Notes under the pieces: generated by a model
What the model saw: the letters and a program-made list of their open reading frames with translations, nothing else
Told to the model about the DNA's origin: nothing
Databases searched by the model: none
Sequence record: MT884006.2
Strand: one strand, 5' to 3'
Source of the DNA: Escherichia phage vb_EcoM_bov9_1
DNA length: 64,000 bases
Position numbers and translations under genes: made by a program
Shown here: positions 1 to 64,000 of the stretch, piece after piece
How the letters are laid out: each line of letters opens with the position of its first letter
Numbering within the stretch: the first letter of the stretch is position 1

Positions 1-11
1 AATTTTCCTTA

Positions 12-2189
12 TTAGGCCGCAAGGGCCTTCATAGTTTTAGCGATTTGGGAGACTTCATCATCGCTTAAAGAGCTGCGATAACCGATGAAGTCGGAAACAA
101 TACGGAATTTCTTGGTAAACTCAGCAACCATTTTATCACTGTTTTTTGAAGCATTATTTGATAATACATCAAAAAGATTAGTTACTGTCCAGATGTCATG
201 ACCGATGGTATCTTTTCCACCATTAAAATATACACCGCGCAATGAACTAACTATATTAGCGAGTCGTGTATATTCTTCAGAAACTTCATCGGTACTGAAG
301 TACTTCATCATAAAATCTAGTTCAGGATGCTTGATAATTTTATCAATATATCGTTGAGCTGAACTTGAATAACCTACATACTTATCATAATCTACATCAT
401 CAAAAGCATCTACATATAAATCACGCAAAGCTTCAAAAATACATTGGCACTGACCGAGTTCTTTTACCTTTTTCTGTAAAAGCGGACGAATAACATAAAA
501 TTCATTAATGCCAATAAGATTAGCCATACGAATCAAAATATTCATAGATGGATGACAAAGTGATGTAGTACCATCCATAGAGAAAATATCAGAACGATGC
601 ATGTATGCTACATAACCAGTAATTTCATCTGCTTCTGATGTGAGCGTAAATAATTCCTCTTTTTCCCAGCGCCCGTCTTTAATTTCAAACTTAAACGCTG
701 TGGCAGCTTTAGGACGAGGAGCTTTACTTTTAACTACCTTTGGAATATAGCTTTTAACTAAAGCTTCAATTTCTGACAAATAATGAATGTTAACTTCATC
801 ATTTTCAAACATTGCCATAATATCAGGAAGTAAATCAATCTGTGATTCTACTTCCGGATTAATAAACAGAAGACGCTCATTGTGATGAATATTTAAGGTG
901 TTATTAAATTCACTATCATCTAACGCACGTGCTAATCCACGGACAATATTGACACGATTTTTAATATTATCAATAACGATATTAATTTTTGTTGTATTAA
1001 TACCAAACAGACGATAACTTGATGCAACGGCTGAAGTTTCATGACTTTGCTTAATGCGTTTCAGTCGAGGGTCAAGATTTACTTCATACACAACTCCTGC
1101 ATTGCATAACTTACTGTCAGGTTCAAACATGCTCTGCATCTTTTTATATGACAGATTTTTAGTCGTGAATTTGACTGAATTACTAATCATATAATCTCGA
1201 GCAGAATATCCCATCTTCATCAATTCACGATATGTGTGACGAGGAGATGTAGATTCTTTAAATCGCTTTACATCTTCATTAAATGCTTTCTCACTGAGTT
1301 CTTTAACTCGTTCAATAATATTTTTACGAGTACGATCATCCAGTGAAAGAGCCTCACGAGATGGAGCAATATCAAGTGAACCCATTGGAAACTTAATGTA
1401 ATTCACTTCATTGCGAATGCTTAGCCAGTTACGGTCTCTAATAACACCATCGATAGGATAAACAATACCGCCATAGATAGCATATAATCCACCACGATCT
1501 GGCCAGTATCTTTCTGGATTTACACCGTAATAGTCATCAAAATCCGGAAAATAATCAATTTCGCGGTCAAGACCATTAATGATAGCCAAATCTTTGAACG
1601 GTCGCATGATATAAGAAACTTCATAAGCAAAGTTTCTAAAGTCTTTTTCTTCAACTGGAACTACGATTTCAATACCAGTTTTATCATCTGGACCCATTTC
1701 TTTTACGAATGTAGGTTTAATCTGTGGGCCATCACCATCCATGTAAGCTACATAACCACGAATTTCACCTTTATGATACGAAGTAATACTAAACGTATCA
1801 GTATAACTAAACGGAGATTTAGAACCTAAACCAAATCCGCCAATAAAGTCATTAGATTCGGCTTTAGATGAACTGAAGTATGAATTATACAACCCAGGAG
1901 AATTATCATCACCCTGAATATCAAAATCACTCATACCCGGACCAAAATCTCGACAAACAAATCGCGGATCTAATCGTCCTGGAACTTGAATGATAAATTT
2001 TTCAGGATTTCCATTGAGAGCATGGGCATCAATCATGTTGGTAATCAATTCACGGACTACTGCGCGAATCTTGTTTGTATACAAATCAGATGACAGAATT
2101 TTAAATACTTTAGGAGATGCTGTGATGCTAAATGCTTTTGATTTAGAACCATTACCAAGAATTGTTTCTTTTTCAGTGGTGATAATCAT
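12..2189 (-). CDS. rIIA: rIIA protein (membrane-associated; N-terminal GHKL-type ATPase-like fold)
   Basis: 725-aa ORF; N-terminal motifs [24 protein letters not shown] resemble the GHKL ATPase fold; length and position as first minus-strand gene match T4 rIIA. Confidence 0.9.
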
Positions 2190-2199
2190 AATTTCCTCA

Positions 2200-2403
2200 T
2201 TAATTCATATTACGCTTAATAACTTCAGCAACTTCTAGTAATTCATCTTTAGTTGCGGTGTCGGATTGAATTTTATCTCTAATATCTTTAAAGCGGTTTT
2301 TAAATTCTTCGGCTTCTCCCATATCGAAAAAGCGTTGAATGATTCTATATTCTCGATGAACTGCTTTATCAAAAAGTTCTAAATTTACTTTATATGATTT
2401 CAT
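2200..2403 (-). CDS. small acidic protein downstream of rIIA (rIIA.1-like)
   Basis: 67-aa ORF co-directional with rIIA, 10 nt gap; synteny with T4 rIIA.1. Confidence 0.55.
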
Positions 2404-2428
2404 TCCAATATCCTCATTTGCCCAATTA

Positions 2429-2458
2429 ATTATACCACATCCTTGTGGTAAAGTAAAC
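2429..2458 (-). promoter_or_regulatory. T4-type early promoter (GTTTAC -35, TGgTATAAT extended -10 on minus strand)
   Basis: plus strand shows attatacca...gtaaac with about 18-nt spacer, i.e. reverse complement of the early promoter consensus; lies between gene 39 stop and the rIIA.1 start. Confidence 0.6.
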
Positions 2459-4278
2459 TACTGGCTCATCCATTCTTTACGAAGGTCAGCATTATCCCCC
2501 ATGAGCATTTCAAAAAGCTCTTTCCAGTTCTCAGGAAGTTTAACAACATCATATACTGGGTTTTGAATCATCTCACGATATTCAGATTTTTCCAAAGAGC
2601 CAAGTCCCTTAATATAACGGATGCTATGTTTAGGTAGAGCATCTTTGGCACTCTCATATTCAGCGACTGTATAAAACCATTCTTGTTTTTTACCGACCTG
2701 AGCGATGATTACAGGAGTTTTGACAAAACGAATTCGTCCTTGCTCAAACAATTCTGGCCAATTACTAAAAAATCCGAGCAGAGAAGGATAAATGCTTCCT
2801 AAACCATCATGGTCAGCATCGGTCATAATAGCAATATTATGATAATTCAAGTTTTCAGCTTTTTCACCAAGAACTAATCCAGTGATTGCGCAAATATCAA
2901 ATAGTTCTTTGTTTTTAAGCATATCAGCATATGACATACCCCAACTGTTGAGAACTTTACCACGCAATGGATAACCACCATGAAGTTCTTTATCACGAAC
3001 ATCAATAAGATATCCGATAGCAGAATCACCCTCGGTTAAGAACAATGTAGTATCAGCATCTTTACCACAAAGATTCGCTTTAATATGTTTATGAACCTTA
3101 GCTTTAGAAGCCTTTTTAGCTGCTTTAGTTTCTGCTGCTTTTTCTGCTGCCAATTTACGAGCCAAGGCAGCTTCAATAATCGGCATTAGAATTGCTTCAT
3201 TATTTAGAATAGCACGTGAAATCTTTTTAGCATCAAGCTGAATATGACTACGGATTTCACCAAATGGAGAAGTCAAACGCTCTTTAGTTTGAGAATCAAA
3301 TCGCATGTTTTTCATATCACGAACAAACATAACGATAGTCAAACATTCTTTAACGCGTGCTTTAGTTACATCAATTTTGAACTTACGTTTGATTTGTGGA
3401 ATAAGGTCTTCACAAATATCATCCATAACACAGTCAATGTGATGGCCACCATTCTTAGTATGAATGTTATTGACGTATGTTAATTGACGAAAACCATCCG
3501 GTGAACGACCAACCGCAATAGAACAATTTTCTTGTTCTTGAACGATAGCATGCTCATCATATTGGCGTGCATATTTCTTAAAATTGCCCTGAACCTTTTT
3601 ACCATTAAAGGTAAATTGAATATCAGGATAAACTACTGCAAGTGTCTGGAGACGATCTAGTGTAATGTCAAGATAAACTTGGGACAGCTCATTAGTTTCA
3701 AATGACATAAAATCAGGAATGAAAGTAACACGAGTTCCTTTCCATTTTCCAGGAATATCTTCCCATGATTTATTTTCCATGCCGTTTGAACAACGAACTA
3801 CAATATTATTTTGACCATCACCAGTTTCACCGACAAACATCACAGAAAAAATGTTTGTCAAACTAGAACCAACACCATTCATACCGCCAGTGACGCGTTC
3901 TTTATCATCACCAAAGTTACCACCTGCTTTTGGAATAGTCCATGCAGCAACAGGACCAGGAATTTCTTCACCGGTAGGTGTTTTAACCATTGCCTGCGGA
4001 ATACCACGACCGTTATCTTCAACTGTTACTTGATTGTTTTTAATAGTAACATTAATTTTATTTGCGAATTTAAACTTAGTACGAATACCTTCATCTACTG
4101 AGTTATCGATAATTTCATCAATAAGCTTAACAAGACCAGGTACATACTGAACACTTTCCCATTTACCAAACAGAAAGCGCTCATGCATTTCATTAGCTGA
4201 AGAGCCAATGTACATGCCGCTACGCTTTTTGATGTGTTCAATATCACTCAGAATTTTAATTTCATTCTTAATCATCAC
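2458..4278 (-). CDS. 39: DNA topoisomerase II large (ATPase) subunit, unsplit gp39 (contains the region that is separate gene 60 in T4)
   Basis: 606-aa ORF; GyrB/ParE-like GHKL ATPase motifs (IIDNSVDE, EDNGRGIP, GGMNGVGSS) followed by TOPRIM-like region (LFLTEGDSA); contiguous reading frame. Confidence 0.9.
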   Translation of the reverse strand: MMIKNEIKILSDIEHIKKRSGMYIGSSANEMHERFLFGKWESVQYVPGLVKLIDEIIDNSVDEGIRTKFKFANKINVTIKNNQVTVEDNGRGIPQAMVKTPTGEEIPGPVAAWTIPKAGGNFGDDKERVTGGMNGVGSSLTNIFSVMFVGETGDGQNNIVVRCSNGMENKSWEDIPGKWKGTRVTFIPDFMSFETNELSQVYLDITLDRLQTLAVVYPDIQFTFNGKKVQGNFKKYARQYDEHAIVQEQENCSIAVGRSPDGFRQLTYVNNIHTKNGGHHIDCVMDDICEDLIPQIKRKFKIDVTKARVKECLTIVMFVRDMKNMRFDSQTKERLTSPFGEIRSHIQLDAKKISRAILNNEAILMPIIEAALARKLAAEKAAETKAAKKASKAKVHKHIKANLCGKDADTTLFLTEGDSAIGYLIDVRDKELHGGYPLRGKVLNSWGMSYADMLKNKELFDICAITGLVLGEKAENLNYHNIAIMTDADHDGLGSIYPSLLGFFSNWPELFEQGRIRFVKTPVIIAQVGKKQEWFYTVAEYESAKDALPKHSIRYIKGLGSLEKSEYREMIQNPVYDVVKLPENWKELFEMLMGDNADLRKEWMSQ

Positions 4279-4321
4279 TTATCCTCGTTTGGTTTCGGGA
4301 ATATTATACTCCGGTAATCAT

Positions 4322-4345
4322 AAAGCTAAAGGCCCGAAGGCCTTT
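4322..4345 (-). terminator. intrinsic terminator hairpin (GGCC-UUCG-GGCC in RNA) with U-tract
   Basis: plus-strand aaaggcccgaaggcctttt immediately downstream of the stop of the 4345..4614 ORF. Confidence 0.5.
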
Positions 4346-4614
4346 TATTTAAAACGAATAGTTGAATCCTTAAAGAACAGCCCAGAACATACTGTTCCTT
4401 CTACTTTCTGCCCAGTAGGTCCAATAGCACGAAATCCAGTATGTTGGAAATCATTTTCAGAACAACCGAACCAATTATATCCAGTGATTTCAATATTAGT
4501 AAAACCACCTGAAGACAAAACTTTGGTTGCATTATCAGCATCAGTACATCCTACTAAAGACACTGCTAATACTAATGCTGCAATAGAACGATTAATATAT
4601 TTCATAATTTTCAC
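4345..4614 (-). CDS. predicted lipoprotein (signal peptide plus lipobox LVGC)
   Basis: 89-aa ORF, N-terminus MKIMKYINRSIAALVLAVSLVGC typical of lipoprotein signal peptide. Confidence 0.55.
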   Translation of the reverse strand: MKIMKYINRSIAALVLAVSLVGCTDADNATKVLSSGGFTNIEITGYNWFGCSENDFQHTGFRAIGPTGQKVEGTVCSGLFFKDSTIRFK

Positions 4615-4982
4615 TTAAATTTAATGGCTTGAAGAAGACTAATAATTCTCAAGCGACTTCTTTCATCTTTAACTGTAAAAGAAAGAGGGTCACCAGATTT
4701 CATAGTAATAGTACATTCAAAATCAAAATCTTCGGAAACTTCTTTGAAGAAGTCAAATTCTTCATCATAAATTAGAACATTACTCTGACAACTATGAAGA
4801 ATTTTTCCATCATTTCCAGATGCTGTACTAATCATTGTAACATTATGACCTTTCATATCTTCAACGATAAATTCACTAGTCAATATTACAGCATTAATAG
4901 AACTATTCCTATTACTAGCAGAAAGTAGATATTTCTGTTCTTCACCTTCACGAATGCAATATTTCTTACCGATTTTAAACAT
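4611..4982 (-). CDS. hypothetical protein
   Basis: 123-aa ORF in co-directional array, 4-nt overlap with the downstream gene. Confidence 0.5.
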   Translation of the reverse strand: MFKIGKKYCIREGEEQKYLLSASNRNSSINAVILTSEFIVEDMKGHNVTMISTASGNDGKILHSCQSNVLIYDEEFDFFKEVSEDFDFECTITMKSGDPLSFTVKDERSRLRIISLLQAIKFK

Positions 4983-4984
4983 AA

Positions 4985-5161
4985 TTACCCTTTAAGTAAG
5001 TCGTAAAAACCACCATTCACATGCTTAGGAGCAGAAGGCCGACGAGTAGACAAATGATGACATTTAGGGCAAACATCATTTTCTCGTTCAGAAATCTTTT
5101 TAATTTTTTCATATTCATGCCCGCAATCTTCGGATTGGCATTTATAATCATACATTGGCAT
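4985..5161 (-). CDS. small zinc-ribbon protein (CxxC...CxxC)
   Basis: 58-aa ORF not in the supplied track (below the size cutoff): MPMYDYKCQSEDCGHEYEKIKKISERENDVCPKCHH...; fills the gap between flanking genes; coordinates hand-derived. Confidence 0.4.
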   Translation of the reverse strand: MPMYDYKCQSEDCGHEYEKIKKISERENDVCPKCHHLSTRRPSAPKHVNGGFYDLLKG

Positions 5162-5163
5162 AA

Positions 5164-5583
5164 TTATTCCTTAAAGTGTGCTTTCAGCATTTGATACAAG
5201 GACCATGCCTGTTCATTATTTTCAATAGTAACTTTCATGACAGGAAATTCTGTGAAATCTTCTATTTGTTCTTGCTCTTCCTGCTCTTGTTCTTCAGCTG
5301 CCTGGTATGGATTTTCCACTTCATCAAAGAATTCAGCTTCGCTAGTAGAAAGCCAAATAAAATCTTCATCCAAAATATCTTTACCGTAGGATAATGCCAA
5401 TCTTCCAGTAGATGTCACAATTTTAGTAGGACGACCAAGATAGTCAATATCTATAACTTTAAAAGGTTCCATACCTAAACGTCGTGCATAAATTCCGTTT
5501 TCAGTATGGTCTTTAATAAAAGCTTCTTGAGCTTGTTTATTTTTAAATTGATACCATTTATTAACTTCAAATTTAATAGCCAT
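5164..5583 (-). CDS. hypothetical protein with acidic [10 protein letters not shown] linker (position and size compatible with T4 goF)
   Basis: 139-aa ORF; assignment by size and synteny only. Confidence 0.5.
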
Positions 5584-5798
5584 TAATAAATTTCCTTCCA
5601 GTAAGTTGTTCCATCTTCAGTAATTTCACGAAATACACCATAAATTGGTTGTTTATCACCAACCTTTTCATACACATAAACCGAAGTCAAGTGAGTAAAC
5701 TTGATGGTGTGTTCCTTTTGAACTACTACCAAATCTGGATTGAATAATACATCTTCAAATTCGTCATTAGTGCAGTTCTGAACAATTTTACGTTTCAT
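5583..5798 (-). CDS. hypothetical protein (size and position compatible with T4 cef)
   Basis: 71-aa ORF, stop/start overlap with the upstream gene. Confidence 0.45.
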
Positions 5799-5811
5799 TA
5801 CAATTTCCTCA

Positions 5812-6093
5812 TTAATTGAACAGTGGAGCGATGCGTTTCAGAAGAGTAGCAGCACCTTTAGCGAATTTTACATCATGAAAAACAGTTTCTTCTTCCGTTA
5901 CAACACGAGCTTTAATGTTTTCACAATCCCAATTTTTGCGAACAATCTTCAAAAGCTGCAGTAAATCTTTACATTCAGCAATATCGATAACACATCCACG
6001 AGAATCTTCCATTATCGCACGATAACCGTAAGCCATACCATAATCGTTGAAAGATTGCTCGATGATAATTAAGTTTTCCATTTTATTCTCCAA
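5812..6093 (-). CDS. hypothetical protein (N-terminus MENKMEN shared with two other genes in the window)
   Basis: 93-aa ORF preceded by the repeated leader cassette. Confidence 0.5.
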   Translation of the reverse strand: MENKMENLIIIEQSFNDYGMAYGYRAIMEDSRGCVIDIAECKDLLQLLKIVRKNWDCENIKARVVTEEETVFHDVKFAKGAATLLKRIAPLFN

Positions 6094-6178
6094 GTTATTT
6101 TCTGTATCAGTAGTTGATATTGATATAGTACCATAATCAACTACTGATGTATATAGTTTTATGAAAAAATTTTAAACT

Positions 6179-6670
6179 TTATGCATAGCGAGCTTTGCTG
6201 TAGTGTTTAATCCAACTTTCAGGAATGACTTTGTATGTTCCTAAAAATACCGCGTTGTATAACTTAACGCCATCTTCTACCCATTGATCGGTAATGTATG
6301 CACACATAGCGCGAGTACGGTTAACAACACCTTCCTCACCTTCAGTAAATTCAAACTCATAAGGAGCAACGAACTTGATAGCTTGACCGAGTTTCCACTT
6401 AAAGTCTACACCTACATGCGAAGTATCAATCGTTTCAATTCCTTTAGCAGGAACAGCTTTCAAAAACGCAGATTCAAGAAATTTCGCACGAACATAGCCA
6501 AACTGAGGTTTAGACTTTCCATCTTTAGGAATGATACGCACTTTTACTTCAGAATCTTCATCTTTAGCACCGTGTTTAAGCTGAATGCTTACAACTTCGA
6601 CCAATTTTCCTGCTGCTTTAGAACGGGATTTATCAGATACACGAGCAATTTCACCAATATTAATAATCAT
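6179..6670 (-). CDS. motB: MotB-like protein (tandem paralogue 1)
   Basis: 163-aa ORF; size and synteny match T4 motB; shares the segment ITDQWVEDGVKLYNAVFLGTYKVIPESW with the neighbouring 180-aa ORF. Confidence 0.45.
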   Translation of the reverse strand: MIINIGEIARVSDKSRSKAAGKLVEVVSIQLKHGAKDEDSEVKVRIIPKDGKSKPQFGYVRAKFLESAFLKAVPAKGIETIDTSHVGVDFKWKLGQAIKFVAPYEFEFTEGEEGVVNRTRAMCAYITDQWVEDGVKLYNAVFLGTYKVIPESWIKHYSKARYA

Positions 6671-6746
6671 AGTTATCTCTCACTTGTTAAAAAGATTTTA
6701 TACTCCACAGGACCATTATACTCTGGTCCCAAGAGTTTGTAAACTA

Positions 6747-7289
6747 TTAATTCAAAATAGCTACCACTGCACTACGAGGTACTACGCTAAAATCACCTGC
6801 ATGAACAACGTTCAGAAGTTCAACACCATCTTCAATCCACTGGTCTGTTACCCAACCACAGACCGAAATAAATGGGGTCTTAATAGCTACTGCACGAGTC
6901 AAAAGGTCAGTAGGATCAACTTCTTTGAAGAGGATAAGCTCTGCTTCAAAGACTATAGTTTTAATTACTTCATCATTATCTAAGCGTTGTGCTCGAATCA
7001 CATAAGCTTTATTCTTATCATGCCAATTACTTTTTGAAAAACTTTTAACCACAAACTCGCCTTCACCAAAAACATTGGTCAATGCTTTATAACCCAAACT
7101 TAGTTCAGTAGTTTTAATTTCAGTTTCAACCAGTTTGTAGATTTTACCAATTTCGATGGTCCGAGCAGTCATAAAGGTTTCCTTAATTTCTAATGGTTTA
7201 ACAAGAGTGCCGTACATGCTTGCTATATCCATGTCAAGCAGCTTATATACAGGATTCGGTGCGTATTCAGGATTATAATTAAATTTCAT
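6747..7289 (-). CDS. MotB-like paralogue (tandem paralogue 2)
   Basis: 180-aa ORF; C-terminal segment VTDQWIEDGVELLNVVHAGDFSVVPRSA similar to the 163-aa neighbour. Confidence 0.5.
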   Translation of the reverse strand: MKFNYNPEYAPNPVYKLLDMDIASMYGTLVKPLEIKETFMTARTIEIGKIYKLVETEIKTTELSLGYKALTNVFGEGEFVVKSFSKSNWHDKNKAYVIRAQRLDNDEVIKTIVFEAELILFKEVDPTDLLTRAVAIKTPFISVCGWVTDQWIEDGVELLNVVHAGDFSVVPRSAVVAILN

Positions 7290-7291
7290 AA

Positions 7292-7834
7292 TTATCTCAT
7301 TTCAATAAAATCTACAAGTTCAGCATGGGATTTGCGGAACATTACTTGGTGCCCGCCAATGATAACTTGGTCATCTGGCACTTCGTATACAGCAAGATAA
7401 AATCCTTTAGAAGATAATTCTTCACGCTCTTCTCGTGTGAACCATCTCATCATATCATATTCACTAGCGAAAGCAAAATGATAAAGAGCTATAAACCATC
7501 CAGGAATATAATGATCTACGCCTACATATTCTTCTTTCTCAAAGTTAGTATTAATTGCTATATTAGCATTTTTAACTAATAATTTGTCTTCGCGCGGAAG
7601 AGGAATTCTTTTGTTATCATTACTATGATGCATAAAATTAGGTCTATCATAACCTACGTGTAATAACCACTCTTCGCTCCATGAATCTATTATACTCCTG
7701 TATGGCGTTATTTGAACACAAAGATTTCGACGTATTGTTATAGCATCTTCACAATTAAGAATACTAAAAGATGATTCAACACGATAAATTTTCATTTTAT
7801 TATCCTCAGTAGCTATGGTGTTATAATACCACAA
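7292..7834 (-). CDS. hypothetical protein
   Basis: 180-aa ORF with own early promoter upstream. Confidence 0.5.
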   Translation of the reverse strand: MWYYNTIATEDNKMKIYRVESSFSILNCEDAITIRRNLCVQITPYRSIIDSWSEEWLLHVGYDRPNFMHHSNDNKRIPLPREDKLLVKNANIAINTNFEKEEYVGVDHYIPGWFIALYHFAFASEYDMMRWFTREEREELSSKGFYLAVYEVPDDQVIIGGHQVMFRKSHAELVDFIEMR

Positions 7835-7853
7835 CTAACCGAGGAAGTAAACA
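7822..7853 (-). promoter_or_regulatory. T4-type early promoter
   Basis: plus-strand ttataatacc...gtaaac (minus strand GTTTAC-18-TATTAT) just upstream of the 7292..7834 ORF. Confidence 0.5.
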
Positions 7854-7858
7854 ACTTT

Positions 7859-8542
7859 TTATCGTTTTGTTGGAAGAGACAGAGGATCGCATTCTTCCTC
7901 TGACGGAGCATCTTCAAGACCCATAGCATATCGCAAAGCATACTTCATCATCAGGATGTCTTTCGCGCAGTCATGAATAGAATCATGTGCAACGAATCCA
8001 TCTAAAGTTCCCTTTGGAAGAGGACATGTGGTCATATCACGAACAAGCAGAAGTGCTTCAATTCTGGTACGAATATCACGCTGATTCCAGAATTTACAAG
8101 GTTCTAACTTAAACGTATCAAGCTCATTCTCGGAAACGCCGTTAAGACGTTGAATATCGCGAATGAGATCGATTAAAATTGGAAAATCAAATGACATTCC
8201 ACGACACCAACCCTGAGATTTCCAAGGATCGATATTATGCGCATTGATGTAATCATTAAATTTTGCAATACCGTCGATAGTGCTTACATCTTCATCTGAT
8301 GGTGCAATATTTTTTCGAGCTTCAGGAGATTGGTTTTTCCACCATTCGATAGTGCTTTTAGTAAAAAGACGATGTCCTTTTTGACGTTTTAAATCAAATT
8401 TGATTTTAATGCCACGTGAAACTAGTTCATCGAATGTTTCAACAACTTCCGGGTTAGGGTCAAAAGCAATTACAGCCAAATCAATAACAGCTGCTTTTTC
8501 ACCGCTTCCCATTGTTTCAAAATCTATAATAAAATCAAACAT
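7859..8542 (-). CDS. dexA: exonuclease A (DEDDh 3'-5' exonuclease)
   Basis: 227-aa ORF; N-terminal DFETMG exonuclease motif and later HDxxxD-type motif (AHDSIHDCAKD); size equals T4 DexA. Confidence 0.8.
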   Translation of the reverse strand: MFDFIIDFETMGSGEKAAVIDLAVIAFDPNPEVVETFDELVSRGIKIKFDLKRQKGHRLFTKSTIEWWKNQSPEARKNIAPSDEDVSTIDGIAKFNDYINAHNIDPWKSQGWCRGMSFDFPILIDLIRDIQRLNGVSENELDTFKLEPCKFWNQRDIRTRIEALLLVRDMTTCPLPKGTLDGFVAHDSIHDCAKDILMMKYALRYAMGLEDAPSEEECDPLSLPTKR

Positions 8543-8799
8543 TAAATTTTCCTTGCTAAATCGCGAATTTGACCTACAGTATAATCTTGGATATAAACTT
8601 TATTGATAGGCTCATCAATAAATTTTGCCATAGATTCAATGTCTTTTTGTATTTCTTCAAGACTGTATACTATCTTTAAAGCTTTTTCGCGAATAGTAAT
8701 ATTTTCAGGACCCTGATTTTCTTCAATGACAGCTTTAACATTTGTCATAAGAGATTTAAATTGGTACCAACTTAATTCAATCATTAATAATCGCCTCAT
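8542..8799 (-). CDS. small hypothetical protein (member of a tandem triplet)
   Basis: 85-aa ORF. Confidence 0.45.
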   Translation of the reverse strand: MRRLLMIELSWYQFKSLMTNVKAVIEENQGPENITIREKALKIVYSLEEIQKDIESMAKFIDEPINKVYIQDYTVGQIRDLARKI

Positions 8800-9037
8800 A
8801 AAGATAGCTAATTTCGCCTAAAACATAATCATTAATTGTAACAGTTTTCACTTCACCGCAAAAGAATTCTAACGCAATTAAATCTCGTTCAATTTCTTCT
8901 AATTGAAGCATCAACTTACTAGATTCAATTTTTACAGTTTCACGATTTTTACCATGAGCAATTTCATAAATTTCGCTAACTTTATCCTGAAGAAGATAAA
9001 ACTGATCTTTAGTTATTTCCACGAATAGCTTCCTCAA
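8777..9037 (-). CDS. small hypothetical protein (member of a tandem triplet)
   Basis: 86-aa ORF; similar pattern (LEEIE-D ... DY-LG-I) to the neighbour. Confidence 0.45.
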   Translation of the reverse strand: MRKLFVEITKDQFYLLQDKVSEIYEIAHGKNRETVKIESSKLMLQLEEIERDLIALEFFCGEVKTVTINDYVLGEISYLYEAIIND

Positions 9038-9269
9038 ATTTAATTAGTAATTTACAGACACTTTCATCTAATGTAATTACCGTATCTGTATTACTGTGAT
9101 ATGATTGTTTTTCAATTCGTTTAATTGCTAATATAGTATCACTTATAAGATAAAGCTTATGAAGGAGCTCAGCTCCTGTTACCATAACATTAAGATTATC
9201 TTGCTTATTAGTATGCTTCCTTATACCATCTATTAGACGATTTAAATATTTTGAATTGATGTTAATCAT
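9009..9269 (-). CDS. small hypothetical protein (member of a tandem triplet)
   Basis: 86-aa ORF. Confidence 0.45.
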   Translation of the reverse strand: MININSKYLNRLIDGIRKHTNKQDNLNVMVTGAELLHKLYLISDTILAIKRIEKQSYHSNTDTVITLDESVCKLLIKFEEAIRGNN

Positions 9270-9275
9270 ATATCC

Positions 9276-10595
9276 TCACACATAAAACACATCATAACGA
9301 CCACGAGTGACACCAACATAAAGAAGCTGCTGAGCTAATTCAGCATCTGCATAATGAATACAAGGCGTATAAATGAAAGCACGGTCTACAGACATACCCT
9401 GCGCTTTATGGAATGTTGATGCAGGAAGTGCTTTCACTTTACTAAACTGTGATTTAGCATCCCAAAAATCGCTCCACGGAGCTTTTCCGCCTTTGTTCCA
9501 ATTTTTATAAGTTTCTGCCGTTTTACCTAAAAATAGGTTAAACTTATACAATTCTTCATCGGATGAAATTATTTTAATCTTTTCACGATAATATTCATCA
9601 TCGCCGTAAGTTTCTACTGTTAAGTCCCAATGACGAATTAGATATTCTCCAGGAACACCACGAGCTTTAACAAACGTTGATGTATACTCTGCTTCTATAA
9701 TACGAACTAATTGTCCGTTATTAAAAATAATTTCTGATACAGGCTTTCCATCAATTTTATATGTTTTAATTAACGGTTCTTGCATTACAATAATTTCACC
9801 GACAATAAAGTCTTTATCAGTTTCAAAAATCTTTTTACGAATAATATTGTTTAACTTATCAACAGATTTATTCGTAAATGCCATTACGCGATTTTCAAAC
9901 AAATCATCTAGTGATTTGACGATTGAAAAATAATTTACCATAAAATCGCGTAAAGCGGTATCACCAGTAAATCCACGTACTCCATGCCCGTCAACAACTT
10001 TATCATAAATCCACTTACCGTTGCGAACATCAGTAGCTACATCAATAATAGGAGCATTACTGCGTTTAACTTCAGTGAGTTCACACTGATAAAAATCTTT
10101 GTGTGTAAAGAATGGACTGATATAAGCAGTATTTTCTCCTGGGTCAACAGGTCTAATTTGCTTATTATCGCCTATTCCAATTATAGTACACCACGGTGGG
10201 ATAGTTGAAAGCAAAATTTTGAAGAGCTTTCTATCATACATTGACACTTCGTCGCAGATTAATACCCTGCATTTAGCTAAATCTGGTACTTCCTTCTGTT
10301 CAAAAAGAACGTTTTCTTCATATGTTACTGGGTTAATTTTAAGAATACTGTGAATAGTACTCGCTTCTTTCCCCGACAGTTTTGAAAGAATCTTTTTAGC
10401 TGCATGTGTAGGAGCTGCCAAAATGATACCAGTTTCGCCCGTAGATATTAAAGCTTCAATGATGAACTTAGTAAGAGTAGTCTTACCAGTACCAGCAGGT
10501 CCATTAATAGTTACATGATGTTTCTTTTCTTTAATAGCCCTCATAACGATGTTAAAGGCATTTTTCTGACCTTCGGTCAAATCATCAAATGTCAT
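9276..10595 (-). CDS. dda: Dda DNA helicase (SF1B)
   Basis: 439-aa ORF; Walker A GPAGTGKTT, Walker B LICDEVSM, SF1B motifs; sequence recognisably Dda. Confidence 0.95.
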   Translation of the reverse strand: MTFDDLTEGQKNAFNIVMRAIKEKKHHVTINGPAGTGKTTLTKFIIEALISTGETGIILAAPTHAAKKILSKLSGKEASTIHSILKINPVTYEENVLFEQKEVPDLAKCRVLICDEVSMYDRKLFKILLSTIPPWCTIIGIGDNKQIRPVDPGENTAYISPFFTHKDFYQCELTEVKRSNAPIIDVATDVRNGKWIYDKVVDGHGVRGFTGDTALRDFMVNYFSIVKSLDDLFENRVMAFTNKSVDKLNNIIRKKIFETDKDFIVGEIIVMQEPLIKTYKIDGKPVSEIIFNNGQLVRIIEAEYTSTFVKARGVPGEYLIRHWDLTVETYGDDEYYREKIKIISSDEELYKFNLFLGKTAETYKNWNKGGKAPWSDFWDAKSQFSKVKALPASTFHKAQGMSVDRAFIYTPCIHYADAELAQQLLYVGVTRGRYDVFYV

Positions 10596-10903
10596 CGTAA
10601 ATTCCCTGCAATTGGTATACTAACAATACGCCCAGTATCTAAAATTCGCCGATATAATCTTTGTGTGTCTACATCAGGCTTAACGTGTTTAACTTCTATT
10701 TTATTAAACCAAAACTTGCGTGGAGTTTCAACTAATCTTGGAATTCCCATACCTAAAGCTAGTCGATACTGCTCTTTAAGAGTGGTAAATACTCTATCAG
10801 CAATCTCCCTTTCAAAAAATACAGCAGGACGATGTTCATCAAGAGGAACAGGCACCGCAAATCCATCTTTATCTCTATACACTATCGCATATACATAAAC
10901 CAT
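10592..10903 (-). CDS. hypothetical protein (dda.1 position)
   Basis: 103-aa ORF, 4-nt overlap with dda start. Confidence 0.5.
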   Translation of the reverse strand: MVYVYAIVYRDKDGFAVPVPLDEHRPAVFFEREIADRVFTTLKEQYRLALGMGIPRLVETPRKFWFNKIEVKHVKPDVDTQRLYRRILDTGRIVSIPIAGNLR

Positions 10904-10904
10904 A

Positions 10905-11651
10905 TTATCCTCGGATAAGTTTAAAAATTGAACAATTTAGCGGGTATCCTCTTTTCAGTTTAAGTTTATCAATAAAAGACAAGTTTTGATACCGCTCTAC
11001 ACCTTGAATAATTTTATCACACATATCATATTGCATTTCTGCTTCTGACAACTTTTTCACAATTTTCCAATCTGAGCCTTTAAGAAGAACGTTCAGTTTA
11101 ACAACTTCAGCACCTTCTGCTATACGAGAACCATCAATACGAGCTTTAAGTGCTATAATCCTTAGCTTAATGTCAGAGGTCTGTTTTGATTTAGAAAGCT
11201 GAGAAATGTGCTCAATTCGGTTTTCACGTTTTTTCTGTATAGCTTTAATTTGATTATAAGTCTTTTTGATTTTAGCCCATTTCTTTTCATCTAAATTTAG
11301 TTTATGAACTTTTTTCGCAGATGAACGACCAATTCGCAAAGCAAATAAATCACGCTTTTCAATCAACTCTTCTAAAGTATAATCAGAACGAAATGTATTA
11401 TACTTTTTCTTTACTGCAATAACATTCCCTTTAATGTATCCAACGTTATTATCAAAACGTTCTAATGATAATTTCTCTCCTTCAACACGATTATCAAAAG
11501 GTTCTCCTGAGTAAGCACAAACTTTCTGATCTAAAATGTTCTTAATGTAATTGAAGTCTAAGTTAAAATCTTTAGAACGTCTTTTTGCAGATGCCTGGGT
11601 ATGCTCTAGACGACGTTTAATTTTACGAATTTGGTTATTAGACAGCTTCAT
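10905..11651 (-). CDS. srd: basic protein at the srd position
   Basis: 248-aa ORF; size and synteny with T4 srd; identification by position only. Confidence 0.45.
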   Translation of the reverse strand: MKLSNNQIRKIKRRLEHTQASAKRRSKDFNLDFNYIKNILDQKVCAYSGEPFDNRVEGEKLSLERFDNNVGYIKGNVIAVKKKYNTFRSDYTLEELIEKRDLFALRIGRSSAKKVHKLNLDEKKWAKIKKTYNQIKAIQKKRENRIEHISQLSKSKQTSDIKLRIIALKARIDGSRIAEGAEVVKLNVLLKGSDWKIVKKLSEAEMQYDMCDKIIQGVERYQNLSFIDKLKLKRGYPLNCSIFKLIRG

Positions 11652-11773
11652 ATTTTTCTCACATCTTACGGACGGTTAACTACTTATACTATAACATTTT
11701 TACTTTAACTTGTAAACAACTTTATGAAAAATGCTTTAAAACTTTCATGGTATAATGAATCTAAGTCCTTCCA

Positions 11774-12376
11774 TTATAGATTAAATCCTTCAAAATCAAG
11801 AGTATAGATAGTGTATGTTGAATACTTTTTGTACTCATATCTATCTGCAATTCTAAATACACTTCCAGCTGGTATCATTACTTCTTGTTCATCTGAAACT
11901 AATTCCATATTACGATAACGATGACTATCCGGAAACTTAAAGTTTGGATTGTATTCTTTACAGCGTAGAGCTTTTATAGCATACTCCTGGAAATTGAATA
12001 CCATAGGAGCTTTGAATTCAAAAATAACTTGTGTGTTATATTCTAAACCAGAAGCAAAATGTAGAGCTATATTTTTATCATATGAAGCTGATACTACTTT
12101 ATCAAATGTAATAATATCAATTCCTTGATTTAATACTTGTTTAGTCTCAGCTGGAACACCTCTCCAAAGAGGTTTATCGTTTGGTTCCAAACGAGATTTG
12201 ATTATTTCATTTAACCAAGTATGGTCATCTGGTTTATTAGTAATACAATGAATTAAAAGTTCAATTTCAGATAAATTAAACCCTTCAGAAAGTAATTCTT
12301 CACGAATAGAAGCACGCACCGATGCATCCATTGATTTTATTTTAAAATCTTTTAGTTGCATTACTGAGTATTTCAT
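11774..12376 (-). CDS. modA: ADP-ribosyltransferase ModA
   Basis: 200-aa ORF, size and position equal T4 ModA; tandem with a 207-aa paralogue. Confidence 0.65.
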   Translation of the reverse strand: MKYSVMQLKDFKIKSMDASVRASIREELLSEGFNLSEIELLIHCITNKPDDHTWLNEIIKSRLEPNDKPLWRGVPAETKQVLNQGIDIITFDKVVSASYDKNIALHFASGLEYNTQVIFEFKAPMVFNFQEYAIKALRCKEYNPNFKFPDSHRYRNMELVSDEQEVMIPAGSVFRIADRYEYKKYSTYTIYTLDFEGFNL

Positions 12377-12996
12377 TCAACTACCTCAATATCATAAACT
12401 TTAAATGTTCCAAATGAATCGTGTAATTTTTCTTTTGAAATAGAAGTTATTCTATACTTTCCAATTGGAATCATCCATTCCTGTTCACGCACAATCATCA
12501 TTAAGTTATCAGTACGCTCTGAATCTAATCCATCAGTATCTTCATACGTGTACTTAAACTCAGTATTAGGAGAAGAAAGTATAATATCGCTGATATGGTC
12601 AGAATAATTAAAAGCTTTATCAGTTTTTAAGCGAAGTATTGTTTCAGTGAAATATTCAGCATAAGAAAAAGAACACGCTGTATGCAAACTAGTAGTAAAT
12701 GAATCTACCCTGTTCGTTGAAAACACTTCTCCAACTTGTAAATCTTTAATGAGTTCTTTTGTCGATTTTGATATACCACGATATAATTGATAAGGCGATT
12801 TAGTTAAATGCTTTTTAATGATTTTATTCAACTGTCTGTGAAGAGCTTCATTCTTTTTGGCTTCCATACATTGCCAAAGAATTGATTGTTCAAAATCAGT
12901 AAACTTTTCACAAACCTTTTTATACATATCATGTTGAAAATCAACGCTTTCAGCTTTTATAGATAACTGTTCAACATCTGCAAGATTAATAATCAT
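12373..12996 (-). CDS. modB: ADP-ribosyltransferase ModB
   Basis: 207-aa ORF, size and position equal T4 ModB; 4-nt overlap with modA. Confidence 0.65.
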   Translation of the reverse strand: MIINLADVEQLSIKAESVDFQHDMYKKVCEKFTDFEQSILWQCMEAKKNEALHRQLNKIIKKHLTKSPYQLYRGISKSTKELIKDLQVGEVFSTNRVDSFTTSLHTACSFSYAEYFTETILRLKTDKAFNYSDHISDIILSSPNTEFKYTYEDTDGLDSERTDNLMMIVREQEWMIPIGKYRITSISKEKLHDSFGTFKVYDIEVVE

Positions 12997-13022
12997 GATA
13001 GCCTCCGTATACTTCAGAAGCT

Positions 13023-13052
13023 ATCATATCATCGTTAGAAAGGAAAGTAAAC
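13023..13052 (-). promoter_or_regulatory. T4-type early promoter
   Basis: minus-strand GTTTAC-18-TATGAT upstream of modB. Confidence 0.45.
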
Positions 13053-13063
13053 AACTTTTTGAA

Positions 13064-13246
13064 TTATTTTGCCCAGGGAGCCCAAGGCGGAGGGTCAAGA
13101 TGGTATGAAGCTAGTTCTTCTAGAAGAGCATCTGGGGCTTCAATTCCATAATTCTGTAATACTATACGGTATTCTTTCTTATAATCACTAGAATCATTCT
13201 GGATATTCGTAGAATGATTATCTTCTAACATCTCAAATAAATCCAT
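13064..13246 (-). CDS. hypothetical protein
   Basis: 60-aa ORF. Confidence 0.4.
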   Translation of the reverse strand: MDLFEMLEDNHSTNIQNDSSDYKKEYRIVLQNYGIEAPDALLEELASYHLDPPPWAPWAK

Positions 13247-13254
13247 ACTAATTC

Positions 13255-13725
13255 CTAGCGATAAAAACCAAATTGACGATTAGCTTCAATAATCTTTCTT
13301 TCTTCTTCGGACATTCTCCAGCGTAGTCCAACATCAAAATGAGCCCAGACCATCTTAACAAATGCATTTATATCTTTAATATCTTCAATAATGAATGTTT
13401 TACTTTTAGAAGGTTGACTCGCTAATTTAACTTTATCATCTTCAAATAGGTCAAAAAGACCATATTCATGAGCTCTTTTATAGCCTTTAATAGTTAAAGC
13501 TTCAGAAGAAGAAAACGGTGAATCGGTATTATGCAAAATATCTTCAGTATGCTTTATAATTAGAATAACATTTTCTGGATATTTTCTTTCTTTTATATCT
13601 TTAATTAAACTATCTGGATTTTCTGCTAAAGGAATAATCAATGAGCAATTTTTATCAAGCGTATTTACTGATTTACCTTCTTTAGACATAAATTCTATTG
13701 AATAATGTTTTGCTACTTCAATCAT
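13255..13725 (-). CDS. hypothetical protein
   Basis: 156-aa ORF. Confidence 0.5.
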
Positions 13726-13726
13726 G

Positions 13727-13894
13727 TGATTTCCTTTTGCCTACTAATGGACCGTCAGGAACTTTGTTTTCCTGAATGTATTTCTCATTTTCTTCCATCA
13801 TTTTACTGCCAATTTTACTGCCAATTTTAAGAAGCAAATCCAAGGCTTCATTTGCTTTAGCCTTTGCCTCTTCTAACGTCATATCTTTGGTCAT
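13727..13894 (-). CDS. small hypothetical protein with KIGSKIGSK repeat
   Basis: about 55-aa ORF not in the track; start overlaps the upstream stop (ATGA), stop overlaps the downstream start; coordinates hand-derived. Confidence 0.3.
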
Positions 13895-14094
13895 GATTTA
13901 TCACCATAGATGTCTCTCATCAATTTAAGCGCTGAGCGTTCTAATTTCTTTTCTTTCTCAGCACTAATCATTGATTTCATCCATTCTTCTGATTCGTTCT
14001 GCATTTCTTTATTTGCTTGTTCAACCCAACCATCGTCAATATACATTGAGTTTGGTCTATTGAACCATTCAAGAATCTTCTTGAGAGCTTTCAT
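13891..14094 (-). CDS. hypothetical protein
   Basis: 67-aa ORF. Confidence 0.4.
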
Positions 14095-14566
14095 TTATTT
14101 TACCTAAAACAATAGTATGGACACCGTCAAATTTATGAATTTTTAGCAAATTTGGATTTAACTTATTCCATAAAGAGGTAATAAAATATGATAGCGCACT
14201 TTCGTCCGTAATTATAAATTTATTTCCCTTATCAATTTTCCAGTCATATATTGAATCATATGAATAGAAGGATAACGGTTTATTATTATAATATGCTTCA
14301 GCAACATCAATATAGTTAGATTTAGTAAATGCTTGAATTGACATAAATGGAGAATTTTGTACAGTTTCAATAATTCCGATCTTTTTAAGTTTTATTTCAA
14401 CATCTTCTGGAACTGGCATTGAAATAAAATCTTCTACTAGATACATGTTATTGTCATATCTTTTATCAATCATTACTGCTACTGTAATTGGAACATCCTT
14501 GACAAACGCCATACTAATACTATTGATAGACATTTCAAACAAAATTGCTTCCATAATTTTCCTCAA
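14069..14566 (-). CDS. hypothetical protein
   Basis: 165-aa ORF. Confidence 0.5.
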
Positions 14567-14904
14567 TCACAAGATGTAGATGAACAACCAGAATCACAAG
14601 AACTTCCACATGAATCACCTGCCCATACATGAACAGGAACATTTGTATCATATGAATCAGAACTAGACTGTGTATTCTGTGCATTAGATGATGTAGTAGG
14701 TACTGACCAACGCCAAGGATTTTTATAATATTCTTGGGCTTCTTCATAAGTCATAGTAACTGCTTCTACTGTTCCATCTCCCATATAAACATATTCAACT
14801 ACAGTTAAAGGAAGATAGTCATTTGAAATAGGAACTACACCTTCTCCGGGAGTTGTAGAGAAAAAATCTGTAAAGAAATTTTTAAACCAATTAAAGATAA
14901 ACAT
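14563..14904 (-). CDS. hypothetical protein with Cys/Ser-rich C-terminal tail
   Basis: 113-aa ORF ending [18 protein letters not shown]. Confidence 0.5.
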
Positions 14905-15110
14905 TACAAAAAGCCTCTTTTGAATTCGACCTGCTTCTCACCATAATCATATCGAATCTCTGCATTAAATTCGACAGAACCATCTGCGTACATCATAAAT
15001 GAATGTACAACAACTTCTGTAGACCATGGTTGCAATTCATATTTCTTCATTACATGTCGTGAAATGATAATATCTAAATCTTCATTTGGTTTAATCCAGC
15101 GATTTAACAT
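14904..15110 (-). CDS. hypothetical protein
   Basis: 68-aa ORF. Confidence 0.45.
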   Translation of the reverse strand: MLNRWIKPNEDLDIIISRHVMKKYELQPWSTEVVVHSFMMYADGSVEFNAEIRYDYGEKQVEFKRGFL

Positions 15111-15136
15111 AGTGCTCTCCTCTATAAGATAATTCT

Positions 15137-15166
15137 ATTATACCATACTCATTTTGGAAAGTAAAC
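15137..15166 (-). promoter_or_regulatory. T4-type early promoter
   Basis: minus-strand GTTTAC-18-TGgTATAAT. Confidence 0.55.
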
Positions 15167-15171
15167 CGGTA

Positions 15172-15200
15172 GAATGAAAAAAGGACTCCCTAGGGAGTCC
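15172..15200 (-). terminator. intrinsic terminator hairpin downstream of soc
   Basis: inverted repeat ggactccc-ta-gggagtcc followed on the minus strand by a U-tract. Confidence 0.55.
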
Positions 15201-15208
15201 TTGAATTA

Positions 15209-15445
15209 TTAACCACCTATTTCTGTAGGCGTAAACATTGCAGCATTCTTAGTTTTCCAAGTTGCTGCATCGGAAACTACATCAGAATAAGCTGCTTTTT
15301 CTGACGGAAAGATTTGATAATGAGAATCTGCAATACGGTGTTCATTTGAATATACATCAAATGCTACAGAAACTTCCATACCTTTAACTTCTTTGCCTTC
15401 ACCTGCTGGATGAGTAAAGGTCTTGATGTTAACGAAACCACCCAT
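15209..15445 (-). CDS. soc: small outer capsid protein Soc (RB69-like variant)
   Basis: 78-aa ORF; YVNIKTF...VSVAF...HYQ-FPSEKAAYS signature of Soc; closer to my recollection of RB69 Soc than of T4 Soc. Confidence 0.8.
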   Translation of the reverse strand: MGGFVNIKTFTHPAGEGKEVKGMEVSVAFDVYSNEHRIADSHYQIFPSEKAAYSDVVSDAATWKTKNAAMFTPTEIGG

Positions 15446-15476
15446 AATAAACTCCTTTATTGTTTAATTACAGGTG

Positions 15477-15484
15477 TATTTATA
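15477..15484 (-). promoter_or_regulatory. late promoter TATAAATA for soc
   Basis: plus-strand tatttata (minus strand TATAAATA) about 30 nt upstream of the soc start. Confidence 0.5.
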
Positions 15485-15486
15485 AC

Positions 15487-15627
15487 TTACAATTTAGCGG
15501 CTTTCCAGAGTTGTTCAATAATCTCTTGGTCTATTTCTTTAGTTATTTCATTACGTAATAAAGCAGTAAGGGCTTTCGCCCTTTTCTTATTCAACTTTTT
15601 GAGTTGGCGTTTATTTAAACGGGACAT
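15487..15627 (-). CDS. small basic hypothetical protein
   Basis: 46-aa ORF not in the track; start overlaps the gene 56 stop (TAATG); coordinates hand-derived. Confidence 0.3.
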   Translation of the reverse strand: MSRLNKRQLKKLNKKRAKALTALLRNEITKEIDQEIIEQLWKAAKL

Positions 15628-16145
15628 TAATAACCTCGGTCTTGACGTGCGAAATTTTCAGCATTTTTCAGATAATAAAGTTTAAAGATTTCTTCTGCTG
15701 TAAGACCAAGACCCTGGAACATATTCAGAACGAAATGAAGAATATCAATCATTTCAAATTTAATTTCTAACTGGTCTTGTGGAGACAAATCAGTAATCAG
15801 AGTTTCACGACGTTCACCATGCTGCGACTTCCAAGGTTTCCATACAGCAGATGCGTCTTTTTCACCATTACTCATACCACCAAGAGAAGTCAGAAGTTCA
15901 CGGAATTCATCGTCAATATAATCTTTCTGATTACGCAACCAATCAACAACTTCACCGGCAGTAGCTAAGTCATCAGGATGACGATTATATTCAGGTTTAT
16001 CTTTAGCTAAACGAACCTGCAAAGATTTCTGCATATCAAGCATTACCTGCAGCGGGTCTTTTTCATCGCCGAGAATATCCCAATATTCATTTTGAGCTTT
16101 ATCAGCGCCTTCAATCAGTTGTGAACATTCGTTAAAGTAAGCCAT
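15627..16145 (-). CDS. 56: dCTP/dCDP pyrophosphatase gp56 (MazG-like)
   Basis: track ORF 15627..16238; start set at internal MAYFNECSQ to give about 172 aa, matching T4 gp56; MazG-like EExxE-type acidic motifs. Confidence 0.8.
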   Translation of the reverse strand: MAYFNECSQLIEGADKAQNEYWDILGDEKDPLQVMLDMQKSLQVRLAKDKPEYNRHPDDLATAGEVVDWLRNQKDYIDDEFRELLTSLGGMSNGEKDASAVWKPWKSQHGERRETLITDLSPQDQLEIKFEMIDILHFVLNMFQGLGLTAEEIFKLYYLKNAENFARQDRGY

Positions 16146-16216
16146 TATTTTTCCTTTCAATTCATGGGTTAGTAGATTAATTATACAATAAATATATAAA
16201 GCAATAAGGAGGACAT

Positions 16217-16417
16217 ATGGTACAAAAATTAATGGCACTTGTTAATGCCATCAAAGGTAATAAGAAACGTATAGCTTTTACTATTTCTGCTATGGTAGGA
16301 ATTTTACTCTGGAACTTTATTTTATCACCAATTGCAATTGCGCATGGTGTTAATATTCCAGTAGTTACTCTTGATACATTCGTAGATCTAGCATTTGCTT
16401 TAGTTGGGTTAATTTAA
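16217..16417 (+). CDS. small hydrophobic protein on the plus strand (candidate)
   Basis: 66-aa ORF with strong SD (aaggagg) 4 nt before ATG; two predicted hydrophobic helices; sits in the 56-61 intergenic region antisense to nothing. Confidence 0.4.
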   Translation: MVQKLMALVNAIKGNKKRIAFTISAMVGILLWNFILSPIAIAHGVNIPVVTLDTFVDLAFALVGLI

Positions 16418-17442
16418 ATCTTGGCATATTTAGATAGCCGCATTTTAGCCATCAACCCCTGGGCAATATTATTTTTCATATATTCCATAATTTGTTCAGG
16501 GGTTGCACCTTCCTTTCTAATCATATCATTGACATCTTTTGATTTCCAGGGAGATTTATCCCAAAACATAACCCTTTCTCCTGCATCAACTAATTTAGTC
16601 ATTCGCTTGATAGTGTCAGGGTGACGAGGTTCATTATCTAAAACCCACACTCGTCTATCTTTAAATGGAACAACTTCTAGGTCTAATTGACCACCCGTAA
16701 TAGCTATACCATTTTCAATAAAAAGTGAATCTATAGGTCCTTCTAGAACATATACATCGCCATCTTTAACTCGTTCGACTCCATATATTTTTGTTGCCTC
16801 AGGATAAGCTTTAATAGTGATATATTTTTGAGGAGCATCTTTCTTTAATGCACGTCCTTGAAAAGACTCAGCTTTTCCATTAGCATTATAAATTGGAATA
16901 ACAAGACGAGGCTCAGAAATTTCCTTTTTGTATGTTCCTGGTGCTATGCTATTAACTAATTTAGGCCATTCAGTTGTAAACCAAAGATATTTCCATTTAT
17001 CCTTTGGAATACAACGAGCTTTTACATATTTTATAATTGGATGGTCTTCCGCCAGTTTATCTAATCTAACACATGACGGAAGAGATTTAATTATTTTCTT
17101 CTCAGGTTGTTTAGGAAGTTCTTTAGGTTTTTCTACTGGACGACTTTTACCTTTTTCTTTTCTTATTTCAAAGATATACTCACGATATAAATCAGGTTCA
17201 AACTCCTTTAAATATATTCCGATTGGTGCATGATAGTTACAGTTATAACAATGAATATTTCCTTCATTATTATCACCATAATACCATCCACGAGCTTTAT
17301 TCTGATCGGTTTTTGAATCTCCGCAAACAGGGCATCTAAACCGCAATTTAAAAGTTGAACTATTATTTACTTGTGTGAATTTAGGTAAATGAGCCAATGC
17401 ACGATACGCAAACTCATTATCAATCCAAGGTATTGATGACAT
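16414..17442 (-). CDS. 61: DNA primase gp61
   Basis: 342-aa ORF; N-terminal zinc ribbon CPVCGDS...CYNC and TOPRIM-like core; size equals T4 gp61. Confidence 0.9.
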   Translation of the reverse strand: MSSIPWIDNEFAYRALAHLPKFTQVNNSSTFKLRFRCPVCGDSKTDQNKARGWYYGDNNEGNIHCYNCNYHAPIGIYLKEFEPDLYREYIFEIRKEKGKSRPVEKPKELPKQPEKKIIKSLPSCVRLDKLAEDHPIIKYVKARCIPKDKWKYLWFTTEWPKLVNSIAPGTYKKEISEPRLVIPIYNANGKAESFQGRALKKDAPQKYITIKAYPEATKIYGVERVKDGDVYVLEGPIDSLFIENGIAITGGQLDLEVVPFKDRRVWVLDNEPRHPDTIKRMTKLVDAGERVMFWDKSPWKSKDVNDMIRKEGATPEQIMEYMKNNIAQGLMAKMRLSKYAKI

Positions 17443-17610
17443 TTTTACTCTTCTTTTTCTTTAGATTCCTCTTTTTTCTTTTTAGGAATCTGTTCAGGAC
17501 CTTTATTTACTACAGCACCTGACGTTGTTCCAGTAGAGATATTTTCAGGATTACCACCTGAATCTCCAGCAACCATATCTTCTTTAATAAATTCTTTATA
17601 TGTTTTCATA

Positions 17611-17967
17611 TTAACCTCTATTCATAAAAGCATTAAAAATTTGGTCATCAATCGATGGAATAGCAACTTTTTCTGCATCATTTAGCAAATCATTAATTTC
17701 ATCAGATAGCATAACACATGTACCTTTATTTCCTGTAATTGTTACTGCACAATTACGAACGTTTTCTTTATTAAATTTTAGGTTAATATTTTCGTAATGA
17801 AAATCCTTTAATGCCGAATATATCTTTAAAATGAAATTGTCTTTTACTACAATAAACCCAACCTCACTATTAAAACGTGGTTCATGGAAACTGTAATAAA
17901 CCTTTTCATCTATAAAATCGTATGAAATTTTTTCCATTTTTAAATATGAAAATTCAGAACTATACAT
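17611..17967 (-). CDS. hypothetical protein (61.1 position)
   Basis: 118-aa ORF; C-terminus SIDDQIFNAFMNRG shared with the next gene. Confidence 0.5.
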   Translation of the reverse strand: MYSSEFSYLKMEKISYDFIDEKVYYSFHEPRFNSEVGFIVVKDNFILKIYSALKDFHYENINLKFNKENVRNCAVTITGNKGTCVMLSDEINDLLNDAEKVAIPSIDDQIFNAFMNRG

Positions 17968-17968
17968 A

Positions 17969-18616
17969 TTAACCTTTATTCATAAAAGCATTAAAAATTT
18001 GATCGTCAATAGAAACTTTTACTTTAGGCTGTTCTTCAAACGGTAATTCATATCCACATATTACAATTTTGTGATCGATACCAAAATACACAGAAGCAAT
18101 ATGATTAATATTATTTTCAGTGAAATCTAAATCAACATCAATATCTTTTTGACCACAGCCCAAAGGATAATTAATACGAATAATTCGATTATCTTTAACA
18201 AATATTCCACCGACATACTCTGTGCTGCGTTTAAAGTTTACACGTTTCCTAAATGAAAAATATTCAGGTTCTTTATGAGCCCGACTCATAGGACACAATG
18301 AGTAGCTAGAATAAGAGATGTCAAATCCTACACCTTCAATATGAATATGAGCCAACGTGTCATGATTAAACCAATTATAATCATATGCCAAATCCATTAT
18401 ATTGTAATATGTGAAAGGCACCGGATTAACATCATGTGTTGTACCTTTAAAATCTGCCCAGGCAACGATTTCGTTATCTTTAACAATTACAAAAATTACA
18501 CCGATATGGTATCCATTATTATTTTCATTCGGCGTTATATTATAACATTGCGCATTAGGAAATTTACCATATTTAAACGGCGCGTTTTTGTGCATGTAAT
18601 AAATCATATTATTCAC
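17969..18616 (-). CDS. hypothetical protein (61.2 position)
   Basis: 215-aa ORF; C-terminus SIDDQIFNAFMNKG. Confidence 0.5.
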   Translation of the reverse strand: MNNMIYYMHKNAPFKYGKFPNAQCYNITPNENNNGYHIGVIFVIVKDNEIVAWADFKGTTHDVNPVPFTYYNIMDLAYDYNWFNHDTLAHIHIEGVGFDISYSSYSLCPMSRAHKEPEYFSFRKRVNFKRSTEYVGGIFVKDNRIIRINYPLGCGQKDIDVDLDFTENNINHIASVYFGIDHKIVICGYELPFEEQPKVKVSIDDQIFNAFMNKG

Positions 18617-18902
18617 CTGTGATTTCGGTTACGATATTTTTGTTATTAAAGTTTTTATCGCAATACAAAACATAGTTATACTGCATCACACCACCTGATT
18701 TAAGCTGTTTTTGTACTTCAGCTTTCATTTCAGGACGATCACGCTCAACGATATTCATAATATCCGCTTCAATTTGAGTTTCAACTTCAGTCTGATCTGC
18801 AGTCATAGACCATTCACATAAATCTTTATCATAACCTGCCATAGCAGGCTGAGCAGCACAAGAAGCTAAAGCAAAAATTGTAGCAAAGATAAATTTTTTC
18901 AT
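18609..18902 (-). CDS. sp: Spackle periplasmic protein (superinfection exclusion, lysozyme inhibitor)
   Basis: 97-aa ORF with signal peptide MKKFIFATIFALASCAAQPAMA; size and position between 61 and 41 match T4 sp (61.3). Confidence 0.7.
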   Translation of the reverse strand: MKKFIFATIFALASCAAQPAMAGYDKDLCEWSMTADQTEVETQIEADIMNIVERDRPEMKAEVQKQLKSGGVMQYNYVLYCDKNFNNKNIVTEITGE

Positions 18903-18930
18903 GATAATCTCCTCAGTAGTTTATGTTTAT

Positions 18931-18960
18931 ATAGTATCTCAATTTCCAACAAAAGTAAAC
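18931..18960 (-). promoter_or_regulatory. T4-type early promoter
   Basis: minus-strand GTTTAC-18-TACTAT upstream of sp. Confidence 0.45.
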
Positions 18961-18962
18961 AG

Positions 18963-19220
18963 TTATTTTAAAACTTCTGCGTAATCACATGTTACAAACT
19001 GTTTCTCTAACTTGACGATTTTACGAAAATACCTTTTACACTGACGAATCTGTCGCTTCGTAGGACGTACAGCAAACTTAATAAATTCCACTCGACCAAA
19101 TGGAGGACTTTCTTCTGCTGGAATATCTAGCACCAATTCCCACGTATCTGCAATAAGTGCTTTGAATTGAGTATTTTTCCTGACGTTATACGGAGTAGGT
19201 TTAAATAAAACAATATGCAT
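18963..19220 (-). CDS. small basic protein (61.4 position; candidate RNA-binding anti-defence factor)
   Basis: 85-aa ORF rich in K/R. Confidence 0.5.
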   Translation of the reverse strand: MHIVLFKPTPYNVRKNTQFKALIADTWELVLDIPAEESPPFGRVEFIKFAVRPTKRQIRQCKRYFRKIVKLEKQFVTCDYAEVLK

Positions 19221-19221
19221 A

Positions 19222-19404
19222 TTATCCTCGGCAATCTACTTCACATACTTTCTTGTCATCAATGAAAGCTTTAACTAATGCTTTATTAACTTCAGCATAT
19301 TGAGTAGTAGCCCATTGAACGTCATCTTTCATCATTGTGATTTCTTTAGTAAACATACTTTCATTCTTAAACCACCCCATAAAAACTACCTTTACCAATT
19401 CCAT
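19222..19404 (-). CDS. dmd: Dmd antitoxin (inhibitor of RnlA/LsoA-type RNases)
   Basis: 60-aa ORF immediately downstream of gene 41; size, position and sequence agree with T4 Dmd as I recall it. Confidence 0.7.
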   Translation of the reverse strand: MELVKVVFMGWFKNESMFTKEITMMKDDVQWATTQYAEVNKALVKAFIDDKKVCEVDCRG

Positions 19405-19433
19405 AACAATCTCCTCATTTAACCAACAAGACT

Positions 19434-19463
19434 ACTATACCATAGTCTTGTCAGCTTGTAAAC
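19434..19463 (-). promoter_or_regulatory. T4-type early promoter
   Basis: minus-strand GTTTAC-18-TGgTATAGT between gene 41 stop and dmd. Confidence 0.5.
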
Positions 19464-20890
19464 TAAAATTTTAATTCATTTGCCAAAGCATCTAACTGAG
19501 CTCGAGTCGATTCGTTTCTTTGATAGCGATTCTGCTCAGCTTGTATCTGTTGTGAACCTGCTACCTCACTCACTTCAGTTGGAGTAGAATCTTGTTCAAT
19601 TTCTACCCATTTCTGATTTCCTTTTTGAACACCCATCAAAAACTTATTCCACTTATTCTTATCACCATATCGTGATTTGATTTGCTTAATGAGTTGTTGT
19701 TCAGCAGCTGCTAGCTCCTCGGTTTCAATGACCGCAAGCATAAAATCAGCTGTTGCTGGAAGACCGGCAGATTCTGCGATATCACTCATGTTAACATCAG
19801 AAGAATCCCAAGCTTGTTTACCAACCTGTGCTGCAGTCCAAAGAACAGTTTCGGTTTCAACAGCCAGAGCACGTAATTCCTCTGCAATGGCTTTAACAGT
19901 TGTGTAACTATTTTCTGAATAAACTCTAATGCGACAAGATTTACAAATACCTAGATAGTCGACAATAATGATTGTTGGAACAAAATTCTTCTTGAGCTTT
20001 AATTCATTTAAAAGTGATCGAAATGTATTAGCGTCTGCTCCACCAGTAGGATATTGCTTAACGATTAAACGACCGAGAGTAGATTTCTCACGCCATTTTT
20101 CCATTTTTCCTTTATACTCGGCATAAGAAATATGTCCATCATCAATGTCATCAAGAGAAACATCGAGCATGTTAGCATCAATACGTTTAGCACAGACTTC
20201 TTCTGCCATTTCCATGGAGATATAAAGAACGTTATGACCAAGCTGCAAATAATCTGCTGCTAATGAACAAAGTCCTAATGATTTACCAACGTTAACGCCA
20301 GCCATTAAAACGTTCAGTGTTCCTGTTTCAGCTCCGCCTTTAGTAATTTTGTTTAGAATTCTGAGTTTAAATGGAACCTTACGAGCTTTATTCATATAAG
20401 ATAGCCAACGTGCTTCGTAGTCATCCATCCAGTCATGACCAACGTAGCTATCAAATGAAATTGATAATGCTTGCCGCATGATGTCAGGAATAGCACCAAC
20501 ATCCGGCATTTTCTTATTTCGTTTTTCCGGAGGAAGCTCAGCATTAGTTTGAATTTCGATTATTTTAGACGTAGCATTAAACATCGCCCTTTGCTGAACA
20601 TATTTTTCTGTTTCTTTTACTAACCAGCTGTGGTCTTCCGGAGAATCAGCCAGTTTTGAAATAAGTGTTTTTACACCAGAATATTCTGTTTCAGTAAATG
20701 AACTATTTTCTAATGCAACATTTAACGCATTAATAGATGGAACGCTATGATACTCATTAACATGAGATTTAATTAATTTGAATGTATTTTTAGCTGGACC
20801 ACTTTCAAAATATTCTGAATCCATATATGGCCAAACTTTTGAAAAATAAGCTTGATCAAATATGAGATGAGAAAGAATAATTTCTACCAC
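19463..20890 (-). CDS. 41: replicative DNA helicase gp41 (DnaB-like)
   Basis: 475-aa ORF; Walker A GVNVGKS and DnaB-family motifs; size equals T4 gp41. Confidence 0.95.
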   Translation of the reverse strand: MVEIILSHLIFDQAYFSKVWPYMDSEYFESGPAKNTFKLIKSHVNEYHSVPSINALNVALENSSFTETEYSGVKTLISKLADSPEDHSWLVKETEKYVQQRAMFNATSKIIEIQTNAELPPEKRNKKMPDVGAIPDIMRQALSISFDSYVGHDWMDDYEARWLSYMNKARKVPFKLRILNKITKGGAETGTLNVLMAGVNVGKSLGLCSLAADYLQLGHNVLYISMEMAEEVCAKRIDANMLDVSLDDIDDGHISYAEYKGKMEKWREKSTLGRLIVKQYPTGGADANTFRSLLNELKLKKNFVPTIIIVDYLGICKSCRIRVYSENSYTTVKAIAEELRALAVETETVLWTAAQVGKQAWDSSDVNMSDIAESAGLPATADFMLAVIETEELAAAEQQLIKQIKSRYGDKNKWNKFLMGVQKGNQKWVEIEQDSTPTEVSEVAGSQQIQAEQNRYQRNESTRAQLDALANELKF

Positions 20891-20899
20891 ACTTACTCC

Positions 20900-21268
20900 T
20901 TAAAAGAATTTAAATTTTTTCTTTGACCTTTTATTAAATGCATCTTGTAGTTGCATTGTAATACATTTTTCTACATGAGGAGCTAACTCAGCTTTTCTTT
21001 CTTGGTCAAGAACAGCAAAGTCCATTACAACCTTTCCATCAACCCAATCCAGTTTAGTTACATACACTATATGTGTAGAACCATCTTCTAGTTTAATGAC
21101 AATCTCCTGGATAACATTTTCCATAGCGGATTTAATTATCTTAAGAGACTCATTAAAAAGACGTTCTTTTCTTTCTTCTTCCCCCTCCGAAGAGGGGGAT
21201 TCATCGATAATTTCTAGATCTAAATCTAAATCTAAATCATCTTTATTCATTAAATTCTTCCATATCAC
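20900..21268 (-). CDS. 40: gp40 head vertex assembly factor
   Basis: 122-aa ORF between 41 and uvsX; true start may be an internal Met because the annotated start overlaps the uvsX 3' end. Confidence 0.55.
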   Translation of the reverse strand: MIWKNLMNKDDLDLDLDLEIIDESPSSEGEEERKERLFNESLKIIKSAMENVIQEIVIKLEDGSTHIVYVTKLDWVDGKVVMDFAVLDQERKAELAPHVEKCITMQLQDAFNKRSKKKFKFF

Positions 21269-22424
21269 TTAACTGTTCGAGGTCAGTTTCTAAATCAGCA
21301 GCTGATTTACTTTTACTTTCTGGAGATTTAAATTTTTCAACCTTTGAGTTAATCAATTCATCAACTTCAGCTTCAACAATTTCATTGCTATCAATAGCAC
21401 CTAACTGATAAGCACGTTTAATAGCATCTCGGAATGGTTGATGCTTAAATAAAGGACCCCAGAATGTAGTGCAGTTGGTATCTTTTGCACGCCAAGATTT
21501 TTCTTCGCGAATCATCTCACCGGTTTCTTCATCAAGAAATTCACGAGCATACCAACCGTTCTTAGGTTTTACCACGAATCCTAATTCTAGAGCCATATCT
21601 AACAATCCAGAATAAGGATCGATACCACCATCAAATTTAACATCAATAAAGAATTTACTTTTTTCTTTAACGGTACGAGATTTTTCTACATTTAGAACAA
21701 ATTGATACCCCTGAAGATCAGAACCATCTTTAATCTGGCGTTTACCGATAATGAATACGGTATCAGCCGAATACATTACGCCTGTACCACCTGTCATCAC
21801 GGTTTTACTAAACATTTCAATTGTTTCAATTGTATGGTTAACCGCAACACATGGAATATTTTTAATGCTAAAATAAGGAGTAACAATACGGAATAATGAC
21901 TTCAGTGATTTAGCACGAGTCATATCTGCCACAGATTTTTCATTCAAGGCATCTTCCGTTTCTTTCTTAGAAGCCATATTACCAATTGAATCGATGAATA
22001 CAATAACCTTTTCACCACGCTCAATAGCTTCAAGCTGATTCACCATATCAATTTTCAGCTGTTCAACTGACTGGATTGGTGTATGAATTACTCGTTCCGG
22101 GTCAACTCCCATGGATCGCAAATAAGCTGGAGTAATACCAAATTCGCTATCATAGAATAGACAAACCGCGTCAGGATATTTGTTCAAATATGCCGCAACC
22201 ATAGTCAAAGACATATTTGATTTAAAGTGTTTAGAAGGCCCTGCGAAAATAGTTAAACCAGACTGCATACCGCCATCAATCGCACCAGAAATAGCAATAT
22301 TAAGCATTGGGATTTTTGTACGAATTACATCCTTTTCATTAAAGAATTTAGATGTAGTCAGTTCAGCAGTCATTTTAGAAGTGGAAGCTTTAATCAAACG
22401 GGATTTTAAATCTGCAATAGACAT
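21243..22424 (-). CDS. uvsX: UvsX recombinase (RecA family)
   Basis: 393-aa ORF; Walker A GPSKHFKS, RecA-like core; sequence recognisably UvsX. Confidence 0.95.
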   Translation of the reverse strand: MSIADLKSRLIKASTSKMTAELTTSKFFNEKDVIRTKIPMLNIAISGAIDGGMQSGLTIFAGPSKHFKSNMSLTMVAAYLNKYPDAVCLFYDSEFGITPAYLRSMGVDPERVIHTPIQSVEQLKIDMVNQLEAIERGEKVIVFIDSIGNMASKKETEDALNEKSVADMTRAKSLKSLFRIVTPYFSIKNIPCVAVNHTIETIEMFSKTVMTGGTGVMYSADTVFIIGKRQIKDGSDLQGYQFVLNVEKSRTVKEKSKFFIDVKFDGGIDPYSGLLDMALELGFVVKPKNGWYAREFLDEETGEMIREEKSWRAKDTNCTTFWGPLFKHQPFRDAIKRAYQLGAIDSNEIVEAEVDELINSKVEKFKSPESKSKSAADLETDLEQLSDMEEFNE

Positions 22425-22501
22425 TCATTTTTTCCATAGGCATCATTATATTTTCCTCACTGGTTAAAGATAGAGTAATTATAACACAATAAATTTAGGC
22501 A

Positions 22502-23350
22502 TTAATCAACTGCTATCGGATGAATAGCATTAAACTTATGAAATGCTTCTGATTTTTCTTTACGAGAAACACACATGCGAAGAACCTTTAATGGCTCGTC
22601 TTCTTCACCCAACGATTTTCGTTTTTCAATATTAGAAGTTTTCCAACGAGCTTGCTCTGGAAACTCTCTATTGATTTGCTCAAGCGCTCTATTATGTTTA
22701 GAATTACTACGAATTGAACTGCACCCGCCAGGAGCTTGTGCTTTTCCAGATACAACCAGATATTTGAACAAGGCCAAATGCGGATAACCTTGATTAATTA
22801 AATTGAGAAATGCATACATATCTTCACATAAATCAATTTTTCCATACCCAATTTGTTCTGTCGTAAGTTTTCCGAGGTCATACCATGTATTCGTGAATCC
22901 ATATGAATTTTCACGATAATTACCCCAAGATGAAGTAATTTTAAAAATAGGTAGACGAGCATGGCCATGATAATACCCACAATCCATGGCATCCTCAACA
23001 TATTGAATCAATTCATAGAACTGTTCACGAGTCAATTGATTGACTTTATCCACACAACGACGATCATCTCTTTTTCGCATTGAACTCATACGAATAGTAG
23101 TATCATCGTCAATCATCCAGATTCGTTGACCTGCATACATGTCAGTAATTGCTTTACGAGTACCGGCAATTCCGTTTACATCATCAGGAATAGTTATAAT
23201 TTTAGCTCTAGACCCATAGGCATCATAATAAGCTTTTTCTTCGTGTTCACGCACTACAATATGTGGTTCATAATCAGTCGGAAACATATCAAGGGCAGAA
23301 ACTGCCCCTACACGTTGATAGCTTGGAATTACGAATTGAATCATTTCCAC
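22502..23350 (-). CDS. putative glycosyltransferase with DxD motif at the beta-gt locus (not T4 beta-gt)
   Basis: 282-aa ORF between uvsX and 42; WMIDDDTTIR motif suggests a GT-A-type sugar transferase; no resemblance to my recollection of T4 beta-glucosyltransferase. Confidence 0.5.
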   Translation of the reverse strand: MEMIQFVIPSYQRVGAVSALDMFPTDYEPHIVVREHEEKAYYDAYGSRAKIITIPDDVNGIAGTRKAITDMYAGQRIWMIDDDTTIRMSSMRKRDDRRCVDKVNQLTREQFYELIQYVEDAMDCGYYHGHARLPIFKITSSWGNYRENSYGFTNTWYDLGKLTTEQIGYGKIDLCEDMYAFLNLINQGYPHLALFKYLVVSGKAQAPGGCSSIRSNSKHNRALEQINREFPEQARWKTSNIEKRKSLGEEDEPLKVLRMCVSRKEKSEAFHKFNAIHPIAVD

Positions 23351-24081
23351 TCACCGTTATAATCTTTTTTCACAATATGAGTTTCGCCAGTATTCCACCA
23401 ATGATCAACCAAGTAAAAATGACGAGAATATACATGAAGACTTCCAACATTCCATATAATAGAACCTGCTTTATACTGACGAGTTGAATCGCCTGCATTC
23501 AAATCAGATACTAATTTATCTAATACGTATTTTTGCCATGCATAATCATTACGGAATCCGAAGACCACGTCATTTGAGCGCATGCTTACTACTGCATTGA
23601 CTTTCTTATCACGAATCAGGTACTGTACTGTATTAGTACACATGAAATCTGACATACCATCTTTATTGTAGTCAAATTGCATGGATGGACGAGTATAAAT
23701 CATGATACCACGTCGAGAATCAGGATTTTGACCAAGTTCAGCTAAACACATATCATACTGAGCATAGTTATCTTCTGACCAGATAGCCCAACCGTAATTC
23801 GAGTTAATTTCACCTTTAGAAGATGCTACTTGTTGCCAAATCTTCGGTGTTTCACCCGGAATATCTTTAACGAACAAGCTCTTAGATTTATACCATTCAA
23901 GTTCACGCTGAATGTATTCATCATTAAGAGCGCCAAAAATAAACGGTTCATCTGCTACAAATGATGCGCCAATAATTTCAATAGTTTTAACACCAGTTTT
24001 ATCAACTACGAAATCTTTTTCTTTTAATGCAAGCCCCAAATGAAGACGGATTTCTTCAACTGTCATAGAGTCACTAATCAT
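23341..24081 (-). CDS. 42: dCMP hydroxymethylase gp42
   Basis: 246-aa ORF; thymidylate-synthase-like fold motifs; size equals T4 gp42. Confidence 0.9.
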   Translation of the reverse strand: MISDSMTVEEIRLHLGLALKEKDFVVDKTGVKTIEIIGASFVADEPFIFGALNDEYIQRELEWYKSKSLFVKDIPGETPKIWQQVASSKGEINSNYGWAIWSEDNYAQYDMCLAELGQNPDSRRGIMIYTRPSMQFDYNKDGMSDFMCTNTVQYLIRDKKVNAVVSMRSNDVVFGFRNDYAWQKYVLDKLVSDLNAGDSTRQYKAGSIIWNVGSLHVYSRHFYLVDHWWNTGETHIVKKDYNGEWK

Positions 24082-24088
24082 TTAAACC

Positions 24089-24238
24089 TCAATTGATACA
24101 TTCATATTTAACTTGTAACAGTAATAAACTCCAACCTAAAATAATAGTTGGAATCATAAGAGGAACCGTTACACTATAGTATATACTTATTATAACCATC
24201 AAGATTAAAAGCAACACTGCTATAATTTTGCTTTTCAT
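24089..24238 (-). CDS. small hydrophobic membrane protein (imm.1-like)
   Basis: 49-aa ORF not in the track (MKSKIIAVLLLILMVIISIYYSV...); start overlaps the imm stop; coordinates hand-derived. Confidence 0.35.
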   Translation of the reverse strand: MKSKIIAVLLLILMVIISIYYSVTVPLMIPTIILGWSLLLLQVKYECIN

Positions 24239-24486
24239 TCTTTCTCTCTGATGATAATTACTTGATTTGGCTGTGCAGACTTTTTGGTTTCACCCGCAAT
24301 TGACCAAATAAATGTAATAAACCAACCAATAATTGACCAGTTAAACAGTAAAGATGTGAAAAAGATTCCTACTGTCGATTTTGACCCACGCATCAAAGCA
24401 ATAAACCATGGAAGCATGTATATAATAATAGCCAACACGCCTGAAACTAAAACCATAAAAATTGAACCTGCTACTAAAGTTTCCAT
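24235..24486 (-). CDS. imm: Imm superinfection immunity membrane protein
   Basis: 83-aa ORF with two hydrophobic helices; size and position after gene 42 match T4 imm. Confidence 0.75.
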   Translation of the reverse strand: METLVAGSIFMVLVSGVLAIIIYMLPWFIALMRGSKSTVGIFFTSLLFNWSIIGWFITFIWSIAGETKKSAQPNQVIIIREKE

Positions 24487-24493
24487 GTTTTCC

Positions 24494-24874
24494 TCACTTA
24501 GTCAAATTTTTTACGCATGAATTATAAGAATTCACTACATACTCCATCGGAGCATTTTTACCGGTACGCCATTGGTAATTATTAGCCCAATTAGCCCAAA
24601 TTTCGGCGCAGTAGTTTTCAATTTTTTCTTCGCGTGTAATTACATCAGAATTACGATATGCTTGAGCAGATTCATCTGGACGAATAGCTTCGTCAAAATT
24701 CGCCTGCATTTGTTCGACTGTTTGCTTTGGAGCTTCTTTATAACACTTGACATTAGGATTATAAAATTTGCTTGAACAGTTTACAATTTTTCCTACATCA
24801 GACTGATTTACTACTGGTCCTTGAGCTACACAGCCAGTAAGACCTAATGCAATAATCAAAATAGCGATTTTCAT
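24494..24874 (-). CDS. predicted lipoprotein
   Basis: 126-aa ORF, signal peptide with lipobox LTGC. Confidence 0.55.
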   Translation of the reverse strand: MKIAILIIALGLTGCVAQGPVVNQSDVGKIVNCSSKFYNPNVKCYKEAPKQTVEQMQANFDEAIRPDESAQAYRNSDVITREEKIENYCAEIWANWANNYQWRTGKNAPMEYVVNSYNSCVKNLTK

Positions 24875-24884
24875 AATAATTTCC

Positions 24885-25133
24885 TCAAATACAAGTAGTA
24901 ATTACTCCAGTAGTGCTTATGCAGGTATTACCCATTTGCACACCTAAAGATCCATTTGTATTCACATGAAGATTATCATCAATTTTAACTGATATTTTAC
25001 CATTAGTGTGAATAACAGTGCTAGATTCAATCACAGGTTGAGTATCATTTTCAACACTAACAAATGGAACTGCTGTTAATGCAACTAAACAAACTGCTAA
25101 GCATCCCATAACAATTTTCATTTTATTCTCCAA
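24885..25133 (-). CDS. predicted secreted or membrane-anchored small protein
   Basis: 82-aa ORF with N-terminal hydrophobic signal; begins MENKMK like two other genes. Confidence 0.5.
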   Translation of the reverse strand: MENKMKIVMGCLAVCLVALTAVPFVSVENDTQPVIESSTVIHTNGKISVKIDDNLHVNTNGSLGVQMGNTCISTTGVITTCI

Positions 25134-25158
25134 ATCTGTATCAGTAGTTGATAGTTGT

Positions 25159-25188
25159 ATAGTACCATGGAAGAACAGTCTTGTAAAC
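25159..25188 (-). promoter_or_regulatory. T4-type early promoter inside a repeated promoter-leader cassette
   Basis: minus-strand GTTTAC-18-TGgTACTAT; cassette also seen near 51108 and 52547. Confidence 0.5.
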
Positions 25189-25270
25189 AGTTTTGTGAAA
25201 AATTTTTTAATGAATCCAAAAGGTCCAGAATCATCTGTTTTTCACAAGTATAGATTTATATTACTTGTAT

Positions 25271-25292
25271 GAAAAAGGGACCCGGAGGTCCC
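25271..25292 (-). terminator. intrinsic terminator hairpin downstream of gene 43
   Basis: gggacc-cgga-ggtccc inverted repeat with flanking A/T tract. Confidence 0.55.
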
Positions 25293-25305
25293 TAGATTTA
25301 TTCTA

Positions 25306-28002
25306 TCAGCCAAACAGGAAGTCTAACGAAGCTTTTTCTTCATAGTCCATACCAGCCGATTCACACATACCCGCAAGCGGTTTAACAAACGATTTTTGGA
25401 ACAAAGTTGAGTAGTCAATCCAAGACAGTACATCAGAACGAATTTCTTTTGGAAGTTCTGTGCCCGACGGCCAAGCAATGCACTTGTCACCAAATGGATT
25501 TCCTTCACGCAATGGAAGAACCATTACCTTATTTCCATCCAAAATTGGAGCTACACCTAAACCGCTAACAGCTCGACGATAAGTTAGCACACCACGAATA
25601 TGGAACGGGCATTTAAATCCTGGCCAACCTTTATCATCATATTTCGCTATATCGTTCGCAGTTTTTACTTCAGCAATAACTTTATAGTCAAGTTGACGAT
25701 ATTCTTTCTCGAAGTTCTTGTAATATTCTTGGACAGACTCTTCACCTTCCTGAAGAATACGACGAATACTTTCTTCGAGAGCTTCTTGCACTGCCTTTGG
25801 TGTTGAACTCTGCTGAGTTTCCATACCCATGATTTTTAGATGCGGTTCAGCAAATCGCTTATCTTCCATATCATAAACGTTCAGAGCATAACGCTTTTTC
25901 GCTTTCCAAAATCCACCAACGCCCTTTGAACCAAGCGGAGGGCAAGAAATAGCTTCACGGTCCATATGCATCAGATGCTCGCGGTTATTCATATAATCAC
26001 ATAACTCACGATATGCAACATCAATCATAGGTTCCATCTTTTTCTTACCGAACTGATTCATGAATTCAACTAAATCGTTCTGCTCTTTGAATCGGTCAAG
26101 ACCAACTTTTTCAATAACTTTATCTACACAAACATATACCGAATCAGTATCACCTGCTGCAATGAAATCTTCACCATTAGTTCCGCATACTTTATTCAGA
26201 TATTCATTAATTTTACGAGCAATCCACTGAATACCAACTTGGCCGAAAATTGTGATAGCAGTAGCATTTCGCAAATCATAGTAACGGAAATGAATATTAC
26301 CAAGAGCACCATAAAGACTGTTAATAAGAATTTTACGGTTCAGCTGATTTGTGTTAGCAAGTGTAGCCGCTTTTTCGCATTCCTCAATCAGACTATTGAG
26401 AACAGATTCAGTATAATTCGATAGTTCATTTAAGAAATCATCACTGAACTTAACATATCGTTCAACTTCTGGTTTAGTTGAACAGGACCCTGCGCCTTTC
26501 ATAATAATCTTTTTAATAGCTTCGGCATTCATTTCTTCAGCGAACATTTTCTTTTTCCAATCTTTACGCTGGAAAAATACTTTAGCGATTTCCTTTGGAA
26601 TGATACCTTCTTGATGCTTATCATACATCCATCCATTCGGAGAACAAGAATATTCATCACTCGGTTTAGGAGCTGTTCCTGCGATATATTCATGAATTGG
26701 ATGAACTTTAAACTGCCCACGAATAGTCTCAGGACTAATGTTAACCTGACGAATAATGCTCGGATACAGAGACGTCAAGTCAAAACTCATAATATATCGA
26801 CGAGCAATTGGTTTAGGTTCAAATACAAATGCACCCGGAAAACTTTGTTTAACGTGCGAACCTTGTTGAGGAATAACCTTGTGTTCACCTTTCAATGAGT
26901 TAAAAATAATAGCATCCCAAGTTTTAATAGGACTCATTACACCAGAAAAAGGCATTTTAGCGTAATAAGACATACTTAAAACTAGATCGATAAACCCGCG
27001 AATTTTATCAATTGCTTGAACTGATTCTACGTCAATGATGTTATAACTAATGTATCGTTGATGATTAGTCTCACGAAGTTTATTAATAGGACCGTCGTAT
27101 GGTAATTTACCTTTTTTGGTTTCATGTTGAGCAACTGATTCCAAAGAGAATGACGGCAAATTAGTAAAAGCGAATTTCTTGTACAAATCTAAATAATCAA
27201 GAATAGATACGCCATCAATAGAATAAATTTCTTTGCTACCGTACATATTTTGAATTAGTTTAGATTTTACTCGACCGATTGGAGAGAAGCGTTTCATACT
27301 GCGTTCACCTAGAATCATTTTAACACGATTCATGATATACGGAACGTCAAACCCCTCAATATTCCAACCAGTAAAAATAGCAGGTCGTTTCTGTTCCCAG
27401 AGATTAATATATTCCATGAGCATATCACGCTCATTATCGAATGGCATATAAATTACTCGGTCAAGAATTTCTTGAGGAACTTCATCACCACCTTCACAGT
27501 CAAGCTTAGCAGCTAACTTTGCATCCCATTTTGATACTGAACCGTACATTGAATTCAAAAGGTCGAAAACATAAAAACGGTCATCAATTGAATCGTAATG
27601 AGTGATAGCATCAATTTCATATTCAGCTTTCATTGGGTCAGGAAATTTATCACCAGTAACCTCAATGTCACAGTTAGCTACACGAACAAATTTTCGGTCA
27701 TAAACAATTTCTGAACCATACGTATCACTGATATAAGCGAGTTTAAAATCGTTCATACCGAGAGCTTCGAGACCGATGTCTTCCATTCGCTTCATCCAAT
27801 CTCGAGCATCTTTCATTGATGGAAATTTTTGAGGAGCGCAATTTTTACCATAAATGTCTTTGTATTTTGACTCTTCCTTACAATGCCTAAACATAGTCGG
27901 AAGATATTCTACTTCACGAGTACGTTCCTTTCCGTTTTCATCAATATAACGTTCAACAATGTTATTTCCGACTGTTTCAATAGAGATATAAAATTCTTTC
28001 AT
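25306..28002 (-). CDS. 43: DNA polymerase gp43 (family B, with 3'-5' exonuclease)
   Basis: 898-aa ORF; exo motifs and polymerase motifs (SLYPSII, AAGDTDS-like); length equals T4 gp43. Confidence 0.97.
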   Translation of the reverse strand: MKEFYISIETVGNNIVERYIDENGKERTREVEYLPTMFRHCKEESKYKDIYGKNCAPQKFPSMKDARDWMKRMEDIGLEALGMNDFKLAYISDTYGSEIVYDRKFVRVANCDIEVTGDKFPDPMKAEYEIDAITHYDSIDDRFYVFDLLNSMYGSVSKWDAKLAAKLDCEGGDEVPQEILDRVIYMPFDNERDMLMEYINLWEQKRPAIFTGWNIEGFDVPYIMNRVKMILGERSMKRFSPIGRVKSKLIQNMYGSKEIYSIDGVSILDYLDLYKKFAFTNLPSFSLESVAQHETKKGKLPYDGPINKLRETNHQRYISYNIIDVESVQAIDKIRGFIDLVLSMSYYAKMPFSGVMSPIKTWDAIIFNSLKGEHKVIPQQGSHVKQSFPGAFVFEPKPIARRYIMSFDLTSLYPSIIRQVNISPETIRGQFKVHPIHEYIAGTAPKPSDEYSCSPNGWMYDKHQEGIIPKEIAKVFFQRKDWKKKMFAEEMNAEAIKKIIMKGAGSCSTKPEVERYVKFSDDFLNELSNYTESVLNSLIEECEKAATLANTNQLNRKILINSLYGALGNIHFRYYDLRNATAITIFGQVGIQWIARKINEYLNKVCGTNGEDFIAAGDTDSVYVCVDKVIEKVGLDRFKEQNDLVEFMNQFGKKKMEPMIDVAYRELCDYMNNREHLMHMDREAISCPPLGSKGVGGFWKAKKRYALNVYDMEDKRFAEPHLKIMGMETQQSSTPKAVQEALEESIRRILQEGEESVQEYYKNFEKEYRQLDYKVIAEVKTANDIAKYDDKGWPGFKCPFHIRGVLTYRRAVSGLGVAPILDGNKVMVLPLREGNPFGDKCIAWPSGTELPKEIRSDVLSWIDYSTLFQKSFVKPLAGMCESAGMDYEEKASLDFLFG

Positions 28003-28020
28003 AGATATTCCTTAGTTTAT

Positions 28021-28040
28021 AGCCCGAGTTATTAGGCTCT
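28021..28040 (-). promoter_or_regulatory. candidate gp43 translational operator hairpin overlapping the gene 43 leader
   Basis: leader reads (minus strand) ...GAGCCUAAUAACUCGGGCUAUAAACUAAGGAAUAUCUAUG, matching my recollection of the autogenous gp43 operator. Confidence 0.4.
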
Positions 28041-28061
28041 TGATATATTATACTCCAATTA

Positions 28062-28078
28062 AGGGGCCGAAGCCCCTT
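28062..28078 (-). terminator. hairpin with UUCG loop between regA and gene 43
   Basis: ggggc-cgaa-gcccc on the plus strand directly after the regA stop. Confidence 0.5.
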
Positions 28079-28080
28079 GC

Positions 28081-28449
28081 TTAATTACCAATCGTATATT
28101 TAGGAACGAGTTTCCATTCATGTTTTTGTTTAAAAGAAATAACTCGGAAGTTATTAGTTAAATCTTTCATAAAAGTTCTTTGACCAGGAACGATTTCAAT
28201 CAGTCCCCAATCTTCTAATAGCCATGCAATCGAATCACGACGAACTTCATCTTCTTCTGTCATTTCAACTTGGCGACCATCCATACGAAGCATTTCTTTA
28301 AAATGAACGATATAGTATAGTCCTTTTTTCTGAAGAATATGACAGGACTGATACAGAACTTTATCTTTATTATTAGCAATTCCCATACGAGTCAAAGTTT
28401 CTTTTACTTTCAGAAAATCTTCAGGTTTTTTAAGAGTAATTTCAATCAT
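28081..28449 (-). CDS. regA: RegA translational repressor
   Basis: 122-aa ORF; sequence recognisably RegA. Confidence 0.9.
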   Translation of the reverse strand: MIEITLKKPEDFLKVKETLTRMGIANNKDKVLYQSCHILQKKGLYYIVHFKEMLRMDGRQVEMTEEDEVRRDSIAWLLEDWGLIEIVPGQRTFMKDLTNNFRVISFKQKHEWKLVPKYTIGN

Positions 28450-28450
28450 T

Positions 28451-29014
28451 TTACCATTCCAATGCTAGTTTTTTGAGTTGTTTCTGTTCTTTTACGTTCT
28501 TAGTCACTTCTTTCAAAAAATCATCCGTGACTAATCCTTTAAGTTCTTTTAATACTAAAGGTAGTTTTCCATTTTTAGTAAGAATTGATTTATAGTTAAT
28601 TGCATCATTTGTATTAACTTGATACCGCTTAGCAAGTAACTTAATAATCAATACTTCGGTGGAATCTTCAACTAGTTTTGCCCATTTACCATATCTTTTA
28701 CCACGAGGAACTGCAGCCATTAGATAATTAAAATGAGCTTCATCACTTAAGCCTGATCCAATTAAATTCATAGCATATACAGCTGGCATGCACTCTGGAA
28801 ATTGTGATAATGCATTTTCAACCATGAATTTTGAATAATCTTTTTGAGCAATAGAGCATTTAGTTTTATTATTAATAGCTCCAATTATTTCAAAAAATTC
28901 ATTTTCAGCTTTTTCTTTAAAAGAATCAGCAGCGGATTGGACAGCTGTCCAATCTTTTGAATACCAAGCAACTTGATGCTCGTTTAATTGAATATCATCT
29001 TCAAATAAGCTCAT
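28451..29014 (-). CDS. 62: clamp loader subunit gp62
   Basis: track ORF 28451..29035; start set at internal MSLFEDD to give 187 aa as in T4 gp62. Confidence 0.8.
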
Positions 29015-29015
29015 A

Positions 29016-29975
29016 TCACTTCCACTGCATTTCACATGCTAACTGAATGAAAAGATAAACTAGATGCAATTCAGTATTAGCTGCAATACCATGATACTGA
29101 TTATTTTCGCCGACAATTTCGTACATACGAATAATACTCTGTGGAGTTACACGTGAATAGATTTCTTCGGCAAGTTTACCCACGAACCACGAATAATCGG
29201 CTGCATATTTTGGTGCTAAAGCTCTGAGTTGTTTAACATCTTTATTTTTGAGAGACTCAAGAACATCATCAATAGCACCACGATCGTTAGTAACCAGTGA
29301 TAAAATACCAGCATCCAAAACACCTTTAGATGAATAACTATCGAGCTCGCCAATAGTTTTACGAAAATCAGGAAAATTCTTTTTAACCAAAGCTGCTACA
29401 ACTTTCATATCAGCTATAGCAATACCTTCATGTTTACAGATTTCAGTCAATCGACGAATCATCTGCTTCATCATTTCAATTTTATCTTCATCGGTCGGTT
29501 GACCGAATGTGATAACTCGACAGCGTGACTGAAGTGGTTTAATAATACCATCAATATTGTTAGCAGTAATAATAATACTACAGTTTGAACTATAAGCTTC
29601 CATAAATGAACGAAGATGTCGCTGAGACTCTGCTAATCCTGAACGGTCAAATTCATCAATAACGATTACTTTTTGACGACCATCAAATGAAGCTGCACTC
29701 GCAAAATTAGTTAAAGGACCACGAACGAAATCAATTTTACAATCTGATCCATTCACAAACATCATGTCAGCATTTACATCATGGCACAATGCTTTTGCCA
29801 CAGTTGTTTTACCTGTTCCTGGAGAAGGAGAATGAAGAATAATATGTGGAATCTTACCTTTACTTGTAATAGATTTAAAGGTTTCTTTATCAAAGGCGGG
29901 AAGAATACATTCATCGATAGTAGATGGACGATATTTCTGTTCAAGAATGTGTTCTTTTTCATTTACGGTAATCAT
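29016..29975 (-). CDS. 44: clamp loader ATPase gp44 (AAA+)
   Basis: track ORF 29016..29990; Walker [11 protein letters not shown], Walker B VIVIDEFD; start set to give 319 aa. Confidence 0.9.
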
Positions 29976-30004
29976 AATTTCCTCATTCAAGTTTTAGTGT
30001 AAAT

Positions 30005-30024
30005 TATAAAGGGCCGAAGCCCTC
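30005..30024 (-). terminator. hairpin with UUCG loop downstream of gene 45
   Basis: gggc-cgaa-gccc adjacent to the gene 45 stop. Confidence 0.5.
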
Positions 30025-30026
30025 TA

Positions 30027-30713
30027 TTAAAAATCGTGGGTAGAATCAGCTTCAAGAGCTACTACATAATTCGCGTGTTCACCTTCAAATTTAGCAGCAC
30101 CTTGTTTACCTTTTGCCCAGAGCAGAAGTTTATAATTTCCTGGTTGCATTTTCATATTTGCCATATTGATAATGAAATTAAATGTATTTTCACCATCATA
30201 ATCACCAAGAGTCAAAGAATATTTAACACGGGTCAAAGCAGAATCTTCTACTTTATTAAAACCGTTAATTACGATTTTACCTTCTTTTACCGTGATAGCA
30301 ATTGTATCAATTTGCAGACCACGAGATACACGCAACAGTTGTTGAAGGTCTTCAGCTTTAATTTCAGTAACAACAGATGCTATCGGGAATGGAATTGGTT
30401 TATTAGGAGCAACTACTGTACTCGGATCGGCTGCTGGCCAAAAAATTGTTGAACGAGCATCAGCAATTTTAATATTTCCATCTTCTGACTGGGAAATTTC
30501 TGCATCATCATTAACTAGAGACAGAATACCAAGAAAACCGTTCAAATCGTAAATTGCTACATCAAAATCAATAACGTCAGAAATATTTGCTTCCGCATAA
30601 GTTGTACCATTAACTGCGCGAGTCATAATAAATTGACCGGATTTAAGCATAATACCGGAGTTAATAGTAGCGAAATTTTTCAAAATATTCAGTGTGTCTT
30701 TAGATAATTTCAT
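30027..30713 (-). CDS. 45: sliding clamp gp45
   Basis: 228-aa ORF; size and position match T4 gp45. Confidence 0.9.
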   Translation of the reverse strand: MKLSKDTLNILKNFATINSGIMLKSGQFIMTRAVNGTTYAEANISDVIDFDVAIYDLNGFLGILSLVNDDAEISQSEDGNIKIADARSTIFWPAADPSTVVAPNKPIPFPIASVVTEIKAEDLQQLLRVSRGLQIDTIAITVKEGKIVINGFNKVEDSALTRVKYSLTLGDYDGENTFNFIINMANMKMQPGNYKLLLWAKGKQGAAKFEGEHANYVVALEADSTHDF

Positions 30714-31597
30714 TTCAATTTCCTATTTACGTAATAGTTAGACCAGGACCGTACAGCACCCTGATAAGATTCGTCGTTAAACCCATTAGCTACTGCAATT
30801 TTACGAAATTTATTATAACTCGGTTTTCCGTAAGCATGCCATAAAGATTTTAATTCATCTTCATGTTCAATCCAAGTTCCTCTAGCTTTAGATTTTCTAA
30901 ATTTTGATTTGAATTCCGGTAAATTATTTCTAACAGTTGCTTGAATTGAAGCTCTCTGTCTTCTTTCAGCATTATTCCATAATTCTTTTTGAGATTTAGA
31001 AATTTTTGATCTTACACTTTCTGAACTCATTATATCACTAAACTTTTTAGCATAACTACAATCAAGATATTTCAATTTCATCTTATTTGAAAGTTTAAGC
31101 TTTTTCTCATCGGTCCAGTGATTCTTCATTGAATTAGATATTTTGTATTTTACGTCAGAACTATGTTTGTAACCTTTACGAATACCAACATAATCGGGCG
31201 TAATTTCAGATTGCGAAAGCTTTACAATTTTTCCAGTTAAAACATTTTTATATGTTCCATATCCTTTAGCGCCAATTAAAGTATTTTCATCTGCGTATGC
31301 TTTATTAAAATATTTTATATTACTTTTTGCTTTAACTTTTAATTGAAAAAATCTTTCCAATTTTCTTGGATCTAATATAGTTTCAGCTAAAATTTTGACG
31401 GTGTATTTAGTGGTTTTAATAAGCTCAAAATATTCATCACTATAACTCGATGACACGCTTCCAGTATAAATCTTTCCAGCTGAATCAATTATATTTGTTC
31501 CATCGAAAATTGCGTTAATTTTTGAACCTATATAATAACACGGAAAAATATTTTTAGCTTCCCGCTCTGGAAAGCTAATAAGATATACTAAATTCAT
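30710..31597 (-). CDS. Seg-like GIY-YIG homing endonuclease (free-standing)
   Basis: 295-aa ORF; N-terminus [22 protein letters not shown] resembles the GIY...YIG motif pair of Seg/I-TevI enzymes; Lys-rich C-terminal half with repeated short basic modules; inserted between 45 and rpbA. Confidence 0.55.
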
Positions 31598-31983
31598 TTA
31601 TTAAACTCGGCCGCAATTGTTTCCGCAACAATTTGAGCAGCAACAATTAGACGTTCATCTGCGTTACCGCAATAATCATCTTCAAGGCGTTCACCACATG
31701 AAGTCATAATAAATTTAGCACCGGCGTTTAGGGATTCTGCAGTATGTTTGCGCATTAGTTCAATCCATTTATTACTTACTTCACGATCGATAGCTTCATA
31801 ATACGCATGACGAGCAGGTGCAGATTTAATTTTGTTCTGAATAACTTCCATTGCGTTATCAGAAAGAGACAAAACCCATGCTCGACGAATTTTATTTTGG
31901 TTTTGTGGATTTGATTCAGAACGCACGTGTTTTGGCTGAATATCTTTTACATCAACAGTATAATTCACAGTAATTTTAGTCAT
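31594..31983 (-). CDS. rpbA: RNA polymerase binding protein RpbA
   Basis: 129-aa ORF; size and position match T4 rpbA. Confidence 0.75.
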
Positions 31984-31992
31984 AATACACCT

Positions 31993-32181
31993 TTAGTCAT
32001 AATAATCAGTAACAGTCCAAGCTTCATTTCTATTGGACATTATTTTTGTATATTCTGCTTTAAATGCATTCCTAAGCATAGATTCAGTAACTATATGCTC
32101 TTCATTAGAAAAATTATTTCTCAGAATATATCGTTTTATTTCAGGAATAGTTAATAGATGCTGTCCAGTTGAATATTCCAT
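31993..32181 (-). CDS. hypothetical protein (45.2 position)
   Basis: 62-aa ORF. Confidence 0.5.
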   Translation of the reverse strand: MEYSTGQHLLTIPEIKRYILRNNFSNEEHIVTESMLRNAFKAEYTKIMSNRNEAWTVTDYYD

Positions 32182-32236
32182 GTTTTTCCTCCACAGAGAT
32201 TATACTCTAATAAATTAAAGCATAATCTCTTATAAA

Positions 32237-33919
32237 TTAAACCATTACAGTAAATCGACCAACTTTCTTCATTTGAAGATGTTGACCGTATGCTTGTGGG
32301 TCATGGTCTCTATGCGAAATAACAAAAACATTAGTATTTTTTAAACTATCTAAAATAGTTGAAATAGCTTTTACACCTTCAACGTCGGTCGCTGAATCAA
32401 AAACTTCATCAAGAATTAGTGTGTTTATTTTAACACCTGAAACTTTTTCAGCAATATCACGCCAAGTAAATAAAAGAGCAATATCAATTCGTGCTTTTTC
32501 ACCTTGACTGAATGAAGCATAACTAAAATCTTCACGACCACGGGATTTAATTGTCTCATTAAATTCTTCATCTAATGTAAACACATAATCTGCTTCCATT
32601 ATTTTAAGATAATGGTTAATCTGCTTATTAAATAATGGAATGTACTTTTTAATAATAGCACCTTTAATACCAGAATCTTTGAGCATATCAGTCAAAATTC
32701 CTCGGTGGTATTTTTCCATTACTAAATTAGTTTTTGTCTTAACAATTTTATCAAGTTCTTCTTGAAGCAGTGCTATTTCATCAGCATGGTCAATAAACTC
32801 AGAAGATGCTTTTTCTATAGCCGCTTTAACTTTTTTAGCTTTATCTACCGTCGTGATTAGAGATTGCTTTTTATTGCGAATATCATTTGCCAACGACTGT
32901 TGGGTTTTAATATTATCTCGGTATTCATCAACAAGAACTTTTAAATTATCACGATGTGTTGAAAGCTGTTCAAACGAATGCGTACATTCAGAAACTTTAT
33001 CTTTAATTTTAGAAACAACTTTATCACCGGAACTTAATTGTGACAAGCAGGTTGGACATAATCCACCTTCGTGATACATATTAATGACTTTATTATACGA
33101 GTCAATTTTTGATTTAATTAAAACTGCTTCTTGACCGATTTTATTAAATGCATCAGTCGGGTCTTCATCTAAAACAATATTAACTAATCTTTCATTAGCT
33201 TCTTCTATTTCCGATTTTAGCGTTCTAGCTTCTTTTGCCAAATCATCATACATATTTTGCAGACGAGTAAGGTTGTCACCCGTTAATTTTTTCTGGCGTT
33301 CAACGTTATCATTATATATTTTAATTTGTTGGATAATACTATCTTTTTTAACATCAAGCACTTGGTTTTGTGAATTTAATTCACGTATTAGTGCTTTATT
33401 AAGCTTATCCATTTCAGCTAATGTTCCTACCTCGAGCAGGTCTTCCACGAGCTTTCTTCGCGCAGGGGTCGACAAACCCATGAAAGGGGTATACCCTGCT
33501 GTACCAAGGACAACAATCTGCTTGAAACTGGCATATGACATTCCGATAAGCTGTTCAAATTCTGCTTGGAAATCTTTACTGCTGGCAGATTCATTAAGAC
33601 GTGTACCGTTAACGGTGATTTCGAAAACGTTTGGTTTTTGTCCTCTTTTGATATAGTACTTTTTCTCATCATATTCCATCCACAGTTCAACTAAAAGTTC
33701 TTTCTTATTTGTGCTGTTTATTAATTGACCTTTCTTTACATCACGAAATGGTTTGCCAAAAAGCCCAAATGTGATGGCTTCTAACATAGTAGACTTACCA
33801 CCGCCATTTCGGCCAGTAATAAGAGTTTTTTGAACCTTATCTAGTTGAATGTCAATAGGATTTCCACCTACTGACATTATATTTTGATACCTAACTCGGT
33901 TTAGTTTAAAATTCTTCAC
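32237..33919 (-). CDS. 46: recombination nuclease subunit gp46 (SbcC/Rad50-like ATPase)
   Basis: 560-aa ORF; Walker A GRNGGGKST, central coiled coil with CPTC zinc hook, C-terminal signature and D-loop LILDEVFD. Confidence 0.9.
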   Translation of the reverse strand: MKNFKLNRVRYQNIMSVGGNPIDIQLDKVQKTLITGRNGGGKSTMLEAITFGLFGKPFRDVKKGQLINSTNKKELLVELWMEYDEKKYYIKRGQKPNVFEITVNGTRLNESASSKDFQAEFEQLIGMSYASFKQIVVLGTAGYTPFMGLSTPARRKLVEDLLEVGTLAEMDKLNKALIRELNSQNQVLDVKKDSIIQQIKIYNDNVERQKKLTGDNLTRLQNMYDDLAKEARTLKSEIEEANERLVNIVLDEDPTDAFNKIGQEAVLIKSKIDSYNKVINMYHEGGLCPTCLSQLSSGDKVVSKIKDKVSECTHSFEQLSTHRDNLKVLVDEYRDNIKTQQSLANDIRNKKQSLITTVDKAKKVKAAIEKASSEFIDHADEIALLQEELDKIVKTKTNLVMEKYHRGILTDMLKDSGIKGAIIKKYIPLFNKQINHYLKIMEADYVFTLDEEFNETIKSRGREDFSYASFSQGEKARIDIALLFTWRDIAEKVSGVKINTLILDEVFDSATDVEGVKAISTILDSLKNTNVFVISHRDHDPQAYGQHLQMKKVGRFTVMV

Positions 33920-34179
33920 AAAAGATTCCTTTTAATGTATCTTTTAGACCATTCTATCATATCATCATAATCTAAAAAGTATTCATCAAATTCAGCCATG
34001 CAAACAACACCTTGTGCTGCTTTTGATGTGATATAAATTATTCCAACATATCTAGAATCTTCTTCGGTATAATCAATATTTGCTATGAATTCATCATTAA
34101 TGTCAAATGTCGAAAACTTCACAGTATGCATCCTTAATACAAGATACAGCCATATCTCGTAATGATTTAGGTGTGTCAT
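33916..34179 (-). CDS. hypothetical protein (46.1 position)
   Basis: 87-aa ORF. Confidence 0.45.
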   Translation of the reverse strand: MTHLNHYEIWLYLVLRMHTVKFSTFDINDEFIANIDYTEEDSRYVGIIYITSKAAQGVVCMAEFDEYFLDYDDMIEWSKRYIKRNLL

Positions 34180-34366
34180 TATCTAAAATGTTGAAGTTAA
34201 AAGATACAGCCCAGTCAGTACAGACTGTAACCTTTTTAATACAATTATCTTCAACCTCTAACGGTTCAAACCAATATTCAATAATTTCTTTATGCCCAAT
34301 ATCATCTTTTACTTCGCATTCAAAATGCTGACTCATCATAACATTTTTAAATTCATCAAAAGTCAT
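34103..34366 (-). CDS. hypothetical protein (46.2 position)
   Basis: 87-aa ORF. Confidence 0.45.
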   Translation of the reverse strand: MTFDEFKNVMMSQHFECEVKDDIGHKEIIEYWFEPLEVEDNCIKKVTVCTDWAVSFNFNILDNDTPKSLRDMAVSCIKDAYCEVFDI

Positions 34367-35382
34367 TGTGTTGCCTCTACATATAGCTGGTTTGCATATT
34401 GAATAAGTGCTTCACGGTCAGAATCAGTGATGTCTGGAATTGCATTAATGTATTCTTCCATCAACGTCTGAAGAGATTGAACTTCAACTTCTTCACTGTC
34501 ATCTGACTCGACAGAGTTATCAATTTTTGACACAACTCGTAATGAATGCACAACTTTTTCTAGTTCAGATTCGAACTTCGTTAGATTTTTGTCTACTTCA
34601 GTTACTATAACACGTACTGATAGATTTGTAAAATCTTTATAGTCAATTTTTCCTTTAAATGGATAATGAATTCTACGATGCCAGGTAGTGTTGTTTGGAA
34701 TAAATTCCATTCGTTCTGTTTCTGTATCAAACATCCAGAACCCACGAGGGTCATTCTCGTCACCTGCAGTTAGTGTCCATGGTGTCCCAATATATCTGAC
34801 GTTAGCAGCCTCAGAGATAGTATGGAAGTGACCAGACCACACTTCTTTATAAGTCTTAAGGAAATCAGGTTCAAGACCATGAGATTTCATTCCTTTATAA
34901 AAATAAAATCCATTCAGCTCCCAGTGACCAACACAAAAAGAAGCAGAAGAAGTTTTGATGTGCTCAAGAATTTCACCAGTATTTTCTTCACACATCCAAG
35001 GAATTAAATCAATTAAACATCCGTCAAAATCTACTGTTGTAGGCTTATCATATACTTTAACATTGGGATATTTAGCCAAAAGCTCAGTAGAAGCATTTGG
35101 ATGCATTACATTTTTGTAGTGGAGATCGTGATTTCCTACAATAGTATGTAATGTGATTCCAGCATCATCAAGCATTTGAACTATTTCGCGAGCAAACTCC
35201 ATAGTTTTATGCGTGATTGCTTTTCGCACATCAAAAATATCGCCGTATTGAATCCATACAGTAATTCCATTTTTCTTAGAATATTCTATTGCTTGTTTAA
35301 TTCCATCAATTTGAATACCGCGAATCCACTCATCATCAGCTTTAACGCCTAAATGCCAATCACCTAAATTTAAAATTTTCAT
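34363..35382 (-). CDS. 47: recombination nuclease subunit gp47 (SbcD/Mre11-like phosphoesterase)
   Basis: 339-aa ORF; calcineurin-like motifs (GDWHLG, GDIFD, GNHD, GHxH). Confidence 0.9.
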   Translation of the reverse strand: MKILNLGDWHLGVKADDEWIRGIQIDGIKQAIEYSKKNGITVWIQYGDIFDVRKAITHKTMEFAREIVQMLDDAGITLHTIVGNHDLHYKNVMHPNASTELLAKYPNVKVYDKPTTVDFDGCLIDLIPWMCEENTGEILEHIKTSSASFCVGHWELNGFYFYKGMKSHGLEPDFLKTYKEVWSGHFHTISEAANVRYIGTPWTLTAGDENDPRGFWMFDTETERMEFIPNNTTWHRRIHYPFKGKIDYKDFTNLSVRVIVTEVDKNLTKFESELEKVVHSLRVVSKIDNSVESDDSEEVEVQSLQTLMEEYINAIPDITDSDREALIQYANQLYVEATQ

Positions 35383-35519
35383 ATATCAAGAACCGTCATT
35401 GAAATGCAAAATAAAATTATTGAAATAAATCCATCTGGAGTGCTAAAGAACCCAATCCAACATGCTCTAGTGAATAGATAAAATGCAAGAAAAAGTATCA
35501 CATATCCAAGAAATATCAT
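35379..35519 (-). CDS. small hydrophobic protein (47.1 position)
   Basis: 46-aa ORF not in the track; stop overlaps the gene 47 start (ATGA); GGAG SD upstream; coordinates hand-derived. Confidence 0.3.
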   Translation of the reverse strand: MIFLGYVILFLAFYLFTRACWIGFFSTPDGFISIILFCISMTVLDI

Positions 35520-35542
35520 TATATCAAACTCCGTATAAAGCT

Positions 35543-35561
35543 AAAGGGCCGAAGCCCTTTA
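35543..35561 (-). terminator. hairpin with UUCG loop at the a-gt stop
   Basis: aaagggc-cgaa-gcccttt. Confidence 0.5.
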
Positions 35562-36761
35562 TTTTGTAATAATGTCAAACTGTTCTTTAAAGCAGAAGCT
35601 TGAATCTTGATGCTGATACAAAAATTCATACGCTTTTTCTCGCTCACGGTCATAAAGAGCTCGGTCAGATGACAGTTCTTTAATACGTTCAAACGTTGAT
35701 TCCATATCATTTTCATCAAACCAAACGATACCGCTATCATGCGAGGTCAAAGGAGTATTATCAACACGGAATTTTAAATTTTCGCCAGTAGATTTCCAGA
35801 AAACAGGAATTGTTCCACATGCACCAAGCTCGAGATGAGTATATTCTAAAGAACGTTGTAGATATTTTTTATCCAACTTACTCAACTGATAACCAAAACC
35901 GGATTTACTCATACGTTCAAGCATTTCGCTATTTACATAACGGTCAAGAATTTGCGTTGGCAAATTAGGAGCAATTTTAATTTGGTCTACTTGATGAAGA
36001 CGATAATACTCGTATGGAATTCCTTTTTCTTTAATAGGAATGAACGCTGGAGAACGTTCCAGACCTTCCATAATAGTACTTAGTCCTGCAGGTTTAAGAT
36101 GTTTTTCATGAAAATCAAACATCTGATAAAAACCTTTCCATGTAGTCGTACGACCAATCCAACGGTTGATATTCATGTTAATTTCAGAAACATCTTTCCA
36201 GTAGGTTGACCGAACCTTCGCAATATCCATAGGAGGCTGAAAGTTATATACCGTCGGTGCTTCTTCAATATCATCAAACAGAGAAACAGTTTCTGGATAC
36301 CACTCTTTCATCAGAACTTTATTAAAATCACCATTATCAGAATGGCTAAAAATAACATCAGCTCGACGAACAGTTTCTTCTAATCCCAAATTTCGACGCA
36401 AAGAAAGAGAAGAATGGTCATGTTGATAAACTACAACACGAACAGAAGGTTTAATGTTATCAATAATTTTTTTATAGTTATTAATAGTGTCTTCTTCAAC
36501 TGAAGTAGCAGGAACTGAATTGATAATTAGAATATCACAATCATTTACCAGCTTAAGTGTTTTATCGTATTCTTTTGCCAATAAAACCGGAATTGAAAAT
36601 GATTTATAATCATGTGCACAGTTACGTGTAAATGATTTATCTTTAGCATAAACCAAAGTTACTTCATGACCATTTTTAATAAACCAATCACGTTGCTCAA
36701 GAGAAAATTTAGTTACACCACAACCTTCAAGACCTCGAGCCATAAAAATACATACTTTCAT
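35559..36761 (-). CDS. a-gt: DNA alpha-glucosyltransferase
   Basis: 400-aa ORF; N-terminus CIFMARGLEGCGVTKFSLEQRDWFIKNGHEVTLVYAKDKSF recognisable as T4 AGT; size identical. Confidence 0.9.
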   Translation of the reverse strand: MKVCIFMARGLEGCGVTKFSLEQRDWFIKNGHEVTLVYAKDKSFTRNCAHDYKSFSIPVLLAKEYDKTLKLVNDCDILIINSVPATSVEEDTINNYKKIIDNIKPSVRVVVYQHDHSSLSLRRNLGLEETVRRADVIFSHSDNGDFNKVLMKEWYPETVSLFDDIEEAPTVYNFQPPMDIAKVRSTYWKDVSEINMNINRWIGRTTTWKGFYQMFDFHEKHLKPAGLSTIMEGLERSPAFIPIKEKGIPYEYYRLHQVDQIKIAPNLPTQILDRYVNSEMLERMSKSGFGYQLSKLDKKYLQRSLEYTHLELGACGTIPVFWKSTGENLKFRVDNTPLTSHDSGIVWFDENDMESTFERIKELSSDRALYDREREKAYEFLYQHQDSSFCFKEQFDIITK

Positions 36762-36810
36762 TTAATATCCTCATTGTTTTGGTTTATTTTACCAAAAATT
36801 TATAAAGCAA

Positions 36811-36830
36811 TATAGGAGCCGAAGCTCCTA
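36811..36830 (-). terminator. hairpin with UUCG loop
   Basis: ggagc-cgaa-gctcc. Confidence 0.4.
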
Positions 36831-37001
36831 TCCGCATAATACGCCATACAAAGGCTCATTAGAGCTTCTAAATTTTATGCGCTTATATGTTATAGTTCCT
36901 TCTGCTTTAGCTTTATCATGAGACTCTTTAAAGCGTCTCATCATTTCCTCTTTAGAGGAACGAATTTTATTATAATCTATTTCAGAAGTCTGGGTGTTCA
37001 T
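36828..37001 (-). CDS. small hypothetical protein
   Basis: 57-aa ORF not in the track; coordinates hand-derived. Confidence 0.3.
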   Translation of the reverse strand: MNTQTSEIDYNKIRSSKEEMMRRFKESHDKAKAEGTITYKRIKFRSSNEPLYGVLCG

Positions 37002-37004
37002 CTT

Positions 37005-37211
37005 TCATAATTGCCACCATTTTTTGACTTGATAAGAATCAACCCACACTTTCATATTAGGGTCTGCTCTTACAATAGGAGGATTAACTTCTTTAATTGA
37101 ACTATCATGGTATTCTTTTTCAGAAATTTTCACACAAAGATGACCATTCAAAGATTCAGTAAATCCTGCATTAATTTTAAGACGCTTGAATTTTACGTGT
37201 GTAAGCATCAA
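37005..37211 (-). CDS. hypothetical protein
   Basis: 68-aa ORF. Confidence 0.45.
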   Translation of the reverse strand: MMLTHVKFKRLKINAGFTESLNGHLCVKISEKEYHDSSIKEVNPPIVRADPNMKVWVDSYQVKKWWQL

Positions 37212-37494
37212 TCATATCCTCAATTTGCGATCTAGTAGTCTTCCAAAGAATACTGATGAGTTCATCGTTATATGGCTGTTTTAGAATATCCCGACTTTTC
37301 TTGATAGCATATTCGTATTGAGCAAAATTATTGTTTTCAGCTGCGATCTGAGCGTGCTTATAAAGACGATTCAGTTCGCGTTTGTTTTTAGACAATAACT
37401 TATTTGCTTTTCTTTCTGCTTCAAGACGGTTCTTTTCTTCAATAGAAGAAATAAGCTTTTCCACTTCATCATTAATTTCGGGTTTATCAGTCAT
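37177..37494 (-). CDS. hypothetical protein
   Basis: 105-aa ORF; start probably internal because of the overlap. Confidence 0.45.
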   Translation of the reverse strand: MTDKPEINDEVEKLISSIEEKNRLEAERKANKLLSKNKRELNRLYKHAQIAAENNNFAQYEYAIKKSRDILKQPYNDELISILWKTTRSQIEDMIDAYTRKIQAS

Positions 37495-37495
37495 A

Positions 37496-37714
37496 TTATT
37501 TCTCTAATATAAAATAAAAATCATCATCTGTTAAATGATACCTGTAATTTAATTCTACACCATTAGATTTAAAAGCGGTATCATACGGATTTTCTGGATC
37601 AATATCAATGTCAAGAGCTAAAACTTCCCTAAGATACATTTTAAGTAAATAGGGAATAGCTTCAACTTCAGGTATTTCTTCCAAGAATCCGGAGAGGTTA
37701 ATCGTTAGCCTCAT
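37496..37714 (-). CDS. hypothetical protein
   Basis: 72-aa ORF. Confidence 0.45.
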
Positions 37715-38261
37715 ATAAAAAATCCAAACTAGGAGAATCGTCTACAACACTTTTCTTTTCAGCCCCCGGTGTTCTATAGGTTGATTCTTCGTAATGCGTC
37801 ATTTTATCATAGATGTCTTGAATAAAAGTTTCATCTACTAACGCAACCATATCGTCGTCACGGCTGTCATAGACATTGTGAACGAAGTAACTATATTTCT
37901 TTGCAACTTCCTTACGTTCTTTTTTAATACGTTGGACGAATGCATTAAAACAAGCTTGAGTTATATATGCATGTGGGTTTTTATATTTCGTTTCATCAAA
38001 ATTGTGAAGCCCCTTAATAGAAGCTTCTATACCATCTGCAATCATTTCTTGTTTCCAAGACTGGGTGTATCCTGAAAAGTTGAAACGTTTAGATAAGCCT
38101 TCTGCAATAAGCATAATGGCTAATCCGATAGTATCATTCTGACGAACTACTTTATTTGGGTCTTTATTATTTGCTAATTCTGTTTTCCAATCAATAATAG
38201 CTTGTAAAAGCTCTTTATTGTTTACGTAATTATATTTAGGCTTAGTTTCTGACATTTTCAC
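37698..38261 (-). CDS. 55: late-transcription sigma factor gp55
   Basis: 187-aa ORF; size and position match T4 gp55; sigma region-2-like segment. Confidence 0.85.
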
Positions 38262-38333
38262 CTCTTAGCTCAATTCATAGATCTATTATATCATAATATT
38301 TGAAGATCTATCTTAAAGCATAGAGGATATCAG

Positions 38334-38603
38334 TTATCTAAGTAAACAGTATGCTTGAAACACTTTCTCCATCATCTTTTTAAATTCATGAATATCTATA
38401 TAATGACTAGTTAAATCAGCATGATATAAAAAGTCTAAAAACTTTTCATGTGTACTAACATATTCACTTTCATTTAATTCAGAAACATGGCTTTCCCAAT
38501 ATCCAACACCAGTCTTATTTGGGAAAAATGAAATTTTCATGTATTGGTCAACATAGAAAATGCCATAATTTTCAATAGTAATAGAAATATTAATAAATTT
38601 CAT
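38334..38603 (-). CDS. hypothetical protein
   Basis: 89-aa ORF. Confidence 0.45.
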   Translation of the reverse strand: MKFINISITIENYGIFYVDQYMKISFFPNKTGVGYWESHVSELNESEYVSTHEKFLDFLYHADLTSHYIDIHEFKKMMEKVFQAYCLLR

Positions 38604-38815
38604 ACATTCATCAACTTAGCCGCTTCAAGAGCTGCATCTAGTGAATCGAATTGGTCAACATATTCAATTAATTCGCCGTAATTAGCGTATAACCACCATT
38701 GGCTAAATTCATACTCAAGGATGAATCCGTTTCCTTCAATTTGAGTTAAACCAATGCCATTTGTATTTACTTCATATCCGGCAAGACGTAAATCGTTAAT
38801 AAGAGCTTCGTTCAT
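38600..38815 (-). CDS. hypothetical protein
   Basis: 71-aa ORF. Confidence 0.45.
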   Translation of the reverse strand: MNEALINDLRLAGYEVNTNGIGLTQIEGNGFILEYEFSQWWLYANYGELIEYVDQFDSLDAALEAAKLMNV

Positions 38816-38817
38816 AA

Positions 38818-39144
38818 TTATACCTTAGTAATTTTCAGGTCTGCAAATTTTTTCTTGCGTTGATTTTTCATGCGACGAATAGTTTTATCGGAAATTTCAT
38901 GCTTTTGATAAGCTTTAGATTCTACACCAAAAGCTTTAACATCAAATTCTGACAAGATATATTGAACCAGCAATTCACGGACAGTATTGCGTCCAATCTT
39001 CTGATCATTCTGTTTCATCATCTGATGAAGCTCTTTTTCCCATTTATCCAAAATTTGAGGAGTTACAATATCGCCTTTTTCTAACAAAGAAACTACTTTA
39101 TCATATGCGTAAGAATTGATGGCGTTTTTAATTTGAATAGTCAT
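38818..39144 (-). CDS. hypothetical protein
   Basis: 108-aa ORF. Confidence 0.45.
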   Translation of the reverse strand: MTIQIKNAINSYAYDKVVSLLEKGDIVTPQILDKWEKELHQMMKQNDQKIGRNTVRELLVQYILSEFDVKAFGVESKAYQKHEISDKTIRRMKNQRKKKFADLKITKV

Positions 39145-39180
39145 ACATTATCCTCAATTGCGTTAAAATTTTATTATCCA

Positions 39181-39198
39181 AAAAGGGCCGAAGCCCTT
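39181..39198 (-). terminator. hairpin with UUCG loop
   Basis: gggc-cgaa-gccc at the stop of the 39197..39397 ORF. Confidence 0.45.
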
Positions 39199-39397
39199 AG
39201 CTAAACTGTTTGGCGCCCTTCCAGCCTTCGTACATCATTGCGGCTGATATTAATATTGCTCCTGCGCATTTTGAATATTTGTGATTCCAAAACCAGTTCA
39301 GAAAAACTTCGTCATCAATACCTTGGGCTATCATATTTTCAAAGAACTGACGACGAGCTTCGGCAATTCGCTGCGATAATTTAGATTCAGGATTCAT
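39197..39397 (-). CDS. hypothetical protein
   Basis: 66-aa ORF. Confidence 0.45.
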   Translation of the reverse strand: MNPESKLSQRIAEARRQFFENMIAQGIDDEVFLNWFWNHKYSKCAGAILISAAMMYEGWKGAKQFS

Positions 39398-39613
39398 TTA
39401 AATTTCCCAATTGCCATTTTCATCAATAAATTTAATCCAGTCATTTACTGACCACTTAGTTGTATCGCCTTTTGGAGTAACATTTAAAGTATATAGCCCT
39501 TGCTTAAAAAGCATTCGTTTGATATTCATAATTTCCTCAGCTGTAACGATAACACTCGTTTGATTTACGTTTAGCAACTCGTTGAGAAGTATTATAATCA
39601 AAATCATCGTCAA
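39398..39613 (-). CDS. hypothetical protein (start likely internal near 39529)
   Basis: 71-aa track ORF overlapping the upstream gene; internal Met MNIKRML avoids the overlap. Confidence 0.4.
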   Translation of the reverse strand: MTMILIIILLNELLNVNQTSVIVTAEEIMNIKRMLFKQGLYTLNVTPKGDTTKWSVNDWIKFIDENGNWEI

Positions 39614-39869
39614 TGTAAACTGATTTTTTCAACTTTCTTACTTCACCACGTAATTGGCGATTTAGCTCATCTTTAACTTCTGAATCAATACCTTTCATTC
39701 TACGCCATTTATCTGAGCGAAAAATGTTTTCAACCATATCTTTATGACTTACACCATCAGGAGCTTTACGCTTTCCGAAATAGTCATAATCACGTACTTT
39801 TAAATCTTTACGACGATACGTTTTACCCATGGAGTTTAATTTCCTTAGCAACTGAACTAAATGCAGCAC
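39537..39869 (-). CDS. hypothetical basic protein
   Basis: 110-aa ORF. Confidence 0.45.
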   Translation of the reverse strand: MLHLVQLLRKLNSMGKTYRRKDLKVRDYDYFGKRKAPDGVSHKDMVENIFRSDKWRRMKGIDSEVKDELNRQLRGEVRKLKKSVYIDDDFDYNTSQRVAKRKSNECYRYS

Positions 39870-40005
39870 GATCGCAAATCATGCGTTTATGTAACTTGAG
39901 TATAATATAGCAAACTTCAAAACTATTTACATGAGTAACGCGAACAGCATTACCATTAATAAGATAATACTGTCCCTTTTTAATTTCTTTATCAATCATA
40001 ACCAT
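39823..40005 (-). CDS. hypothetical protein
   Basis: 60-aa ORF. Confidence 0.4.
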   Translation of the reverse strand: MVMIDKEIKKGQYYLINGNAVRVTHVNSFEVCYIILKLHKRMICDRAAFSSVAKEIKLHG

Positions 40006-40035
40006 ATCAATTCCTCAAAGGCAATTCATGTGTTA

Positions 40036-40065
40036 ATAATACCACGGTTTGAACTTGTTGTAAAC
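40036..40065 (-). promoter_or_regulatory. T4-type early promoter
   Basis: minus-strand GTTTAC-18-TGgTATTAT. Confidence 0.5.
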
Positions 40066-40145
40066 AACTTTGTGAAAAATATTTTAGGGAATGATAAGAA
40101 AGGAACGATAGCTTAGAATGGTAATATACAGAATGTAAGAAAGAA

Positions 40146-40160
40146 AGGCCCAGAGGGCCC
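40146..40160 (-). terminator. terminator hairpin downstream of nrdH
   Basis: ggccc-aga-gggcc. Confidence 0.45.
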
Positions 40161-40163
40161 ATC

Positions 40164-40487
40164 TTAGTCTTCTATGATATCTCTATCATATCCAAGTGAA
40201 ATGAGAGTTTCTTTGAAGTGTTTAATGTTCTTTTGTCTGGAATCATTAATGAAAATGACTGGATAACGAATGTTAAGAGATGTGAATCCAGCGCGTTTAG
40301 CAAGAGATACAATCAGTTGACGATCATACTCAATCTTACCATTATTAGTAAGAACTTTATAAAAAGTAAAAGGAACATTGAGCTCCTTTAGAAGTTTTGT
40401 AACTGATTGACATCCAGGACAACGACCTACTTCATCTGGAATTCCATAGACTTCAATCTTATTCTTTAAGTTCGAGTTTTGTTCCAC
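40164..40487 (-). CDS. nrdH: glutaredoxin-like protein NrdH (CPGC active site); start codon uncertain
   Basis: track ORF 40164..40616; conserved part begins KIEVYGIPDEVGRCPGCQ; no in-frame ATG close upstream, candidate GTG start; the upstream gene ends just before. Confidence 0.6.
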   Translation of the reverse strand: MEQNSNLKNKIEVYGIPDEVGRCPGCQSVTKLLKELNVPFTFYKVLTNNGKIEYDRQLIVSLAKRAGFTSLNIRYPVIFINDSRQKNIKHFKETLISLGYDRDIIED

Positions 40488-40770
40488 GAGAAATAATTCC
40501 TTGGTAAGCCCAATAAGGAGGATTAACAGAATCCTCACCAGAGTTTTCTTCAGGAAAATAAACCTGGATAACGAAGCCGGATTCATCAAAGGTAAAATAA
40601 ACCGTAGGCAGTTCACCTAACAAATCGGCACGAGCGTTGATTTCTTCGAGGTCTTGTTCACGTCCAGCCCAGAAGCTTGGGTTCAGACTACATTCATAGA
40701 AATAATAGTCATTACCGAACATATCAAAACCATTCCAACTCTCTACTACATACCGCTCAAAACTAATCAT
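40459..40770 (-). CDS. hypothetical protein
   Basis: 103-aa ORF. Confidence 0.5.
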   Translation of the reverse strand: MISFERYVVESWNGFDMFGNDYYFYECSLNPSFWAGREQDLEEINARADLLGELPTVYFTFDESGFVIQVYFPEENSGEDSVNPPYWAYQGIISRGTKLELKE

Positions 40771-40772
40771 AA

Positions 40773-40988
40773 TTAATCCTTTTTATCAAGAACCGCATTC
40801 AGCTTGTTAGTAATTTTATCCAGACGCTCATTGAACTCACTAGAAGATAAGCCCTTTTCTGGAGAAATTAAACTAATCACGAAAAATACAACAATAAAAG
40901 GAATAAGAAAAATAGCTCCAACTGCCATAAACAGAAAGAACGTTACAGTTGTAAGAAAATCAGCTAAACCTTTACGAAATTTATACAT
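40773..40988 (-). CDS. small membrane protein
   Basis: 71-aa ORF with hydrophobic core. Confidence 0.45.
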   Translation of the reverse strand: MYKFRKGLADFLTTVTFFLFMAVGAIFLIPFIVVFFVISLISPEKGLSSSEFNERLDKITNKLNAVLDKKD

Positions 40989-41103
40989 ATTTTACCCTTA
41001 ATTGATTAACCAAGCATTGATAAGCACTAAACTATATTGCGAATAAAATTCTGGACCAAAATGAAAAATCATATCATTTATAGTGTCCATAATATAATTC
41101 AAT

Positions 41104-41574
41104 TTAATCATGTTTCCACACCCCATCGGTATTTGACCAAAGTCGCTGATTATCTGATCCTCGCCACAGCTTTTTAGTCGGAAGATTTTTCTCATACTTC
41201 CCATCAATAATAACATCAACATATTTAAGCATTTCTAGTTGTTTAATATCTTCAAACTTATATCCTGTCCACAACCAAATGCTTTTATTGGGATAAAGAT
41301 TTTTTACTGTTTGAACCACAGAGTGAATCACGTCTCTGTTATCAGGATAAAGAGGGTCACCTCCGGTTATAGTTAATCCTTCTATATAATCATTATTCAA
41401 ACATTCAATTAATTGTTCTAGTGTTTCACCAGTGAATGGAATACCATTTCTAGCATTCCATGTTGATTTATTATAACACCCTTCGCATTTATGCAAACAA
41501 CCTGTAACGAAAAGAACGACCCTGCATCCAGGGCCATTCACAAAATCGCAAGGATAAAATCTATCATAATTCAT
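41104..41574 (-). CDS. nrdG: anaerobic ribonucleotide reductase activating protein NrdG (radical SAM)
   Basis: 156-aa ORF; CxxxCxxC cluster (CLHKCEGC); size matches T4 NrdG. Confidence 0.9.
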   Translation of the reverse strand: MNYDRFYPCDFVNGPGCRVVLFVTGCLHKCEGCYNKSTWNARNGIPFTGETLEQLIECLNNDYIEGLTITGGDPLYPDNRDVIHSVVQTVKNLYPNKSIWLWTGYKFEDIKQLEMLKYVDVIIDGKYEKNLPTKKLWRGSDNQRLWSNTDGVWKHD

Positions 41575-43388
41575 TGGTGTTTAACCCTATGCATGATTTC
41601 TTTATTTTTACCGAGATTAAATCCGCGTTCGTTCGGATTTCCCAAATAACCACATGTTCTTCTTATTGTGTTCATCTTTTTAGGATCAGTTTCTCCACAA
41701 ATAGAACAAACAAATCCGTTTTCAGTAGGAGTCATTTCATGGGTACTTCCACATGTAAAACATTTATCTACTGGCATATTAACACCAAAATAATCTAAAT
41801 GTTGTGCAGCATAATCCCATACGGCCTCAAGGCCTTTCAAGTTATTTTTCATATCAGGAAGTTCAACATAAGAAATGTGACCACCTGTCGCAATGAAATG
41901 ATATGGCGCTTCACGAGAAATCTTTTCAAACGGAGTAATATTTTCTTCTACTGAAACGTGGAAACTGTTAGTGTACCAGCCTTTATCGGTAACATCTTTT
42001 ACACTTCCATATCTTTCTGTATCAAGTTTACAGAAGCGATAACAAAGGTTTTCAGCAGGAGTAGAATACAAACTAAAAGCAAACCCAGTTCTTTCAGTCC
42101 ACTGTTTAAGACGAGCATTCATTTTAGTTAAAATTTCTCGTCCAATATCACGACCGACAAGAATATTCAATTCGTGAATACCAATGTATCCTAGAGACAC
42201 TGAACTTCTGCCATTTTTAAATAACTCAATTATATCGTCATCAGGTTTAAGACGAACCCCGAATGCACCTTCTTGGTAAAGAATAGGAGCAACAGTTGCT
42301 TTAACTCCTTTTAAGGAACTAATTCTACACATCAAAGCTTCAAAACACAAATCCATTCGCTCATTGAACAATTCGATAAATTTCTGTTCATTGAACTGTG
42401 TTCCAATATAAGAATCTAATGCGATACGAGGAAGATTCAGTGTTACAACACCGAGATTATTACGTCCATCAAGAATTTCATTACCGGTTGAATCTTTCCA
42501 CACACTCAAAAAACTGCGGCAACCCATTGGAGAAACAGGAATAGATGAGCCGGTGATAGCTTTATTGTTCTTAGCTGAAATAATATCAGGATACATTCTT
42601 TTGCTTGCGCACTCTAAAGCAAGCTGTTTAATATCATAGTTCGGATCGTCTTTATAAAGATTAACACCTTCTTCAACAAACATAACAAGCTTAGGGAAAA
42701 TAGGAGTTATCCCATCACGACCAAGACCTTTAATACGATTTTTCAGAATTGCTTTCTGAATCATTCGTTCAGTCCAGTCAGTTCCTGTACCAAATGTAAT
42801 TGTTACAAAAGGTGTTTGTCCGTTTGAACTAAAGAGAGTATTTACTTCATATTCATAAGCTTGGAATGCATCGTATACGTCTTTTTCTGTTTTAGACTGG
42901 GCATAATTCAACGCATCAGTGATTTGCCATTTTTCTGCATCCTCAATATGTTTTGCATAGGTGCGTTTAACATAAGGAGAAAGTACTTTATCTACATTCG
43001 CAAAAGTCGTTCCGCCATATTGATGGGAAGCAACCTGTGCAGTAATTTGCGCCATAATTGCAGTAGCAACTCCAATTGATTTAGGAGTTTCAATCTGTGC
43101 ATTACCTAGCTTAAATCCGTTTTCAAGCATTCCTTTTAAATCTACTAAACAACAATTAGTAAATGGAAGAGCAGGGGAATAATCAATATCGTGGAAATGG
43201 ATAATTCCGCTTTCATGCGCTTTCATAATAAAAGACGGGACCATATTTTTGGCAATGTGTTTAGACACAATACCAGCCATAAGGTCCCGTTGAGTTGGAA
43301 AAACACGAGAATCTTTATTAGCATTCTCGTTTAAAAGGTCTTTATTAGTTTTATGAATCAATCCTTCAATTTCTTTTTCAATTGTCAT
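41571..43388 (-). CDS. nrdD: anaerobic ribonucleoside-triphosphate reductase NrdD (glycyl radical enzyme), uninterrupted
   Basis: 605-aa ORF; C-terminal zinc ribbon CFTCGS...CSICG and glycyl radical motif RTCGYLG; continuous frame, no intron. Confidence 0.93.
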   Translation of the reverse strand: MTIEKEIEGLIHKTNKDLLNENANKDSRVFPTQRDLMAGIVSKHIAKNMVPSFIMKAHESGIIHFHDIDYSPALPFTNCCLVDLKGMLENGFKLGNAQIETPKSIGVATAIMAQITAQVASHQYGGTTFANVDKVLSPYVKRTYAKHIEDAEKWQITDALNYAQSKTEKDVYDAFQAYEYEVNTLFSSNGQTPFVTITFGTGTDWTERMIQKAILKNRIKGLGRDGITPIFPKLVMFVEEGVNLYKDDPNYDIKQLALECASKRMYPDIISAKNNKAITGSSIPVSPMGCRSFLSVWKDSTGNEILDGRNNLGVVTLNLPRIALDSYIGTQFNEQKFIELFNERMDLCFEALMCRISSLKGVKATVAPILYQEGAFGVRLKPDDDIIELFKNGRSSVSLGYIGIHELNILVGRDIGREILTKMNARLKQWTERTGFAFSLYSTPAENLCYRFCKLDTERYGSVKDVTDKGWYTNSFHVSVEENITPFEKISREAPYHFIATGGHISYVELPDMKNNLKGLEAVWDYAAQHLDYFGVNMPVDKCFTCGSTHEMTPTENGFVCSICGETDPKKMNTIRRTCGYLGNPNERGFNLGKNKEIMHRVKHQ

Positions 43389-43858
43389 TTTAAACTCTTT
43401 CTAAGCTGCTTCTTAAATGAAGCTATTAACTGTGTTTTAGTGTCAGATTCATTATATTCAAATCCTCTTTGAAGCATCTCAGCCATCATTTCCTCTTTTC
43501 CTAAACGAGAAAATTCCTTTGATTTATCTCCAACGAAGTTAGGGTGAATATTATTTTGGGTGTAATCGGATTTTAAATAAGTAAGTAAATTTTCTAACCA
43601 TTCAAGATAATCAACACCTTGTCCCTTTAAGCCAGAACGATTAAATTTATGCTTCATTTGACCTTCTGCGGCATTGCAGAGATTACAAAGCAATCCACGC
43701 ACCTTTCCTGCTTTTGGTCCATTTAATTCATGGTCATGGTCGAGGTGATTAGCTTGAACGTCAGGATTTAGTTCTCGTTGGCAAATTAAGCATTTACCAT
43801 TTTGTGCATCATAAAATTTCTGTTTTTCTTCTTTATATAATTTGCCAGTCAATAACAT
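43385..43858 (-). CDS. 49: endonuclease VII (Holliday junction resolvase)
   Basis: 157-aa ORF; sequence recognisably T4 endo VII (CLICQ...HLDHDH...CNLCN). Confidence 0.92.
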   Translation of the reverse strand: MLLTGKLYKEEKQKFYDAQNGKCLICQRELNPDVQANHLDHDHELNGPKAGKVRGLLCNLCNAAEGQMKHKFNRSGLKGQGVDYLEWLENLLTYLKSDYTQNNIHPNFVGDKSKEFSRLGKEEMMAEMLQRGFEYNESDTKTQLIASFKKQLRKSLK

Positions 43859-43900
43859 AATAAAACCCTTACCTTAAATAGATAAGGGTATTTATTATTT

Positions 43901-44386
43901 TCAAGTATTGTAAAACATTTGATGCAATCGCTTATATTGCTGAATCATTCGGTCAGAAAAAGAAATTTGAGTTTCAAGCCATTCAATGTATTCTGCGGCA
44001 GCTTGCATCAGGTTACCTTCATAGCCATCGTTATTTTCTTGCGCAGCTAATTTAGCTAATGCGTATGAAATACGTTCACCTTGAAAATCGGCTTTAGGCT
44101 TCTGAACAACTTGATTAGTTCGCTCTACAACTTCTTCAATTTCGCCATTTTCAACGGATTCAGTATTCCATAAGCACCAATACGTAATTGGCTTATCGTA
44201 GATGTTAATAATCTTTCCATCAGAAAGTTCAATTTCAATAATTCCAGTATCAGGCTCTATATCATCTTCACATTCTTTTGCAAGTTCACGAACTTTAAAG
44301 ACAGTACCTGCACTAAGTTCCGGCCAGTAATTACACAGCCCTGTATCAGCACGATTAATTCTAAACCACTTATCTACTGTAATCAT
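43901..44386 (-). CDS. pin: protease inhibitor Pin (candidate)
   Basis: track ORF 43901..44404; start at internal MITVDK gives 161 aa as in T4 Pin; position after gene 49. Confidence 0.5.
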   Translation of the reverse strand: MITVDKWFRINRADTGLCNYWPELSAGTVFKVRELAKECEDDIEPDTGIIEIELSDGKIINIYDKPITYWCLWNTESVENGEIEEVVERTNQVVQKPKADFQGERISYALAKLAAQENNDGYEGNLMQAAAEYIEWLETQISFSDRMIQQYKRLHQMFYNT

Positions 44387-44509
44387 GTCCCATCTCCATA
44401 TCAATTAAGTCATTTATCGTTGGTTCATTATACACCGTTTCTTCATCAGTGTAAACCGGTTCTTCCGGCTCTGGCTCTACAGTTTCCCATCTAGCCGCCC
44501 ACCAAGGTT

Positions 44510-44830
44510 TTATAGCGTAATCCATTCTCTTACTGTCTGAGTTACTACACGTTCTCGAAGCTCAACCAGTTCAACGGTAGGAACTGCATAATACCAATCA
44601 GAATGGTAAGAACCTGAGCGAGATTCATTTACAGCCACATGTACATTATGTTTTGGACTAAAATAAACACACTGACGATATTGGCATTTACCATCTTGCA
44701 CCCAGTCTTCTATTTCGACAGGTTTAAGATAATCGGAAAAATCGAAATCATAGTTTTCTGAAAATGCATCATGGTCTTCAATGATTTCACTCAGAACTGC
44801 ATCAACATCTAATTTATTTTCAATAGTCAT
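44510..44830 (-). CDS. hypothetical protein
   Basis: 106-aa ORF. Confidence 0.45.
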   Translation of the reverse strand: MTIENKLDVDAVLSEIIEDHDAFSENYDFDFSDYLKPVEIEDWVQDGKCQYRQCVYFSPKHNVHVAVNESRSGSYHSDWYYAVPTVELVELRERVVTQTVREWITL

Positions 44831-44840
44831 TTTTCACCAA

Positions 44841-45050
44841 TTAATTTCGCAATTTATTAAGTTCTTCATAATCAATCCAGGATTCTAATCCTGATGGCAA
44901 ATCAGATTCAATTTCCCAAAGAAGTTCTTCAATTTTATGAAGACGATCTAGTTCTTCAGCAGGAATAGTAACCATTGACGGAGCTCTTGCTACATTAATA
45001 TCGTAAATCATATTTACCCCAGTTTGACCATACAATCGCCGTATTTCCAC
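44841..45050 (-). CDS. hypothetical protein
   Basis: 69-aa ORF. Confidence 0.4.
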   Translation of the reverse strand: MEIRRLYGQTGVNMIYDINVARAPSMVTIPAEELDRLHKIEELLWEIESDLPSGLESWIDYEELNKLRN

Positions 45051-45229
45051 TTAGAAATAGACTTTTCACCGTTAGAATAATAAACTTCAAGTTTAGCACG
45101 ATTATTTTTAATTTGAATAACCTTTGCTGTCATCAAAGTTCCATACCCATAATAAACTGCAACTTCATCACCTACATATACCGCGCTTCCGCGGTAATCG
45201 TGAATATAGTCAGTTCCTTCGAGCATCAT
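45014..45229 (-). CDS. hypothetical protein
   Basis: 71-aa ORF. Confidence 0.4.
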   Translation of the reverse strand: MMLEGTDYIHDYRGSAVYVGDEVAVYYGYGTLMTAKVIQIKNNRAKLEVYYSNGEKSISKWKYGDCMVKLG

Positions 45230-45489
45230 TTAAAATATTCTCGCAGTTGGTCAAATCCACCAATATGACTTCCATCAGGAGCAAATACTTGTGGCATTGT
45301 CAAACCAATTTGAGTATCACGACCTAGTTTAGCCAGAAGCTCAGCGATTTTCTCATCATCAAAAACACCTTTTTCCGGCATAATGTTGATAAATTCAAAC
45401 GGCTGTTTCTTCACGGTCAAAAGACGTTTTGCATTATCGCAATACACACATTTATGAATGTTGCTATCATAACCATATACTTTAAACAT
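45226..45489 (-). CDS. nrdC: thioredoxin/glutaredoxin NrdC
   Basis: 87-aa ORF; CVYC active site; size equals T4 NrdC. Confidence 0.85.
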   Translation of the reverse strand: MFKVYGYDSNIHKCVYCDNAKRLLTVKKQPFEFINIMPEKGVFDDEKIAELLAKLGRDTQIGLTMPQVFAPDGSHIGGFDQLREYFK

Positions 45490-45490
45490 A

Positions 45491-45733
45491 TTATTCCTTA
45501 ATTCCTAGTACTCGTTTAAAAGTCTCGTCGTAATCAAGACTTTGGCCCGTTTGTTCTTTATGTTTGTATATAATATCACTTACTTCTGATAGCATATTTT
45601 TATATGAACGAGTTAAAGCAGATTTAAGCACGCTGTATCTATCAGGAAATTTACCATGTTCATTATAATACGCTATTGCTAATTCACGGACTGCCTTTTC
45701 AGCAGTCTCCATATATTCTTTACGCTTTGTCAT
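45491..45733 (-). CDS. hypothetical protein
   Basis: 80-aa ORF. Confidence 0.45.
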
Positions 45734-45735
45734 TT

Positions 45736-46125
45736 TTAATCCAAAATATTATTAGGCATTGGTTGAACACTCACAAGTTCTTTAAAGAACTCAGTAGAAT
45801 CAGGCAATTTAACCATTTCCGGAGCATGCTTATTAAATTTATGTTTACAATGACGGCATTTATATTCAAGCTCTGGTTTACGCCAGTTAATCAATTGAAC
45901 TTGTTCAGTACCGCATTCAGGGCAATTAGGAACGTTTTTAGAAGCTCTTTCACGTCGTTCAACCATAGCCATAATAGCATCCCATGCTGGAGGTTTAAAA
46001 TCTAAATCGTCGCAGCCGTGAATCTTTCCACGCATTTCCATATCATCTTCCTCACCAGCCATAATAATTTTAATTAAACTGGAATTACTTGAAGCTGCAA
46101 TGTCTTCTAATAAACGCTTTTTCAT
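45736..46125 (-). CDS. zinc-ribbon protein (CPECG...CRHCKH)
   Basis: 129-aa ORF. Confidence 0.5.
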
Positions 46126-47051
46126 TTCAATACCTCAATAGCATTACGTAAACCATTTGCTTTTGCATTAAGAGCTTTTAACAATTTGGTGTGTTCTGCA
46201 ATTTGGGCTTCAACTCCAATCAAACGGGCATTGAGATATTCACGTTCTTCACTCAGATTATCAACCTTTTCTACTTTAGGCTCTTTTACAACTGTCTTAT
46301 ATGTATTAGGGTTCTTCAGTTTAATTAGAATGCGTGAACTGTATAACATTGAACCATTATCTTCGGTTTCGTCATACATTTCCACTACGTCCATAATTTT
46401 TAACATCATGCGGAGTTTATAAGACAACGAACGAATAGTTTTGTTGTGCTTATTAATTTCTTTAGCTGTCATGGTGCCAAGATTACGTGAGTAATAATAA
46501 GGAACCTGGATATTAATTAATACTGATGAACCACCTGGCTTGTGTGTTACTTCATCAGCAATAACCCAGTCCTTAACATGAACTGTATTTGTACGGTCAT
46601 CGCCCGCGGTAAATAGTTTGCGAGCATGCTTAAAAAGCATATTCACTTGGTCATTGAATTGACAAGCAAATTTATCAGCAAATTTAGTTTCAGGAATGGT
46701 AGAAAACCAATCAGCCAAATGAGTCTTTTTAACATCATTAACAATAGTAAATTCAACCAAATCGGTTATAGATGTCTCAGATTTAATGAAGCTCGGCTTC
46801 ATAAAGTTTTTAATGTTCTCATGAGCTACAGTAGAAGATAACATACGAGAACGTTTAAACCATTCAAGCAAATTGCCTAACGAATGAGAATAAGCGTTTT
46901 GAGTATCTTTACAGATATGATTTTCCTGGCTAACATATTGAAGGAAATCACGAAGAATATTATTGATTACTGCTCTGTGTCCGATCTGATAATTACGATG
47001 TTTAGTAATAAGACTGTCAAAATAATCAATATAATGTTTACGAGTTTTCAT
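46122..47051 (-). CDS. hypothetical protein with C-terminal coiled-coil tail
   Basis: 309-aa ORF ending in a heptad-like segment. Confidence 0.5.
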   Translation of the reverse strand: MKTRKHYIDYFDSLITKHRNYQIGHRAVINNILRDFLQYVSQENHICKDTQNAYSHSLGNLLEWFKRSRMLSSTVAHENIKNFMKPSFIKSETSITDLVEFTIVNDVKKTHLADWFSTIPETKFADKFACQFNDQVNMLFKHARKLFTAGDDRTNTVHVKDWVIADEVTHKPGGSSVLINIQVPYYYSRNLGTMTAKEINKHNKTIRSLSYKLRMMLKIMDVVEMYDETEDNGSMLYSSRILIKLKNPNTYKTVVKEPKVEKVDNLSEEREYLNARLIGVEAQIAEHTKLLKALNAKANGLRNAIEVLK

Positions 47052-47105
47052 GTTCTTCTCACTTGGTTAATGATTTATACTCCGAGCCATCCTTGGCTTT
47101 AAATT

Positions 47106-48137
47106 TTACTTAATTAACTGTAAAGCCTGTTCTAAACGATCAAGACGATTAACAGATTCTTCCCAAATCCTTTTAGCCTGCTCATATTCTTTCTGCGCTT
47201 TATTAGAAATTTCTAGAACTTCTTTATAAGCTTTTTCTAATGCAATAACTTCTGGACGAATTTCTACCTGTTCAGGTGAATCATCAAGACATTCCATTAG
47301 TTCCTCAAGGGTAGTTTCTTCTTTAGGAGTATTCACAATTTCATCACATTTTTGTTGGTAAATTTCTTTATTAGTCGGTGAGTACGCACACTTTACTTCA
47401 CGAAGACTAATTATAATTTTATATCCTTCCCATCCACACATATTTTTGAAAGGATATGTATGAATACTTTTTACAGTTTCCATACAGCCCAAAGCCGTCT
47501 CTAATTGATGAGTTATAGTGCTAGCAATTGAGAAAAATTTATTAATGTTCTTTTGATTAGCTGCTGGTGTAAAAAATCCATAATTCACAAAAATAGCTAC
47601 TTTATTTTTATCAAGCTCATATTCTTTTACGATAATCATATCAGAAGCCAAAGGATGAATTTGACGATAATCGCCATAACATAATTTAGAAGCTGATTTT
47701 AGAATTTGTCCTTTGAAAAGTCTGAAATTACTAATCCAACGACGAGTAAAAATATTCTCAGGGTCTTCTTTGATATTAAGATGATAAGAATTAACATCAC
47801 CGAACCAATTATATCCTACTACATCTTTGGTTCGTTTAATTTCTTTCCCAAAATTACCAAGAATATCCCGATTAACCAAATATGAAAGAAGACGAGATCC
47901 TTTAAAGGTTTTCTTAATGGCATCTTTATTTGTACGACTAGAAATTTCATGAACTTCATGAATAAATTTGCCGGAAGAAACAATACTTGCATCAATATTA
48001 TTGAGCCATTGATTGATAATAGAAAGAACACTATTTTGGCCAAACAGCGGTATAACTTTATCATCAATAACGCTATTGAATGATTTGATATATTCGTTAC
48101 GAGTCATATTAATCTCCTCAGTAGAAAGTAAGAACAT
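47106..48137 (-). CDS. hypothetical protein with C-terminal coiled-coil tail
   Basis: 343-aa ORF. Confidence 0.5.
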   Translation of the reverse strand: MFLLSTEEINMTRNEYIKSFNSVIDDKVIPLFGQNSVLSIINQWLNNIDASIVSSGKFIHEVHEISSRTNKDAIKKTFKGSRLLSYLVNRDILGNFGKEIKRTKDVVGYNWFGDVNSYHLNIKEDPENIFTRRWISNFRLFKGQILKSASKLCYGDYRQIHPLASDMIIVKEYELDKNKVAIFVNYGFFTPAANQKNINKFFSIASTITHQLETALGCMETVKSIHTYPFKNMCGWEGYKIIISLREVKCAYSPTNKEIYQQKCDEIVNTPKEETTLEELMECLDDSPEQVEIRPEVIALEKAYKEVLEISNKAQKEYEQAKRIWEESVNRLDRLEQALQLIK

Positions 48138-48165
48138 TATACCACATCCTTGTGGCGAAGTAAAC
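48137..48165 (-). promoter_or_regulatory. T4-type early promoter
   Basis: minus-strand GTTTAC-17-TGgTATAAT. Confidence 0.6.
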
Positions 48166-49184
48166 TAGTTCAGTGCATTTAGTGCGTTGTTCAGTTTAGA
48201 ACGTTGCTTCGTGAGATTTTTGACTTTTTCTTGAGCTTTTTCTAGCATCTTTTCAGCTTCTAGCACTTCATTGGTCGCTTTAACGAGTTCATCATCTACT
48301 GCCTTGATAGACTTCTCAATCGCATCCGCGTGCCATTTTTCAACAGGTTTAAGACTCGGATTTTCAATAGGAAGAAAATTCACTTTATTGAATTTCCATG
48401 CATCTTTATTGCCTGAACTATACATCCAAAATTTAGGATCGTTTGATGAGTAATTAGATAAATTTAAGTTATCTTGCACTTCTTGCTTTTTCTCTTGCGG
48501 GACTTCATCCTTTCTCAAAAAATCGTATTTAAATGAAACGATCATATCAAGTTCATATGTTGTTGTATGTTCCCAATTTCGCTCAAAACGAGGTAAAATC
48601 TTAGAATGAACAGCGGCAACAACATCCATATACTTAAATGCTTCTGTCAACTGCGATTTAAGGCATTCGCAAATTGAAAGAGAATTTTTTGTATTAGGTT
48701 TAAAGCTAATTCGTGCAGTTCTATTATTTTCTTTTAATGGTCTTACTTCCATCTGAAGAGTATAACCATCAAATTTCAGGTTCTTTAAGTTAATGTCAGA
48801 ACCTTTTAATCGACTAGCCGTCGACAAAATTTGCTTTAATTGTTTACGGAATAGAGCAATAAATCTCCATTCAATACGATAATGATTTGGATTGAAAAAT
48901 CCAGATGATAAATCGACCTTACTCTGACCAACACCTTGAACAAACAGAGGATTTTTATAATCAATAGTTTTACAGAAATCGGTGAGCTGCTCACGAGCAG
49001 TCATTTGTGTAATATATCCCGCTTTACTAAAATGACGTAACCATTCACTGCTATTCATATATTTAAAGTGAATATCACGATTAACTTTATCAGGGTCTAA
49101 ATTATTTTGGCACAAAAATGTCATAACATCACGAGTATAGCTGGCATTACGAACCATATCTTCAATTTGAGAACGAGTTTTCAT
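48165..49184 (-). CDS. hypothetical protein with C-terminal coiled-coil tail
   Basis: 339-aa ORF. Confidence 0.5.
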   Translation of the reverse strand: MKTRSQIEDMVRNASYTRDVMTFLCQNNLDPDKVNRDIHFKYMNSSEWLRHFSKAGYITQMTAREQLTDFCKTIDYKNPLFVQGVGQSKVDLSSGFFNPNHYRIEWRFIALFRKQLKQILSTASRLKGSDINLKNLKFDGYTLQMEVRPLKENNRTARISFKPNTKNSLSICECLKSQLTEAFKYMDVVAAVHSKILPRFERNWEHTTTYELDMIVSFKYDFLRKDEVPQEKKQEVQDNLNLSNYSSNDPKFWMYSSGNKDAWKFNKVNFLPIENPSLKPVEKWHADAIEKSIKAVDDELVKATNEVLEAEKMLEKAQEKVKNLTKQRSKLNNALNALN

Positions 49185-49192
49185 GGTGTTCC

Positions 49193-50095
49193 TTAAGATT
49201 TAAGTAAATCAACAATTTTAATTAACTTTTCACGCTCAGATTTAGCTTTACTACTCAATCCAGATAGTCTAAAGATTTCATCGTCATATTGTTGAATAGA
49301 AATATTCAGCTCTTCAATTTGCTTATTAAAATAATCAATTTGTTCAGAATGTTTTTCGTTACTACGAACTGGTACAGGTTTTGTAGGAAATTTAGTTAAA
49401 CTGGATTCATCCGGGCGATAAATTAAAATACAATTTGAACCAATCGGGCATTTAGCACCAGACACATATTCTAATGTTCCAGCTTCCTTTAAAACTTCAA
49501 AAGCTAAACAGAGATGATGCCCCATATTGACATAATCTGTAGAGTGAGCTCTGACGTAATAATCATCTCCACGAGTGCTAAATTTAAAGCATTTAAGGTC
49601 TTCTGTATTATTAGTTTTAAAAATCATTTGTTTATCTAAACCTTTAGCTAATCGAGCGCCTAATGCTAATAATCGTCGTTGATTTTCCCACAAATCCGCA
49701 ATCATTTGATCGAATGACAATTTCGGCATTAGTCGACCATAAAGGTCATATCCTTTATTATAATTGCGAAGGATTTCACTCGCGTTAATACGAGACAATG
49801 CTCCGATTTTATTAAGGGCTTTCATGATGCGATTAGATAAACCCATTCCAGACCCGTTTGTTCGTTGTAAATGTTTTTCTAATCCAAATCCAATATCAAC
49901 TTTAAATTTATCTAAAATTTCAGCATGAACATCTCTGTCAATAACATTCAAATCCAAAGTTGGGTTAAATCTATGAAAAAATTTATCTGGCTCTCCACGA
50001 CGAAGTACAGTCCATTCATTTAATTTTTTATTAACTAAAGATTTAATTACTGCGTTGATATTATTAATTACTACTGACATATTTTCCTCACTCAA
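49193..50095 (-). CDS. hypothetical protein with C-terminal coiled-coil tail
   Basis: 300-aa ORF. Confidence 0.5.
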   Translation of the reverse strand: MSEENMSVVINNINAVIKSLVNKKLNEWTVLRRGEPDKFFHRFNPTLDLNVIDRDVHAEILDKFKVDIGFGLEKHLQRTNGSGMGLSNRIMKALNKIGALSRINASEILRNYNKGYDLYGRLMPKLSFDQMIADLWENQRRLLALGARLAKGLDKQMIFKTNNTEDLKCFKFSTRGDDYYVRAHSTDYVNMGHHLCLAFEVLKEAGTLEYVSGAKCPIGSNCILIYRPDESSLTKFPTKPVPVRSNEKHSEQIDYFNKQIEELNISIQQYDDEIFRLSGLSSKAKSEREKLIKIVDLLKS

Positions 50096-50496
50096 TTTTC
50101 AATTTTACTAAATACACAGAATATGATGGAAAAGACTATATAAGCACCGCATACAGATTGAACTAATACCATTCCAAAGAACCAAACAATATTATCAAAC
50201 ACTGTCTGTTTTACGTCGAAAGGACGTAAACTTACAGTAATATTATCGCCTTTTTCTATTGATGAATACATCTCTGGTGAAATATATTCACTAAATCTAT
50301 AACCGTCTTTGAGTTCATATACGGCAATAAACGATAAACTAGACCCCTTTCCTTGAGTTCCTGTAAGGGTATTAACTACAGTAACATCATAATCTTTATA
50401 ATGCATATAATCATTAATTGCATAATAACCATATGCAACTACTACACATAAACAACATATCAATAAATTCAATCTTTTAATTATCAACTGTTTCAT
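50092..50496 (-). CDS. membrane protein (N- and C-terminal hydrophobic helices)
   Basis: 134-aa ORF. Confidence 0.5.
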   Translation of the reverse strand: MKQLIIKRLNLLICCLCVVVAYGYYAINDYMHYKDYDVTVVNTLTGTQGKGSSLSFIAVYELKDGYRFSEYISPEMYSSIEKGDNITVSLRPFDVKQTVFDNIVWFFGMVLVQSVCGAYIVFSIIFCVFSKIEN

Positions 50497-50551
50497 AATA
50501 ATCTCAATTAAAAGGGCTTAGAACCATTATACCATCCTTGGTATAAAGCGG

Positions 50552-51139
50552 TTATGCGAGTACCGTCTTTAACCGTTCTTCAAACTTCCGAAGAGTATTT
50601 TGGCGTTCAGCTCTTTGCTTTTTGTAAGTTTCAATACGCTCTGAAATGAGATTGTATCGTTCATTTACTGATTCTTTCATAAAATCAGGAATTTCACGAG
50701 AAGCTTTAATCTCGTCAAATTTATCAATAACAGCTTGCTCTTCAGCAATTAAGTTATCATACATCAAAATATCTTTCTTGATGAACTCAATATCTTCTTG
50801 AGTTACACGAGATAATTTAGATGCTTTATCCTTTTTGTACTGTTCGTTAGTATCACGAGACCAGTGTAATGTACGATTTTTATTCGTATTCTTGTAAATT
50901 TCTACAATACCAATCTCATCGATAATAACGATCCAATTCCAACGGGATTTGTAAATTTGTCCTCCATCAACAGTGATTTCACCTCCGATTGAGATGTCAT
51001 TAAAGAACTTGCTTTGTGCTTCAGATTTAAATTTACCATCATTGTAGTTTACCAAGTTGAAAATATCTTTAGCATTCATTTTCTGTTCCTCCGTAGTTGA
51101 TAGTTGTATAGTACCACAGAGGAACGGTCTTGTAAACAA
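50552..51139 (-). CDS. hypothetical protein with C-terminal coiled coil
   Basis: 195-aa ORF; start probably internal. Confidence 0.45.
   Translation of the reverse strand: MFTRPFLCGTIQLSTTEEQKMNAKDIFNLVNYNDGKFKSEAQSKFFNDISIGGEITVDGGQIYKSRWNWIVIIDEIGIVEIYKNTNKNRTLHWSRDTNEQYKKDKASKLSRVTQEDIEFIKKDILMYDNLIAEEQAVIDKFDEIKASREIPDFMKESVNERYNLISERIETYKKQRAERQNTLRKFEERLKTVLA
51108..51137 (-). promoter_or_regulatory. T4-type early promoter in a repeated cassette
   Basis: minus-strand GTTTAC-18-TGgTACTAT. Confidence 0.5.
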
Positions 51140-51454
51140 CTAAAAGAAACTTCTTTCACAATTTTTTCCACTGAACCACGCACTCACTGCTTTCTTAGTC
51201 TCAGGAGCAGTGTTATCCATAAACCATTCAAAGGCAGCCTTTTTATGATTCTGGAGGGCTTCTCGGGCTTTAATCTGCTCACGGTCTATTAACACTAACA
51301 TATGAGCCTTTCTTGTCACCAAGGGCTTCTTATGATTTTTTGAATACTCCCAGTCATTTGTCCATCGCATTGTCGTTGCGAATTGAAATACAGCTTCTTT
51401 AATTTTAGTTTCGTAAATTTCACGAGCCTTTGAGTATAACATCATTACCTCCAT
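51140..51454 (-). CDS. hypothetical protein
   Basis: 104-aa ORF. Confidence 0.45.
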   Translation of the reverse strand: MEVMMLYSKAREIYETKIKEAVFQFATTMRWTNDWEYSKNHKKPLVTRKAHMLVLIDREQIKAREALQNHKKAAFEWFMDNTAPETKKAVSAWFSGKNCERSFF

Positions 51455-51543
51455 TTACCAGTTTAATTCTAGTCATCTTTTTGATGGCAGTCCATATAAT
51501 CTATTTCTGAACTGCCTTTTTATCTTAGAAGGCCTCTTATGAA

Positions 51544-52524
51544 TTATTTCAGAAGAGTAACCTCAGCGATTTCTTCCCAACCGTTTTTGTCGGTCATAAT
51601 AAAGTCAGCAAGATAAAGAGCAGTACGCAGTGAAACATTGCGTAAACGATTAACATTGACTTTCATCCATGATAATGCTTTATAAGTTTCTTCATCAGAA
51701 AGACCACGCTTTTGCATCATGTCAGTTGAAAGAATAACATCTTCAACCCTGACCATAATTTCTTCATTAGTGTGAACACCCAAATCCAAATAAACTGAGC
51801 GGGACACTAATGCTTGTAAATGTGGAGCAAGTTTAGTACCACGGTCTAATTCGCGGTCAATGTCAACGTTTGTGATAAAAACAATCGTTCCTTTAAATTC
51901 AAACTCACGCTCAATGCCTTTTTCTTCTAAGTAAGAAGATGCGGTGCTCCAGCAGACTTTACGGGTCTCTCCAGTGTCCAGAGCAGCTTTCAGAAGATTA
52001 AGAATGTCCATATCAGAGAAAACATCCACATCATCAATCAAAAGGACAGAATTCTCTTCACGATTATTCCAAAGCTGCTCATAAAGACCAATACCAGAGA
52101 TTTTACCATTAATGCTTTTATATTCAATGTATCCAATATCATTTGCTTTATTTAAAGCTTTATCTAAAGAATACGTTTTACCAATACCTGCTGCACCAGA
52201 GATAATTAATGAACGAATGTTTCCGTTAATAATACCATTCGTCATCATTCCCATAACATTAAATCTTTTATTAATGCGGGTTTTCATATCTTCATACGAT
52301 TCTTTAACTTCTTCAACTTTTACACCATCATATGAAATGTCTGATTTGTAAACCCAAACACCGCGACGTTTACCGTCAATTTCAACAAAAACTTTACCAT
52401 CTCCTTGTGCATCTACCGGAGCATTATCTGGGAACCATTCGCCTAAGAGCTCAAAAGTTCCAGAGATTTCTTTACCGAAGTAGATACCCTTATTGATAGT
52501 TACAGTTTTCATTTTATTCTCCAA
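51544..52524 (-). CDS. P-loop ATPase (AAA-like)
   Basis: 326-aa ORF; Walker A GAAGIGKT and Walker B VLLIDDVD. Confidence 0.6.
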   Translation of the reverse strand: MENKMKTVTINKGIYFGKEISGTFELLGEWFPDNAPVDAQGDGKVFVEIDGKRRGVWVYKSDISYDGVKVEEVKESYEDMKTRINKRFNVMGMMTNGIINGNIRSLIISGAAGIGKTYSLDKALNKANDIGYIEYKSINGKISGIGLYEQLWNNREENSVLLIDDVDVFSDMDILNLLKAALDTGETRKVCWSTASSYLEEKGIEREFEFKGTIVFITNVDIDRELDRGTKLAPHLQALVSRSVYLDLGVHTNEEIMVRVEDVILSTDMMQKRGLSDEETYKALSWMKVNVNRLRNVSLRTALYLADFIMTDKNGWEEIAEVTLLK

Positions 52525-52546
52525 ATCCGTATCAGTTGATAGTTGT

Positions 52547-52576
52547 ATAGTACCATAAAGCTTTATGCTTGTAAAC
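52547..52576 (-). promoter_or_regulatory. T4-type early promoter in a repeated cassette
   Basis: minus-strand GTTTAC-18-TGgTACTAT upstream of the ATPase gene. Confidence 0.5.
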
Positions 52577-52604
52577 AGTTTTGTGAAAAATTTTTGAAAT
52601 AAAA

Positions 52605-52625
52605 AAGGGAGCCCGAAGGCTCCCT
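52605..52625 (-). terminator. hairpin with UUCG loop
   Basis: gggagcc-cgaa-ggctccc followed by a T-tract on the minus strand. Confidence 0.55.
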
Positions 52626-52626
52626 A

Positions 52627-53640
52627 TCATTTATAATAACTTCGGTGGTTTTCAAGATAGACCTTCTCAAGGAAGTCATCCCAGAAACTCATGTCTACTG
52701 TTTTAGGCATACCATTCTTAGAAGCTTCAGTAGATGCTGCTTCTACTTGATCGACCACATCTTCCAAAAACTCTTGAACTGTTTTAAATGGATGTTTACC
52801 CAACTTCACGTCGAGAATAAATGGAGCATCTTGGAGTGGATAAATCAAGTCGCCAGTTTTGTAAATTTCCAATAGTTGAAGTCCACCACGACAAGCATGA
52901 CTTAGTGCTTTCCAATCAATACCTTCATTAGCTTCGGCCTTACGAGCACGTTCACCATATTCAGCATCTAATTTGTTCAGTGACTGCTTAAGCTCAATAA
53001 GAGAAAGCGTTGTCTGATATTTACGACCCAGCACTGTATAGAACATTTGTGGACCTGTTTTCTCATGATTATGGAACACCCATTCACAGAATTCGTTTTC
53101 TGGAAGACGATGCTTAATATCTTCAACTTTAGTACGACGCTGCTTAATGGAACCGTCTTCTTGGTAATCAACCCATTGCTCAGGGATTTGATTAACTACT
53201 TTCAATACATCACGTAATGCAGCCAAACGAGAACCCTTGACGCCGTATTTAGAAGCTTGCTTGCGGACATATCCTAAATAGGATTTCATGTTAGTCGTAT
53301 AAAAACGAGAACGGTTGTCTTGAATAAACTTCCACACATCAGGCAAATCAGATTTAACCACTAGTTCAGGTGGAGTGTGAAGCATATCCAATGCTACAGT
53401 TTCACCATCTGCTGCTAATTTAAAGAAATACTTAAGACTATACAATTCGTGGTCAATATCATCTTTAGTGTTTTTAGATGATGTGTTGTTGGTATTTTTA
53501 CTCATATGCTCTTTAACATTTCCGATAAGAATATCACGAGCAGGAGGAACAAAGATTTCTTTAAAATCTACATCAGATTCTGGGGTAGAAGTTCCATAAA
53601 GATGACTACCAAAATAGCTTTTCATTACTGTTTTCATCAT
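52627..53640 (-). CDS. putative nucleotidyltransferase (Pol-beta-like NTase fold)
   Basis: 337-aa ORF; N-terminal GSHLYGTSTPESDVDF resembles the GS...DxD motif of Pol-beta-superfamily nucleotidyltransferases. Confidence 0.5.
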   Translation of the reverse strand: MMKTVMKSYFGSHLYGTSTPESDVDFKEIFVPPARDILIGNVKEHMSKNTNNTSSKNTKDDIDHELYSLKYFFKLAADGETVALDMLHTPPELVVKSDLPDVWKFIQDNRSRFYTTNMKSYLGYVRKQASKYGVKGSRLAALRDVLKVVNQIPEQWVDYQEDGSIKQRRTKVEDIKHRLPENEFCEWVFHNHEKTGPQMFYTVLGRKYQTTLSLIELKQSLNKLDAEYGERARKAEANEGIDWKALSHACRGGLQLLEIYKTGDLIYPLQDAPFILDVKLGKHPFKTVQEFLEDVVDQVEAASTEASKNGMPKTVDMSFWDDFLEKVYLENHRSYYK

Positions 53641-54098
53641 TCAGCCTTATATTCAATAACAGGACATACTTTAGCTTTACGAGCTTTTAAAAATTCAACG
53701 ATAATCGATTTCTTGGGTTGAATAGGAGGTAAACCTTTATTTTTCCTATCAATGTTTTCTACGTGTAAAGCATAATCCTTTTTCCATTTATAATCTTTAT
53801 ATTTTTCACGCAAATGTACAGGAATAACAAATGAACCAATAATAAGTAAAACAACCAAAAGCGCAAGTATAAATGCTGATGGAAGCAAAGTCCATAAACT
53901 ACCAAAAATAAGCCAACGCTGTAAACTTTCTGCACAAATAATTGTTAGCCCTACGAGTATAGCACACCCAAAAATAGAAACGAAAAATGTAGGGATAACA
54001 ATAGACCAAAAATATGCGCATAGTGTCTTAGGTCGTTGCCATTCATCGTTAAACAATTTGAATAATTTATAGTGCCAAGAGTTTTCATTAATAATCAT
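53637..54098 (-). CDS. membrane protein
   Basis: 153-aa ORF with several hydrophobic helices. Confidence 0.5.
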   Translation of the reverse strand: MIINENSWHYKLFKLFNDEWQRPKTLCAYFWSIVIPTFFVSIFGCAILVGLTIICAESLQRWLIFGSLWTLLPSAFILALLVVLLIIGSFVIPVHLREKYKDYKWKKDYALHVENIDRKNKGLPPIQPKKSIIVEFLKARKAKVCPVIEYKAE

Positions 54099-54100
54099 AA

Positions 54101-54622
54101 CTATCCTTTCATTGAAGGCGTAACAGTTGTTAAATACTTAATCATAGCTTCAGCTTCTGATTTTGATAGTGAAATTTCTTCACCGTTTTGGCGAATAGAA
54201 ACAAAATCTGGATGACGATCACCACCAGCTTTTAAAACACACATATAAGTATCAGCTTCGCCTTCAATATTTGAAATGATTGAAGCAGTTCCACATGAAT
54301 GCGGTTTTTGATAAATCAATACAGCTTTTCTTCCACCATTTGACTGTTCATAGGCTTTTAATACATCAAGCAAATCAGTTCTTTTATCAATAGCTAAGAT
54401 GTTATTTTCATCTTCAATGTTAAATCCTTCGGATACTTCATAAAGAGTTACCCATAAATCACCAATGTCAATAACAGCATTTACTTTTCCACGGCTTTCA
54501 AGAGTATGACAAATTTTCTTGATTTCGTCATAACTCATTTTAATAATATCATCTCCTTGACTAAGGAAGATGTCATTTTTAAATTCAACACGAATTAAAC
54601 CACTTCCACTTGAAATAAACAT
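54101..54622 (-). CDS. hypothetical protein (paralogue pair member)
   Basis: 173-aa ORF; C-terminus EAEAMIKYLTTVTPSM similar to the neighbour. Confidence 0.5.
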   Translation of the reverse strand: MFISSGSGLIRVEFKNDIFLSQGDDIIKMSYDEIKKICHTLESRGKVNAVIDIGDLWVTLYEVSEGFNIEDENNILAIDKRTDLLDVLKAYEQSNGGRKAVLIYQKPHSCGTASIISNIEGEADTYMCVLKAGGDRHPDFVSIRQNGEEISLSKSEAEAMIKYLTTVTPSMKG

Positions 54623-54628
54623 ATTTCC

Positions 54629-55183
54629 TCACTTTGAAATCATAATTGGAATGACAGAATCAAGATAAGTCTTTAGCGCAATAGCTTCGTCTTTGGTAAA
54701 TGTGACAATATGTGCTCGAGAATCATCAATTTGGCGAACAAGTACGACATCGCCATCTTCATAAGAAGTCTTGACATCCAAAGTCGTAGTATAATTTGCA
54801 GCTACTGGATTAATAATGCTAGCACCGCGATCTTTAGCCCATTGAAGTTTAGCCTTTTCGGGTGTTTCGACTGTTTCAGATTCCAAGAATTCTTTCACCT
54901 TGGCAACGAATGTTGCCCAATTGTTGATAGAAAGACACATAAATTCAGTTTCAATATTACCGCCGTAAAGGCCACGATAAAAACGAACTTGGAGGTCGCC
55001 TGTAATATTAGTTACACCGGTAACTCCTGAGGGAGCATAAGATAAAATCGCAGCCAGTTCCATAGGAAGAATAGTAATACTATCGTCTTCCTGCGTCAGA
55101 ACGTATACATTATCACGTTTTTCGATAACCAGGTCACCGAACAAATCAGTTGTTTCAATTACAGCTTTCATATTATTTACCAA
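54629..55183 (-). CDS. hypothetical protein (paralogue pair member)
   Basis: 184-aa ORF; C-terminus DEAIALKTYLDSVIPIM. Confidence 0.5.
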   Translation of the reverse strand: MVNNMKAVIETTDLFGDLVIEKRDNVYVLTQEDDSITILPMELAAILSYAPSGVTGVTNITGDLQVRFYRGLYGGNIETEFMCLSINNWATFVAKVKEFLESETVETPEKAKLQWAKDRGASIINPVAANYTTTLDVKTSYEDGDVVLVRQIDDSRAHIVTFTKDEAIALKTYLDSVIPIMISK

Positions 55184-55358
55184 TTAAAGTTTCAATATAA
55201 GAATCAAGATTTACTTTAGCTTCTTCCATAAGAGTTTTGTATTTAATCTTGTTAGCATGTCCGGAGAAAGCTGATTCATCAATAATTGTTGATGTATGAA
55301 CAGCTTTACTATACGTCTCAATTAATTCTCTTAATTTAAAAGCCTGCTCACTTGTCAT
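55173..55358 (-). CDS. hypothetical protein
   Basis: 61-aa ORF. Confidence 0.4.
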   Translation of the reverse strand: MTSEQAFKLRELIETYSKAVHTSTIIDESAFSGHANKIKYKTLMEEAKVNLDSYIETLIGK

Positions 55359-55490
55359 TACATACTCCTCTGAATCATATCAATAATGTTATTTACCAAA
55401 TTATAAGTAAACATTGGGTAATTATATTGAATCATCACATACACAACAAACAAAACTTTCATTCTCTTCTCCTTGGCAGTTGACAAGATT

Positions 55491-55520
55491 ACTATACCAT
55501 AACCTTGCCAACTTGTAAAC
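55491..55520 (-). promoter_or_regulatory. T4-type early promoter
   Basis: minus-strand GTTTAC-18-TGgTATAGT. Confidence 0.5.
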
Positions 55521-55685
55521 CATTAAATGACGTTTTCGATAAAATTCTGAAGCTTTGTATGAGCATCAACCATGATTTTCAATTCTTCTTTAGCGAAAGC
55601 CGTACCTCTTTCCCGAGCAGAATACTCATAGTCAGAAACTGCATTAGCATATTCTTCAATTAGCTTCATTAAAAACATCTGCTTT

Positions 55686-55880
55686 TCAGTTTTCATTATT
55701 CCACCTAATCATTTCAAGATATTGAACTAACTTAGCTTTGGATTTATCCAAATCTCTTTTAGCTGCTTCTATACCGTCGTATGAATATCCTTCACAATGC
55801 TCAACTGCTAATTGATATGAATCTATTTCAATATCACGTGCTAATTTAATGATTTTTTCAAACTGTTCACGTGTTAGCAT
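55686..55880 (-). CDS. hypothetical protein
   Basis: 64-aa ORF. Confidence 0.4.
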   Translation of the reverse strand: MLTREQFEKIIKLARDIEIDSYQLAVEHCEGYSYDGIEAAKRDLDKSKAKLVQYLEMIRWNNEN

Positions 55881-55882
55881 AC

Positions 55883-56122
55883 TTAAACTCTCGTATTATG
55901 ATCGATAATTTCATCAAGAAACATATCTAACGCTTCTAAAGCATTATCAACTTTAGCTTCAAATTCTTCAATACCTTTATTTGCAATGCCTGATGAAAAC
56001 CAAGCAAAGTCACTAAGTTCCTCATCTGCTTTACGAATTAAAGCTACCAATTCCTTAATTTTATCCGCTTGTTCGATACTAATCATTATTCCACCACATA
56101 TGAAAGAGAGAATATTGCACAT
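55883..56122 (-). CDS. hypothetical protein
   Basis: 79-aa ORF. Confidence 0.4.
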
Positions 56123-56319
56123 GCCATGTGAGTTGCAACTTCATCACACATATTATAGCGTTTCTTAAGAAGTTCTACAAGTTCTTCACTAGTAACTTCA
56201 TCCATGTCGACGAAAAAATCACCATTAATGATGACGTAGATATTTCCTTCTTGATTGAGTGCTTCAATTTTCATGATGTTCTCCTCTTTATCCGATAGTT
56301 GTATAGTACCACAGCTCAA
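56086..56319 (-). CDS. hypothetical protein
   Basis: 77-aa ORF; start probably internal. Confidence 0.4.
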
Positions 56320-56332
56320 ACGGAAAGTAAAC
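56303..56332 (-). promoter_or_regulatory. T4-type early promoter
   Basis: minus-strand GTTTAC-18-TGgTACTAT. Confidence 0.5.
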
Positions 56333-56347
56333 CGGTAAAATGAAAAA

Positions 56348-56365
56348 AGTCTCCCGAAGGAGACT
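56348..56365 (-). terminator. hairpin with UUCG loop
   Basis: gtctcc-cgaa-ggagac. Confidence 0.5.
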
Positions 56366-56369
56366 AATG

Positions 56370-56756
56370 TTATTCGAGGGAAAGAAGATACTTACTCTGG
56401 TAAAACATTCCAGTAATATCATCTATCGTGCTTTGGATGGCTGGAGGCATTTCTTTATAAATGCTGTTAGATTGGTCTAGTATGCAATCAATCATTTTAA
56501 TTGTGTCGGTAGGAAGTTTACTGGCATCTGGAATTGAAGGTGTGTATTTTCTACCAGAATACCCCAAATATTGCTCACCAAATTTATCAATCAAATCTGG
56601 CAACTCGGAGAAAATAAAATCGTATGCTTTGTGTCTAGCATAACTTTTAGTTTCAAAATGTGCAGAATGAAAATAAGCTTGTGCAGCCATTAATAAACCT
56701 AAGTATTCATCTGCCTTTGAAGGTTTTCCACTTTGTGAAAAGTCGCTGAATTTCAT
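56370..56756 (-). CDS. hypothetical protein
   Basis: 128-aa ORF. Confidence 0.5.
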
Positions 56757-57046
56757 TCAGTCTCCAATTTAATGTTCATAATTCTAGCGTATGATTGTGC
56801 CATCTCCGCGCCTCGCTCTATACATTCAAAATCAGAAGAGCACGGGTCATTTTTATAGGTCGTTCTCATAAAACTATAGAATTGTTCAGACGATTCTACG
56901 CTTTTATTTTCAAAAAGCATATAAACATGTCTAATACCAGATTCCATAAATTTATCAAAATGAGGATCGACATTCGCTTCAATCGATGGAGATAAAACAA
57001 ATGACAATCCTAGCATGGCAAATAGTGCCGTTGCTTTTAAGGCCAT
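56753..57046 (-). CDS. predicted secreted protein
   Basis: 97-aa ORF with signal peptide MALKATALFAMLGLSFVLSPSIEA. Confidence 0.5.
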   Translation of the reverse strand: MALKATALFAMLGLSFVLSPSIEANVDPHFDKFMESGIRHVYMLFENKSVESSEQFYSFMRTTYKNDPCSSDFECIERGAEMAQSYARIMNIKLETE

Positions 57047-57058
57047 AAAGGCCTCCTA

Positions 57059-57271
57059 TCATTTTTGTCCTGTATTTACTTTATGCCGATGTACGGCCTT
57101 AACTTTATCAAGGTATTTTTCAAAATTTCGCAATCTAGTATAGTCTGCCGGAGATTGGTTGAGTGATACTTCTCGACGCAAAGCTGAAATGATATTTCCA
57201 ACTTCCCTACGAATTTCATCTAATTGAAGCACAGTAAGATTGCGAAGTTGCTTTTCAGTTAATTGTAGCAT
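57059..57271 (-). CDS. hypothetical protein
   Basis: 70-aa ORF. Confidence 0.4.
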
Positions 57272-57313
57272 ATATACCCCTTTAGTTAGATAAACCTATT
57301 TATAACTTTTGCA

Positions 57314-57895
57314 CTAACCGAGCTTTTTAGTTAATTCATTCCAATGTTTTCTACACAAAGAAACATAAATTTCATCACCAATACAGATTTGATTACCTTC
57401 TTTAACTGGTGTTCCATCTTCCATTAATCGAGCTGTCATAATCGCTTTTTTACCACAATGACAAACTGCCTTTAGTTCAATAAGTTTATCTGCAATCGCT
57501 AAAAGTTCTTTAGAACCTTCAAATAATTTTCCAGCGAAATCAGTCCTTAGCCCATAAGCCATAACAGGAACATTATATGTATCAACAATTCGGCTCAATT
57601 GATGCACCTGTTCAGTTTTTAAAAACTGAGCTTCATCTACAAATACGCAATGAATATCTTTTTGTGCTTCAGCCCATTTATAGAACTCGAAAATATCCAT
57701 ATCATCTGTAATAATATTCGCTTCCTGCTTAATTCCAATGCGAGAAACGACTTCACAGACAGAATCGCGAGTATCAATAGCAGGCTTAAGAACTAATACA
57801 CTCATTCCACGTTCTTTATAATTATGTGCAGCAGTCAAAAGAGAAGCAGATTTTCCAGCATTCATTGCTGCATAAGTAAAAATTAAACTCGCCAT
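57314..57895 (-). CDS. tk: thymidine kinase
   Basis: 193-aa ORF; P-loop AAMNAGKS, C-terminal zinc-binding cysteines; size equals T4 Tk. Confidence 0.9.
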   Translation of the reverse strand: MASLIFTYAAMNAGKSASLLTAAHNYKERGMSVLVLKPAIDTRDSVCEVVSRIGIKQEANIITDDMDIFEFYKWAEAQKDIHCVFVDEAQFLKTEQVHQLSRIVDTYNVPVMAYGLRTDFAGKLFEGSKELLAIADKLIELKAVCHCGKKAIMTARLMEDGTPVKEGNQICIGDEIYVSLCRKHWNELTKKLG

Positions 57896-57904
57896 ATCAC
57901 CTTC

Positions 57905-58090
57905 TTAAAGCGTATTCACATAAGCTATTAATTCATTTTCTTTCTTATCAAACCGATCAGCAAATTCTTCCTGCTGTTCGGGAGATAGCGGGCCGTATTC
58001 ATCATAAAAGGTGTTTGCTTCTGTATGCTCATCTAGAAGTTCATGGATAAGCTCAAACAATTTATCTTTTTGTTCTTTGCTTAGACTCAC
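57905..58090 (-). CDS. hypothetical acidic protein
   Basis: 61-aa ORF. Confidence 0.4.
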   Translation of the reverse strand: MSLSKEQKDKLFELIHELLDEHTEANTFYDEYGPLSPEQQEEFADRFDKKENELIAYVNTL

Positions 58091-58259
58091 AGTATGTCAA
58101 TCCCCAAAAGTTTTAAAATGAATCGTTTCTGATTCATAACCGCTACGATTGAATGACCGTTAGGGTCTTTTTGACCCGATCCAATTATAAATCCTTTTTG
58201 TGCAGAAAGTTCAATCAAAACATCAAGTTCACGTAATAATTGATATTTTAAATCATCAT

Positions 58260-58472
58260 TCATTTTGGTTTACCTTCTTTAACGAAATCAGGATAAGGAT
58301 AAAATCCCGAATAAAATCCTTCACCTTTATGATTGATGCATCCTTTATTAGAACAATAGCACCAATAATCGAAATCACAAGCCATTTCATCGTTGCATAA
58401 AGCAAAAACAACCGGCCACTTACACTTTTCACAATGGGCATTTTTAAGAATACTAGTTTGGCTCATAACCAT
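58260..58472 (-). CDS. Cys-rich small protein
   Basis: 70-aa ORF with CEKCKW...CNDEMACDFDYWCYCSNKGC. Confidence 0.45.
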   Translation of the reverse strand: MVMSQTSILKNAHCEKCKWPVVFALCNDEMACDFDYWCYCSNKGCINHKGEGFYSGFYPYPDFVKEGKPK

Positions 58473-58690
58473 GTCACCTTTAAGCAGTATTCTTCTACAT
58501 GCTGTTTACGACCTTTCTTATCAATAAAGGTATATTCAACGAATGTTCCAATGTAGTCTTTATCTACATCATGTGGACTATTAATTGGACATTTAGTACG
58601 GCAAATGCGTTCCCATTGACGAATAATTACTGCCTTATTCTTTGGGTCATACTGATGTGGATAATGTATATTCATAATAACGGTTCCCAA
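58463..58690 (-). CDS. hypothetical protein
   Basis: 75-aa ORF. Confidence 0.4.
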   Translation of the reverse strand: MGTVIMNIHYPHQYDPKNKAVIIRQWERICRTKCPINSPHDVDKDYIGTFVEYTFIDKKGRKQHVEEYCLKVTWL

Positions 58691-59139
58691 TCAACAATCA
58701 CAATTTCTAATTTAGAGGAATATGTATCTAAAATCCCCTCAATAATATCCCAGTTCCCTTTACCTATGCCTGCACCAATCCTAGGCATATAGATTGTAGG
58801 TTTAATCAGTTTATTTTCACCAAACTCATTTAATTCTAACATACAATTCATTAAAGCGGAATACTCAAAATTTGGCCCCGGTTGAAATTGAGTATAAAGA
58901 TTGAAGCAGTAAGCTTTATGAGTCCTAAAGTATTTTTCATAGACTGAGTAAGAACCGAGTTTAGTTACATCGCCCCATTCTGTCTGTAATTTATCAGCTT
59001 CCAAAATTTTAGGGAAAGCTTTGGTTAATTGACCCGCTACGCCTGAACCCATAGTATGAAAACAATTGCATCCATGCGCAATATTTTTACCTTCAGCGAA
59101 AAGGGCGACAATATCGCCCTTGATATATTTTACAATCAT
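58672..59139 (-). CDS. macro-domain protein (ADP-ribose binding or processing)
   Basis: 155-aa ORF; GDIVALFAEGKNIAHGCNCFHTMGSGVAGQL resembles macro-domain signature. Confidence 0.55.
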   Translation of the reverse strand: MIVKYIKGDIVALFAEGKNIAHGCNCFHTMGSGVAGQLTKAFPKILEADKLQTEWGDVTKLGSYSVYEKYFRTHKAYCFNLYTQFQPGPNFEYSALMNCMLELNEFGENKLIKPTIYMPRIGAGIGKGNWDIIEGILDTYSSKLEIVIVDWEPLL

Positions 59140-59477
59140 CTAGTACTCAATCCTCGATTATAAGAATCTACCAAACGGTCAACCATTGAATGACAAGCGG
59201 CTTTATCTTTCTCCTCCGCAACTGAGCATTCTAAGGTATTCCACTTTTTAGCATATCGTTTTAACAATGTATCATTTTTGTATCTGCTTGATTTATCTCT
59301 TTCTCCGTCTTTATATGCATATATTAATTTCTGTGCAAATTCAGCTTGGCATGCTTTATTTTTCCCACAATAATCCGCTGCAGTACGGTTTACATACTCT
59401 CTAATTTCAGTATATGATGTATCTGCTAACGCAGAAAATGAAATTAATCCTATACATAAAACCAAAATTTTAGTCAT
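59136..59477 (-). CDS. predicted secreted protein
   Basis: 113-aa ORF with signal peptide MTKILVLCIGLISFSALA. Confidence 0.5.
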   Translation of the reverse strand: MTKILVLCIGLISFSALADTSYTEIREYVNRTAADYCGKNKACQAEFAQKLIYAYKDGERDKSSRYKNDTLLKRYAKKWNTLECSVAEEKDKAACHSMVDRLVDSYNRGLSTR

Positions 59478-60015
59478 TTACTATTTCCAAAAGTTTATTA
59501 TTTTTAAGGTAATTAGCCTTTTCTAGGACTTCAGAAGCATATTTAGAACCTGCTTTAACATTCCATCCCGAATTATAAGAGGATATTGCTTTTCTTATAT
59601 CGCCCTTATGTATATTTAACCAATAAGAAAGTTCAATGTACGCCCAGGAAGCTGAATTGGACCGTTTATTCAACATTCTTTTTATTTCAGCATCGGTCAT
59701 ATTATAACCAAGTTCCTTAACTCTTGCTCGCATAGTAGGCAAATAATTTTGGAACATTCCGTAGGCGTGATGCTTTGCTTTAGATTTTAAATTAACTCCG
59801 CCAGAGCTTTCTTGCCATAAAATAGCAGCCATTATATGACCCAATCCGCTCTTGTGGATATTTTTGTGTGTTTTATATTTTCCATCCTTAGAAAATTGTT
59901 CCCCGAATTGATACGCGTAACGCATGTTATCGAGTTGGACATTACTGAAAGTATGCTCGGAGCTATGTGCCATCATTGAAATGGCCAATAGACCAGCGAG
60001 TAGTGCTTTTCTCAT
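59470..60015 (-). CDS. lytic transglycosylase-like protein (SLT domain) with signal peptide
   Basis: 181-aa ORF; ILWQESSGG and AYGMFQ motifs typical of soluble lytic transglycosylases. Confidence 0.55.
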   Translation of the reverse strand: MRKALLAGLLAISMMAHSSEHTFSNVQLDNMRYAYQFGEQFSKDGKYKTHKNIHKSGLGHIMAAILWQESSGGVNLKSKAKHHAYGMFQNYLPTMRARVKELGYNMTDAEIKRMLNKRSNSASWAYIELSYWLNIHKGDIRKAISSYNSGWNVKAGSKYASEVLEKANYLKNNKLLEIVND

Positions 60016-60022
60016 GCTTACC

Positions 60023-60484
60023 TCATTGAGTTTTAATTACTGCTTTAGAAGCCTTTCCTGGTAAACGACGACTGTTGATAATTGCCATCCTGCATTGAAG
60101 TGACGGGTCTTTGAACTTCTCATTAGGCTTACAAACCGTAAATCCAAGCCAAAGATTTCCATCTGTGATTTCTAAACGTCCAGGACGATATTCAACCCCA
60201 TCAATAAAATCCTCGTCAATGTCAGGACGCGGAGGCATACTCAGGAATTCATTAACTTCTAAAACATGGTCTTTTATTTTATGGAATAATTCAAAAACAT
60301 ATGTCTCATCAATCTCCCGTTGAATTGCACGATCAAGAAGATGTTGAGAATATTTTAGATGAAACGATGAGACTCCTGCTGCTTTTGATGCCTCACGAAT
60401 CTCATTGTTAATTTGACGAAACTCCGACTCAAAGTGACGACGAAGCTTATTTCGACGGATAAAAACTTCTGTATTGATAGTCAT
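60023..60484 (-). CDS. regB: RegB endoribonuclease
   Basis: 153-aa ORF; size and position match T4 RegB. Confidence 0.75.
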   Translation of the reverse strand: MTINTEVFIRRNKLRRHFESEFRQINNEIREASKAAGVSSFHLKYSQHLLDRAIQREIDETYVFELFHKIKDHVLEVNEFLSMPPRPDIDEDFIDGVEYRPGRLEITDGNLWLGFTVCKPNEKFKDPSLQCRMAIINSRRLPGKASKAVIKTQ

Positions 60485-60511
60485 GTTGTTCTCCTCTTAA
60501 CTGATAGAAAA

Positions 60512-60541
60512 ATTATACCACAGCCAAGAGGAAAAGTAAAC
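60512..60541 (-). promoter_or_regulatory. T4-type early promoter
   Basis: minus-strand GTTTAC-18-TGgTATAAT upstream of regB. Confidence 0.6.
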
Positions 60542-60543
60542 AG

Positions 60544-60864
60544 TTATTCTTTAAATCTAATCAATTTATTCATAGACTTTGAAACTTCTGCACGAACCTC
60601 ATGTAAGTTTTTAAGCTGTTCAAGACGCTGCTCATAGTAAGCAATTTCATCTTCTTCGAGACAGTCCTGTGAATCTTCTTTAAGATAACGTGCATAGTCC
60701 TGAAAAGCTTTACGGACTACTTCCTGGAAGTCATCAAGACTTTGAATTTTCTTAGGAGCGGCAGATACACGACGAGGTGCAGTATAATACTCATAACCAA
60801 ACCCTGCACTTAATTGAGCCATTAGTATTTTTCCTCTGGTTGGAACACTGCACGACAAGCCCAC
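60544..60864 (-). CDS. hypothetical protein
   Basis: 106-aa ORF. Confidence 0.45.
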
Positions 60865-61124
60865 ATACTGGCTTCTTTGAGTTTCGTTTTAGCAATAGTT
60901 AACTGATCGAGGCTTTCAGCATAATTCTTCGCGAGTTCATCGTCTTCACAGCTATCAAATGCTTCCCAAAATTCATCGTATAAAGCATCAAAGATAAGTC
61001 CTAAACGAACTTCAGCGTCTTTAATAGCATTTACTTTACCGATTTTTTCGTCGGTATGTGGCTTATAACCTTTAATATCTTCAATCATATTTGACTTCCT
61101 CACCAGTGCATAAATCATATTCAA
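60822..61124 (-). CDS. hypothetical acidic protein
   Basis: 100-aa ORF. Confidence 0.45.
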
Positions 61125-61302
61125 CTAAACGAATAGGTTCATGAATGCCATATCCTTGAACAGAAATTTCTGTCGTAGGATAAATTCCATCAATATCACC
61201 CATATTCCAGGCTTCATTAAATTGCTGTTCGCCTGAATTACTAAACCACTCGGCGAAAGCATTTAGCACATCTTTAGAACCTTCAATAATTATCTTTGCC
61301 AT
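61081..61302 (-). CDS. hypothetical protein
   Basis: 73-aa ORF. Confidence 0.4.
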   Translation of the reverse strand: MAKIIIEGSKDVLNAFAEWFSNSGEQQFNEAWNMGDIDGIYPTTEISVQGYGIHEPIRLVEYDLCTGEEVKYD

Positions 61303-61664
61303 TACAAACTCTCGGTGAAGGTACGAGCAATAACGTCGCGCTGCTGTTCCGGAGTCAGAGAGTTAAAGCGAACTGCATAACCTGATACACGGATGGTCAG
61401 CTGCGGATATTTTTCCGGATGCTTAACTGCATCTTCCAGAGTTTCACGACGCAGAACGTTAACGTTCAGGTGTTGACCACCTTCAATTTTAACTGTAGGC
61501 TGTTGCTCAATTTCAATTTCACGGGCATGCAAACCGTAGAAAATTTCTGGGTCTACAAAAGAGTCCTCTTTAAAGGTTTTAGAGACAATAATTCGTGCTT
61601 GAATACCATCTTCAAAATAAATAGTACCTTTATGTGTGCCTTCAAGAATTTGATATGCTTTCAT
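61302..61664 (-). CDS. autonomous glycyl radical cofactor-like protein (GrcA/YfiD-like C-terminal module)
   Basis: 120-aa ORF; C-terminal about 60 aa ([61 protein letters not shown]) carries the RVSGY glycyl radical motif; DNA of this part is visibly more GC-rich than the surroundings. Confidence 0.8.
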
Positions 61665-61671
61665 ATAAACC

Positions 61672-61998
61672 TCAATTAGAAAATAAATTTATCCAAGATT
61701 GTTCTTTAATTAAAAATGGCTCAGAATCATATGCCATTAAACTTTGGGTGATTAGTCCTTTAAAAGGTCCATCAATAAATTCCATGGTAAAATATGGAAT
61801 TTTATTCATTAACTGTGCGTTAGGAGCAGTGCACAAAACTCTGCATCCTTTGAATACACCTTTTTGTAATTTGTATTGCTTGGGATAAAATTCGCTTAAA
61901 ATGTTGTTATTTGCCAAAATTTCAAAATGATTTACCAATTTATTTTTAATAGTTTTTGGCGAAAAATAGAGATATTCGAAAAGCTGTGTGTCTGTCAT
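61672..61998 (-). CDS. hypothetical protein
   Basis: track ORF 61672..62052; start set at MTDTQ where it overlaps the upstream stop (TAATG). Confidence 0.4.
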
Positions 61999-62537
61999 TA
62001 TTGCATTCCGATTACGAAAAACTGTGGACGAGTAATACCACCAATGCAACATTTACTATTACAGCAGTAGTGTACAGTGTCAATATGGACGCTATAAATC
62101 TTATCCATATCAGGAGATTTGACAGGCTCATCAATTATATACAAAATTCGCGAAAGCGATAAACCTCTGAACTTGCTTCCTTTATTACCAATAAAACTGC
62201 GTACAGAATCAGTAAATAAACGAAAACGTATATCATCATTAGAATAACGCGAAAATTCCTTTTTAATGTTATTTGCAGAAATTTTAGCGTAAGCTGAAGT
62301 ATTAGAAAGAACAATAACTGTTCCGCCATCATACAGCCAATTAGCAGCAAAGTTAGTCACAGCAATTGATTTACCAGATTGACGTCCACCATCTATACGA
62401 AGTGTGCAGTACTGTTTAAGTAATTCTTCAAATGGCGGGATATATTCGTTTTTACAAATTTCTTCTACTCTAGCATCAGAATGGTGTGTAAAAGCATTCA
62501 TCAGGGATAGATACGGGCCAGTTAAAAATGTTCTCAT
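61998..62537 (-). CDS. putative P-loop NTPase
   Basis: track ORF 61998..62594; start set at MRTFLTG (AAGAGAG SD upstream); Walker-A-like DGGRQSGKS. Confidence 0.45.
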   Translation of the reverse strand: MRTFLTGPYLSLMNAFTHHSDARVEEICKNEYIPPFEELLKQYCTLRIDGGRQSGKSIAVTNFAANWLYDGGTVIVLSNTSAYAKISANNIKKEFSRYSNDDIRFRLFTDSVRSFIGNKGSKFRGLSLSRILYIIDEPVKSPDMDKIYSVHIDTVHYCCNSKCCIGGITRPQFFVIGMQ

Positions 62538-62672
62538 ATTTTCTCTCTTAATTTTTGGGCCATTCCATGGCACATGAGTTGTCCATTCCTGCATTACCCA
62601 TTACCGCGCTTTGGCTCGACCTTATCACAGGTTGGCGGGAATACCTCAAATGAGGTCCAGGCTGTTCCCATA

Positions 62673-63146
62673 TTATTTGAACGATTTAACGTACTGAATA
62701 GAACCTTTACTATTTACAAAGGCAATTTTACCATTTTTATTATACATGGTAGCAGTACGTTGATAACCATAAGTTTGTTTACCAGATTGATAACCAACTA
62801 ATGCGAAATTATCTTCACCCATTTTATTCTGTTTAGCGCGAATGCGTTCATGACCATGTGCCATAAGAACCTTAGCATCACCAGTTGCAATGGATCTACG
62901 AGTTTTTTCATCTTCAACTGTATTAACAAAGTCGTCAAATGAATCAAATTTAGCATGAGATTTATTATACAGTTTTCCATCTACTGCATAATTATATCCC
63001 TGTACATCCATCTCAACTTCTGTACCATCATCCAATACAGCAGTGATTTTTTGACCTTTTTTAAATTTCAAAAGATCAGTAAAAGATTCAGCAATAATTT
63101 GAGAATTAATAGCTGCTTCAGTGATAAATTCTTGATATGTTTTCAT
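62673..63146 (-). CDS. internal-protein-like protein with capsid targeting sequence
   Basis: 157-aa ORF beginning MKTYQEFITEA, matching the N-terminal capsid targeting sequence of T4 internal proteins as I recall it. Confidence 0.55.
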   Translation of the reverse strand: MKTYQEFITEAAINSQIIAESFTDLLKFKKGQKITAVLDDGTEVEMDVQGYNYAVDGKLYNKSHAKFDSFDDFVNTVEDEKTRRSIATGDAKVLMAHGHERIRAKQNKMGEDNFALVGYQSGKQTYGYQRTATMYNKNGKIAFVNSKGSIQYVKSFK

Positions 63147-63155
63147 ATGTTTCCT

Positions 63156-63572
63156 TTAAATGTAAATATTTTTACCGTAATACTTATACCAATGTGGTTT
63201 CATTAAAATTTTTTCATCAAGTCGTTGTTGACTCAATTTAATAGCTGATTTGCATGGATTATAATCATTTTTCCATTCTACTGGAATATCGCTGATGTCA
63301 GGAACTTCAGTATCTTTTATACTGAACCCTCGTTTTAAGCATTCCGTTATAATGTCCGATTGACGCTTTCGCAAAAATTCTAACTTATCGTAAAAGAACG
63401 TAACATGACCAGAACCTAAAATAAACTCGGAAGATATTTTAAAATCTTTAACGCGCTTACCGTTTGCCACATGCTTACGAACTATACCAAAAACACGTGG
63501 CAATTCACGGTATTCTGCGATTAAATGTTGATCAGCAAGTTCAGATACTAAAGTCAAATTAATACGAGTCAT
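63156..63572 (-). CDS. denV: endonuclease V (pyrimidine dimer DNA glycosylase/AP lyase)
   Basis: 138-aa ORF; sequence recognisably T4 DenV. Confidence 0.93.
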
Positions 63573-63595
63573 TTTATCCCTCCAAGTAACTGTGA

Positions 63596-63627
63596 ATATA
63601 CTATCACAATTCTAGGAGAAAGTAAAC
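63596..63627 (-). promoter_or_regulatory. candidate early promoter upstream of denV
   Basis: minus-strand GTTTAC present; -10 region weak. Confidence 0.35.
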
Positions 63628-63631
63628 AACT

Positions 63632-64000
<369 letters not shown>

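Follow-up and report, generated by a model that had tools for sequence, protein, structure and literature searches.

The 64,000-nt stretch of Escherichia phage vb_EcoM_bov9_1 DNA analysed here (MT884006.2, hereafter the window) carries on its minus strand, at 2458..4275, what we take with a probability of about 0.97 to be a Tequatrovirus gene 39 free of interruption, which encodes a GyrB-like topoisomerase large subunit and represents the parental allele without the MobA element. In the literature this form is named the "parental" Topo2L allele, the target of MobA (bioRxiv 10.1101/2022.08.31.505936). The unsplit gene is already known, as it is annotated in GenBank and the structure has been solved for a protein only two residues away, that of phage T6. 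An earlier note, made from the letters of the window, had proposed that this phage carries the unsplit arrangement, and the proposal was borne out by the continuous open reading frame (ORF), by the alignment with T4 and by the absence of the element from the 64 kb. No finding spoke against the identification of the gene. The features of the locus are collected in Table 1.

Table 1. Features of the gene 39 locus, in positions of the 64,000-nt window.
Feature	Position	Strand	Basis and remarks
Unsplit gene 39 ("60plus39") for the large subunit of topoisomerase II	2458..4275	-	ORF, GenBank, Pfam, PHROGs; 605 aa + stop
Codons 1-473, counterpart of the topoisomerase portion of T4 gene 39	2857..4275	-	blastp; DNA colinear with T4 3911-5328, 96.4%
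"Parental" segment replaced by the MobA element in T4, codons 474-494	2794..2856	-	gap between homology blocks, 39/60 nt identical to homR; by T2 homology contains the MobA recognition/nick region and is thus an empty homing site
Codons 492-605 + stop, counterpart of T4 gene 60 codons 47-160 (post-landing)	2458..2802	-	blastp; DNA colinear, 97.9%
TOPRIM catalytic-Glu motif EGDSA, aa 415-419	3019..3033	-	motif position; on gp39 in T4
TOPRIM metal-binding motif DADHDG, aa 486-491	2803..2820	-	motif position; last codon GGT 2803-2805
In-frame GTG	4276..4278	-	directly upstream of the ATG; opens the mechanical 606-aa ORF
Shine-Dalgarno-like GAGGA for gene 39	4282..4286	-	read from sequence
Promoter-like TTTACT-17-TG-TATAAT	2429..2457	-	directly after the stop codon of gene 39, upstream of rIIA.1; no more than a consensus match

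The ORF listing gave a single frame at 2458..4278 on the minus strand, counted as 606 aa from a GTG, and a chance origin of this frame is far excluded because some 600 codons stay open in DNA of 36% G+C. The codon right after the GTG is an ATG (at 4275), from which the protein is 605 aa long. The GAGGA lies 6 nt from the ATG versus 3 nt from the GTG, and the corresponding CDS of Escherichia phage vb_EcoM_bov10K1 (QOC56993.1 in MT884007.2) is annotated as 2458..4275 with 605 aa, the length also of gp39 in T2 and T6. The sequence thus points to the ATG at 4275 as the most likely start of gene 39, with a product of 605 aa. The GTG at 4278 was disfavored as a start by the Shine-Dalgarno spacing and by the 605-aa length of the T2 and T6 homologs. 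The earlier note had described one continuous ORF of 606 aa; its continuity was confirmed, and its length is to be revised to a likely 605 aa from the ATG in view of the GenBank annotation, the T2 and T6 proteins and the GAGGA spacing. As the note had also stated, the frame runs to the region upstream of rIIA.1: its stop is located 54 nt ahead of rIIA.1 (2200..2403), which is followed on the same strand by rIIA (12..2189), both at coordinates matching those in T4. Promoter-like sites in this region did not exceed in number what was expected from shuffled sequence.

Two side observations concern the annotation of the neighboring genes. MT884007.2 gives rIIA.1 (67 aa, 2200-2403, minus strand) the name "rIIA lysis inhibitor", as it does for the 725-aa rIIA, which is probably an annotation carry-over. 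On the other side of gene 39, the homolog of 39.1 (4345-4605, minus strand) encodes 86-89 aa with a lipoprotein-like signal (…LAVSLVGC…), and T4 39.1 is annotated with 65 aa (5398..5595); the difference suggests either another choice of start or a truncation in T4.

Domain searches of the 605-aa protein revealed a GHKL ATPase at the N-terminus (Pfam HATPase_c, residues 48-150; score 38.3 bits, cutoff 26.4) with a GMNGVG motif at residues 131-136, a transducer domain (DNA_gyraseB, PF00204, residues 251-385, 51.1 bits, cutoff 27) and TOPRIM_C (Pfam, residues 520-605, 30.6 bits, cutoff 29). The motifs EGDSA and DADHDG share one frame, so the whole TOPRIM domain is on a single chain. Over residues 1-605 the protein matched phrog_543, "DNA topoisomerase II large subunit", with an E-value of 2e-295. 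In the PDB search the top match was the cryo-EM chain of T6 gp39, 8ylu_C, which aligned end to end (1-605, 1385 bits); the second was 8yo3, an artificially fused T4 gp39-gp60 construct, and eukaryotic Topo II and ParE/GyrB came after. Cryo-EM structures of T6 gp39 include 8ylu, 8yo1 and others.

The topoisomerase of T2 and T6 consists of two subunits, and the T6 enzyme relaxes DNA in an ATP-dependent manner (PMC11461880). By homology with the T6 enzyme, the 605-aa protein would serve as the GyrB-like component in a type IIA topoisomerase made of two subunits in an A2B2 arrangement; we infer both the activity and the subunit stoichiometry from the near-identical T2 and T6 proteins. MT884007.2 contains a 442-aa CDS (160665..161993) annotated as "DNA topoisomerase" in the gene 52 neighborhood (ac, ndd), which on the basis of annotation and position is taken to be the GyrA-like partner gp52. 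The large subunit and gp52 would then assemble into the A2B2 heterotetramer known from the solved T6 structure, and this complex would carry out ATP-dependent strand passage while the phage DNA replicates. Because one uninterrupted ORF supplies the ATPase, the transducer and the entire TOPRIM, neither subunit reassembly nor recoding is needed, and translation is conventional, since without the element there is nothing to bypass.

In the blastp comparison with T4, residues 1-473 of gp39 aligned with residues 1-473 of the 605-aa protein (466/473 identical, 99%), and residues 27-160 of gp60, with the bypass spliced out, aligned with residues 472-605 (128/134 identical, 96%). The ORF therefore spans T4 gene 39 plus gene 60, as the earlier note had claimed, and the homology of the C-terminus to gp60, which the note had named as the point on which its reading depended, is evident from the latter figure. 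The extent of this homology had been overestimated at about 160 C-terminal residues; only ~132 are homologous to gp60, from about residue 27/31 of gp60 to residue 160, because the first ~30 aa of gp60, like the last 43 aa of T4 gp39, derive from the insertion and lack a counterpart here.

At the DNA level, the window is colinear with T4 from position 1 to 2793 at 97.9% identity and with equal coordinates, and again from 2858 to 4607, corresponding to T4 3911-5661, at 96.4%. The gap between these blocks amounts to 64 nt in the window (2794-2857) versus 1117 nt in T4, so that T4 carries 1053 extra nt including the 50-nt cassette, in line with the note's description of a T4 locus split by an insertion and with a 50-nt bypass in gene 60. 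The 5′ break is located directly after Ala473, where the identity with T4 gene 39 ends. The 3′ break is located 9 nt beyond the T4 landing codon, where T4 reads TTA GGT TCT whereas the window, T2 and T6 read TTA/CTA GGA AGC. Codons 472-491 share 39/60 nt with codons 27-46 of T4 gene 60, and the differences, which are in the conserved IAIMTDADHDG, are mostly synonymous. The lengths add up on both sides: 473 + 2 (E474 and N475) + 16 (the homR equivalent) + 114 = 605 residues here, and in T4 473 + 43 = 516 for gp39 and 30 + 16 + 114 = 160 for gp60.

The MobA element has been described as an insert of 1097-1106 nt that comprises a C-terminal extension (CTE) of ~44 aa, an N-terminal extension (NTE) of ~30 unique residues and a re-coded "homR" of ~16 aa whose identity to the parental sequence is 67-81%; the insert takes the place of a 64-nt parental segment, which is deleted, the T4 clade has 9 nt more of homR past the cassette, and parental Topo2L alleles are 96-99% identical (bioRxiv 10.1101/2022.08.31.505936). 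The differences between the window and T4 match this published anatomy. The mobA insertion divides the T4 gene (PMC2988022), and the element cuts the T4 TOPRIM apart, leaving the Glu on one side and the DxD site on the other, the added tails being thought to aid assembly (PMC11461880; bioRxiv 10.1101/2022.08.31.505936). Gene 39 of the window would accordingly represent the allele that the ~1.1-kb element did not invade, and in T4 and ~9% of its relatives the element separates the EGDSA glutamate from the DxDxD metal site.

Searches of the whole 64-kb window supported this reading. The 50-nt T4 cassette gave no match with up to 3 mismatches allowed; tblastn with the intact MobA of HY01 (272 aa) and with the T4 60.1/mobA fragments returned a best E-value of 0.11; and neither the gp39 CTE nor the gp60 NTE had a match under E = 2. 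With the whole element as query in a word-7 blastn, the sole match was that of homR to the target at 2804-2849 (76% over 46 nt). The site itself is in frame (GAT GGT TTA GGA AGC), and the protein continues from A473 to E474 without a gap. The GGT at 2803-2805 is the counterpart of the T4 take-off codon GGA (Gly46), immediately 3′ of which the T4 cassette is located, and no remnant of take-off, stop or landing was found there, the codon being GGT rather than GGA and followed by TTA GGA AGC. The claim that gene 60, the bypass and an intervening endonuclease are lacking thus agrees with the negative searches for the cassette, MobA, CTE and NTE in the 64 kb, and the inspection for take-off and landing codons that had been suggested along with it pointed the same way.

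A continuous frame could also result from secondary re-fusion, in which a gene once split by the MobA element was rejoined after the endonuclease and the cassette had been lost. MobA elements are indeed lost stepwise, and one clade of Campylobacter phages has fused ORFs of secondary origin, but the reported fused or decayed cases keep their CTE and NTE tails (bioRxiv 10.1101/2022.08.31.505936), and none was detected here by tblastn. The protein moreover has exactly the length of its T2 and T6 counterparts, with 1-2 substitutions, and the 63-nt target segment is of the parental type (39/60 nt identical to the homR of the element). The lack of CTE and NTE residues, together with a length that matches T2 and T6 exactly, leads us to regard re-fusion as extremely improbable.

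The locus (2601 nt) is 100% identical to that of vb_EcoM_bov10K1 (MT884007.2), and ~98% identical over 2.6 kb to those of many other T-even phages; the records of RB14 and RB32 name the fused gene explicitly "60plus39". Phage vb_EcoM_bov10K1 is a Tequatrovirus that originated from a Hungarian cattle farm. The prevalence of the two states was determined with a 251-nt query across both junctions, a record being taken as uninterrupted when one place covered at least 80% of the query. Among the 499 phage records matched, 454 (~91%) were uninterrupted, and exactly 43 surplus places were obtained, which are the split sites; a separate count found the T4-type element in 43 records (T4 isolates, RB55, RB59, HY01, vB_EcoM_112 and others). 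A 2.6-kb query with the same one-place coverage of at least 80% was unfit to tell split from unsplit genomes because pieces ~1.1 kb apart get joined. The unsplit gene is therefore the majority and ancestral state, and T4 is the exception; the arrangement is not a feature peculiar to this phage. As the default condition of a gene that has been studied well, it is of value mainly as context, and it corrects the bias that comes with T4 as the reference, given that the split gene and its 50-nt ribosomal hop occur in only ~9% of sequenced relatives.

These records also bear on the idea that a T4-type insert is present in the phage and was collapsed during assembly or lost in annotation. Nothing specific speaks for such an artefact; 454 independent records share the uninterrupted junction, the junction sequence is of the parental type and not T4 sequence with a deletion, and T2 and T6 have the same frame and the same protein length, which leaves this explanation with next to no probability.

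More room, albeit still little, is left for a precise replacement, in which the element was present in an ancestor until, during a mixed infection, the parental sequence was brought back without a scar by recombination with an unsplit allele. T-even phages recombine freely. The insertions seem to be of recent evolutionary origin, and loss of the element has been suggested to balance its spread (bioRxiv 10.1101/2022.08.31.505936). On the other hand, such an event is traceless by construction and looks the same as a gene that was never invaded, the identity of the flanks to T4 is an ordinary 96-98% and no T4-like co-conversion tract is obvious in them, and the identity and function of the gene as read here would stay as they are. 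We consider this history improbable, and an uninvaded parental gene 39 remains our preferred reading.

The form of the element itself varies among the records. In T4 (NC_000866 2803-3910) it measures 1108 nt and contains the mobA pseudogene in pieces (60.1 + mobA), and T4T, RB55, RB59 and several records labeled "T4" have a 1097-nt element, 98.6% identical, in which an intact homing endonuclease is annotated. This agrees with the reported pseudogenization of MobA in the laboratory T4 strain (bioRxiv 10.1101/2022.08.31.505936).

If gene 39 is the parental allele, the phage may be an uninvaded potential recipient of the MobA/bypass mobile cassette. In what the same preprint says of T2, MobA nicks the parental allele in the homR-equivalent region, ~20 nt upstream of the cassette position, and the nicking of this allele and its conversion in mixed infection are credited to Bonocora et al. 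2011 (via bioRxiv 10.1101/2022.08.31.505936). It is the cassette, and not the homR polymorphisms, that shields element-bearing DNA (bioRxiv 10.1101/2022.08.31.505936). Across codons ~466-494 the window gene has sequence of the parental type, like the T2 allele nicked in experiments. Its codons 462-500 specify the same amino acids as in T2 and T6, and within nt 1380-1520 the gene departs from T2 at 4 nt, two of which, both synonymous, are at most 40 nt from the insertion point (nt 1455, ACC versus ACT, codon 485; nt 1474, TTA versus CTA, codon 492). Because the site is nearly identical to that of T2, we infer that in a coinfection with a MobA+ phage this one should act as the recipient of MobA homing; in view of the two synonymous differences near the insertion point, this sensitivity is likely but not certain. 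It seems very unlikely to us that ACC at codon 485 and TTA at codon 492 impair the allele as a substrate of MobA and so give an "empty site" variant with natural resistance, though if true this could help to explain the rarity of the element.

Several other differences from T4 were observed in the 64-kb window. Gene 45 (30027..30713) and rpbA (31594..31983) enclose a 295-aa ORF (30710-31597, minus strand), in an interval that measures just 51 nt in T4. The ORF matches the PHROGs "homing endonuclease" families phrog_655 (E 3e-32) and phrog_7504 (E 5e-18), and a YYIGS motif is located close to its N-terminus; no Pfam match was obtained at threshold. The motif and the PHROG matches suggest an endonuclease of a different type, and the ORF is a candidate free-standing homing endonuclease of the GIY-YIG/seg type, so that a phage without MobA has a different candidate of this kind. 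For mobB, mobC, I-TevII, segF and segA of T4, no homolog was found in the 64-kb window. The mobB site (36750-36776) and the mobC site (about 41554-41574) are compact gaps, of 27 nt versus 864 nt in T4 and of −21 versus 601 nt, respectively; nrdD is intron-less here, as judged from the 2 nt at the I-TevII intron site (42851-42852) versus 1035 nt in T4; and the segF (15216-16205) and segA (22413-23358) regions have shorter, divergent sequence instead. Between 39.1 and 39.2, the window has a 372-nt insertion relative to T4 (4608-4979) with an ORF at 4611..4982 (minus strand) of 123 aa, which belongs to phrog_622 (unknown function), shows weak similarity to a goF-type family and is also present in T6, annotated there as similar to RB32ORF005c/RB69ORF005c. 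Between cef and motB, ~200 nt at 5874-6073 are absent from T4; they fall inside a 93-aa ORF (5812..6093, minus strand), annotated as a hypothetical protein of 89 aa.

Compared with known systems, the locus is closest to those of the T-even phages with an unsplit gene. T2 gene 39 (AP018813.1, 2447..4264) and T6 gene 39 (MH550421.1, 2447..4264) both encode 605 aa, the former differing at one residue (F70L; 67/1818 nt) and the latter at two (D173T and Q526H; 49/1818 nt); in both phages the gene is equally placed between 39.1 and rIIA.1, and the TOPRIM is uninterrupted. RB14 and RB32 have the same gene and arrangement, with ~98% DNA identity across the 2.6-kb locus and no difference of substance. 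In T4 (NC_000866 2458..5328) the flanking gene order is as here and protein identity in the topoisomerase parts is 96-99%, whereas the parental residues E474 and N475 are missing and several parts are found in T4 but not in the window: the 43-aa CTE of gp39, the ~30-aa NTE of gp60, the mobA pseudogene (annotated as 60.1 + mobA), the homR of 16 re-coded codons and the 50-nt cassette, which has the take-off GGA/UAG on one side and the landing GGA on the other. On a wider scale, the domain order GHKL ATPase, transducer, TOPRIM of the phage protein recurs in GyrB/ParE of bacteria and, within the N-terminal half, in eukaryotic Topo II, and human TOP2A/B, yeast Top2 and ParE gave significant full-length alignments with E-values of 1e-47 to 1e-59. 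In comparison with these enzymes the phage protein is compact and the similarity distant, and its partner, by homology, would be gp52 instead of GyrA or ParC.

Follow-up and report, generated by a model that had tools for sequence, protein, structure and literature searches.

The closest described relatives of the locus examined here are the genes motB and motB.1 of phage T4. In the accounts of MotB given in PMC6070864 and PMC7827196, the T4 protein is described as binding DNA tightly and non-specifically, copurifying with H-NS and altering H-NS footprints. A common C-terminal domain (CTD) of MotB and MotB.1, their differing N-terminal domains (NTDs) and a duplication hypothesis have been published by Patterson-West et al. 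(2021, Viruses 13:84; PMC7827196, section 3.2). These authors sorted the homologues into Category 1, which is MotB, and Categories 2-4, which are MotB.1-like and comprise two other NTD types and a 29-aa fragment; they reported both genes in 40 other phages, and left undecided which MotB domain binds DNA. The gene pair, the shared CTD and the idea of a duplication have thus been known since 2021, and the 180-aa type described below is already in that alignment, as the consensus line of its Figure S1 contains it (MKFNYNPEY...IEIGKTYKLVEPEIK...). More recently, Kim et al. (2025; PMC12152347) grouped the NTD of T4 MotB.1 with GoF and Frd.2 under an 'LSm-like fold', and found the burst size and latent period of a T4 delta-motB.1 mutant to be those of the wild-type.

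The window analysed here is the whole stretch of 64,000 nucleotides from Escherichia phage vb_EcoM_bov9_1 (MT884006.2). Its bases 5000-9000 are 100% identical, with coordinates unchanged, to MT884007.2 (Escherichia phage vb_EcoM_bov10K1, Tequatrovirus nbeco). G+C is approximately 34% throughout, and the genes of this part all lie on the minus strand. A comparison of the T4 reference annotation with the window ORFs and the annotation of MT884007.2 gave the gene order of the T4 early region: gene 39, small ORFs, goF, cef, motB, motB.1, motB.2, dexA, dexA.1, dexA.2 and dda. The original prediction placed a 163-aa and a 180-aa ORF next to each other; both are present as described, at 6179-6670 (-) and 6747-7289 (-), with stop codons at 6179-6181 and 6747-6749, respectively, and both of the segments quoted for them were found. 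As in T4, motB is the last gene before cef and lies downstream of motB.1, motB.2 and dexA, and the ATG of the 180-aa ORF stands 2 nt past the motB.2 stop, like that of T4 motB.1. Both genes are within the non-essential early region that runs from dexA to cef. The 76-nt gap upstream of motB holds a sigma-70-type promoter-like site, TTTACA-17-TATAAT (6715..6743, (-); 11 of 12 matches), which is the best site within 5500-9500 and has an identical sequence in T4; the region as a whole has no excess of sites of this kind over shuffled expectation. Judging from match quality, position and conservation, this site probably serves as the early promoter of motB. Within the window, phmmer matched the two ORFs with one another only, so that a third paralogue is absent from these 64 kb.

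One of the two ORFs had been credited with the size and position of T4 motB, and for the 163-aa ORF its 90% identity with T4 MotB at the same length, a full-length Pfam match and its place in the cef-dexA slot all bear this out. Indeed, Pfam PF17613 (motB; gathering score 25 bits) aligns residues 1-163 with profile positions 1-162 at 331 bits (E 1.3e-99), and phrog_1671 (MotB) matches the ORF at E 4e-76. The product is like the T4 MotB studied by Patterson-West et al. (2018, 2021) in length, locus and upstream promoter-like site, and differs from it by minor substitutions only, concentrated at the hairpin tip (residues approx. 103-119). Given the 90% identity, it is likely to share the DNA binding and H-NS copurification of T4 MotB.

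The 180-aa ORF, in turn, is matched over its full length by phrog_2333 (MotB.1; E 6.6e-76). It carries the CTD motifs of the MotB.1 type (DPTDLL ... GWVTDQWIEDGVELLNVVH ... VVPRS) behind an NTD that is not that of MotB, lies directly upstream of motB, and is matched by PF17613 not over its full length but at residues 142-175 only, on profile positions 120-153 of 162. By these sequence comparisons, the protein is a carrier of the MotB CTD yet not a MotB, and the two ORFs are shown to be motB and a 180-aa allele of motB.1 in a T4-like phage. This allele is widespread: over 100 clusters hold homologues of 66-94% identity, and among 780 phage records with a match, 355 span at least 80% of the protein. 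In MT884007.2 both ORFs are labelled 'transcriptional regulator'; for the 180-aa ORF this GenBank label is merely inherited from the gene name. Compared with T4 MotB.1 (P39415; 'Category 2/4'), the 180-aa protein is alike in locus, in a CTD core that is 86% identical and in the DPTDLL...GWVTDQWIEDGVELLNVVH motifs; it differs in its N-terminal 124 residues, which are without detectable similarity, and in an extra disordered tail of 44 residues that includes a DxDxAxMY peptide.

This comparison is affected by the T4 reference itself. In NC_000866.4 (= AF158101.6), MotB.1 is annotated with 119 aa, ending in ...GWVTDQWIGRWR*, and the sequence reads ATTGGAAGATGG where the window reads ATTGAAGATGG, that is, with one extra G; the frame downstream of this G still encodes EDGVELLNVVHAGEYSVVPRSAVVAILN*. 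Thirteen other records of T4, T4T, RB55 and RB59 are one base shorter across the stretch, and MT984581.1 and HM137666.1 annotate a MotB.1 of 143 aa with a complete CTD. Set against these records, the 119-aa MotB.1 of the T4 reference is a version truncated by one extra G. Kim et al. had motB.1 synthesised and quoted a product of 13.8 kDa (PMC12152347), from which it follows that their plasmid-expressed MotB.1 was without most of the domain held in common with MotB. Plasmid work built on the reference MotB.1 should accordingly be read with the warning that an incomplete protein was tested.

A conserved C-terminal segment common to both ORFs had also been predicted, and four kinds of search agree on it. 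BLASTP of MotB against the 180-aa protein gave 16 identities out of 32 (50%; E 3e-11), the Pfam motB match at residues 142-175 of the 180-aa protein scored 34.2 bits, above the gathering score, and the MotB PHROG profile phrog_1671 matched residues 120-178 of the same protein at E 4.9e-17. The comparison by hhalign of a 23-sequence MotB alignment with a 20-sequence alignment of the 180-aa family yielded one match of 36 columns, MotB 121-156 against 142-177 of the 180-aa protein (probability 97.9%, E 3.6e-13). The core segments so defined are AMCAYITDQWVEDGVKLYNAVFLGTYKVIPESWIKH in MotB (6203..6310, (-)) and SVCGWVTDQWIEDGVELLNVVHAGDFSVVPRSAVVA in its neighbour (6759..6866, (-)). Homology extends beyond them to the whole CTD, because bridging homologues match PF17613 across the DPTDLL segment: P0239, P0242 and P0243 match the Pfam motB profile (at positions 94-154, 89-154 and 11-155, respectively) and at the same time carry the DPTDLL and WIEDGVELLNVV motifs of the MotB.1 type. 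As delimited by these alignments, the homologous domain comprises residues approximately 89-157 of MotB (DFKWKLGQAIKFVAPY...; 6200..6406, (-)) and approximately 125-178 of the 180-aa protein (DPTDLLTRAVAIKTPF...; 6756..6917, (-)), whose first hairpin has lost its tip, some 15 residues, relative to MotB. The relatedness behind the idea that the second ORF is a diverged duplicate is therefore real, but it concerns the CTD alone and not the whole gene: the alignment ends at 32-36 residues in pairwise and profile-profile comparison and at approximately 59 with family HMMs, so that whole-gene paralogy fails. The similar length of the two products is as described, but it is incidental, since their domain make-up differs. 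On this sequence evidence, MotB and the 180-aa protein are domain-level paralogues, not whole-gene duplicates.

The predicted structures are in keeping with such a domain. In the AF2 model of MotB (mean pLDDT 78), the CTD has strands at 97-110, 115-132, 135-142, 145-150 and 154-157 (pLDDT 81-94), the first two forming the long hairpin. In that of the 180-aa protein (mean pLDDT 62), the CTD, modelled with moderate confidence (pLDDT 54-66), has strands at 133-136, 143-153, 156-163, 166-171 and 175-177. When the strand registers of the two CTD models are compared, a shift of 21 residues brings their last four strands into agreement, and the 180-aa protein has the shorter first hairpin.

Towards the N-terminus the two proteins part. 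Residues 1-68 of MotB (6467..6670, (-)) are predicted to form a small, basic beta-barrel, with five strands between residues 8 and 67 (AF2, pLDDT approx. 75-88), marked by the signature VS..SRSKxAG. This NTD has been termed KOW-like on the basis of HHpred (PMC7827196); the Pfam KOW family had no match on MotB at E<=1. The 180-aa protein begins with an extension, residues 1-44 (7158..7289, (-)), which is predicted to be disordered (pLDDT approx. 30 at residues 1-42) and is nevertheless strongly conserved, with many invariant columns across 19 homologues. Behind it, residues 45-124 (6918..7157, (-)) make up an allele-specific module predicted by AF2 to be a small beta-barrel with an inserted helix (strand 50-53, helix 61-74, strands 78-86, 95-102 and 108-114; pLDDT 75-83). 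The hhalign comparison of the families showed no second region of similarity between the N-terminal 124 residues and MotB outside the CTD, and BLASTP restricted to the NTDs showed none between the 180-type and the T4-type MotB.1 (E 0.87).

At the level of fold, a Foldseek search of BFVD connected the 180-aa model with T4 MotB.1 P39415 (E 1e-5, target TM 0.59; 120 columns, the shared CTD among them, at 28% identity, the model having the extra helix 61-74), and also with a 163-aa MotB (E 1.2e-4, 171 columns) and, separately, with a 'KOW domain-containing protein'. Against the PDB, each of the two models separately found the tandem Tudor domains of 53BP1 and UHRF1, SAWADEE and eIF5A at E 3e-3 or worse, and the 180-aa model alone found EF-P and Spt5 KOW6-7; the OB-type matches to eIF5A and EF-P (E 0.01-0.03) ranked below those to tandem Tudor domains. 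Both proteins are thus predicted to consist of two small beta-barrels in tandem, for which the labels KOW, LSm-like, Tudor and OB are not distinguished. The same arrangement of two small barrels characterizes 53BP1, UHRF1, Spt5 KOW6-7 and aIF5A (tandem Tudor/KOW and eIF5A-EF-P types); with E > 1e-3, 8-17% identity and no sequence relationship, the likeness of our models to them is one of architecture only. Similarly, the 180-aa protein would share with the GoF/Frd.2/MotB.1 'LSm-like' family an N-terminal small barrel, a linker and a separate C-terminal domain, but its NTD has no sequence link to that family, and the match to T4 MotB.1 is at fold level only. A PDB sequence search found no solved structure related to MotB. 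The sole PDB sequence match of the 180-aa profile, whose diversity is low, was a borderline one to 6lba_A, a 'protein kinase family protein' (22.8 bits, E 6.5e-4, residues 39-99), which is probably due to chance and is without Foldseek PDB support. A match of DUF7632 on the 180-aa NTD was set aside as noise (E 0.066; 13.7 bits against a cut-off of 27), and DUF7632 had no match in the other family representatives scanned.

When 1.84 billion cluster representatives were searched exhaustively by HMM, 18 clusters only were retrieved, and no MotB/MotB.1 family member was found among these representatives beyond those 18. P0237, a repeat protein of 1459 aa in which 12 weak stretches of similarity were seen, contains no family motif and was discarded as a repeat-inflated false positive. 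Among the family representatives, at least four mutually dissimilar N-terminal modules sit on near-identical CTDs: P0232 has the T4-type NTD, and P0231 and P0233 have other types. Two modules may even occur in one protein, P0228 combining the 180-type with the P0231 type, and P0229 an extra domain with the 180-type. Six representatives (P0235, P0236, P0238, P0239, P0242 and P0243) join an NTD of the MotB type (VS..S.SK.AG) to CTD motifs of the MotB.1 type, which in the bridging proteins read DPTDLL ... GW/FV(T/S)DQWIEDGVELLNVV.

Three distant T4-like phages contain a single family member in the dexA-cef interval: Klebsiella phage Kpn BM7 (Marfavirus), Kosakonia phage 305 (Kanagawavirus) and Pectobacterium phage PM2 (Mosugukvirus), the last two with a motB.2-like gene before it. 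Over the 36-residue core, these single-copy proteins are 58-83% identical to the 180-aa protein and 31-53% to MotB. Unlike the 180-aa protein, they have the MotB-type NTD (VYVS..S.SK[VI]AGE), and they are without a second copy in the interval; in two of the three, the linker includes a relative of the DxDxAxMY peptide, D-x-D...MY, in which residues vary (DEDVAHMY and DNDTNSMY). Because one such hybrid gene occupies the slot in these three phages, the most likely origin of the pair is the tandem duplication of an ancestral gene with a MotB-type NTD and a MotB.1-type CTD. The copy that became motB would have kept the NTD and the long hairpin while its core changed (WVEDGVKLYN); in the copy that became motB.1 the core would have stayed, whereas the hairpin tip would have disappeared and the NTD module would have been exchanged repeatedly. 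The direction of these changes is drawn from three genomes and the table of 36-residue identities, and not from a rooted phylogeny. We are highly confident in the overall explanation, according to which the ORFs are a motB/motB.1 pair with homology limited to the CTD, most likely produced by duplication and module replacement.

The main competitor is a tandem duplication of the whole gene followed by divergence in place, in which the two NTD barrels would be homologous and the 180-aa copy would have drifted and gained a helix between strands 1 and 2. Both NTDs are indeed predicted to be five-stranded small barrels of like order, Foldseek aligns the 180-aa model with a full-length 163-aa MotB and with a 'KOW domain-containing protein', and MAFFT sets IEIGKIYKL beneath KIGSRVYVS. 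However, hhalign detects nothing beyond the CTD, and the T4-type and 180-type NTDs show no sequence similarity although the CTD cores are 86% identical. Moreover, the several dissimilar modules on near-identical CTDs and the double-module proteins (P0228, P0229, P0231, P0232 and P0233 being among the cases) form a pattern that fits replacement better than gradual drift, and small beta-barrels are known to recur through convergence. We therefore consider whole-gene duplication rather unlikely, and retain duplication with module replacement.

One short element appears to have come through these rearrangements. The 180-aa protein has at residues 19-26 the peptide DMDIASMY (7212..7235, (-)), identified in the window by a regex match to the motif D-x-D-[IVL]-x-[SCH]-M-Y, and this peptide falls inside the predicted disordered tail. 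In P0233, P0235, P0236, P0238, P0242 and P0243 the motif is part of the linker that joins NTD to CTD; in P0228 and P0231 it stands at the N-terminus. A conserved peptide in disordered regions is a candidate partner-binding motif; from its distribution, DxDxAxMY looks like a short linear binding motif retained through domain rearrangements.

The two proteins also differ in charge. MotB is basic as a whole (pI 9.18), which its NTD (pI 9.75) exceeds, whereas its CTD (pI 6.76) and its shared core (pI 5.49) do not. The 180-aa protein is acidic (pI 5.15, net charge -5), its CTD even more so (pI 4.32), and by computed pI the family members besides MotB are mostly acidic. Even though net charge gives only a rough indication of DNA binding, the shared domain is the less likely DNA binder, since it and the 180-aa protein are acidic and MotB is basic. 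The neutral to acidic CTD would then be a protein-contact module rather than the DNA-binding part, engaged in self- or cross-association or in contacts with a common host partner, e.g. the H-NS/StpA-DNA complex, with which MotB copurifies. The non-specific DNA binding of MotB would come from the basic N-terminal barrel, and the acidic 180-aa protein, making the same CTD contact with another N-terminal module and a disordered peptide, could act as a non-DNA-binding adaptor or modulator. We put this division of labour forward as the likeliest mechanism, but tentatively and with less than even confidence. Indeed, Patterson-West et al. assigned the CTD to an OB/cold-shock DNA-binding fold through HHpred (PMC7827196), all PDB fold matches have E > 1e-3, and the CTD of the 180-aa model is of moderate confidence; any role must furthermore be subtle or conditional, as burst size and latent period are unchanged in T4 delta-motB.1. 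A more specific version holds that the CTD barrel is a homo- or heterodimer or H-NS/StpA docking module, on which swappable NTDs and the DxDxAxMY peptide deliver differing activities to one host target, the MotB.1 alleles being diversifying acidic adaptors or antagonists alongside MotB. In this detail the proposal is speculative and, in our estimate, unlikely. If true, it would go some way towards explaining why the results published for T4 MotB.1 were negative, the 119-aa protein used having been truncated by a frameshift and left without the CTD module.

Other functions could be imagined for the same architecture. The NTD barrel might be an LSm-like RNA-binding module acting on mRNA stability or translation, the CTD being a mere scaffold. 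Foldseek ties the 180-aa model to T4 MotB.1 along its whole length at E 1e-5, and it is the NTD of T4 MotB.1 that Kim et al. class as LSm-like. Yet MotB.1 was nearly inert in their reporter assay, in which the truncated 119-aa form was used (PMC12152347), the 180-type NTD lacks sequence similarity to the T4 type, and the best PDB neighbours are of Tudor or KOW type, with no Hfq or Sm among the 50 matches listed, which makes an RNA-binding role distinctly improbable. The original prediction also suggested that the duplicate may have acquired a different target; we regard as very improbable that the 180-aa protein is a second MotB-like DNA-binding transcription modifier, retargeted to other DNA sites. 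It does carry the MotB CTD, for which HHpred indicates a relationship to cold-shock/OB nucleic-acid-binding domains (PMC7827196), and it bears the label 'transcriptional regulator', albeit an inherited one; but it is acidic, the shared domain most of all, and Pfam reports no DNA-binding family in it, giving besides the 34-bit motB match only the sub-threshold DUF7632. In addition, MotB itself is described in PMC6070864 and PMC7827196 as devoid of sequence specificity and as having little effect on T4 transcription. Finally, a chance or low-complexity match as the source of the shared segment is refuted, with practically no probability left to it, by four independent methods, whose E-values run from 3e-11 to 5e-17, and by a motif kept across hundreds of phage genomes.

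The finding itself adds little to what was published. Its refinements are the delimitation of the whole shared domain with its hairpin indel, the conserved peptide of the disordered regions, the warning about the truncated T4 reference MotB.1, a charge asymmetry that points to the N-terminal barrel of MotB and not to the shared domain as the DNA binder, and single-copy hybrid genes that hint at the ancestral state. These refinements may be of use for work on host takeover by T4.

The truncation of motB.1 in the T4 reference (NC_000866.4), where the encoded protein reaches only 119 aa, is due to one extra G within the conserved GWVTDQWIEDG motif. This stretch (7291–7310 of the T4 reference) was compared with positions 6825–6848 of the window and with positions 677–1108 of two further sequences (L003 and L004). 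At the same stretch, 13 other records (T4, T4T, RB55 and RB59) are 1 nt shorter than the reference, and two of these 13 are annotated with a 143-aa MotB.1 possessing the full C-terminal domain. The 2025 study of MotB.1 (PMC12152347) used a gene made by synthesis and gives the mass of its product as 13.8 kDa; this 13.8 kDa protein is the truncated form.

A short peptide with the pattern D-x-D-[IVL]-x-[SCH]-M-Y is conserved inside predicted disordered segments of the MotB/MotB.1 family. It is encoded at 7212–7235 of the window (minus strand) and is found in the family representatives P0228, P0231, P0233, P0235, P0236, P0238, P0242 and P0243. Its position varies: the 180-aa type carries it N-terminally, other family members in the linker between domains. 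This peptide is a candidate partner-binding motif, of which no mention was found in the consulted portions of published MotB/MotB.1 work.

Upstream of motB, the −10 hexamer of the promoter-like site is enclosed by an inverted repeat, GGACCA...TGGTCC (6707–6730, minus strand), which is also kept in T4. On the same strand, dexA.1 and dexA.2 (8542–8799 and 8777–9037) are full-length tandem paralogues (31% identity over 83 aa, E 2e-10) whose reading frames overlap by approximately 20 nt. A third, adjacent ORF of similar size (86 aa; 9009–9269, minus strand) aligns weakly with them, at 18% identity.

Two minus-strand ORFs of the window match nothing annotated in the corresponding interval of the T4 reference: one of 93 aa (phrog_3720; 5812–6093) between cef and motB, and one of 123 aa (4611–4982) between the 39.1-like and 39.2-like genes. 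Both are typical variable small early genes. A small ORF (4345–4614, minus strand) starts with MKIMKYINRSIAALVLAVSLVGCTD, which resembles the signal peptide of a lipoprotein, lipobox (LVGC) included. A single uninterrupted 606-aa ORF (2458–4278, minus strand) encodes the topoisomerase II large subunit; in T4, by contrast, this subunit is divided between gp39 and gp60, with the translational bypass element.

In a 43-aa metagenomic protein (P0241), the N-terminus of motB.2 (MKIYRVESSFSIL) runs straight into the final 28 residues of the MotB.1 C-terminal domain, an apparent deletion taking out most of motB.2 and motB.1. Finally, the dexA–cef slot of Klebsiella, Kosakonia and Pectobacterium T4-like phages holds one MotB-family gene each (L005, 2776–3156; L006, 2731–3180; L007, 2719–3192, respectively), the product of which has an N-terminal domain of the MotB type and a C-terminal core of the MotB.1 type. 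This single gene may represent the ancestral single-copy state.

Follow-up and report, generated by a model that had tools for sequence, protein, structure and literature searches.

dam.1, a conserved small gene convergent on the primase gene of T-even phages, with a predicted late promoter and a probable single-pass membrane product

In the 64-kb stretch of Tequatrovirus DNA analyzed here (the window), a 66-aa open reading frame (ORF) lies on the plus strand between gene 56 and the primase gene 61. This ORF belongs to the family of dam.1 of phage T4T and is a genuine protein-coding gene under purifying selection. The favoured reading, to which a probability of about 0.8 is given, is that dam.1 is a genuine accessory gene of T-even phages which has its own late promoter and encodes a single-pass membrane protein; its weakest step, a role of the protein at the envelope late in infection, is a guess. 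The ORF is already known, being annotated in MT884007.2 and in hundreds of further genomes. What is added to the database records, modestly, is the inferred late promoter and the arrangement of promoters described below.

The dam.1 locus and its coding frame

The dam.1-family coding sequence occupies 16217..16417 (+) and specifies 66 amino acids plus a stop codon from an ATG start, as given by the ORF list and by the match to PHROG 2024. A Shine-Dalgarno (SD) sequence, AAGGAGG, can be read directly at 16206-16212 (+) and is followed by four nucleotides (ACAT) and the ATG at 16217. The sequence-only reading had described a 66-aa ORF introduced by AAGGAGG-N4-ATG, and both this arrangement and the translation that it quoted were reproduced. 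It had also pictured a plus-strand ORF amid minus-strand genes, which agrees with the strand of the other annotated genes between 12.4 and 20.9 kb (19/19 minus). Moreover, the ORF is not antisense to any gene, as had been proposed; the opposite strand carries no ORF of at least 30 aa except a spurious GTG extension of gene 56. The placement of the ORF between gene 56 and gene 61, with its end at the end of the primase gene, was likewise correct. Here the two genes meet in a 4-nt TTAA palindrome (16414-16417, both strands), in which the TAA of the ORF (16415-16417) overlaps the stop codon of gene 61 (16414-16416). The same 4-nt overlap with gene 61 is found in T4, ST0/RB69, MX01, and PEi20, representing four genera. 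There are 51 plus-strand ORFs of at least 50 aa in the window, and the length of the 66-aa ORF alone is not unusual. An SD match, in turn, was found upstream of only one of these 51, the dam.1-family ORF, and in all 15 of the loci compared (15/15) GGAG or GGAGG stands at the same place before the ATG.

In the nearby 61.2 region, the adjacent ORFs 17611..17967 (-) and 17969..18607 (-), of 118 and about 212 aa, are paralogs. They are 37% identical over 106 aa (E=4e-11), and both have SIDDQIFNAFMN(R/K)G as a C-terminal motif; only one 61.2 gene is present in this region of T4.

In sequence the window agrees fully (100% identity) with MT884007.2, the record of Escherichia phage vb_EcoM_bov10K1 (Tequatrovirus), which lists the ORF as hypothetical protein QOC57022.1. 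The ORF matches phrog_2024 with E=1.5e-31, its residues 2-66 aligning with positions 1-65 of the 65-position profile, and the same profile matches orthologs of five other genera with E=4e-15 to 5e-28. PHROG 2024 is annotated as function unknown. In T4T (HM137666.1) the ORF is named dam.1 (protein ADJ39749.1), and its other names are RB69ORF029w (RB69, NC_004928), RB32ORF030w (RB14/RB32), and ar1_033 (AR1). The window ORF therefore shares family and locus with dam.1 of T4T, RB69ORF029w, and PHROG 2024, lying on the plus strand and tail-to-tail with gene 61. The T4 copy (17738..17938) is 97% identical to the window protein and falls within the 309-bp gap between dam and gene 61; in the T4 reference records NC_000866 (NC_000866.4) and AF158101 it is left without annotation. 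The T4 reference and T4T sequences of dam.1 differ at residue 25, which is T in the former and A in the latter. A literature search returned no paper pairing 'dam.1' with 'phage'.

Of the source labels examined for the orthologs, a few automated ones say 'holin' or 'head morphogenesis', and the rest are 'hypothetical' or 'uncharacterized'. The name 'putative head morphogenesis protein' in the T2 record (AP018813.1, 16631..16831) was rejected as an unsupported automated or propagated name; 61.1 is labelled likewise in that record. A separate labelling problem was seen in the T4 modA.x region of MT884007.2 (13064..13894, -), where three small ORFs of 60, 156, and 58 aa carry the label 'molybdenum ABC transporter ... 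ModA', almost certainly through a mix-up with the name of bacterial modA.

A tblastn search found the dam.1-family ORF in 692 phage records, in 686 of which it is full length. Orthologs occur in at least six genera, represented here by Tequatrovirus together with Mosigvirus (ST0, RB69), Gaprivervirus (DK-13, TH40), Jiaodavirus (JD18), Kanagawavirus (ZX14, PEi20), and Dhakavirus (MX01). All of them are on the plus strand and converge on the 3' end of primase gene 61, while the neighbour on the far side varies (gene 56, dam, or small ORFs). In DK-13 a homing endonuclease gene is inserted between the dam.1-family ORF and gene 61. Homing endonuclease genes thus flank gene 61 in relatives, on the side of the small ORF in DK-13 (2872-3621 of the locus segment compared) and upstream of gene 61 in PEi20, where the gene is mobE (3623-4231).

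Across the six genera the frame is unbroken and the product is 18-55% identical to the window protein, the copy of the ST0/RB69-type Mosigviruses being 55% identical. Family proteins are 61-69 aa long, and the family alignments contain seven invariant residues, M1, W32, N33, P38, G44, P48, and G64, most of which fall into the motif W-N-(F/Y/L)...P...G...P. Substitutions were counted by the Nei-Gojobori method in within-genus pairs. The ratio of synonymous to non-synonymous changes was 4:2 between bov10K1 and T4, 10:4 between bov10K1 and a Tequatrovirus from IMG/VR, and 8:3 between ST0 and RB69, with dN/dS within genera of about 0.11-0.15. Between genera dS is saturated, and dN is about 0.42. 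Ten distinct Tequatrovirus alleles vary at 14 silent sites and at 8 sites with conservative changes (V/I, V/A, A/T, N/S). The sequence-only reading had named conservation of the frame and the pattern of synonymous and non-synonymous substitution as a check on the ORF, and both bear it out. It had also held that disrupted frames in close relatives would count against the ORF. Such frames occur in two records (<1%), and the ORF survives: T4_ev240 (LR597657.1) has lost 1 nt from an A-run, and ERS-1 (PP337211.1), a record marked UNVERIFIED, has gained 2 nt. Both may be sequencing errors; if they are real, the gene can be lost.

The late-promoter core and its minus-strand neighbours

Upstream of the ORF, a late-promoter-like box, AATAAATA, is predicted at 16187-16194 (+). 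It corresponds to the T4 late consensus TATAAATA with A at position -13, and its ATAAATA core is at 16188-16194 (+). This core was found in all 15 loci compared (15/15, six genera), ending 12-22 nt before the ATG. The exact consensus TATAAATA stands upstream of the ORF in ZX14 and MX01, and AATAAATA is found in the bov10K1 window and the Mosigviruses. The T4 box upstream of dam.1 is GATAAATA, and that of DK-13, JD18, and PEi20 is CATAAATA. In most lineages position -13 is therefore A, G, or C, not T. Of 50 late sites in T4, 32 are perfect and 9 have A at -13, the commonest variant (Geiduschek and Kassavetis, PMC2988020), and T(-13) is poorly conserved among T4 relatives (Nolan et al., PMC1524935). 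As expected of a T4 late gene, whose box lies about 6 nt upstream of the transcription start, no -35 element accompanies the late box. Between T4 and bov10K1, shared homology begins only at the SD site and the late box is outside the homology block. From this, it follows that the late boxes lie in unrelated DNA and were kept independently.

The ATAAATA heptamer is strongly avoided in the window. It occurs five times in 128 kb (the 64-kb window counted on both strands), whereas a first-order Markov model predicts about 40 occurrences and the median count for AT-only 7-mers in the window is 44. The sites are +16188, +61617, -57303, -43895, and -15483. Four of the five lie directly upstream of an SD plus ATG, namely those of soc, endonuclease VII (gene 49), a 70-aa ORF of unknown function (57271..57059, phrog_1826), and the dam.1-family ORF; the fifth (+61617) has no obvious gene downstream. 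The resemblance to T4 late genes that lie in early regions (soc, and gene 49 with its late promoter; TATAAATA) is close, in that dam.1 likewise has the ATAAATA core at the right distance before SD and ATG. The difference is that the products and functions of soc and gene 49 are documented, whereas late transcription of dam.1 is predicted. T4 late promoters are reportedly listed by Miller et al. 2003. Taken together, these features point to a gp55-dependent late promoter at 16187-16194, which would start transcription near 16200 and give a leader of about 17 nt.

On the opposite strand, a MotA-type middle promoter for gene 56 and the oriA primer is found at 16180-16204 (-), with the MotA box TTGCTTTA (16204->16197), an 11-nt spacer, and TATAAT (16185->16180). 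OL960581.1 lists a T4-type middle promoter at the equivalent site, and gene 56 is preceded by a MotA-type promoter in both T4 and bov10K1. The two phages differ in what separates this promoter from dam.1. T4 has dam at this place, between gene 56 and the ORF, which puts the late box about 900 bp away from the MotA promoter. bov10K1 lacks dam, and the ORF therefore abuts the gene 56 promoter, with the late box inside the MotA-promoter spacer on the opposite strand. The late box and the MotA element also abut or overlap in ST0, DK-13, and JD18. About 40 bp of the bov10K1 window (16166-16205) correspond to about 920 bp in T4 (2807-3725 of the T4 segment compared), the dam cassette being missing, and neither dam methyltransferase nor segF gave a tblastn match anywhere in the 64-kb window.

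Replication from oriA is reportedly primed from a MotA-dependent promoter (PMC3016281). In the T4 record the oriA point is 22 nt inside gene 56 and the primer is the minus-strand gene 56 transcript; the dam.1 ORF is about 1 kb from this annotated point. The suggestion that the ORF could mark an origin-associated transcript was therefore not upheld, since the ORF is on the plus strand and the MotA promoter of the oriA primer is on the minus strand, in T4 a whole dam gene away. The origin-related transcript is that of the other strand.

A second minus-strand signal, a terminator-like hairpin plus T-run at 16229-16254 (-), lies within codons 5-13 of the ORF and is a candidate terminator of gene 61 transcripts. 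Its minimum free energy is -12.4 kcal/mol (z=-3.76), and none of 200 shuffled sequences was as stable (0/200). Two records, OL960581.1 and NC_055724.1, list it as a rho-independent terminator. In Tequatrovirus, the same stretch of DNA thus has a coding role and an RNA-structure role. The hairpin was considered as a cause of ORF conservation and ruled out, because it is confined to Tequatrovirus and absent in the other genera. A plus-strand terminator 3' of the ORF, annotated in OL960581.1, was also rejected, as its stability was not significant (z=-0.6). Late transcripts would therefore probably run antisense into gene 61, except in JD18, where a strong GC-rich hairpin lies between the ORF and gene 61.

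This geometry allows for a reading in which the late unit has a second action, on RNA or DNA, beyond encoding the protein: it would help to turn off origin priming and the synthesis of primase at late times. Late RNA polymerase would occlude the back-to-back MotA promoter, and the unterminated transcript would run antisense into gene 61. Such an action would suit the position of the late box inside the middle-promoter spacer of bov10K1, or next to and over the MotA box of ST0, DK-13, and JD18, as well as the lack of a significant plus-strand terminator and the stop codons that overlap in four genera. It is nevertheless unlikely, since the T4 promoters are about 900 bp apart with dam between them, the JD18 hairpin would stop read-through, and the DK-13 homing endonuclease gene separates the ORF from gene 61. 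Moreover, the conservation of the amino acid sequence indicates that the protein itself is the selected entity. A fuller version, in which the dam.1 late unit is part of a temporal switch at oriA that combines shut-off of the MotA promoter and antisense RNA through gene 61 with a separate envelope role for the protein, is somewhat less likely still. If true, the oriA switch would assist the phage in moving from origin-dependent to recombination-dependent replication.

The timing may also be questioned. dam.1 could be a real gene which is not late, being transcribed early or in the middle period from a plus-strand promoter of sigma-70 or MotA type, or expressed constitutively at a low level. 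A hidden Markov model (HMM) scan for late promoters in RB69 called no site upstream of RB69ORF029w (Nolan et al., PMC1524935), and this omission, along with the off-consensus base at -13 in most lineages, would be expected if the gene were not late. Set against this are a pattern scan that found no plus-strand sigma-70-like promoter upstream of the ORF and the ATAAATA core at the right distance in unrelated upstream contexts, which together make such timing quite unlikely.

In the favoured reading, that of a gene with its own late promoter, a gp55-type (N)ATAAATA element would drive dam.1 transcription from near 16200. dam.1 would then switch on after replication has begun, while early and middle minus-strand transcription would run antisense across the ORF; on the evidence of the upstream motifs, the gene is probably switched on late in infection. 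The sequence-only reading had offered a late or oppositely regulated small membrane protein, and this proposal has gained from purifying selection, from the SD and late-promoter core in every lineage, and from a basic N-terminus followed by a strong transmembrane (TM) helix. A T4 dRNA-seq data set exists (GSE255091; bioRxiv 10.1101/2024.04.04.588121), and the literature search found neither a T4 Ribo-seq paper nor one on unannotated T4 ORFs.

The predicted membrane protein and its possible role

An AlphaFold2 model built from a 12-sequence alignment (mean pLDDT 78.6) has helices at residues 2-12, 16-42, and 52-63. The hydropathy peak of the window protein (residues 19-41/19-42) falls within the second of these, and in RB69ORF029w one transmembrane helix, 21-41, was called by TMHMM (PMC1524935 supplement). 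The N-terminal 18 residues contain five K/R and 0 acidic residues, and the tail is acidic. Of the two hydrophobic helices that had been read from the sequence, the first was confirmed as a clear TM helix at about residues 19-42. The second could not be sustained as such, as the C-terminal helix (52-63) has 12 residues, is charged, and probably does not form another span. In the Tequatrovirus protein the C-terminal 20 residues have a Kyte-Doolittle mean of 1.9 and end in ...DLAFALVGLI. Charged residues occur in this stretch in all genera, and outside Tequatrovirus they are E, H, K, or R. A single span is favoured because the C-terminal segment is charged in the other genera.

Based on these predictions, dam.1 most likely encodes a single-pass N-in/C-out inner-membrane protein with a short periplasmic amphipathic helix; given the C-terminal hydropathy, a two-span hairpin topology may apply to the Tequatrovirus protein. 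In the inner membrane, the 61-69 aa product would keep its basic N-terminus on the cytoplasmic side, cross once through the TM helix (about 19-42), and expose a tail of some 24 residues to the periplasm. Five invariant residues, W32, N33, P38, G44, and P48, are concentrated in the outer half of the modelled helix and in the loop that follows, which suggests that the protein touches a specific partner in the membrane or the periplasm.

Searches for a function gave little guidance. The dam.1 protein had no match to a family of known function in Pfam, NCBIfam, or PADLOC. PDB sequences searched with the family profile gave a best E=0.42 and no functional lead, and a BFVD fold search returned orthologs only. 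When 1.84 billion representative proteins were searched with a profile, 7 matched; six were family members or fragments, and the seventh was an 1822-aa protein without an aligned stretch. The dam.1 protein is guessed to act on the cell envelope late in infection, where it might affect lysis timing, lysis inhibition, late exclusion, or membrane-based protection from host defence. The gene is probably dispensable under laboratory conditions. In being small accessory envelope proteins of T-even phages, Imm, Sp, and Ac are similar to the predicted product, and sp (and imm in RB69) lies a few kb from dam.1 in the same gene cluster. Unlike dam.1, however, they are encoded on the minus strand along with early genes, and no sequence similarity to them was detected.

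Another assignment found in the databases is that of a lysis protein similar to holins or pinholins. The label 'Holin' is attached to UniProt A0A482MZV5 (phage OE5505) and 'putative holin' to the ortholog of Klebsiella phage KP1079 (OM630219.1). As evidence these labels were set aside, since they look like automated guesses from size and hydrophobicity. The assignment also agrees with a small protein which has one or two hydrophobic segments and is probably late, and with the presence of at least one transmembrane domain (model helix 16-42, with the hydropathy peak there). In these respects dam.1 resembles class II holins and pinholins (phage 21 S68) as well as T and RI of T4, all of them small and, like the predicted dam.1 product, inner-membrane proteins. 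In contrast, dam.1 has no sequence or profile similarity to pinholins, T, or RI, and the hydrophilic, highly charged C-terminal domain expected of a holin is lacking, as the C-terminus is hydrophobic and it is the N-terminus that is charged. The gene is also outside the lysis cassette; its neighbours are the dCTPase gene (56) and gene 61, and no lysozyme, holin, endolysin, or spanin gene adjoins it. No holin family in Pfam, NCBIfam, or PHROGs matched the protein, and apart from its own ortholog the BFVD matches named 'holin' all had E>6. T4 t-null mutants fail to lyse, and therefore, to our knowledge, T4 has no second sufficient holin. A holin-like function is thus very unlikely.

Least probable by far is that the frame is fortuitous and the DNA is a regulatory spacer kept for the gene 61 terminator, the gene 56/oriA promoter, or origin sequence: the significant hairpin in codons 5-13, annotated as a terminator in two records, the MotA-type promoter that abuts the start codon, and the unannotated state of the ORF in the reference T4 record would fit such a spacer, but the hairpin is limited to Tequatrovirus while all six genera keep the frame open, substitutions are conservative with dN/dS far below 1, an SD is kept everywhere, the T4 ORF is 97% conserved even though its gene 56 promoter is 900 bp off beyond dam, and an Rfam search at the locus gave no match.

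dam.1 among T-even genes

The finding is of small practical value and holds nothing surprising for a T4 specialist. Its significance lies in the reference T4 record (NC_000866/AF158101), the mapping basis of most omics studies, from which this conserved and apparently late gene for a small membrane protein is missing. Screens that rely on the record, whether of transcriptome, proteome, or knock-downs, will therefore miss the gene. As a small, late, and partner-specific envelope protein, as predicted from its sequence, found in at least six T-even genera, the dam.1 protein would be a reasonable candidate for knock-out.

Follow-up and report, generated by a model that had tools for sequence, protein, structure and literature searches.

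The dmd, tifA and adfA genes of the T-even phages encode known anti-toxin factors, and the region in which they lie was named the 'anti-TA island' by Srikant, Guegler and Laub in 2022 (PMC9391042); the neighbouring genes of the island have been explicitly named as candidate anti-toxins in published work. T4 undergoes amplifications and deletions in this same region at microhomologies of 6-10 bp, which occur by chance and were selected in the laboratory (PMC9391042, where earlier rII and Hp17 work is cited). A different class of short repeats, the PeSL cassettes (promoter and stem-loop), flanks variable genes in the hyperplastic regions of T4-like phages and mediates their shuffling (PMC2839356, PMC4122927). 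The PeSLs are intergenic and combine a sigma-70-like early promoter with a stem-loop that terminates transcription. The locus described here is absent from the PST/T4 PeSL paper.

The present locus lies in a stretch of 64,000 nucleotides of Escherichia phage vb_EcoM_bov9_1 (MT884006.2), referred to below as the window, and has points in common with both systems. As in the T4 microhomology events, it is located in the dmd-tifA-adfA anti-TA island, and recombination between short direct repeats would duplicate or delete the segment between them and leave one copy of the repeat. The repeat is, however, 49 nt long, conserved and apparently functional, and it is tied to the natural presence or absence of genes across hundreds of isolates. 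Like the PeSLs, it consists of short conserved direct repeats at the borders of variable accessory genes, the indel boundaries coincide with the copies, and both have been proposed as substrates for homologous recombination. In contrast to the PeSLs, the repeat is found inside coding sequence, has neither the promoter nor the stem-loop terminator, and carries a peptide and a translational coupling signal.

Conserved in-frame coding stretches in the T4-type adhesin gp38 were reportedly proposed as recombination linkers between variable segments by Trojet and colleagues in 2011, and the stretch described here would be a linker of a similar kind. The gp38 linkers are said to lie within one gene and to shuffle its hypervariable loops, whereas here the repeated stretch stands at the ends of separate genes and whole genes are shuffled. 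The locus extends known principles; it does not overturn current understanding and is not a new kind of system. The reading that we consider probable is that the repeat forms a conserved 3' module in a set of tail-sharing early genes behind spackle and that it is also a crossover point for gene gain and loss.

The interval 17400-18950 was 100% identical, at the same coordinates, in Escherichia phage vb_EcoM_bov10K1 (MT884007.2, Tequatrovirus). Its genes belong to a string of minus-strand early genes in the order 41 - dmd - 61.4 (tifA) - sp - 61.2 - 118-aa ORF - 61.1 - 61 (primase) (Table 1). The best promoter-like site was a minus-strand one at 19462-19434, and a search of 16300-21000 for terminator-like sites gave none.

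Table 1. Genes, repeats and gene junctions of the interval behind spackle, in window coordinates.
Feature	Coordinates	Strand	Description
Gene 61.1 (54 aa)	17445..17609	(-)	Start codon and ribosome-binding region inside repeat copy 1
Repeat copy 1	17607..17655	(-)	Last 14 codons of the 118-aa gene (TCG ATT GAT GAC CAA ATT TTT AAT GCT TTT ATG AAT AGA GGT), TAA, T and ATG of 61.1
118-aa gene (RB32ORF033c, phrog_4122)	17611..17967	(-)	Probable single-domain relative of the C-terminal half of AdfA
Repeat copy 2	17965..18013	(-)	Last 14 codons of adfA/61.2 (TCT ATT GAC GAT CAA ATT TTT AAT GCT TTT ATG AAT AAA GGT), TAA, T and ATG of the 118-aa gene
adfA (gene 61.2), anti-DarT factor A, 212 aa	17969..18607	(-)	ATG at 18607
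16-nt internal adfA repeat, copy 1	18189..18204	(-)	Encodes (I/V)VKDN motif, C-terminal half
16-nt internal adfA repeat, partner	18474..18489	(-)	Encodes VKDN motif, N-terminal half
sp (spackle)	18609..18902	(-)	Conserved gene directly upstream of the variable slot for tail-bearing genes
61.4 (tifA, anti-ToxN) and dmd (anti-RnlA)	18963..19404	(-)	Upstream genes of this tightly packed string
Junction dmd/61.4			CGAGGATAAtATG
Junction sp/adfA			GGTGAATAAtATG
Junction adfA/118			AAAGGTTAAtATG
Junction 118/61.1			AGAGGTTAAtATG

A repeat search of 17400-18950 returned one long direct repeat. The two copies (Table 1) were 49 nt in length, identical at 45 of 49 positions (92%), with a start-to-start spacing of 358 nt and a longest exact run of 25 nt, TATTCATAAAAGCATTAAAAATTTG. 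The core of the repeat, taken as a 23-25-mer, was found exactly two times in the 64-kb window with up to 3 mismatches allowed; the chance expectation was 0.01, and none of 100 shuffles gave two or more matches. The sequence-only reading had reported that the two genes downstream of primase share a C-terminal peptide and about 45 nt of nearly identical DNA that takes in the stop codon and the following start. Both statements were borne out, the peptides being SIDDQIFNAFMNRG in the 118-aa ORF and SIDDQIFNAFMNKG in the 212/215-aa ORF, and the repeat was found to reach 4 nt further to the left because the downstream start codon belongs to it. An aligned length below about 20 nt had been named as a reason to discard the observation; the formal alignment gave 49 nt, with an exact run of 25 nt. 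The repeat is not an assembly artefact, since the layout was found in more than 150 independent genomes.

The upstream gene of the pair, 61.2, was identified as AdfA in two studies (PMC11257639, PMC9391042). A mechanical ORF call begins at a GTG at 18616 and gives a product of 215 aa. The 212-aa product matched Pfam PF23813 (AdfA) over profile positions 1-211 of 211 (E=1.1e-133, 443.6 bits, cut-off 27) and is, as judged by this match, a full-length AdfA. In RB69, an AdfA with His at residue 164 binds DarT1 (PMC11257639). Sequence comparison showed that the AdfA of the window has a His (..NNINHIAS..) at the position equivalent to RB69 R164H, the region reading ..TENNINHIASVY.. in the window and ..TENNINRIASVY.. 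in RB69, and the protein thus appears to carry the DarT1-neutralising allele. The 118-aa protein, according to the BLASTP alignment, has Asn at this specificity-determining His/Arg position. The VKDN motif encoded in both halves of adfA by the internal 16-nt repeat was also present in the 118-aa protein. No solved structure related to AdfA was found in the PDB.

The 14-residue peptide encoded by the repeat, referred to below as the tail, was not confined to these two genes. Translated loci of relatives showed the tail, with the consensus (S/A/D)(I/V)DDQIFNAFM(N/K)(R/K)(G/D), on three gene families in Tequatrovirus, Mosigvirus and Gaprivervirus. It was carried by the AdfA of T4 and of RB69 (Mosigvirus), by the 117-125-aa family of Tequatrovirus and Gaprivervirus (VR7, MN01, TH57), and by a third family of approximately 145 aa (VR7ORF039c) in Gaprivervirus. 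The bodies of the 118-aa family were 45% identical across genera. In all of the approximately 45 loci examined, the tail-bearing genes started directly after sp, either singly or as a tandem pair, so that one or two genes of a set that shares the tail occupy the slot behind spackle. Every tail was followed by a stop codon (TAA, TGA or TAG), a single base (T or A) and the ATG of the next gene, which was 61.1, the 118-aa gene, RB69ORF033c or a 61.4-like gene. Low-confidence models predict that the tail forms a short amphipathic helix, and we infer that this helix is functional. The tail is a family signature and conserved coding module that can be used as a recombination site, rather than a scar left behind by a recent duplication.

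The similarity of the 118-aa protein to AdfA depended strongly on the tail. In full length, the 118-aa protein was 37% identical to AdfA over 106 residues by BLASTP (E=5e-11), and the Pfam AdfA profile scored 34.4 bits (cut-off 27), with residues 22-118 aligned to profile positions 113-211. When the last 14 residues were removed, there was no Pfam AdfA match at E<=10, BLASTP against AdfA retained the F(I/V)VVKDN motif only (E=0.08), and hhalign of the two proteins without their tails gave probabilities of approximately 0.005-0.05. The full-length similarity comes almost wholly from the tail, which is also the reason that the 118-aa protein exceeds the Pfam cut-off. The 145-aa family likewise matched the Pfam AdfA profile over the tail only (12.4 bits), a tail-less profile of this family had no match among the window ORFs, and between the two repeat copies the identity fell off sharply at the upstream edge of the tail. 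All of these results would be expected if the bodies of the 118-aa protein, the 145-aa protein and AdfA were unrelated and the tail, together with the ribosome-binding site downstream, had spread by recombination between gene ends, in which case the shared tail would be a portable module and not a family signature.

Four observations on the 118-aa protein speak against this alternative, 1) a tail-less profile of the 118-aa family, built with the 45%-identical Gaprivervirus members and a 125-aa relative and searched against all 366 window ORFs of at least 50 aa with the tails masked, found AdfA as its sole non-self match (E=2.8e-5, next 0.25), 2) the VKDN motif is at a similar distance from the tail in the C-terminal half of AdfA and in the 118-aa protein, 3) in the AF2 models of the two proteins, which are of low confidence (pLDDT 57.9 and 68.8) because the alignments of 6 and 9 sequences are shallow, the predicted strand order agrees with the BLASTP register over four strands, and 4) the top three Foldseek matches of the 118-aa model in BFVD were the three tail-bearing families, with weak TM values of 0.33-0.43 and a ranking that is influenced by the tail sequence. 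The profile matched both halves of AdfA, around a G-x-I-x-VKDN-x-I motif; the reciprocal tail-less profile gave a weak match (E=0.014). In both models the body is rich in beta strands and is followed by helices, the last of which is the tail. The spread of the tail among unrelated bodies is consequently regarded as rather unlikely. A weak homology of the bodies outside the tail is probable from the profile comparisons, and the 118-aa protein is likely, but not securely, a single-domain relative of the C-terminal half of AdfA. The last 14 residues and, to a weak degree, the VKDN-motif domain of that half are common to both proteins, but the 118-aa protein is half the size of AdfA.

The 118-aa gene was found in 298 phage records, and its product corresponds to phrog_4122 in PHROGs, which is annotated without a function. 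Two large protein searches with the 118-aa protein, one by word index and one with HMMER against 1.84 billion representatives, returned 5 matches each, and AdfA was not recovered at library-wide significance. The family therefore appears to be small and confined to T-even-like phages. Only AdfA (Pfam) and phrog_4122 (PHROGs) matched the 118-aa protein, so the insertion of a homing endonuclease or other mobile gene was set aside for lack of any endonuclease or transposase domain in the inserted segment. A literature search, within the library covered, returned nothing on RB32ORF033c, on an AdfA paralog or on the shared tail, and no experiments on the 118-aa protein.

The extent to which the nucleotide identity of the copies follows from the peptide was calculated from the codon usage of the 27 window ORFs of at least 200 aa, by considering two independent encodings of the same 13 residues. 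The expected nucleotide identity was 84%, and 6.6 of 12 informative codons were expected to match. In the window, 9 of the 12 informative codons were identical (P(>=9)=0.12) and the other 3 differed at synonymous sites. Since peptide conservation and codon usage predict 84% identity, the repeat in this genome requires no recent exchange of DNA, and the copies, being no more alike than the peptide predicts, may exist for protein reasons alone. The three synonymous differences argue against a recent duplication or conversion in this genome.

The sequence-only reading had suggested a tandem duplication or recombination between gene ends, and a recent tandem duplication was not supported. If a gene end or a whole gene had been duplicated recently, the 45-49 nt would be its undiverged remnant, and the copies would be tandem, direct and highly similar, as they are. 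However, the identity is confined to 49 nt; outside the 14 codons the gene bodies are barely alignable, their similarity having diverged to near-undetectable levels by BLASTP and Pfam. Moreover, the same tail is carried by both families in different genera, between which the 118-aa bodies have diverged to the extent given above, and the codon matches are those expected from codon bias. A recent duplication is accordingly considered very improbable.

All of the tight junctions in the gene string had the form ..GG.. TAA t ATG (Table 1). The two tail junctions read AGAGGT TAA T ATG and AAAGGT TAA T ATG, with the stop and start codons 1 nt apart. A Shine-Dalgarno-like purine run was present in the last codons of the upstream gene, not only in the tails but also at dmd/61.4 and sp/adfA. 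The last two codons of the tail tracked the downstream gene and not the gene to which they belong. All 26 of the tails that precede 61.1 ended in AGA GGT, followed by TAA, while the 12 tails that precede the 118-aa gene ended in AAA GGT (7) or AGA GAT (5) and never in AGA GGT. The final codons of the tail probably double as a Shine-Dalgarno-like ribosome-binding sequence for the next gene, as their position and composition suggest, which would explain why they co-vary with that gene.

The suggestion that the gene ends mark a hotspot of gene gain and loss was supported by comparison across related phages, in which three layouts were observed. T4 has adfA only (sp-adfA-61.1), the phage of the window has both genes (sp-adfA-118-61.1), as do AR1, RB51 and Sf21, and T2 and PP01 have the 118-aa gene only (sp-118-61.1). 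The adfA/118 junction was covered to at least 80% in 157 phage records and the sp/118 junction was covered in 144. The T4-type junction was covered in 325 records, which include some adfA+118 genomes joined from two pieces, and for this reason the number of adfA-only records is given as a range, approximately 168-325. About one third of the sequenced Tequatrovirus genomes carry the 118-aa gene without adfA, among them T2, which was described as having no adfA homolog (PMC11257639).

The difference between the T4 layout and that of the window was exactly one repeat period of 358 nt. The T4 junction aligned as a single repeat unit; one side of it carries the 61.1 flank with the variants of copy 1, the other side carries the adfA flank, and the switch to the adfA flank occurred at ..CAATAG. 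A difference of the same kind was seen in Gaprivervirus, where VR7 has the 145-aa gene, a 119-aa gene and a 61.4-like gene, while in a second contig (L026) the 145-aa gene is followed directly by the 61.4-like gene; the two differ by exactly one gene and one tail, 361 nt. In the T2-type layout, the stop codon of sp is followed by a spacer of 12 nt, TTAGAGGTTAGT. Because of this spacer, the T2-type layout does not fit a simple deletion from tail to tail or from TAATATG to TAATATG, and such an origin was rejected.

Tail haplotypes were compared in approximately 45 Tequatrovirus loci out of about 700 available genomes. Beside 61.1, the same 14 codons ended either adfA (7 of 8 loci) or the 118-aa gene (12 of 17 loci), so that adfA-ending and 118-ending tails in this position were identical in 12 of 12 informative codons (P=0.0005 under the codon model). 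A two-base variant, GAC GAT instead of GAT GAC, was found in all three contexts, adfA/118, 118/61.1 and adfA/61.1. This shuffling of tail variants among contexts indicates recombination within the tail. Within the clade of T4-type adfA alleles, which are 97-98% identical over the 300 nt upstream of the tail, adfA-only and adfA+118 genomes were interleaved, as would follow from repeated gain or loss or from frequent recombination.

These data bear on the alternative that the tail is kept for protein function only and that the repeat has no role in gain and loss. The indels would then have arisen through microhomology elsewhere or by illegitimate recombination, with the precise junctions being those that survive selection. 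Conservation of the peptide fully suffices to explain the nucleotide identity in the window, T4 can use microhomologies of 6-10 bp anywhere (PMC9391042), and the T2-type junction with sp involves no tail, all of which agree with such an origin. On the other hand, the indels correspond to exactly one period in two genera, and neither the codon identity of the adfA and 118-aa tails beside 61.1, nor the occurrence of the two-base variant in every context, nor the interleaving of genomes with and without the 118-aa gene would be anticipated if the tail took no part. Protein conservation as the whole explanation is thus judged distinctly unlikely, although selection for intact junctions could be part of the reason that the indel boundaries are exact. 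The tail variants and indel boundaries point instead to recombination in the tail as the apparent cause of the gene indels. As T4 uses microhomologies of only 6-10 bp in this region, a repeat of 49 nt with an exact core of 25 nt offers ample substrate.

It was also considered that the repeat might be a PeSL-type regulatory element or a structured RNA whose overlap with the gene ends is incidental. The association of PeSL cassettes with shuffled variable genes would be a precedent for such an element at the border of an accessory gene. However, the repeat is coding, and no promoter-like site was found on the minus strand at either copy (17607-17655 or 17965-18013), nor any terminator-like site between 16300 and 21000. 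The RNA of the two copies folded no better than shuffled controls, with z-scores of +0.54 and +0.43. On these grounds an RNA structure or regulatory element in the repeat was rejected, and an explanation of this type is held to be extremely unlikely.

The preferred reading, a conserved 3' module that also serves as a crossover point, would account for these observations as follows. The module would be the conserved 3' end of a small family of early genes that occupies the slot downstream of spackle in the T-even anti-toxin island. Purifying selection on AdfA, the 118-aa protein and the 145-aa Gaprivervirus protein would maintain the C-terminal peptide, while the last two codons and TAA-T-ATG would hand ribosomes to the next gene by means of a Shine-Dalgarno-like sequence, a stop and a start. 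The same stretch of approximately 45-49 nt would thus be present in direct orientation at the end of each member of the family. Given the very active recombination of T-even phages, the module could be used for crossovers that keep the reading frame. An unequal exchange from one tail to another would remove or add exactly one gene and one tail, 358 nt in the present case, and after the exchange both the C-terminus of the upstream protein and the translation start of the downstream gene would remain intact. The natural layouts with adfA only, with adfA and the 118-aa gene, and with the 118-aa gene only could all be accounted for by exchange of this kind.

Tail-bounded in-frame indels would provide a simple natural example of short coding segments that organise the turnover of accessory genes in T4-like phages. 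Since there are genomes, T2 among them, that have the 118-aa gene and lack adfA, the 118-aa protein is a concrete candidate for a counter-defence factor. Mutagenesis of AdfA would naturally begin with its conserved tail of 14 residues. A more speculative possibility, to which only a modest chance is given, is that the tail is a dual-purpose cassette linker, at once a C-terminal adaptor helix of divergent, perhaps unrelated, anti-toxin proteins and an in-frame recombination site. The helix might, for example, dock the inhibitors to one partner or to one class of toxin, and the 118-aa and 145-aa proteins would then inhibit toxins other than DarT1. T-even phages could in that case add, drop or swap inhibitor genes behind spackle with the upstream protein and downstream translation unbroken, and the tail would be a coding counterpart of the PeSL cassettes that is specific to the anti-TA island. 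Scans of IMG/VR and of metagenomes with the exact and the degenerate tail pattern returned 7, 16 and 12 loci.

The adfA allele of the window, whose position is listed in the table below, looks mosaic when its product is compared in halves. The N-terminal half of the protein had 97% identity to AdfA of RB69, a Mosigvirus, vs about 59% to the T4 protein, while the C-terminal half was closer to T4 (89% identity) than to RB69 (74%). Within Tequatrovirus, the C-terminal part of AdfA fell into two clades.

The sequence preceding the 118-aa gene differed with the gene layout. In genomes that carry both adfA and the 118-aa gene, the Shine-Dalgarno-like hexamer 5' of the latter was always weakened (window 17965-17980 and the related loci) and took one of two forms, AAAGGT or AGAGAT, whereas in the T2-type genomes, where the 118-aa gene directly follows spackle (sp), it was preceded by GAGGTTAGT, with GAGG intact. 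The difference could represent expression tuning. In T2 (comparison locus L003, 1800-1812) and PP01 (L004), the 118-aa gene's ATG was separated from the sp stop codon by a 12-nt spacer, TTAGAGGTTAGT, similar to the end of the tail (AGAGGTTAAT), the last 14 codons common to adfA and the 118-aa gene. By its sequence, this spacer may be a relic of a lost tail-bearing gene.

Four copies of the tail were present in Yersinia phage phiD1 (NC_027353; L005, 1448-2403), one on adfA, one on a 3' fragment of 33 aa and one on each of two complete 118-aa genes. The sequence separating the copies contained Ns, and the array either reflects genuine tandem amplification at the repeat or is an assembly error that the repeat induced. 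In the metagenome contig UMED01024097.1 (L033, 141-460), a 1-nt deletion in an A-run shifted the frame of the 118-aa gene, of which a 33-aa ORF that includes the tail remained; this copy is either a pseudogene or the product of a homopolymer sequencing error.

Elsewhere in the window, T4 dam and segF had no blastn match across the entire 64 kb. In the region 15600-16420, gene 56 had only 76% identity to its T4 counterpart, and the dam-61 spacer was the only part conserved at the T4 dam position, where a short ORF was found (table).

Features of the window
Feature	Position	Strand	Remark
66-aa ORF	16217-16417	+	occupies the place of T4 dam
adfA	17969-18607	-	allele appears mosaic

The spacer between sp and 61.4 (tifA) was a second variable slot, which held two additional genes in PP01, one of them annotated as goF-like (L004, 2218-2722), and imm and imm.1 in RB69 (L016, 2442-3120). 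In Gaprivervirus, a second 61.4-like gene of 73 aa lay directly 3' of the tail-bearing genes (VR7; L014, 1859-2080), and the other 61.4-like gene was also present in these loci, upstream of sp.

Follow-up and report, generated by a model that had tools for sequence, protein, structure and literature searches.

A very probable T2/T6-type beta-glucosyl-HMC-alpha-glucosyltransferase gene between uvsX and gene 42 of an Escherichia phage

In phage T4, the position next to gene 42 is occupied by beta-gt. In the DNA analyzed here (the window, the whole stretch of 64,000 nucleotides), this position holds an open reading frame that an earlier note, written from the sequence, had taken for a different glycosyltransferase. 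The question is therefore what this ORF encodes and which sugar its product would place on the hydroxymethylcytosine (hmC) of the phage. The window corresponds to bases 1-64000 of Escherichia phage vb_EcoM_bov10K1 (MT884007.2, Tequatrovirus), with the same coordinates and 100% identity, and the 166,364-bp genome of that phage was used for the whole-genome searches.

Gene call and neighboring features

An ORF bearing the motif WMIDDDTTIR was present between uvsX (21243..22424) and gene 42, as the earlier note had described. The ORF list gives it as 22502..23350 (-), 282 aa counted from a GTG. An ATG at 23344 yields a ggt gene of 22502..23344 (-) and 280 aa, to which the GTG at 23350 adds 2 aa. 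The 280-aa form is the one annotated in MT884007.2, T2, Solly, and RB33. Since all annotated orthologues start at this ATG, and since it and the gene 42 stop overlap as ATGA, we consider it the more likely start, and the GTG was set aside. In the 280-aa numbering, WMIDDDTTIR comprises residues 76-85 (23090..23119). Within it, sequence and alignment locate the DDD of residues 79-81 (23102..23110, -), the DxD metal and nucleotide-sugar binding motif of the GT-A fold. The ATGA overlap lies at 23341..23344 (-), where the sequence reads ...GAG TGG AAA TGA TTC. It is also annotated in T2, Solly, and RB33, and suggests that translation of gene 42 and ggt may be coupled. The coding status of the ORF is not in doubt: tblastn found a match in 688 phage records, and D79, D80, and D81 are invariant in homologues down to 32% identity. 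On the plus strand across 22502..23350, the ORF list holds only unsupported ORFs of 40-78 aa.

Two further genes of the modification pathway were recognized in the window. Gene 42 (23341..24081, -) encodes dCMP hydroxymethylase, the source of the hmC precursor, and is annotated with this function in T2; its product is 97% identical to T4 gp42 over 245 aa. The gene at 35559..36761 (-), which the earlier note had rightly called T4-like, is a T4-type alpha-gt (E = 7.7e-258 to PDB 1xv5, DNA alpha-glucosyltransferase); its product makes the alpha-glucosyl-hmC that serves ggt as acceptor. In the blastn comparison, DNA homology to T4 stops at 22412 on the uvsX side and restarts at 23359, close to where gene 42 ends. 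The cassette between these breakpoints (22413..23358, 946 bp) has no DNA homology to T4 and replaces segA and beta-gt, which together occupy positions 23556..25496 (1,941 bp) of the T4 record. Between uvsX and ggt there is a 77-bp spacer (22425..22501) without the homing-endonuclease gene segA, as is also the case in T2 and T6.

Promoters and terminators were scanned over 22300..24300; the counts were near the shuffled expectation, and one stem-loop was noted. This G+C-rich stem-loop of 9 bp, with a GGGGCAG-TTT-CTGCCC core, lies at 23290..23310 (-), in ggt codons 12-18, just past the end of gene 42. T2 and T6 both have it, fully conserved, and its T-tract is weak. In the record of phage DalCa, a feature labelled 'terminator' falls inside the first 60 nt of ggt. 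By its sequence, the stem-loop might reduce the read-through that reaches ggt from gene 42. Between imm and gene 42, a strongly hydrophobic ORF of 49 aa (24089..24238, -) is unannotated in MT884007.2; it matches an RB33 CDS noted '42.1', a likeness by size and position alone.

Identity and fold of the gene product

The earlier note had found the ORF unlike T4 beta-gt, and this was borne out. No similarity to T4 beta-gt was detectable by BLASTP (best E = 2.2 over 8 residues), the ORF did not align to beta-gt over its length, and neither a GT-B nor a beta-gt structure was among the matches listed, which ruled it out as a homologue of T4 beta-gt. A tblastn search of the 166,364-bp genome for a beta-gt homologue gave none (best E = 3.6), and the same genome was found to contain a single ggt and a single alpha-gt. 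The product was matched by PHROG 842, 'beta-glucosyl-HMC-alpha-glucosyltransferase', over residues 2-277 with an E value of 2.2e-89. It also matched the Pfam family PF20691 (TAGT, TET-associated glycosyltransferase) at 38.9 bits against a gathering cut-off of 27.5, with residues 5-209 aligned to positions 2-205 of the 205 in the profile.

The comparison with the T2/T6 beta-alpha-glucosyltransferases, which the earlier note had proposed, gave identity at 278 of 280 residues with T2 ggt and of about 99% with the T6 protein (NC_054907). The Solly protein was identical at all 280 residues, and the alpha-gt of Solly at 399 of 400. The gene order gene 42 - ggt - uvsX is common to the window phage, T2, and T6. 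Full-length orthology, position, and the presence of alpha-gt and gp42 without beta-gt place the ORF with ggt of T2 and T6. [quoted passage not shown]

When the PDB was searched by sequence with the ORF, no significant hit to a solved structure emerged, the best match being an unrelated protein (E = 1.6). Because no solved relative was detectable by sequence, the fold was judged on a predicted model. The AlphaFold2 model, built from a nine-sequence alignment, had a mean pLDDT of 72.5 and a pTM of 0.73; its N-terminal half was good, four segments fell below pLDDT 50, and the C-terminal half was poorly modelled. The model resembles GT-A/GT2 glycosyltransferases, and R11, D79, D80, and D81 do not vary in the family alignment of nine sequences, down to 32% identity. 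The model thus points to a transferase of GT-A fold, in agreement with the GT-A-type motif recognized in the earlier note, with a single predicted Rossmann-like nucleotide-sugar-binding domain and the DxD at the end of a beta-strand. A GT-A fold has also been reported for the T6 enzyme in a published model (PMC13216743).

Collectively, it is nearly certain that the ORF is the T2/T6-type beta-glucosyl-HMC-alpha-glucosyltransferase gene (ggt, ba-gt, TAGT), whose product would add a second glucose to alpha-glucosylated DNA in the pathway proposed below. In this analysis, the assignment is based on the identity and synteny of the gene, its fold class, the lack of a beta-gt in the genome, and the identity of the product with proteins of phages whose DNA has been characterised chemically.

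Expected DNA modification and alternative readings

For T2 and T6 the pathway is established: gp42 provides hm-dCMP, alpha-gt acts next, and a beta-1,6 glucose is then added to give gentiobiosyl-hmC (PMC6024577; PMC13216743). The same course is proposed for the window phage. Its gp42 would make 5-hydroxymethyl-dCMP, to be built into phage DNA; the T4-like alpha-gt would use UDP-glucose to attach an alpha-linked glucose to hmC; and the ggt product, with its predicted GT-A fold and presumed dependence on the DxD motif, would put a second glucose, beta-1,6, on the alpha-glucose, resulting in alpha-gentiobiosyl-hmC. Given that the genome is without beta-gt, no beta-glucosyl-hmC is expected.

At this base, HPLC/MS analysis of Solly DNA gave alpha-gentiobiosyl-mdC for about 2/3 and 5-hmdC for about 1/3; alpha-glc-mdC was low, and the beta form was absent (PMC13390438). 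Because the ggt protein and alpha-gt of the window phage are identical to those of Solly at 280/280 and 399/400 residues, the same composition is predicted: by analogy, the virion DNA is expected to be T6/Solly-like, with about 2/3 gentiobiosyl-hmC, about 1/3 bare hmC, and a trace of alpha-glucosyl-hmC. How far di-glucosylation proceeds is not settled by near-identity alone: T2, with a 99%-identical gene, has only about 5% gentiobiosyl-hmC (PMC6024577); yet the window allele is that of Solly, not that of T2. Deletion of the gene in T6 (delta-ba-gt or delta-g-gt) abolishes gentiobiosyl-hmC and leaves about 75% alpha-glucosyl-hmC (PMC11078745; bioRxiv 2026.02.25.707755). T6 without ba-gt/g-gt shows greater sensitivity to the Brig1 glycosylase, and BapA becomes able to act on its DNA (PMC11078745; bioRxiv 2026.02.25.707755). 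The altered sensitivity to modification-dependent systems anticipated in the earlier note is thus documented for T6 against T6 delta-ba-gt.

Since ggt occupies the position of T4 beta-gt, and several GenBank records label it 'beta-glucosyltransferase', it might be regarded as a non-homologous functional replacement of T4 beta-gt that beta-glucosylates bare hmC directly. Some TAGT homologues in the published surveys have no alpha- or beta-GT partner, which points to other acceptors in the wider family. However, Solly, with the identical protein, shows no detectable beta-glucosyl-hmC and retains about 1/3 bare hmC. Moreover, T6 without the gene keeps about 75% alpha-glucosyl-hmC, and therefore the enzyme acts on alpha-glucosylated sites; direct glucosylation of bare hmC is accordingly held to be highly improbable. 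The GT-A fold alone does not specify the donor sugar, and the product could in principle transfer another one, such as the arabinose used by RB69 and other Mosigvirus phages. The chance of this appears negligible: similarity to RB69 ORF003c is absent (the best BLASTP E value being that given above), gentiobiose is what has been measured in phages that carry the identical protein, and gp42 shows 97% identity to the dCMP hydroxymethylase of T4, whereas Mosigvirus phages have a 5-hydroxy-dCMP synthase and an arabinose-precursor gene cluster (PMC13390438).

A T2/T6-type enzyme might also be present as an inactive or weakly active allele, leaving the DNA mainly mono-alpha-glucosylated as in T2. T2 itself, whose gene is 99% identical, reaches only about 5% gentiobiosyl-hmC, and public T6 records indicate that lesions in ggt arise in laboratory stocks. 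Against this, the ggt reading frame of the window is intact, and all family-invariant residues are kept, including R11 and D79-D81. The T2-specific changes R11H and P251S are absent, and the protein is identical residue for residue to that of Solly, a high-gentiobiosyl phage. A defective allele is thus very unlikely, and an active T2/T6-type ggt that forms alpha-gentiobiosyl-hmC is the reading we prefer.

The records of T2 and T6 themselves differ at several ggt positions. In T2 (MH751506.1, 3007-3066), residue 11 is His, as opposed to Arg in the window (codon 11, 23312..23314), Solly, T6, and RB33; in the nine-sequence family alignment, Arg11 occurs without exception, down to 32% identity. 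T2 also carries P251S, and its exact 5' haplotype of 60 nt was found in 8 records, all of them T2 or SV76. From the sequence comparison, it is conceivable, if rather doubtful, that R11H in the N-terminal IPSYQR loop causes the classical difference between about 5% gentiobiosyl-hmC in T2 and about 2/3 in phages of the T6/Solly type; if so, the allele in the window would represent the wild type, with full activity. In T6 records AP018814.1 / NC_054907.1 (901-1740), one GAT has been lost in-frame from GAT GAT GAT, which shortens DDD to DD and the product to 279 aa. The protein YP_010067197.1, from NC_054907.1 with this DD allele, was the TAGT query of a published survey (PMC13216743). Another T6 record, MH550421.1 (3138-3980, -), has a TAG amber at ggt codon 10, and its annotated product comprises 261 aa from Met20. 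The 60-nt haplotype around codon 10 is unique to that record in the phage collection, and the amber arose either by mutation in the stock or by an error in sequencing.

Distribution and relation to known systems

The activity of this enzyme has been known since early T-even biochemistry, and the T2 and T6 genes were reportedly first cloned by Winkler and Rueger in 1993. The gene and its activity are thus already known, and nothing in the window's gene is new; the GT-A fold, the distribution, and the role in evading Brig1 and BapA have all been published recently and carry little weight as discovery. In the phage collection, 474 records have at least 90% DNA identity to ggt. The 688 phage records matched by tblastn include relatives of about 65% identity in Klebsiella, Enterobacter, and Salmonella phages and of about 48% in Serratia phages, and many of the matching records name the gene explicitly.

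According to the published survey, most phages with these enzymes have alpha-GT or beta-GT together with TAGT, and alpha-GT and beta-GT occur together in only 6 of 753 genomes, those of T4 and its close relatives (PMC13216743). The combination of alpha-GT and TAGT is the usual Tequatrovirus arrangement, and T4, with alpha and beta, is the exception (PMC13216743). The earlier note was right that the T4 beta-gt position is held by another enzyme. Its framing of this as a departure did not hold, alpha-GT with TAGT being common and T4 beta-gt rare (PMC13216743); the locus looks like one 'occupied by a different enzyme' because T4 is the textbook reference, not because the phage is unusual.

The practical value lies in annotation and prediction. 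In MT884007.2, ggt is annotated as 'glucosyltransferase' and gene 42, the dCMP hydroxymethylase gene, as 'hypothetical protein'. Many other records give ggt as 'hypothetical protein' or, wrongly, as 'beta-glucosyltransferase', and RefSeq often labels gp42 'thymidylate synthase'. For this phage, T6-like DNA that carries gentiobiosyl-hmC and about 1/3 bare hmC is predicted with good confidence. Such DNA is predicted to be relatively resistant to alpha-glucosyl-hmC-specific glycosylases, sensitive to GmrSD-family type IV enzymes, and possibly sensitive to 5hmC-directed defences.

Among the known systems, the arabinosyltransferases of RB69 and other Mosigvirus phages are likewise phage glycosyltransferases that build mono- or di-saccharide adducts on modified cytosine, but they share no sequence similarity with the ggt product and differ in sugar, base precursor (5-hydroxy-dC), and genomic location. 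Cellular GT-A enzymes of the GT2 family (TarP, TarS, SpsA, and the catalytic domains of cellulose and hyaluronan synthases) have only 6-16% sequence identity to the ggt product, and their acceptor is a lipid, teichoic acid, or glycan, whereas that of ggt is a sugar on duplex DNA. T4 beta-gt has a GT-B fold (CAZy GT63, PDB 1JG7; PMC13216743). It resembles ggt in its chromosomal position next to gene 42 and as a UDP-glucose-dependent, DNA-modifying glucosyltransferase that forms a beta linkage. The two differ in sequence, without any similarity, in fold (GT-B as against the predicted GT-A of ggt), and in acceptor, which is bare hmC for beta-gt and alpha-glucosyl-hmC for ggt; in addition, the T4 cassette holds the homing endonuclease gene segA. 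With ggt of T2 and T6, nothing of substance differs. Compared with T2, the window protein has R11 and P251, the consensus state, and compared with the T6 records it has Y40, D55, and R106 and is free of the lesions found there. It is the same gene, in the same position, with the same partner alpha-gt and the same predicted GT-A fold.
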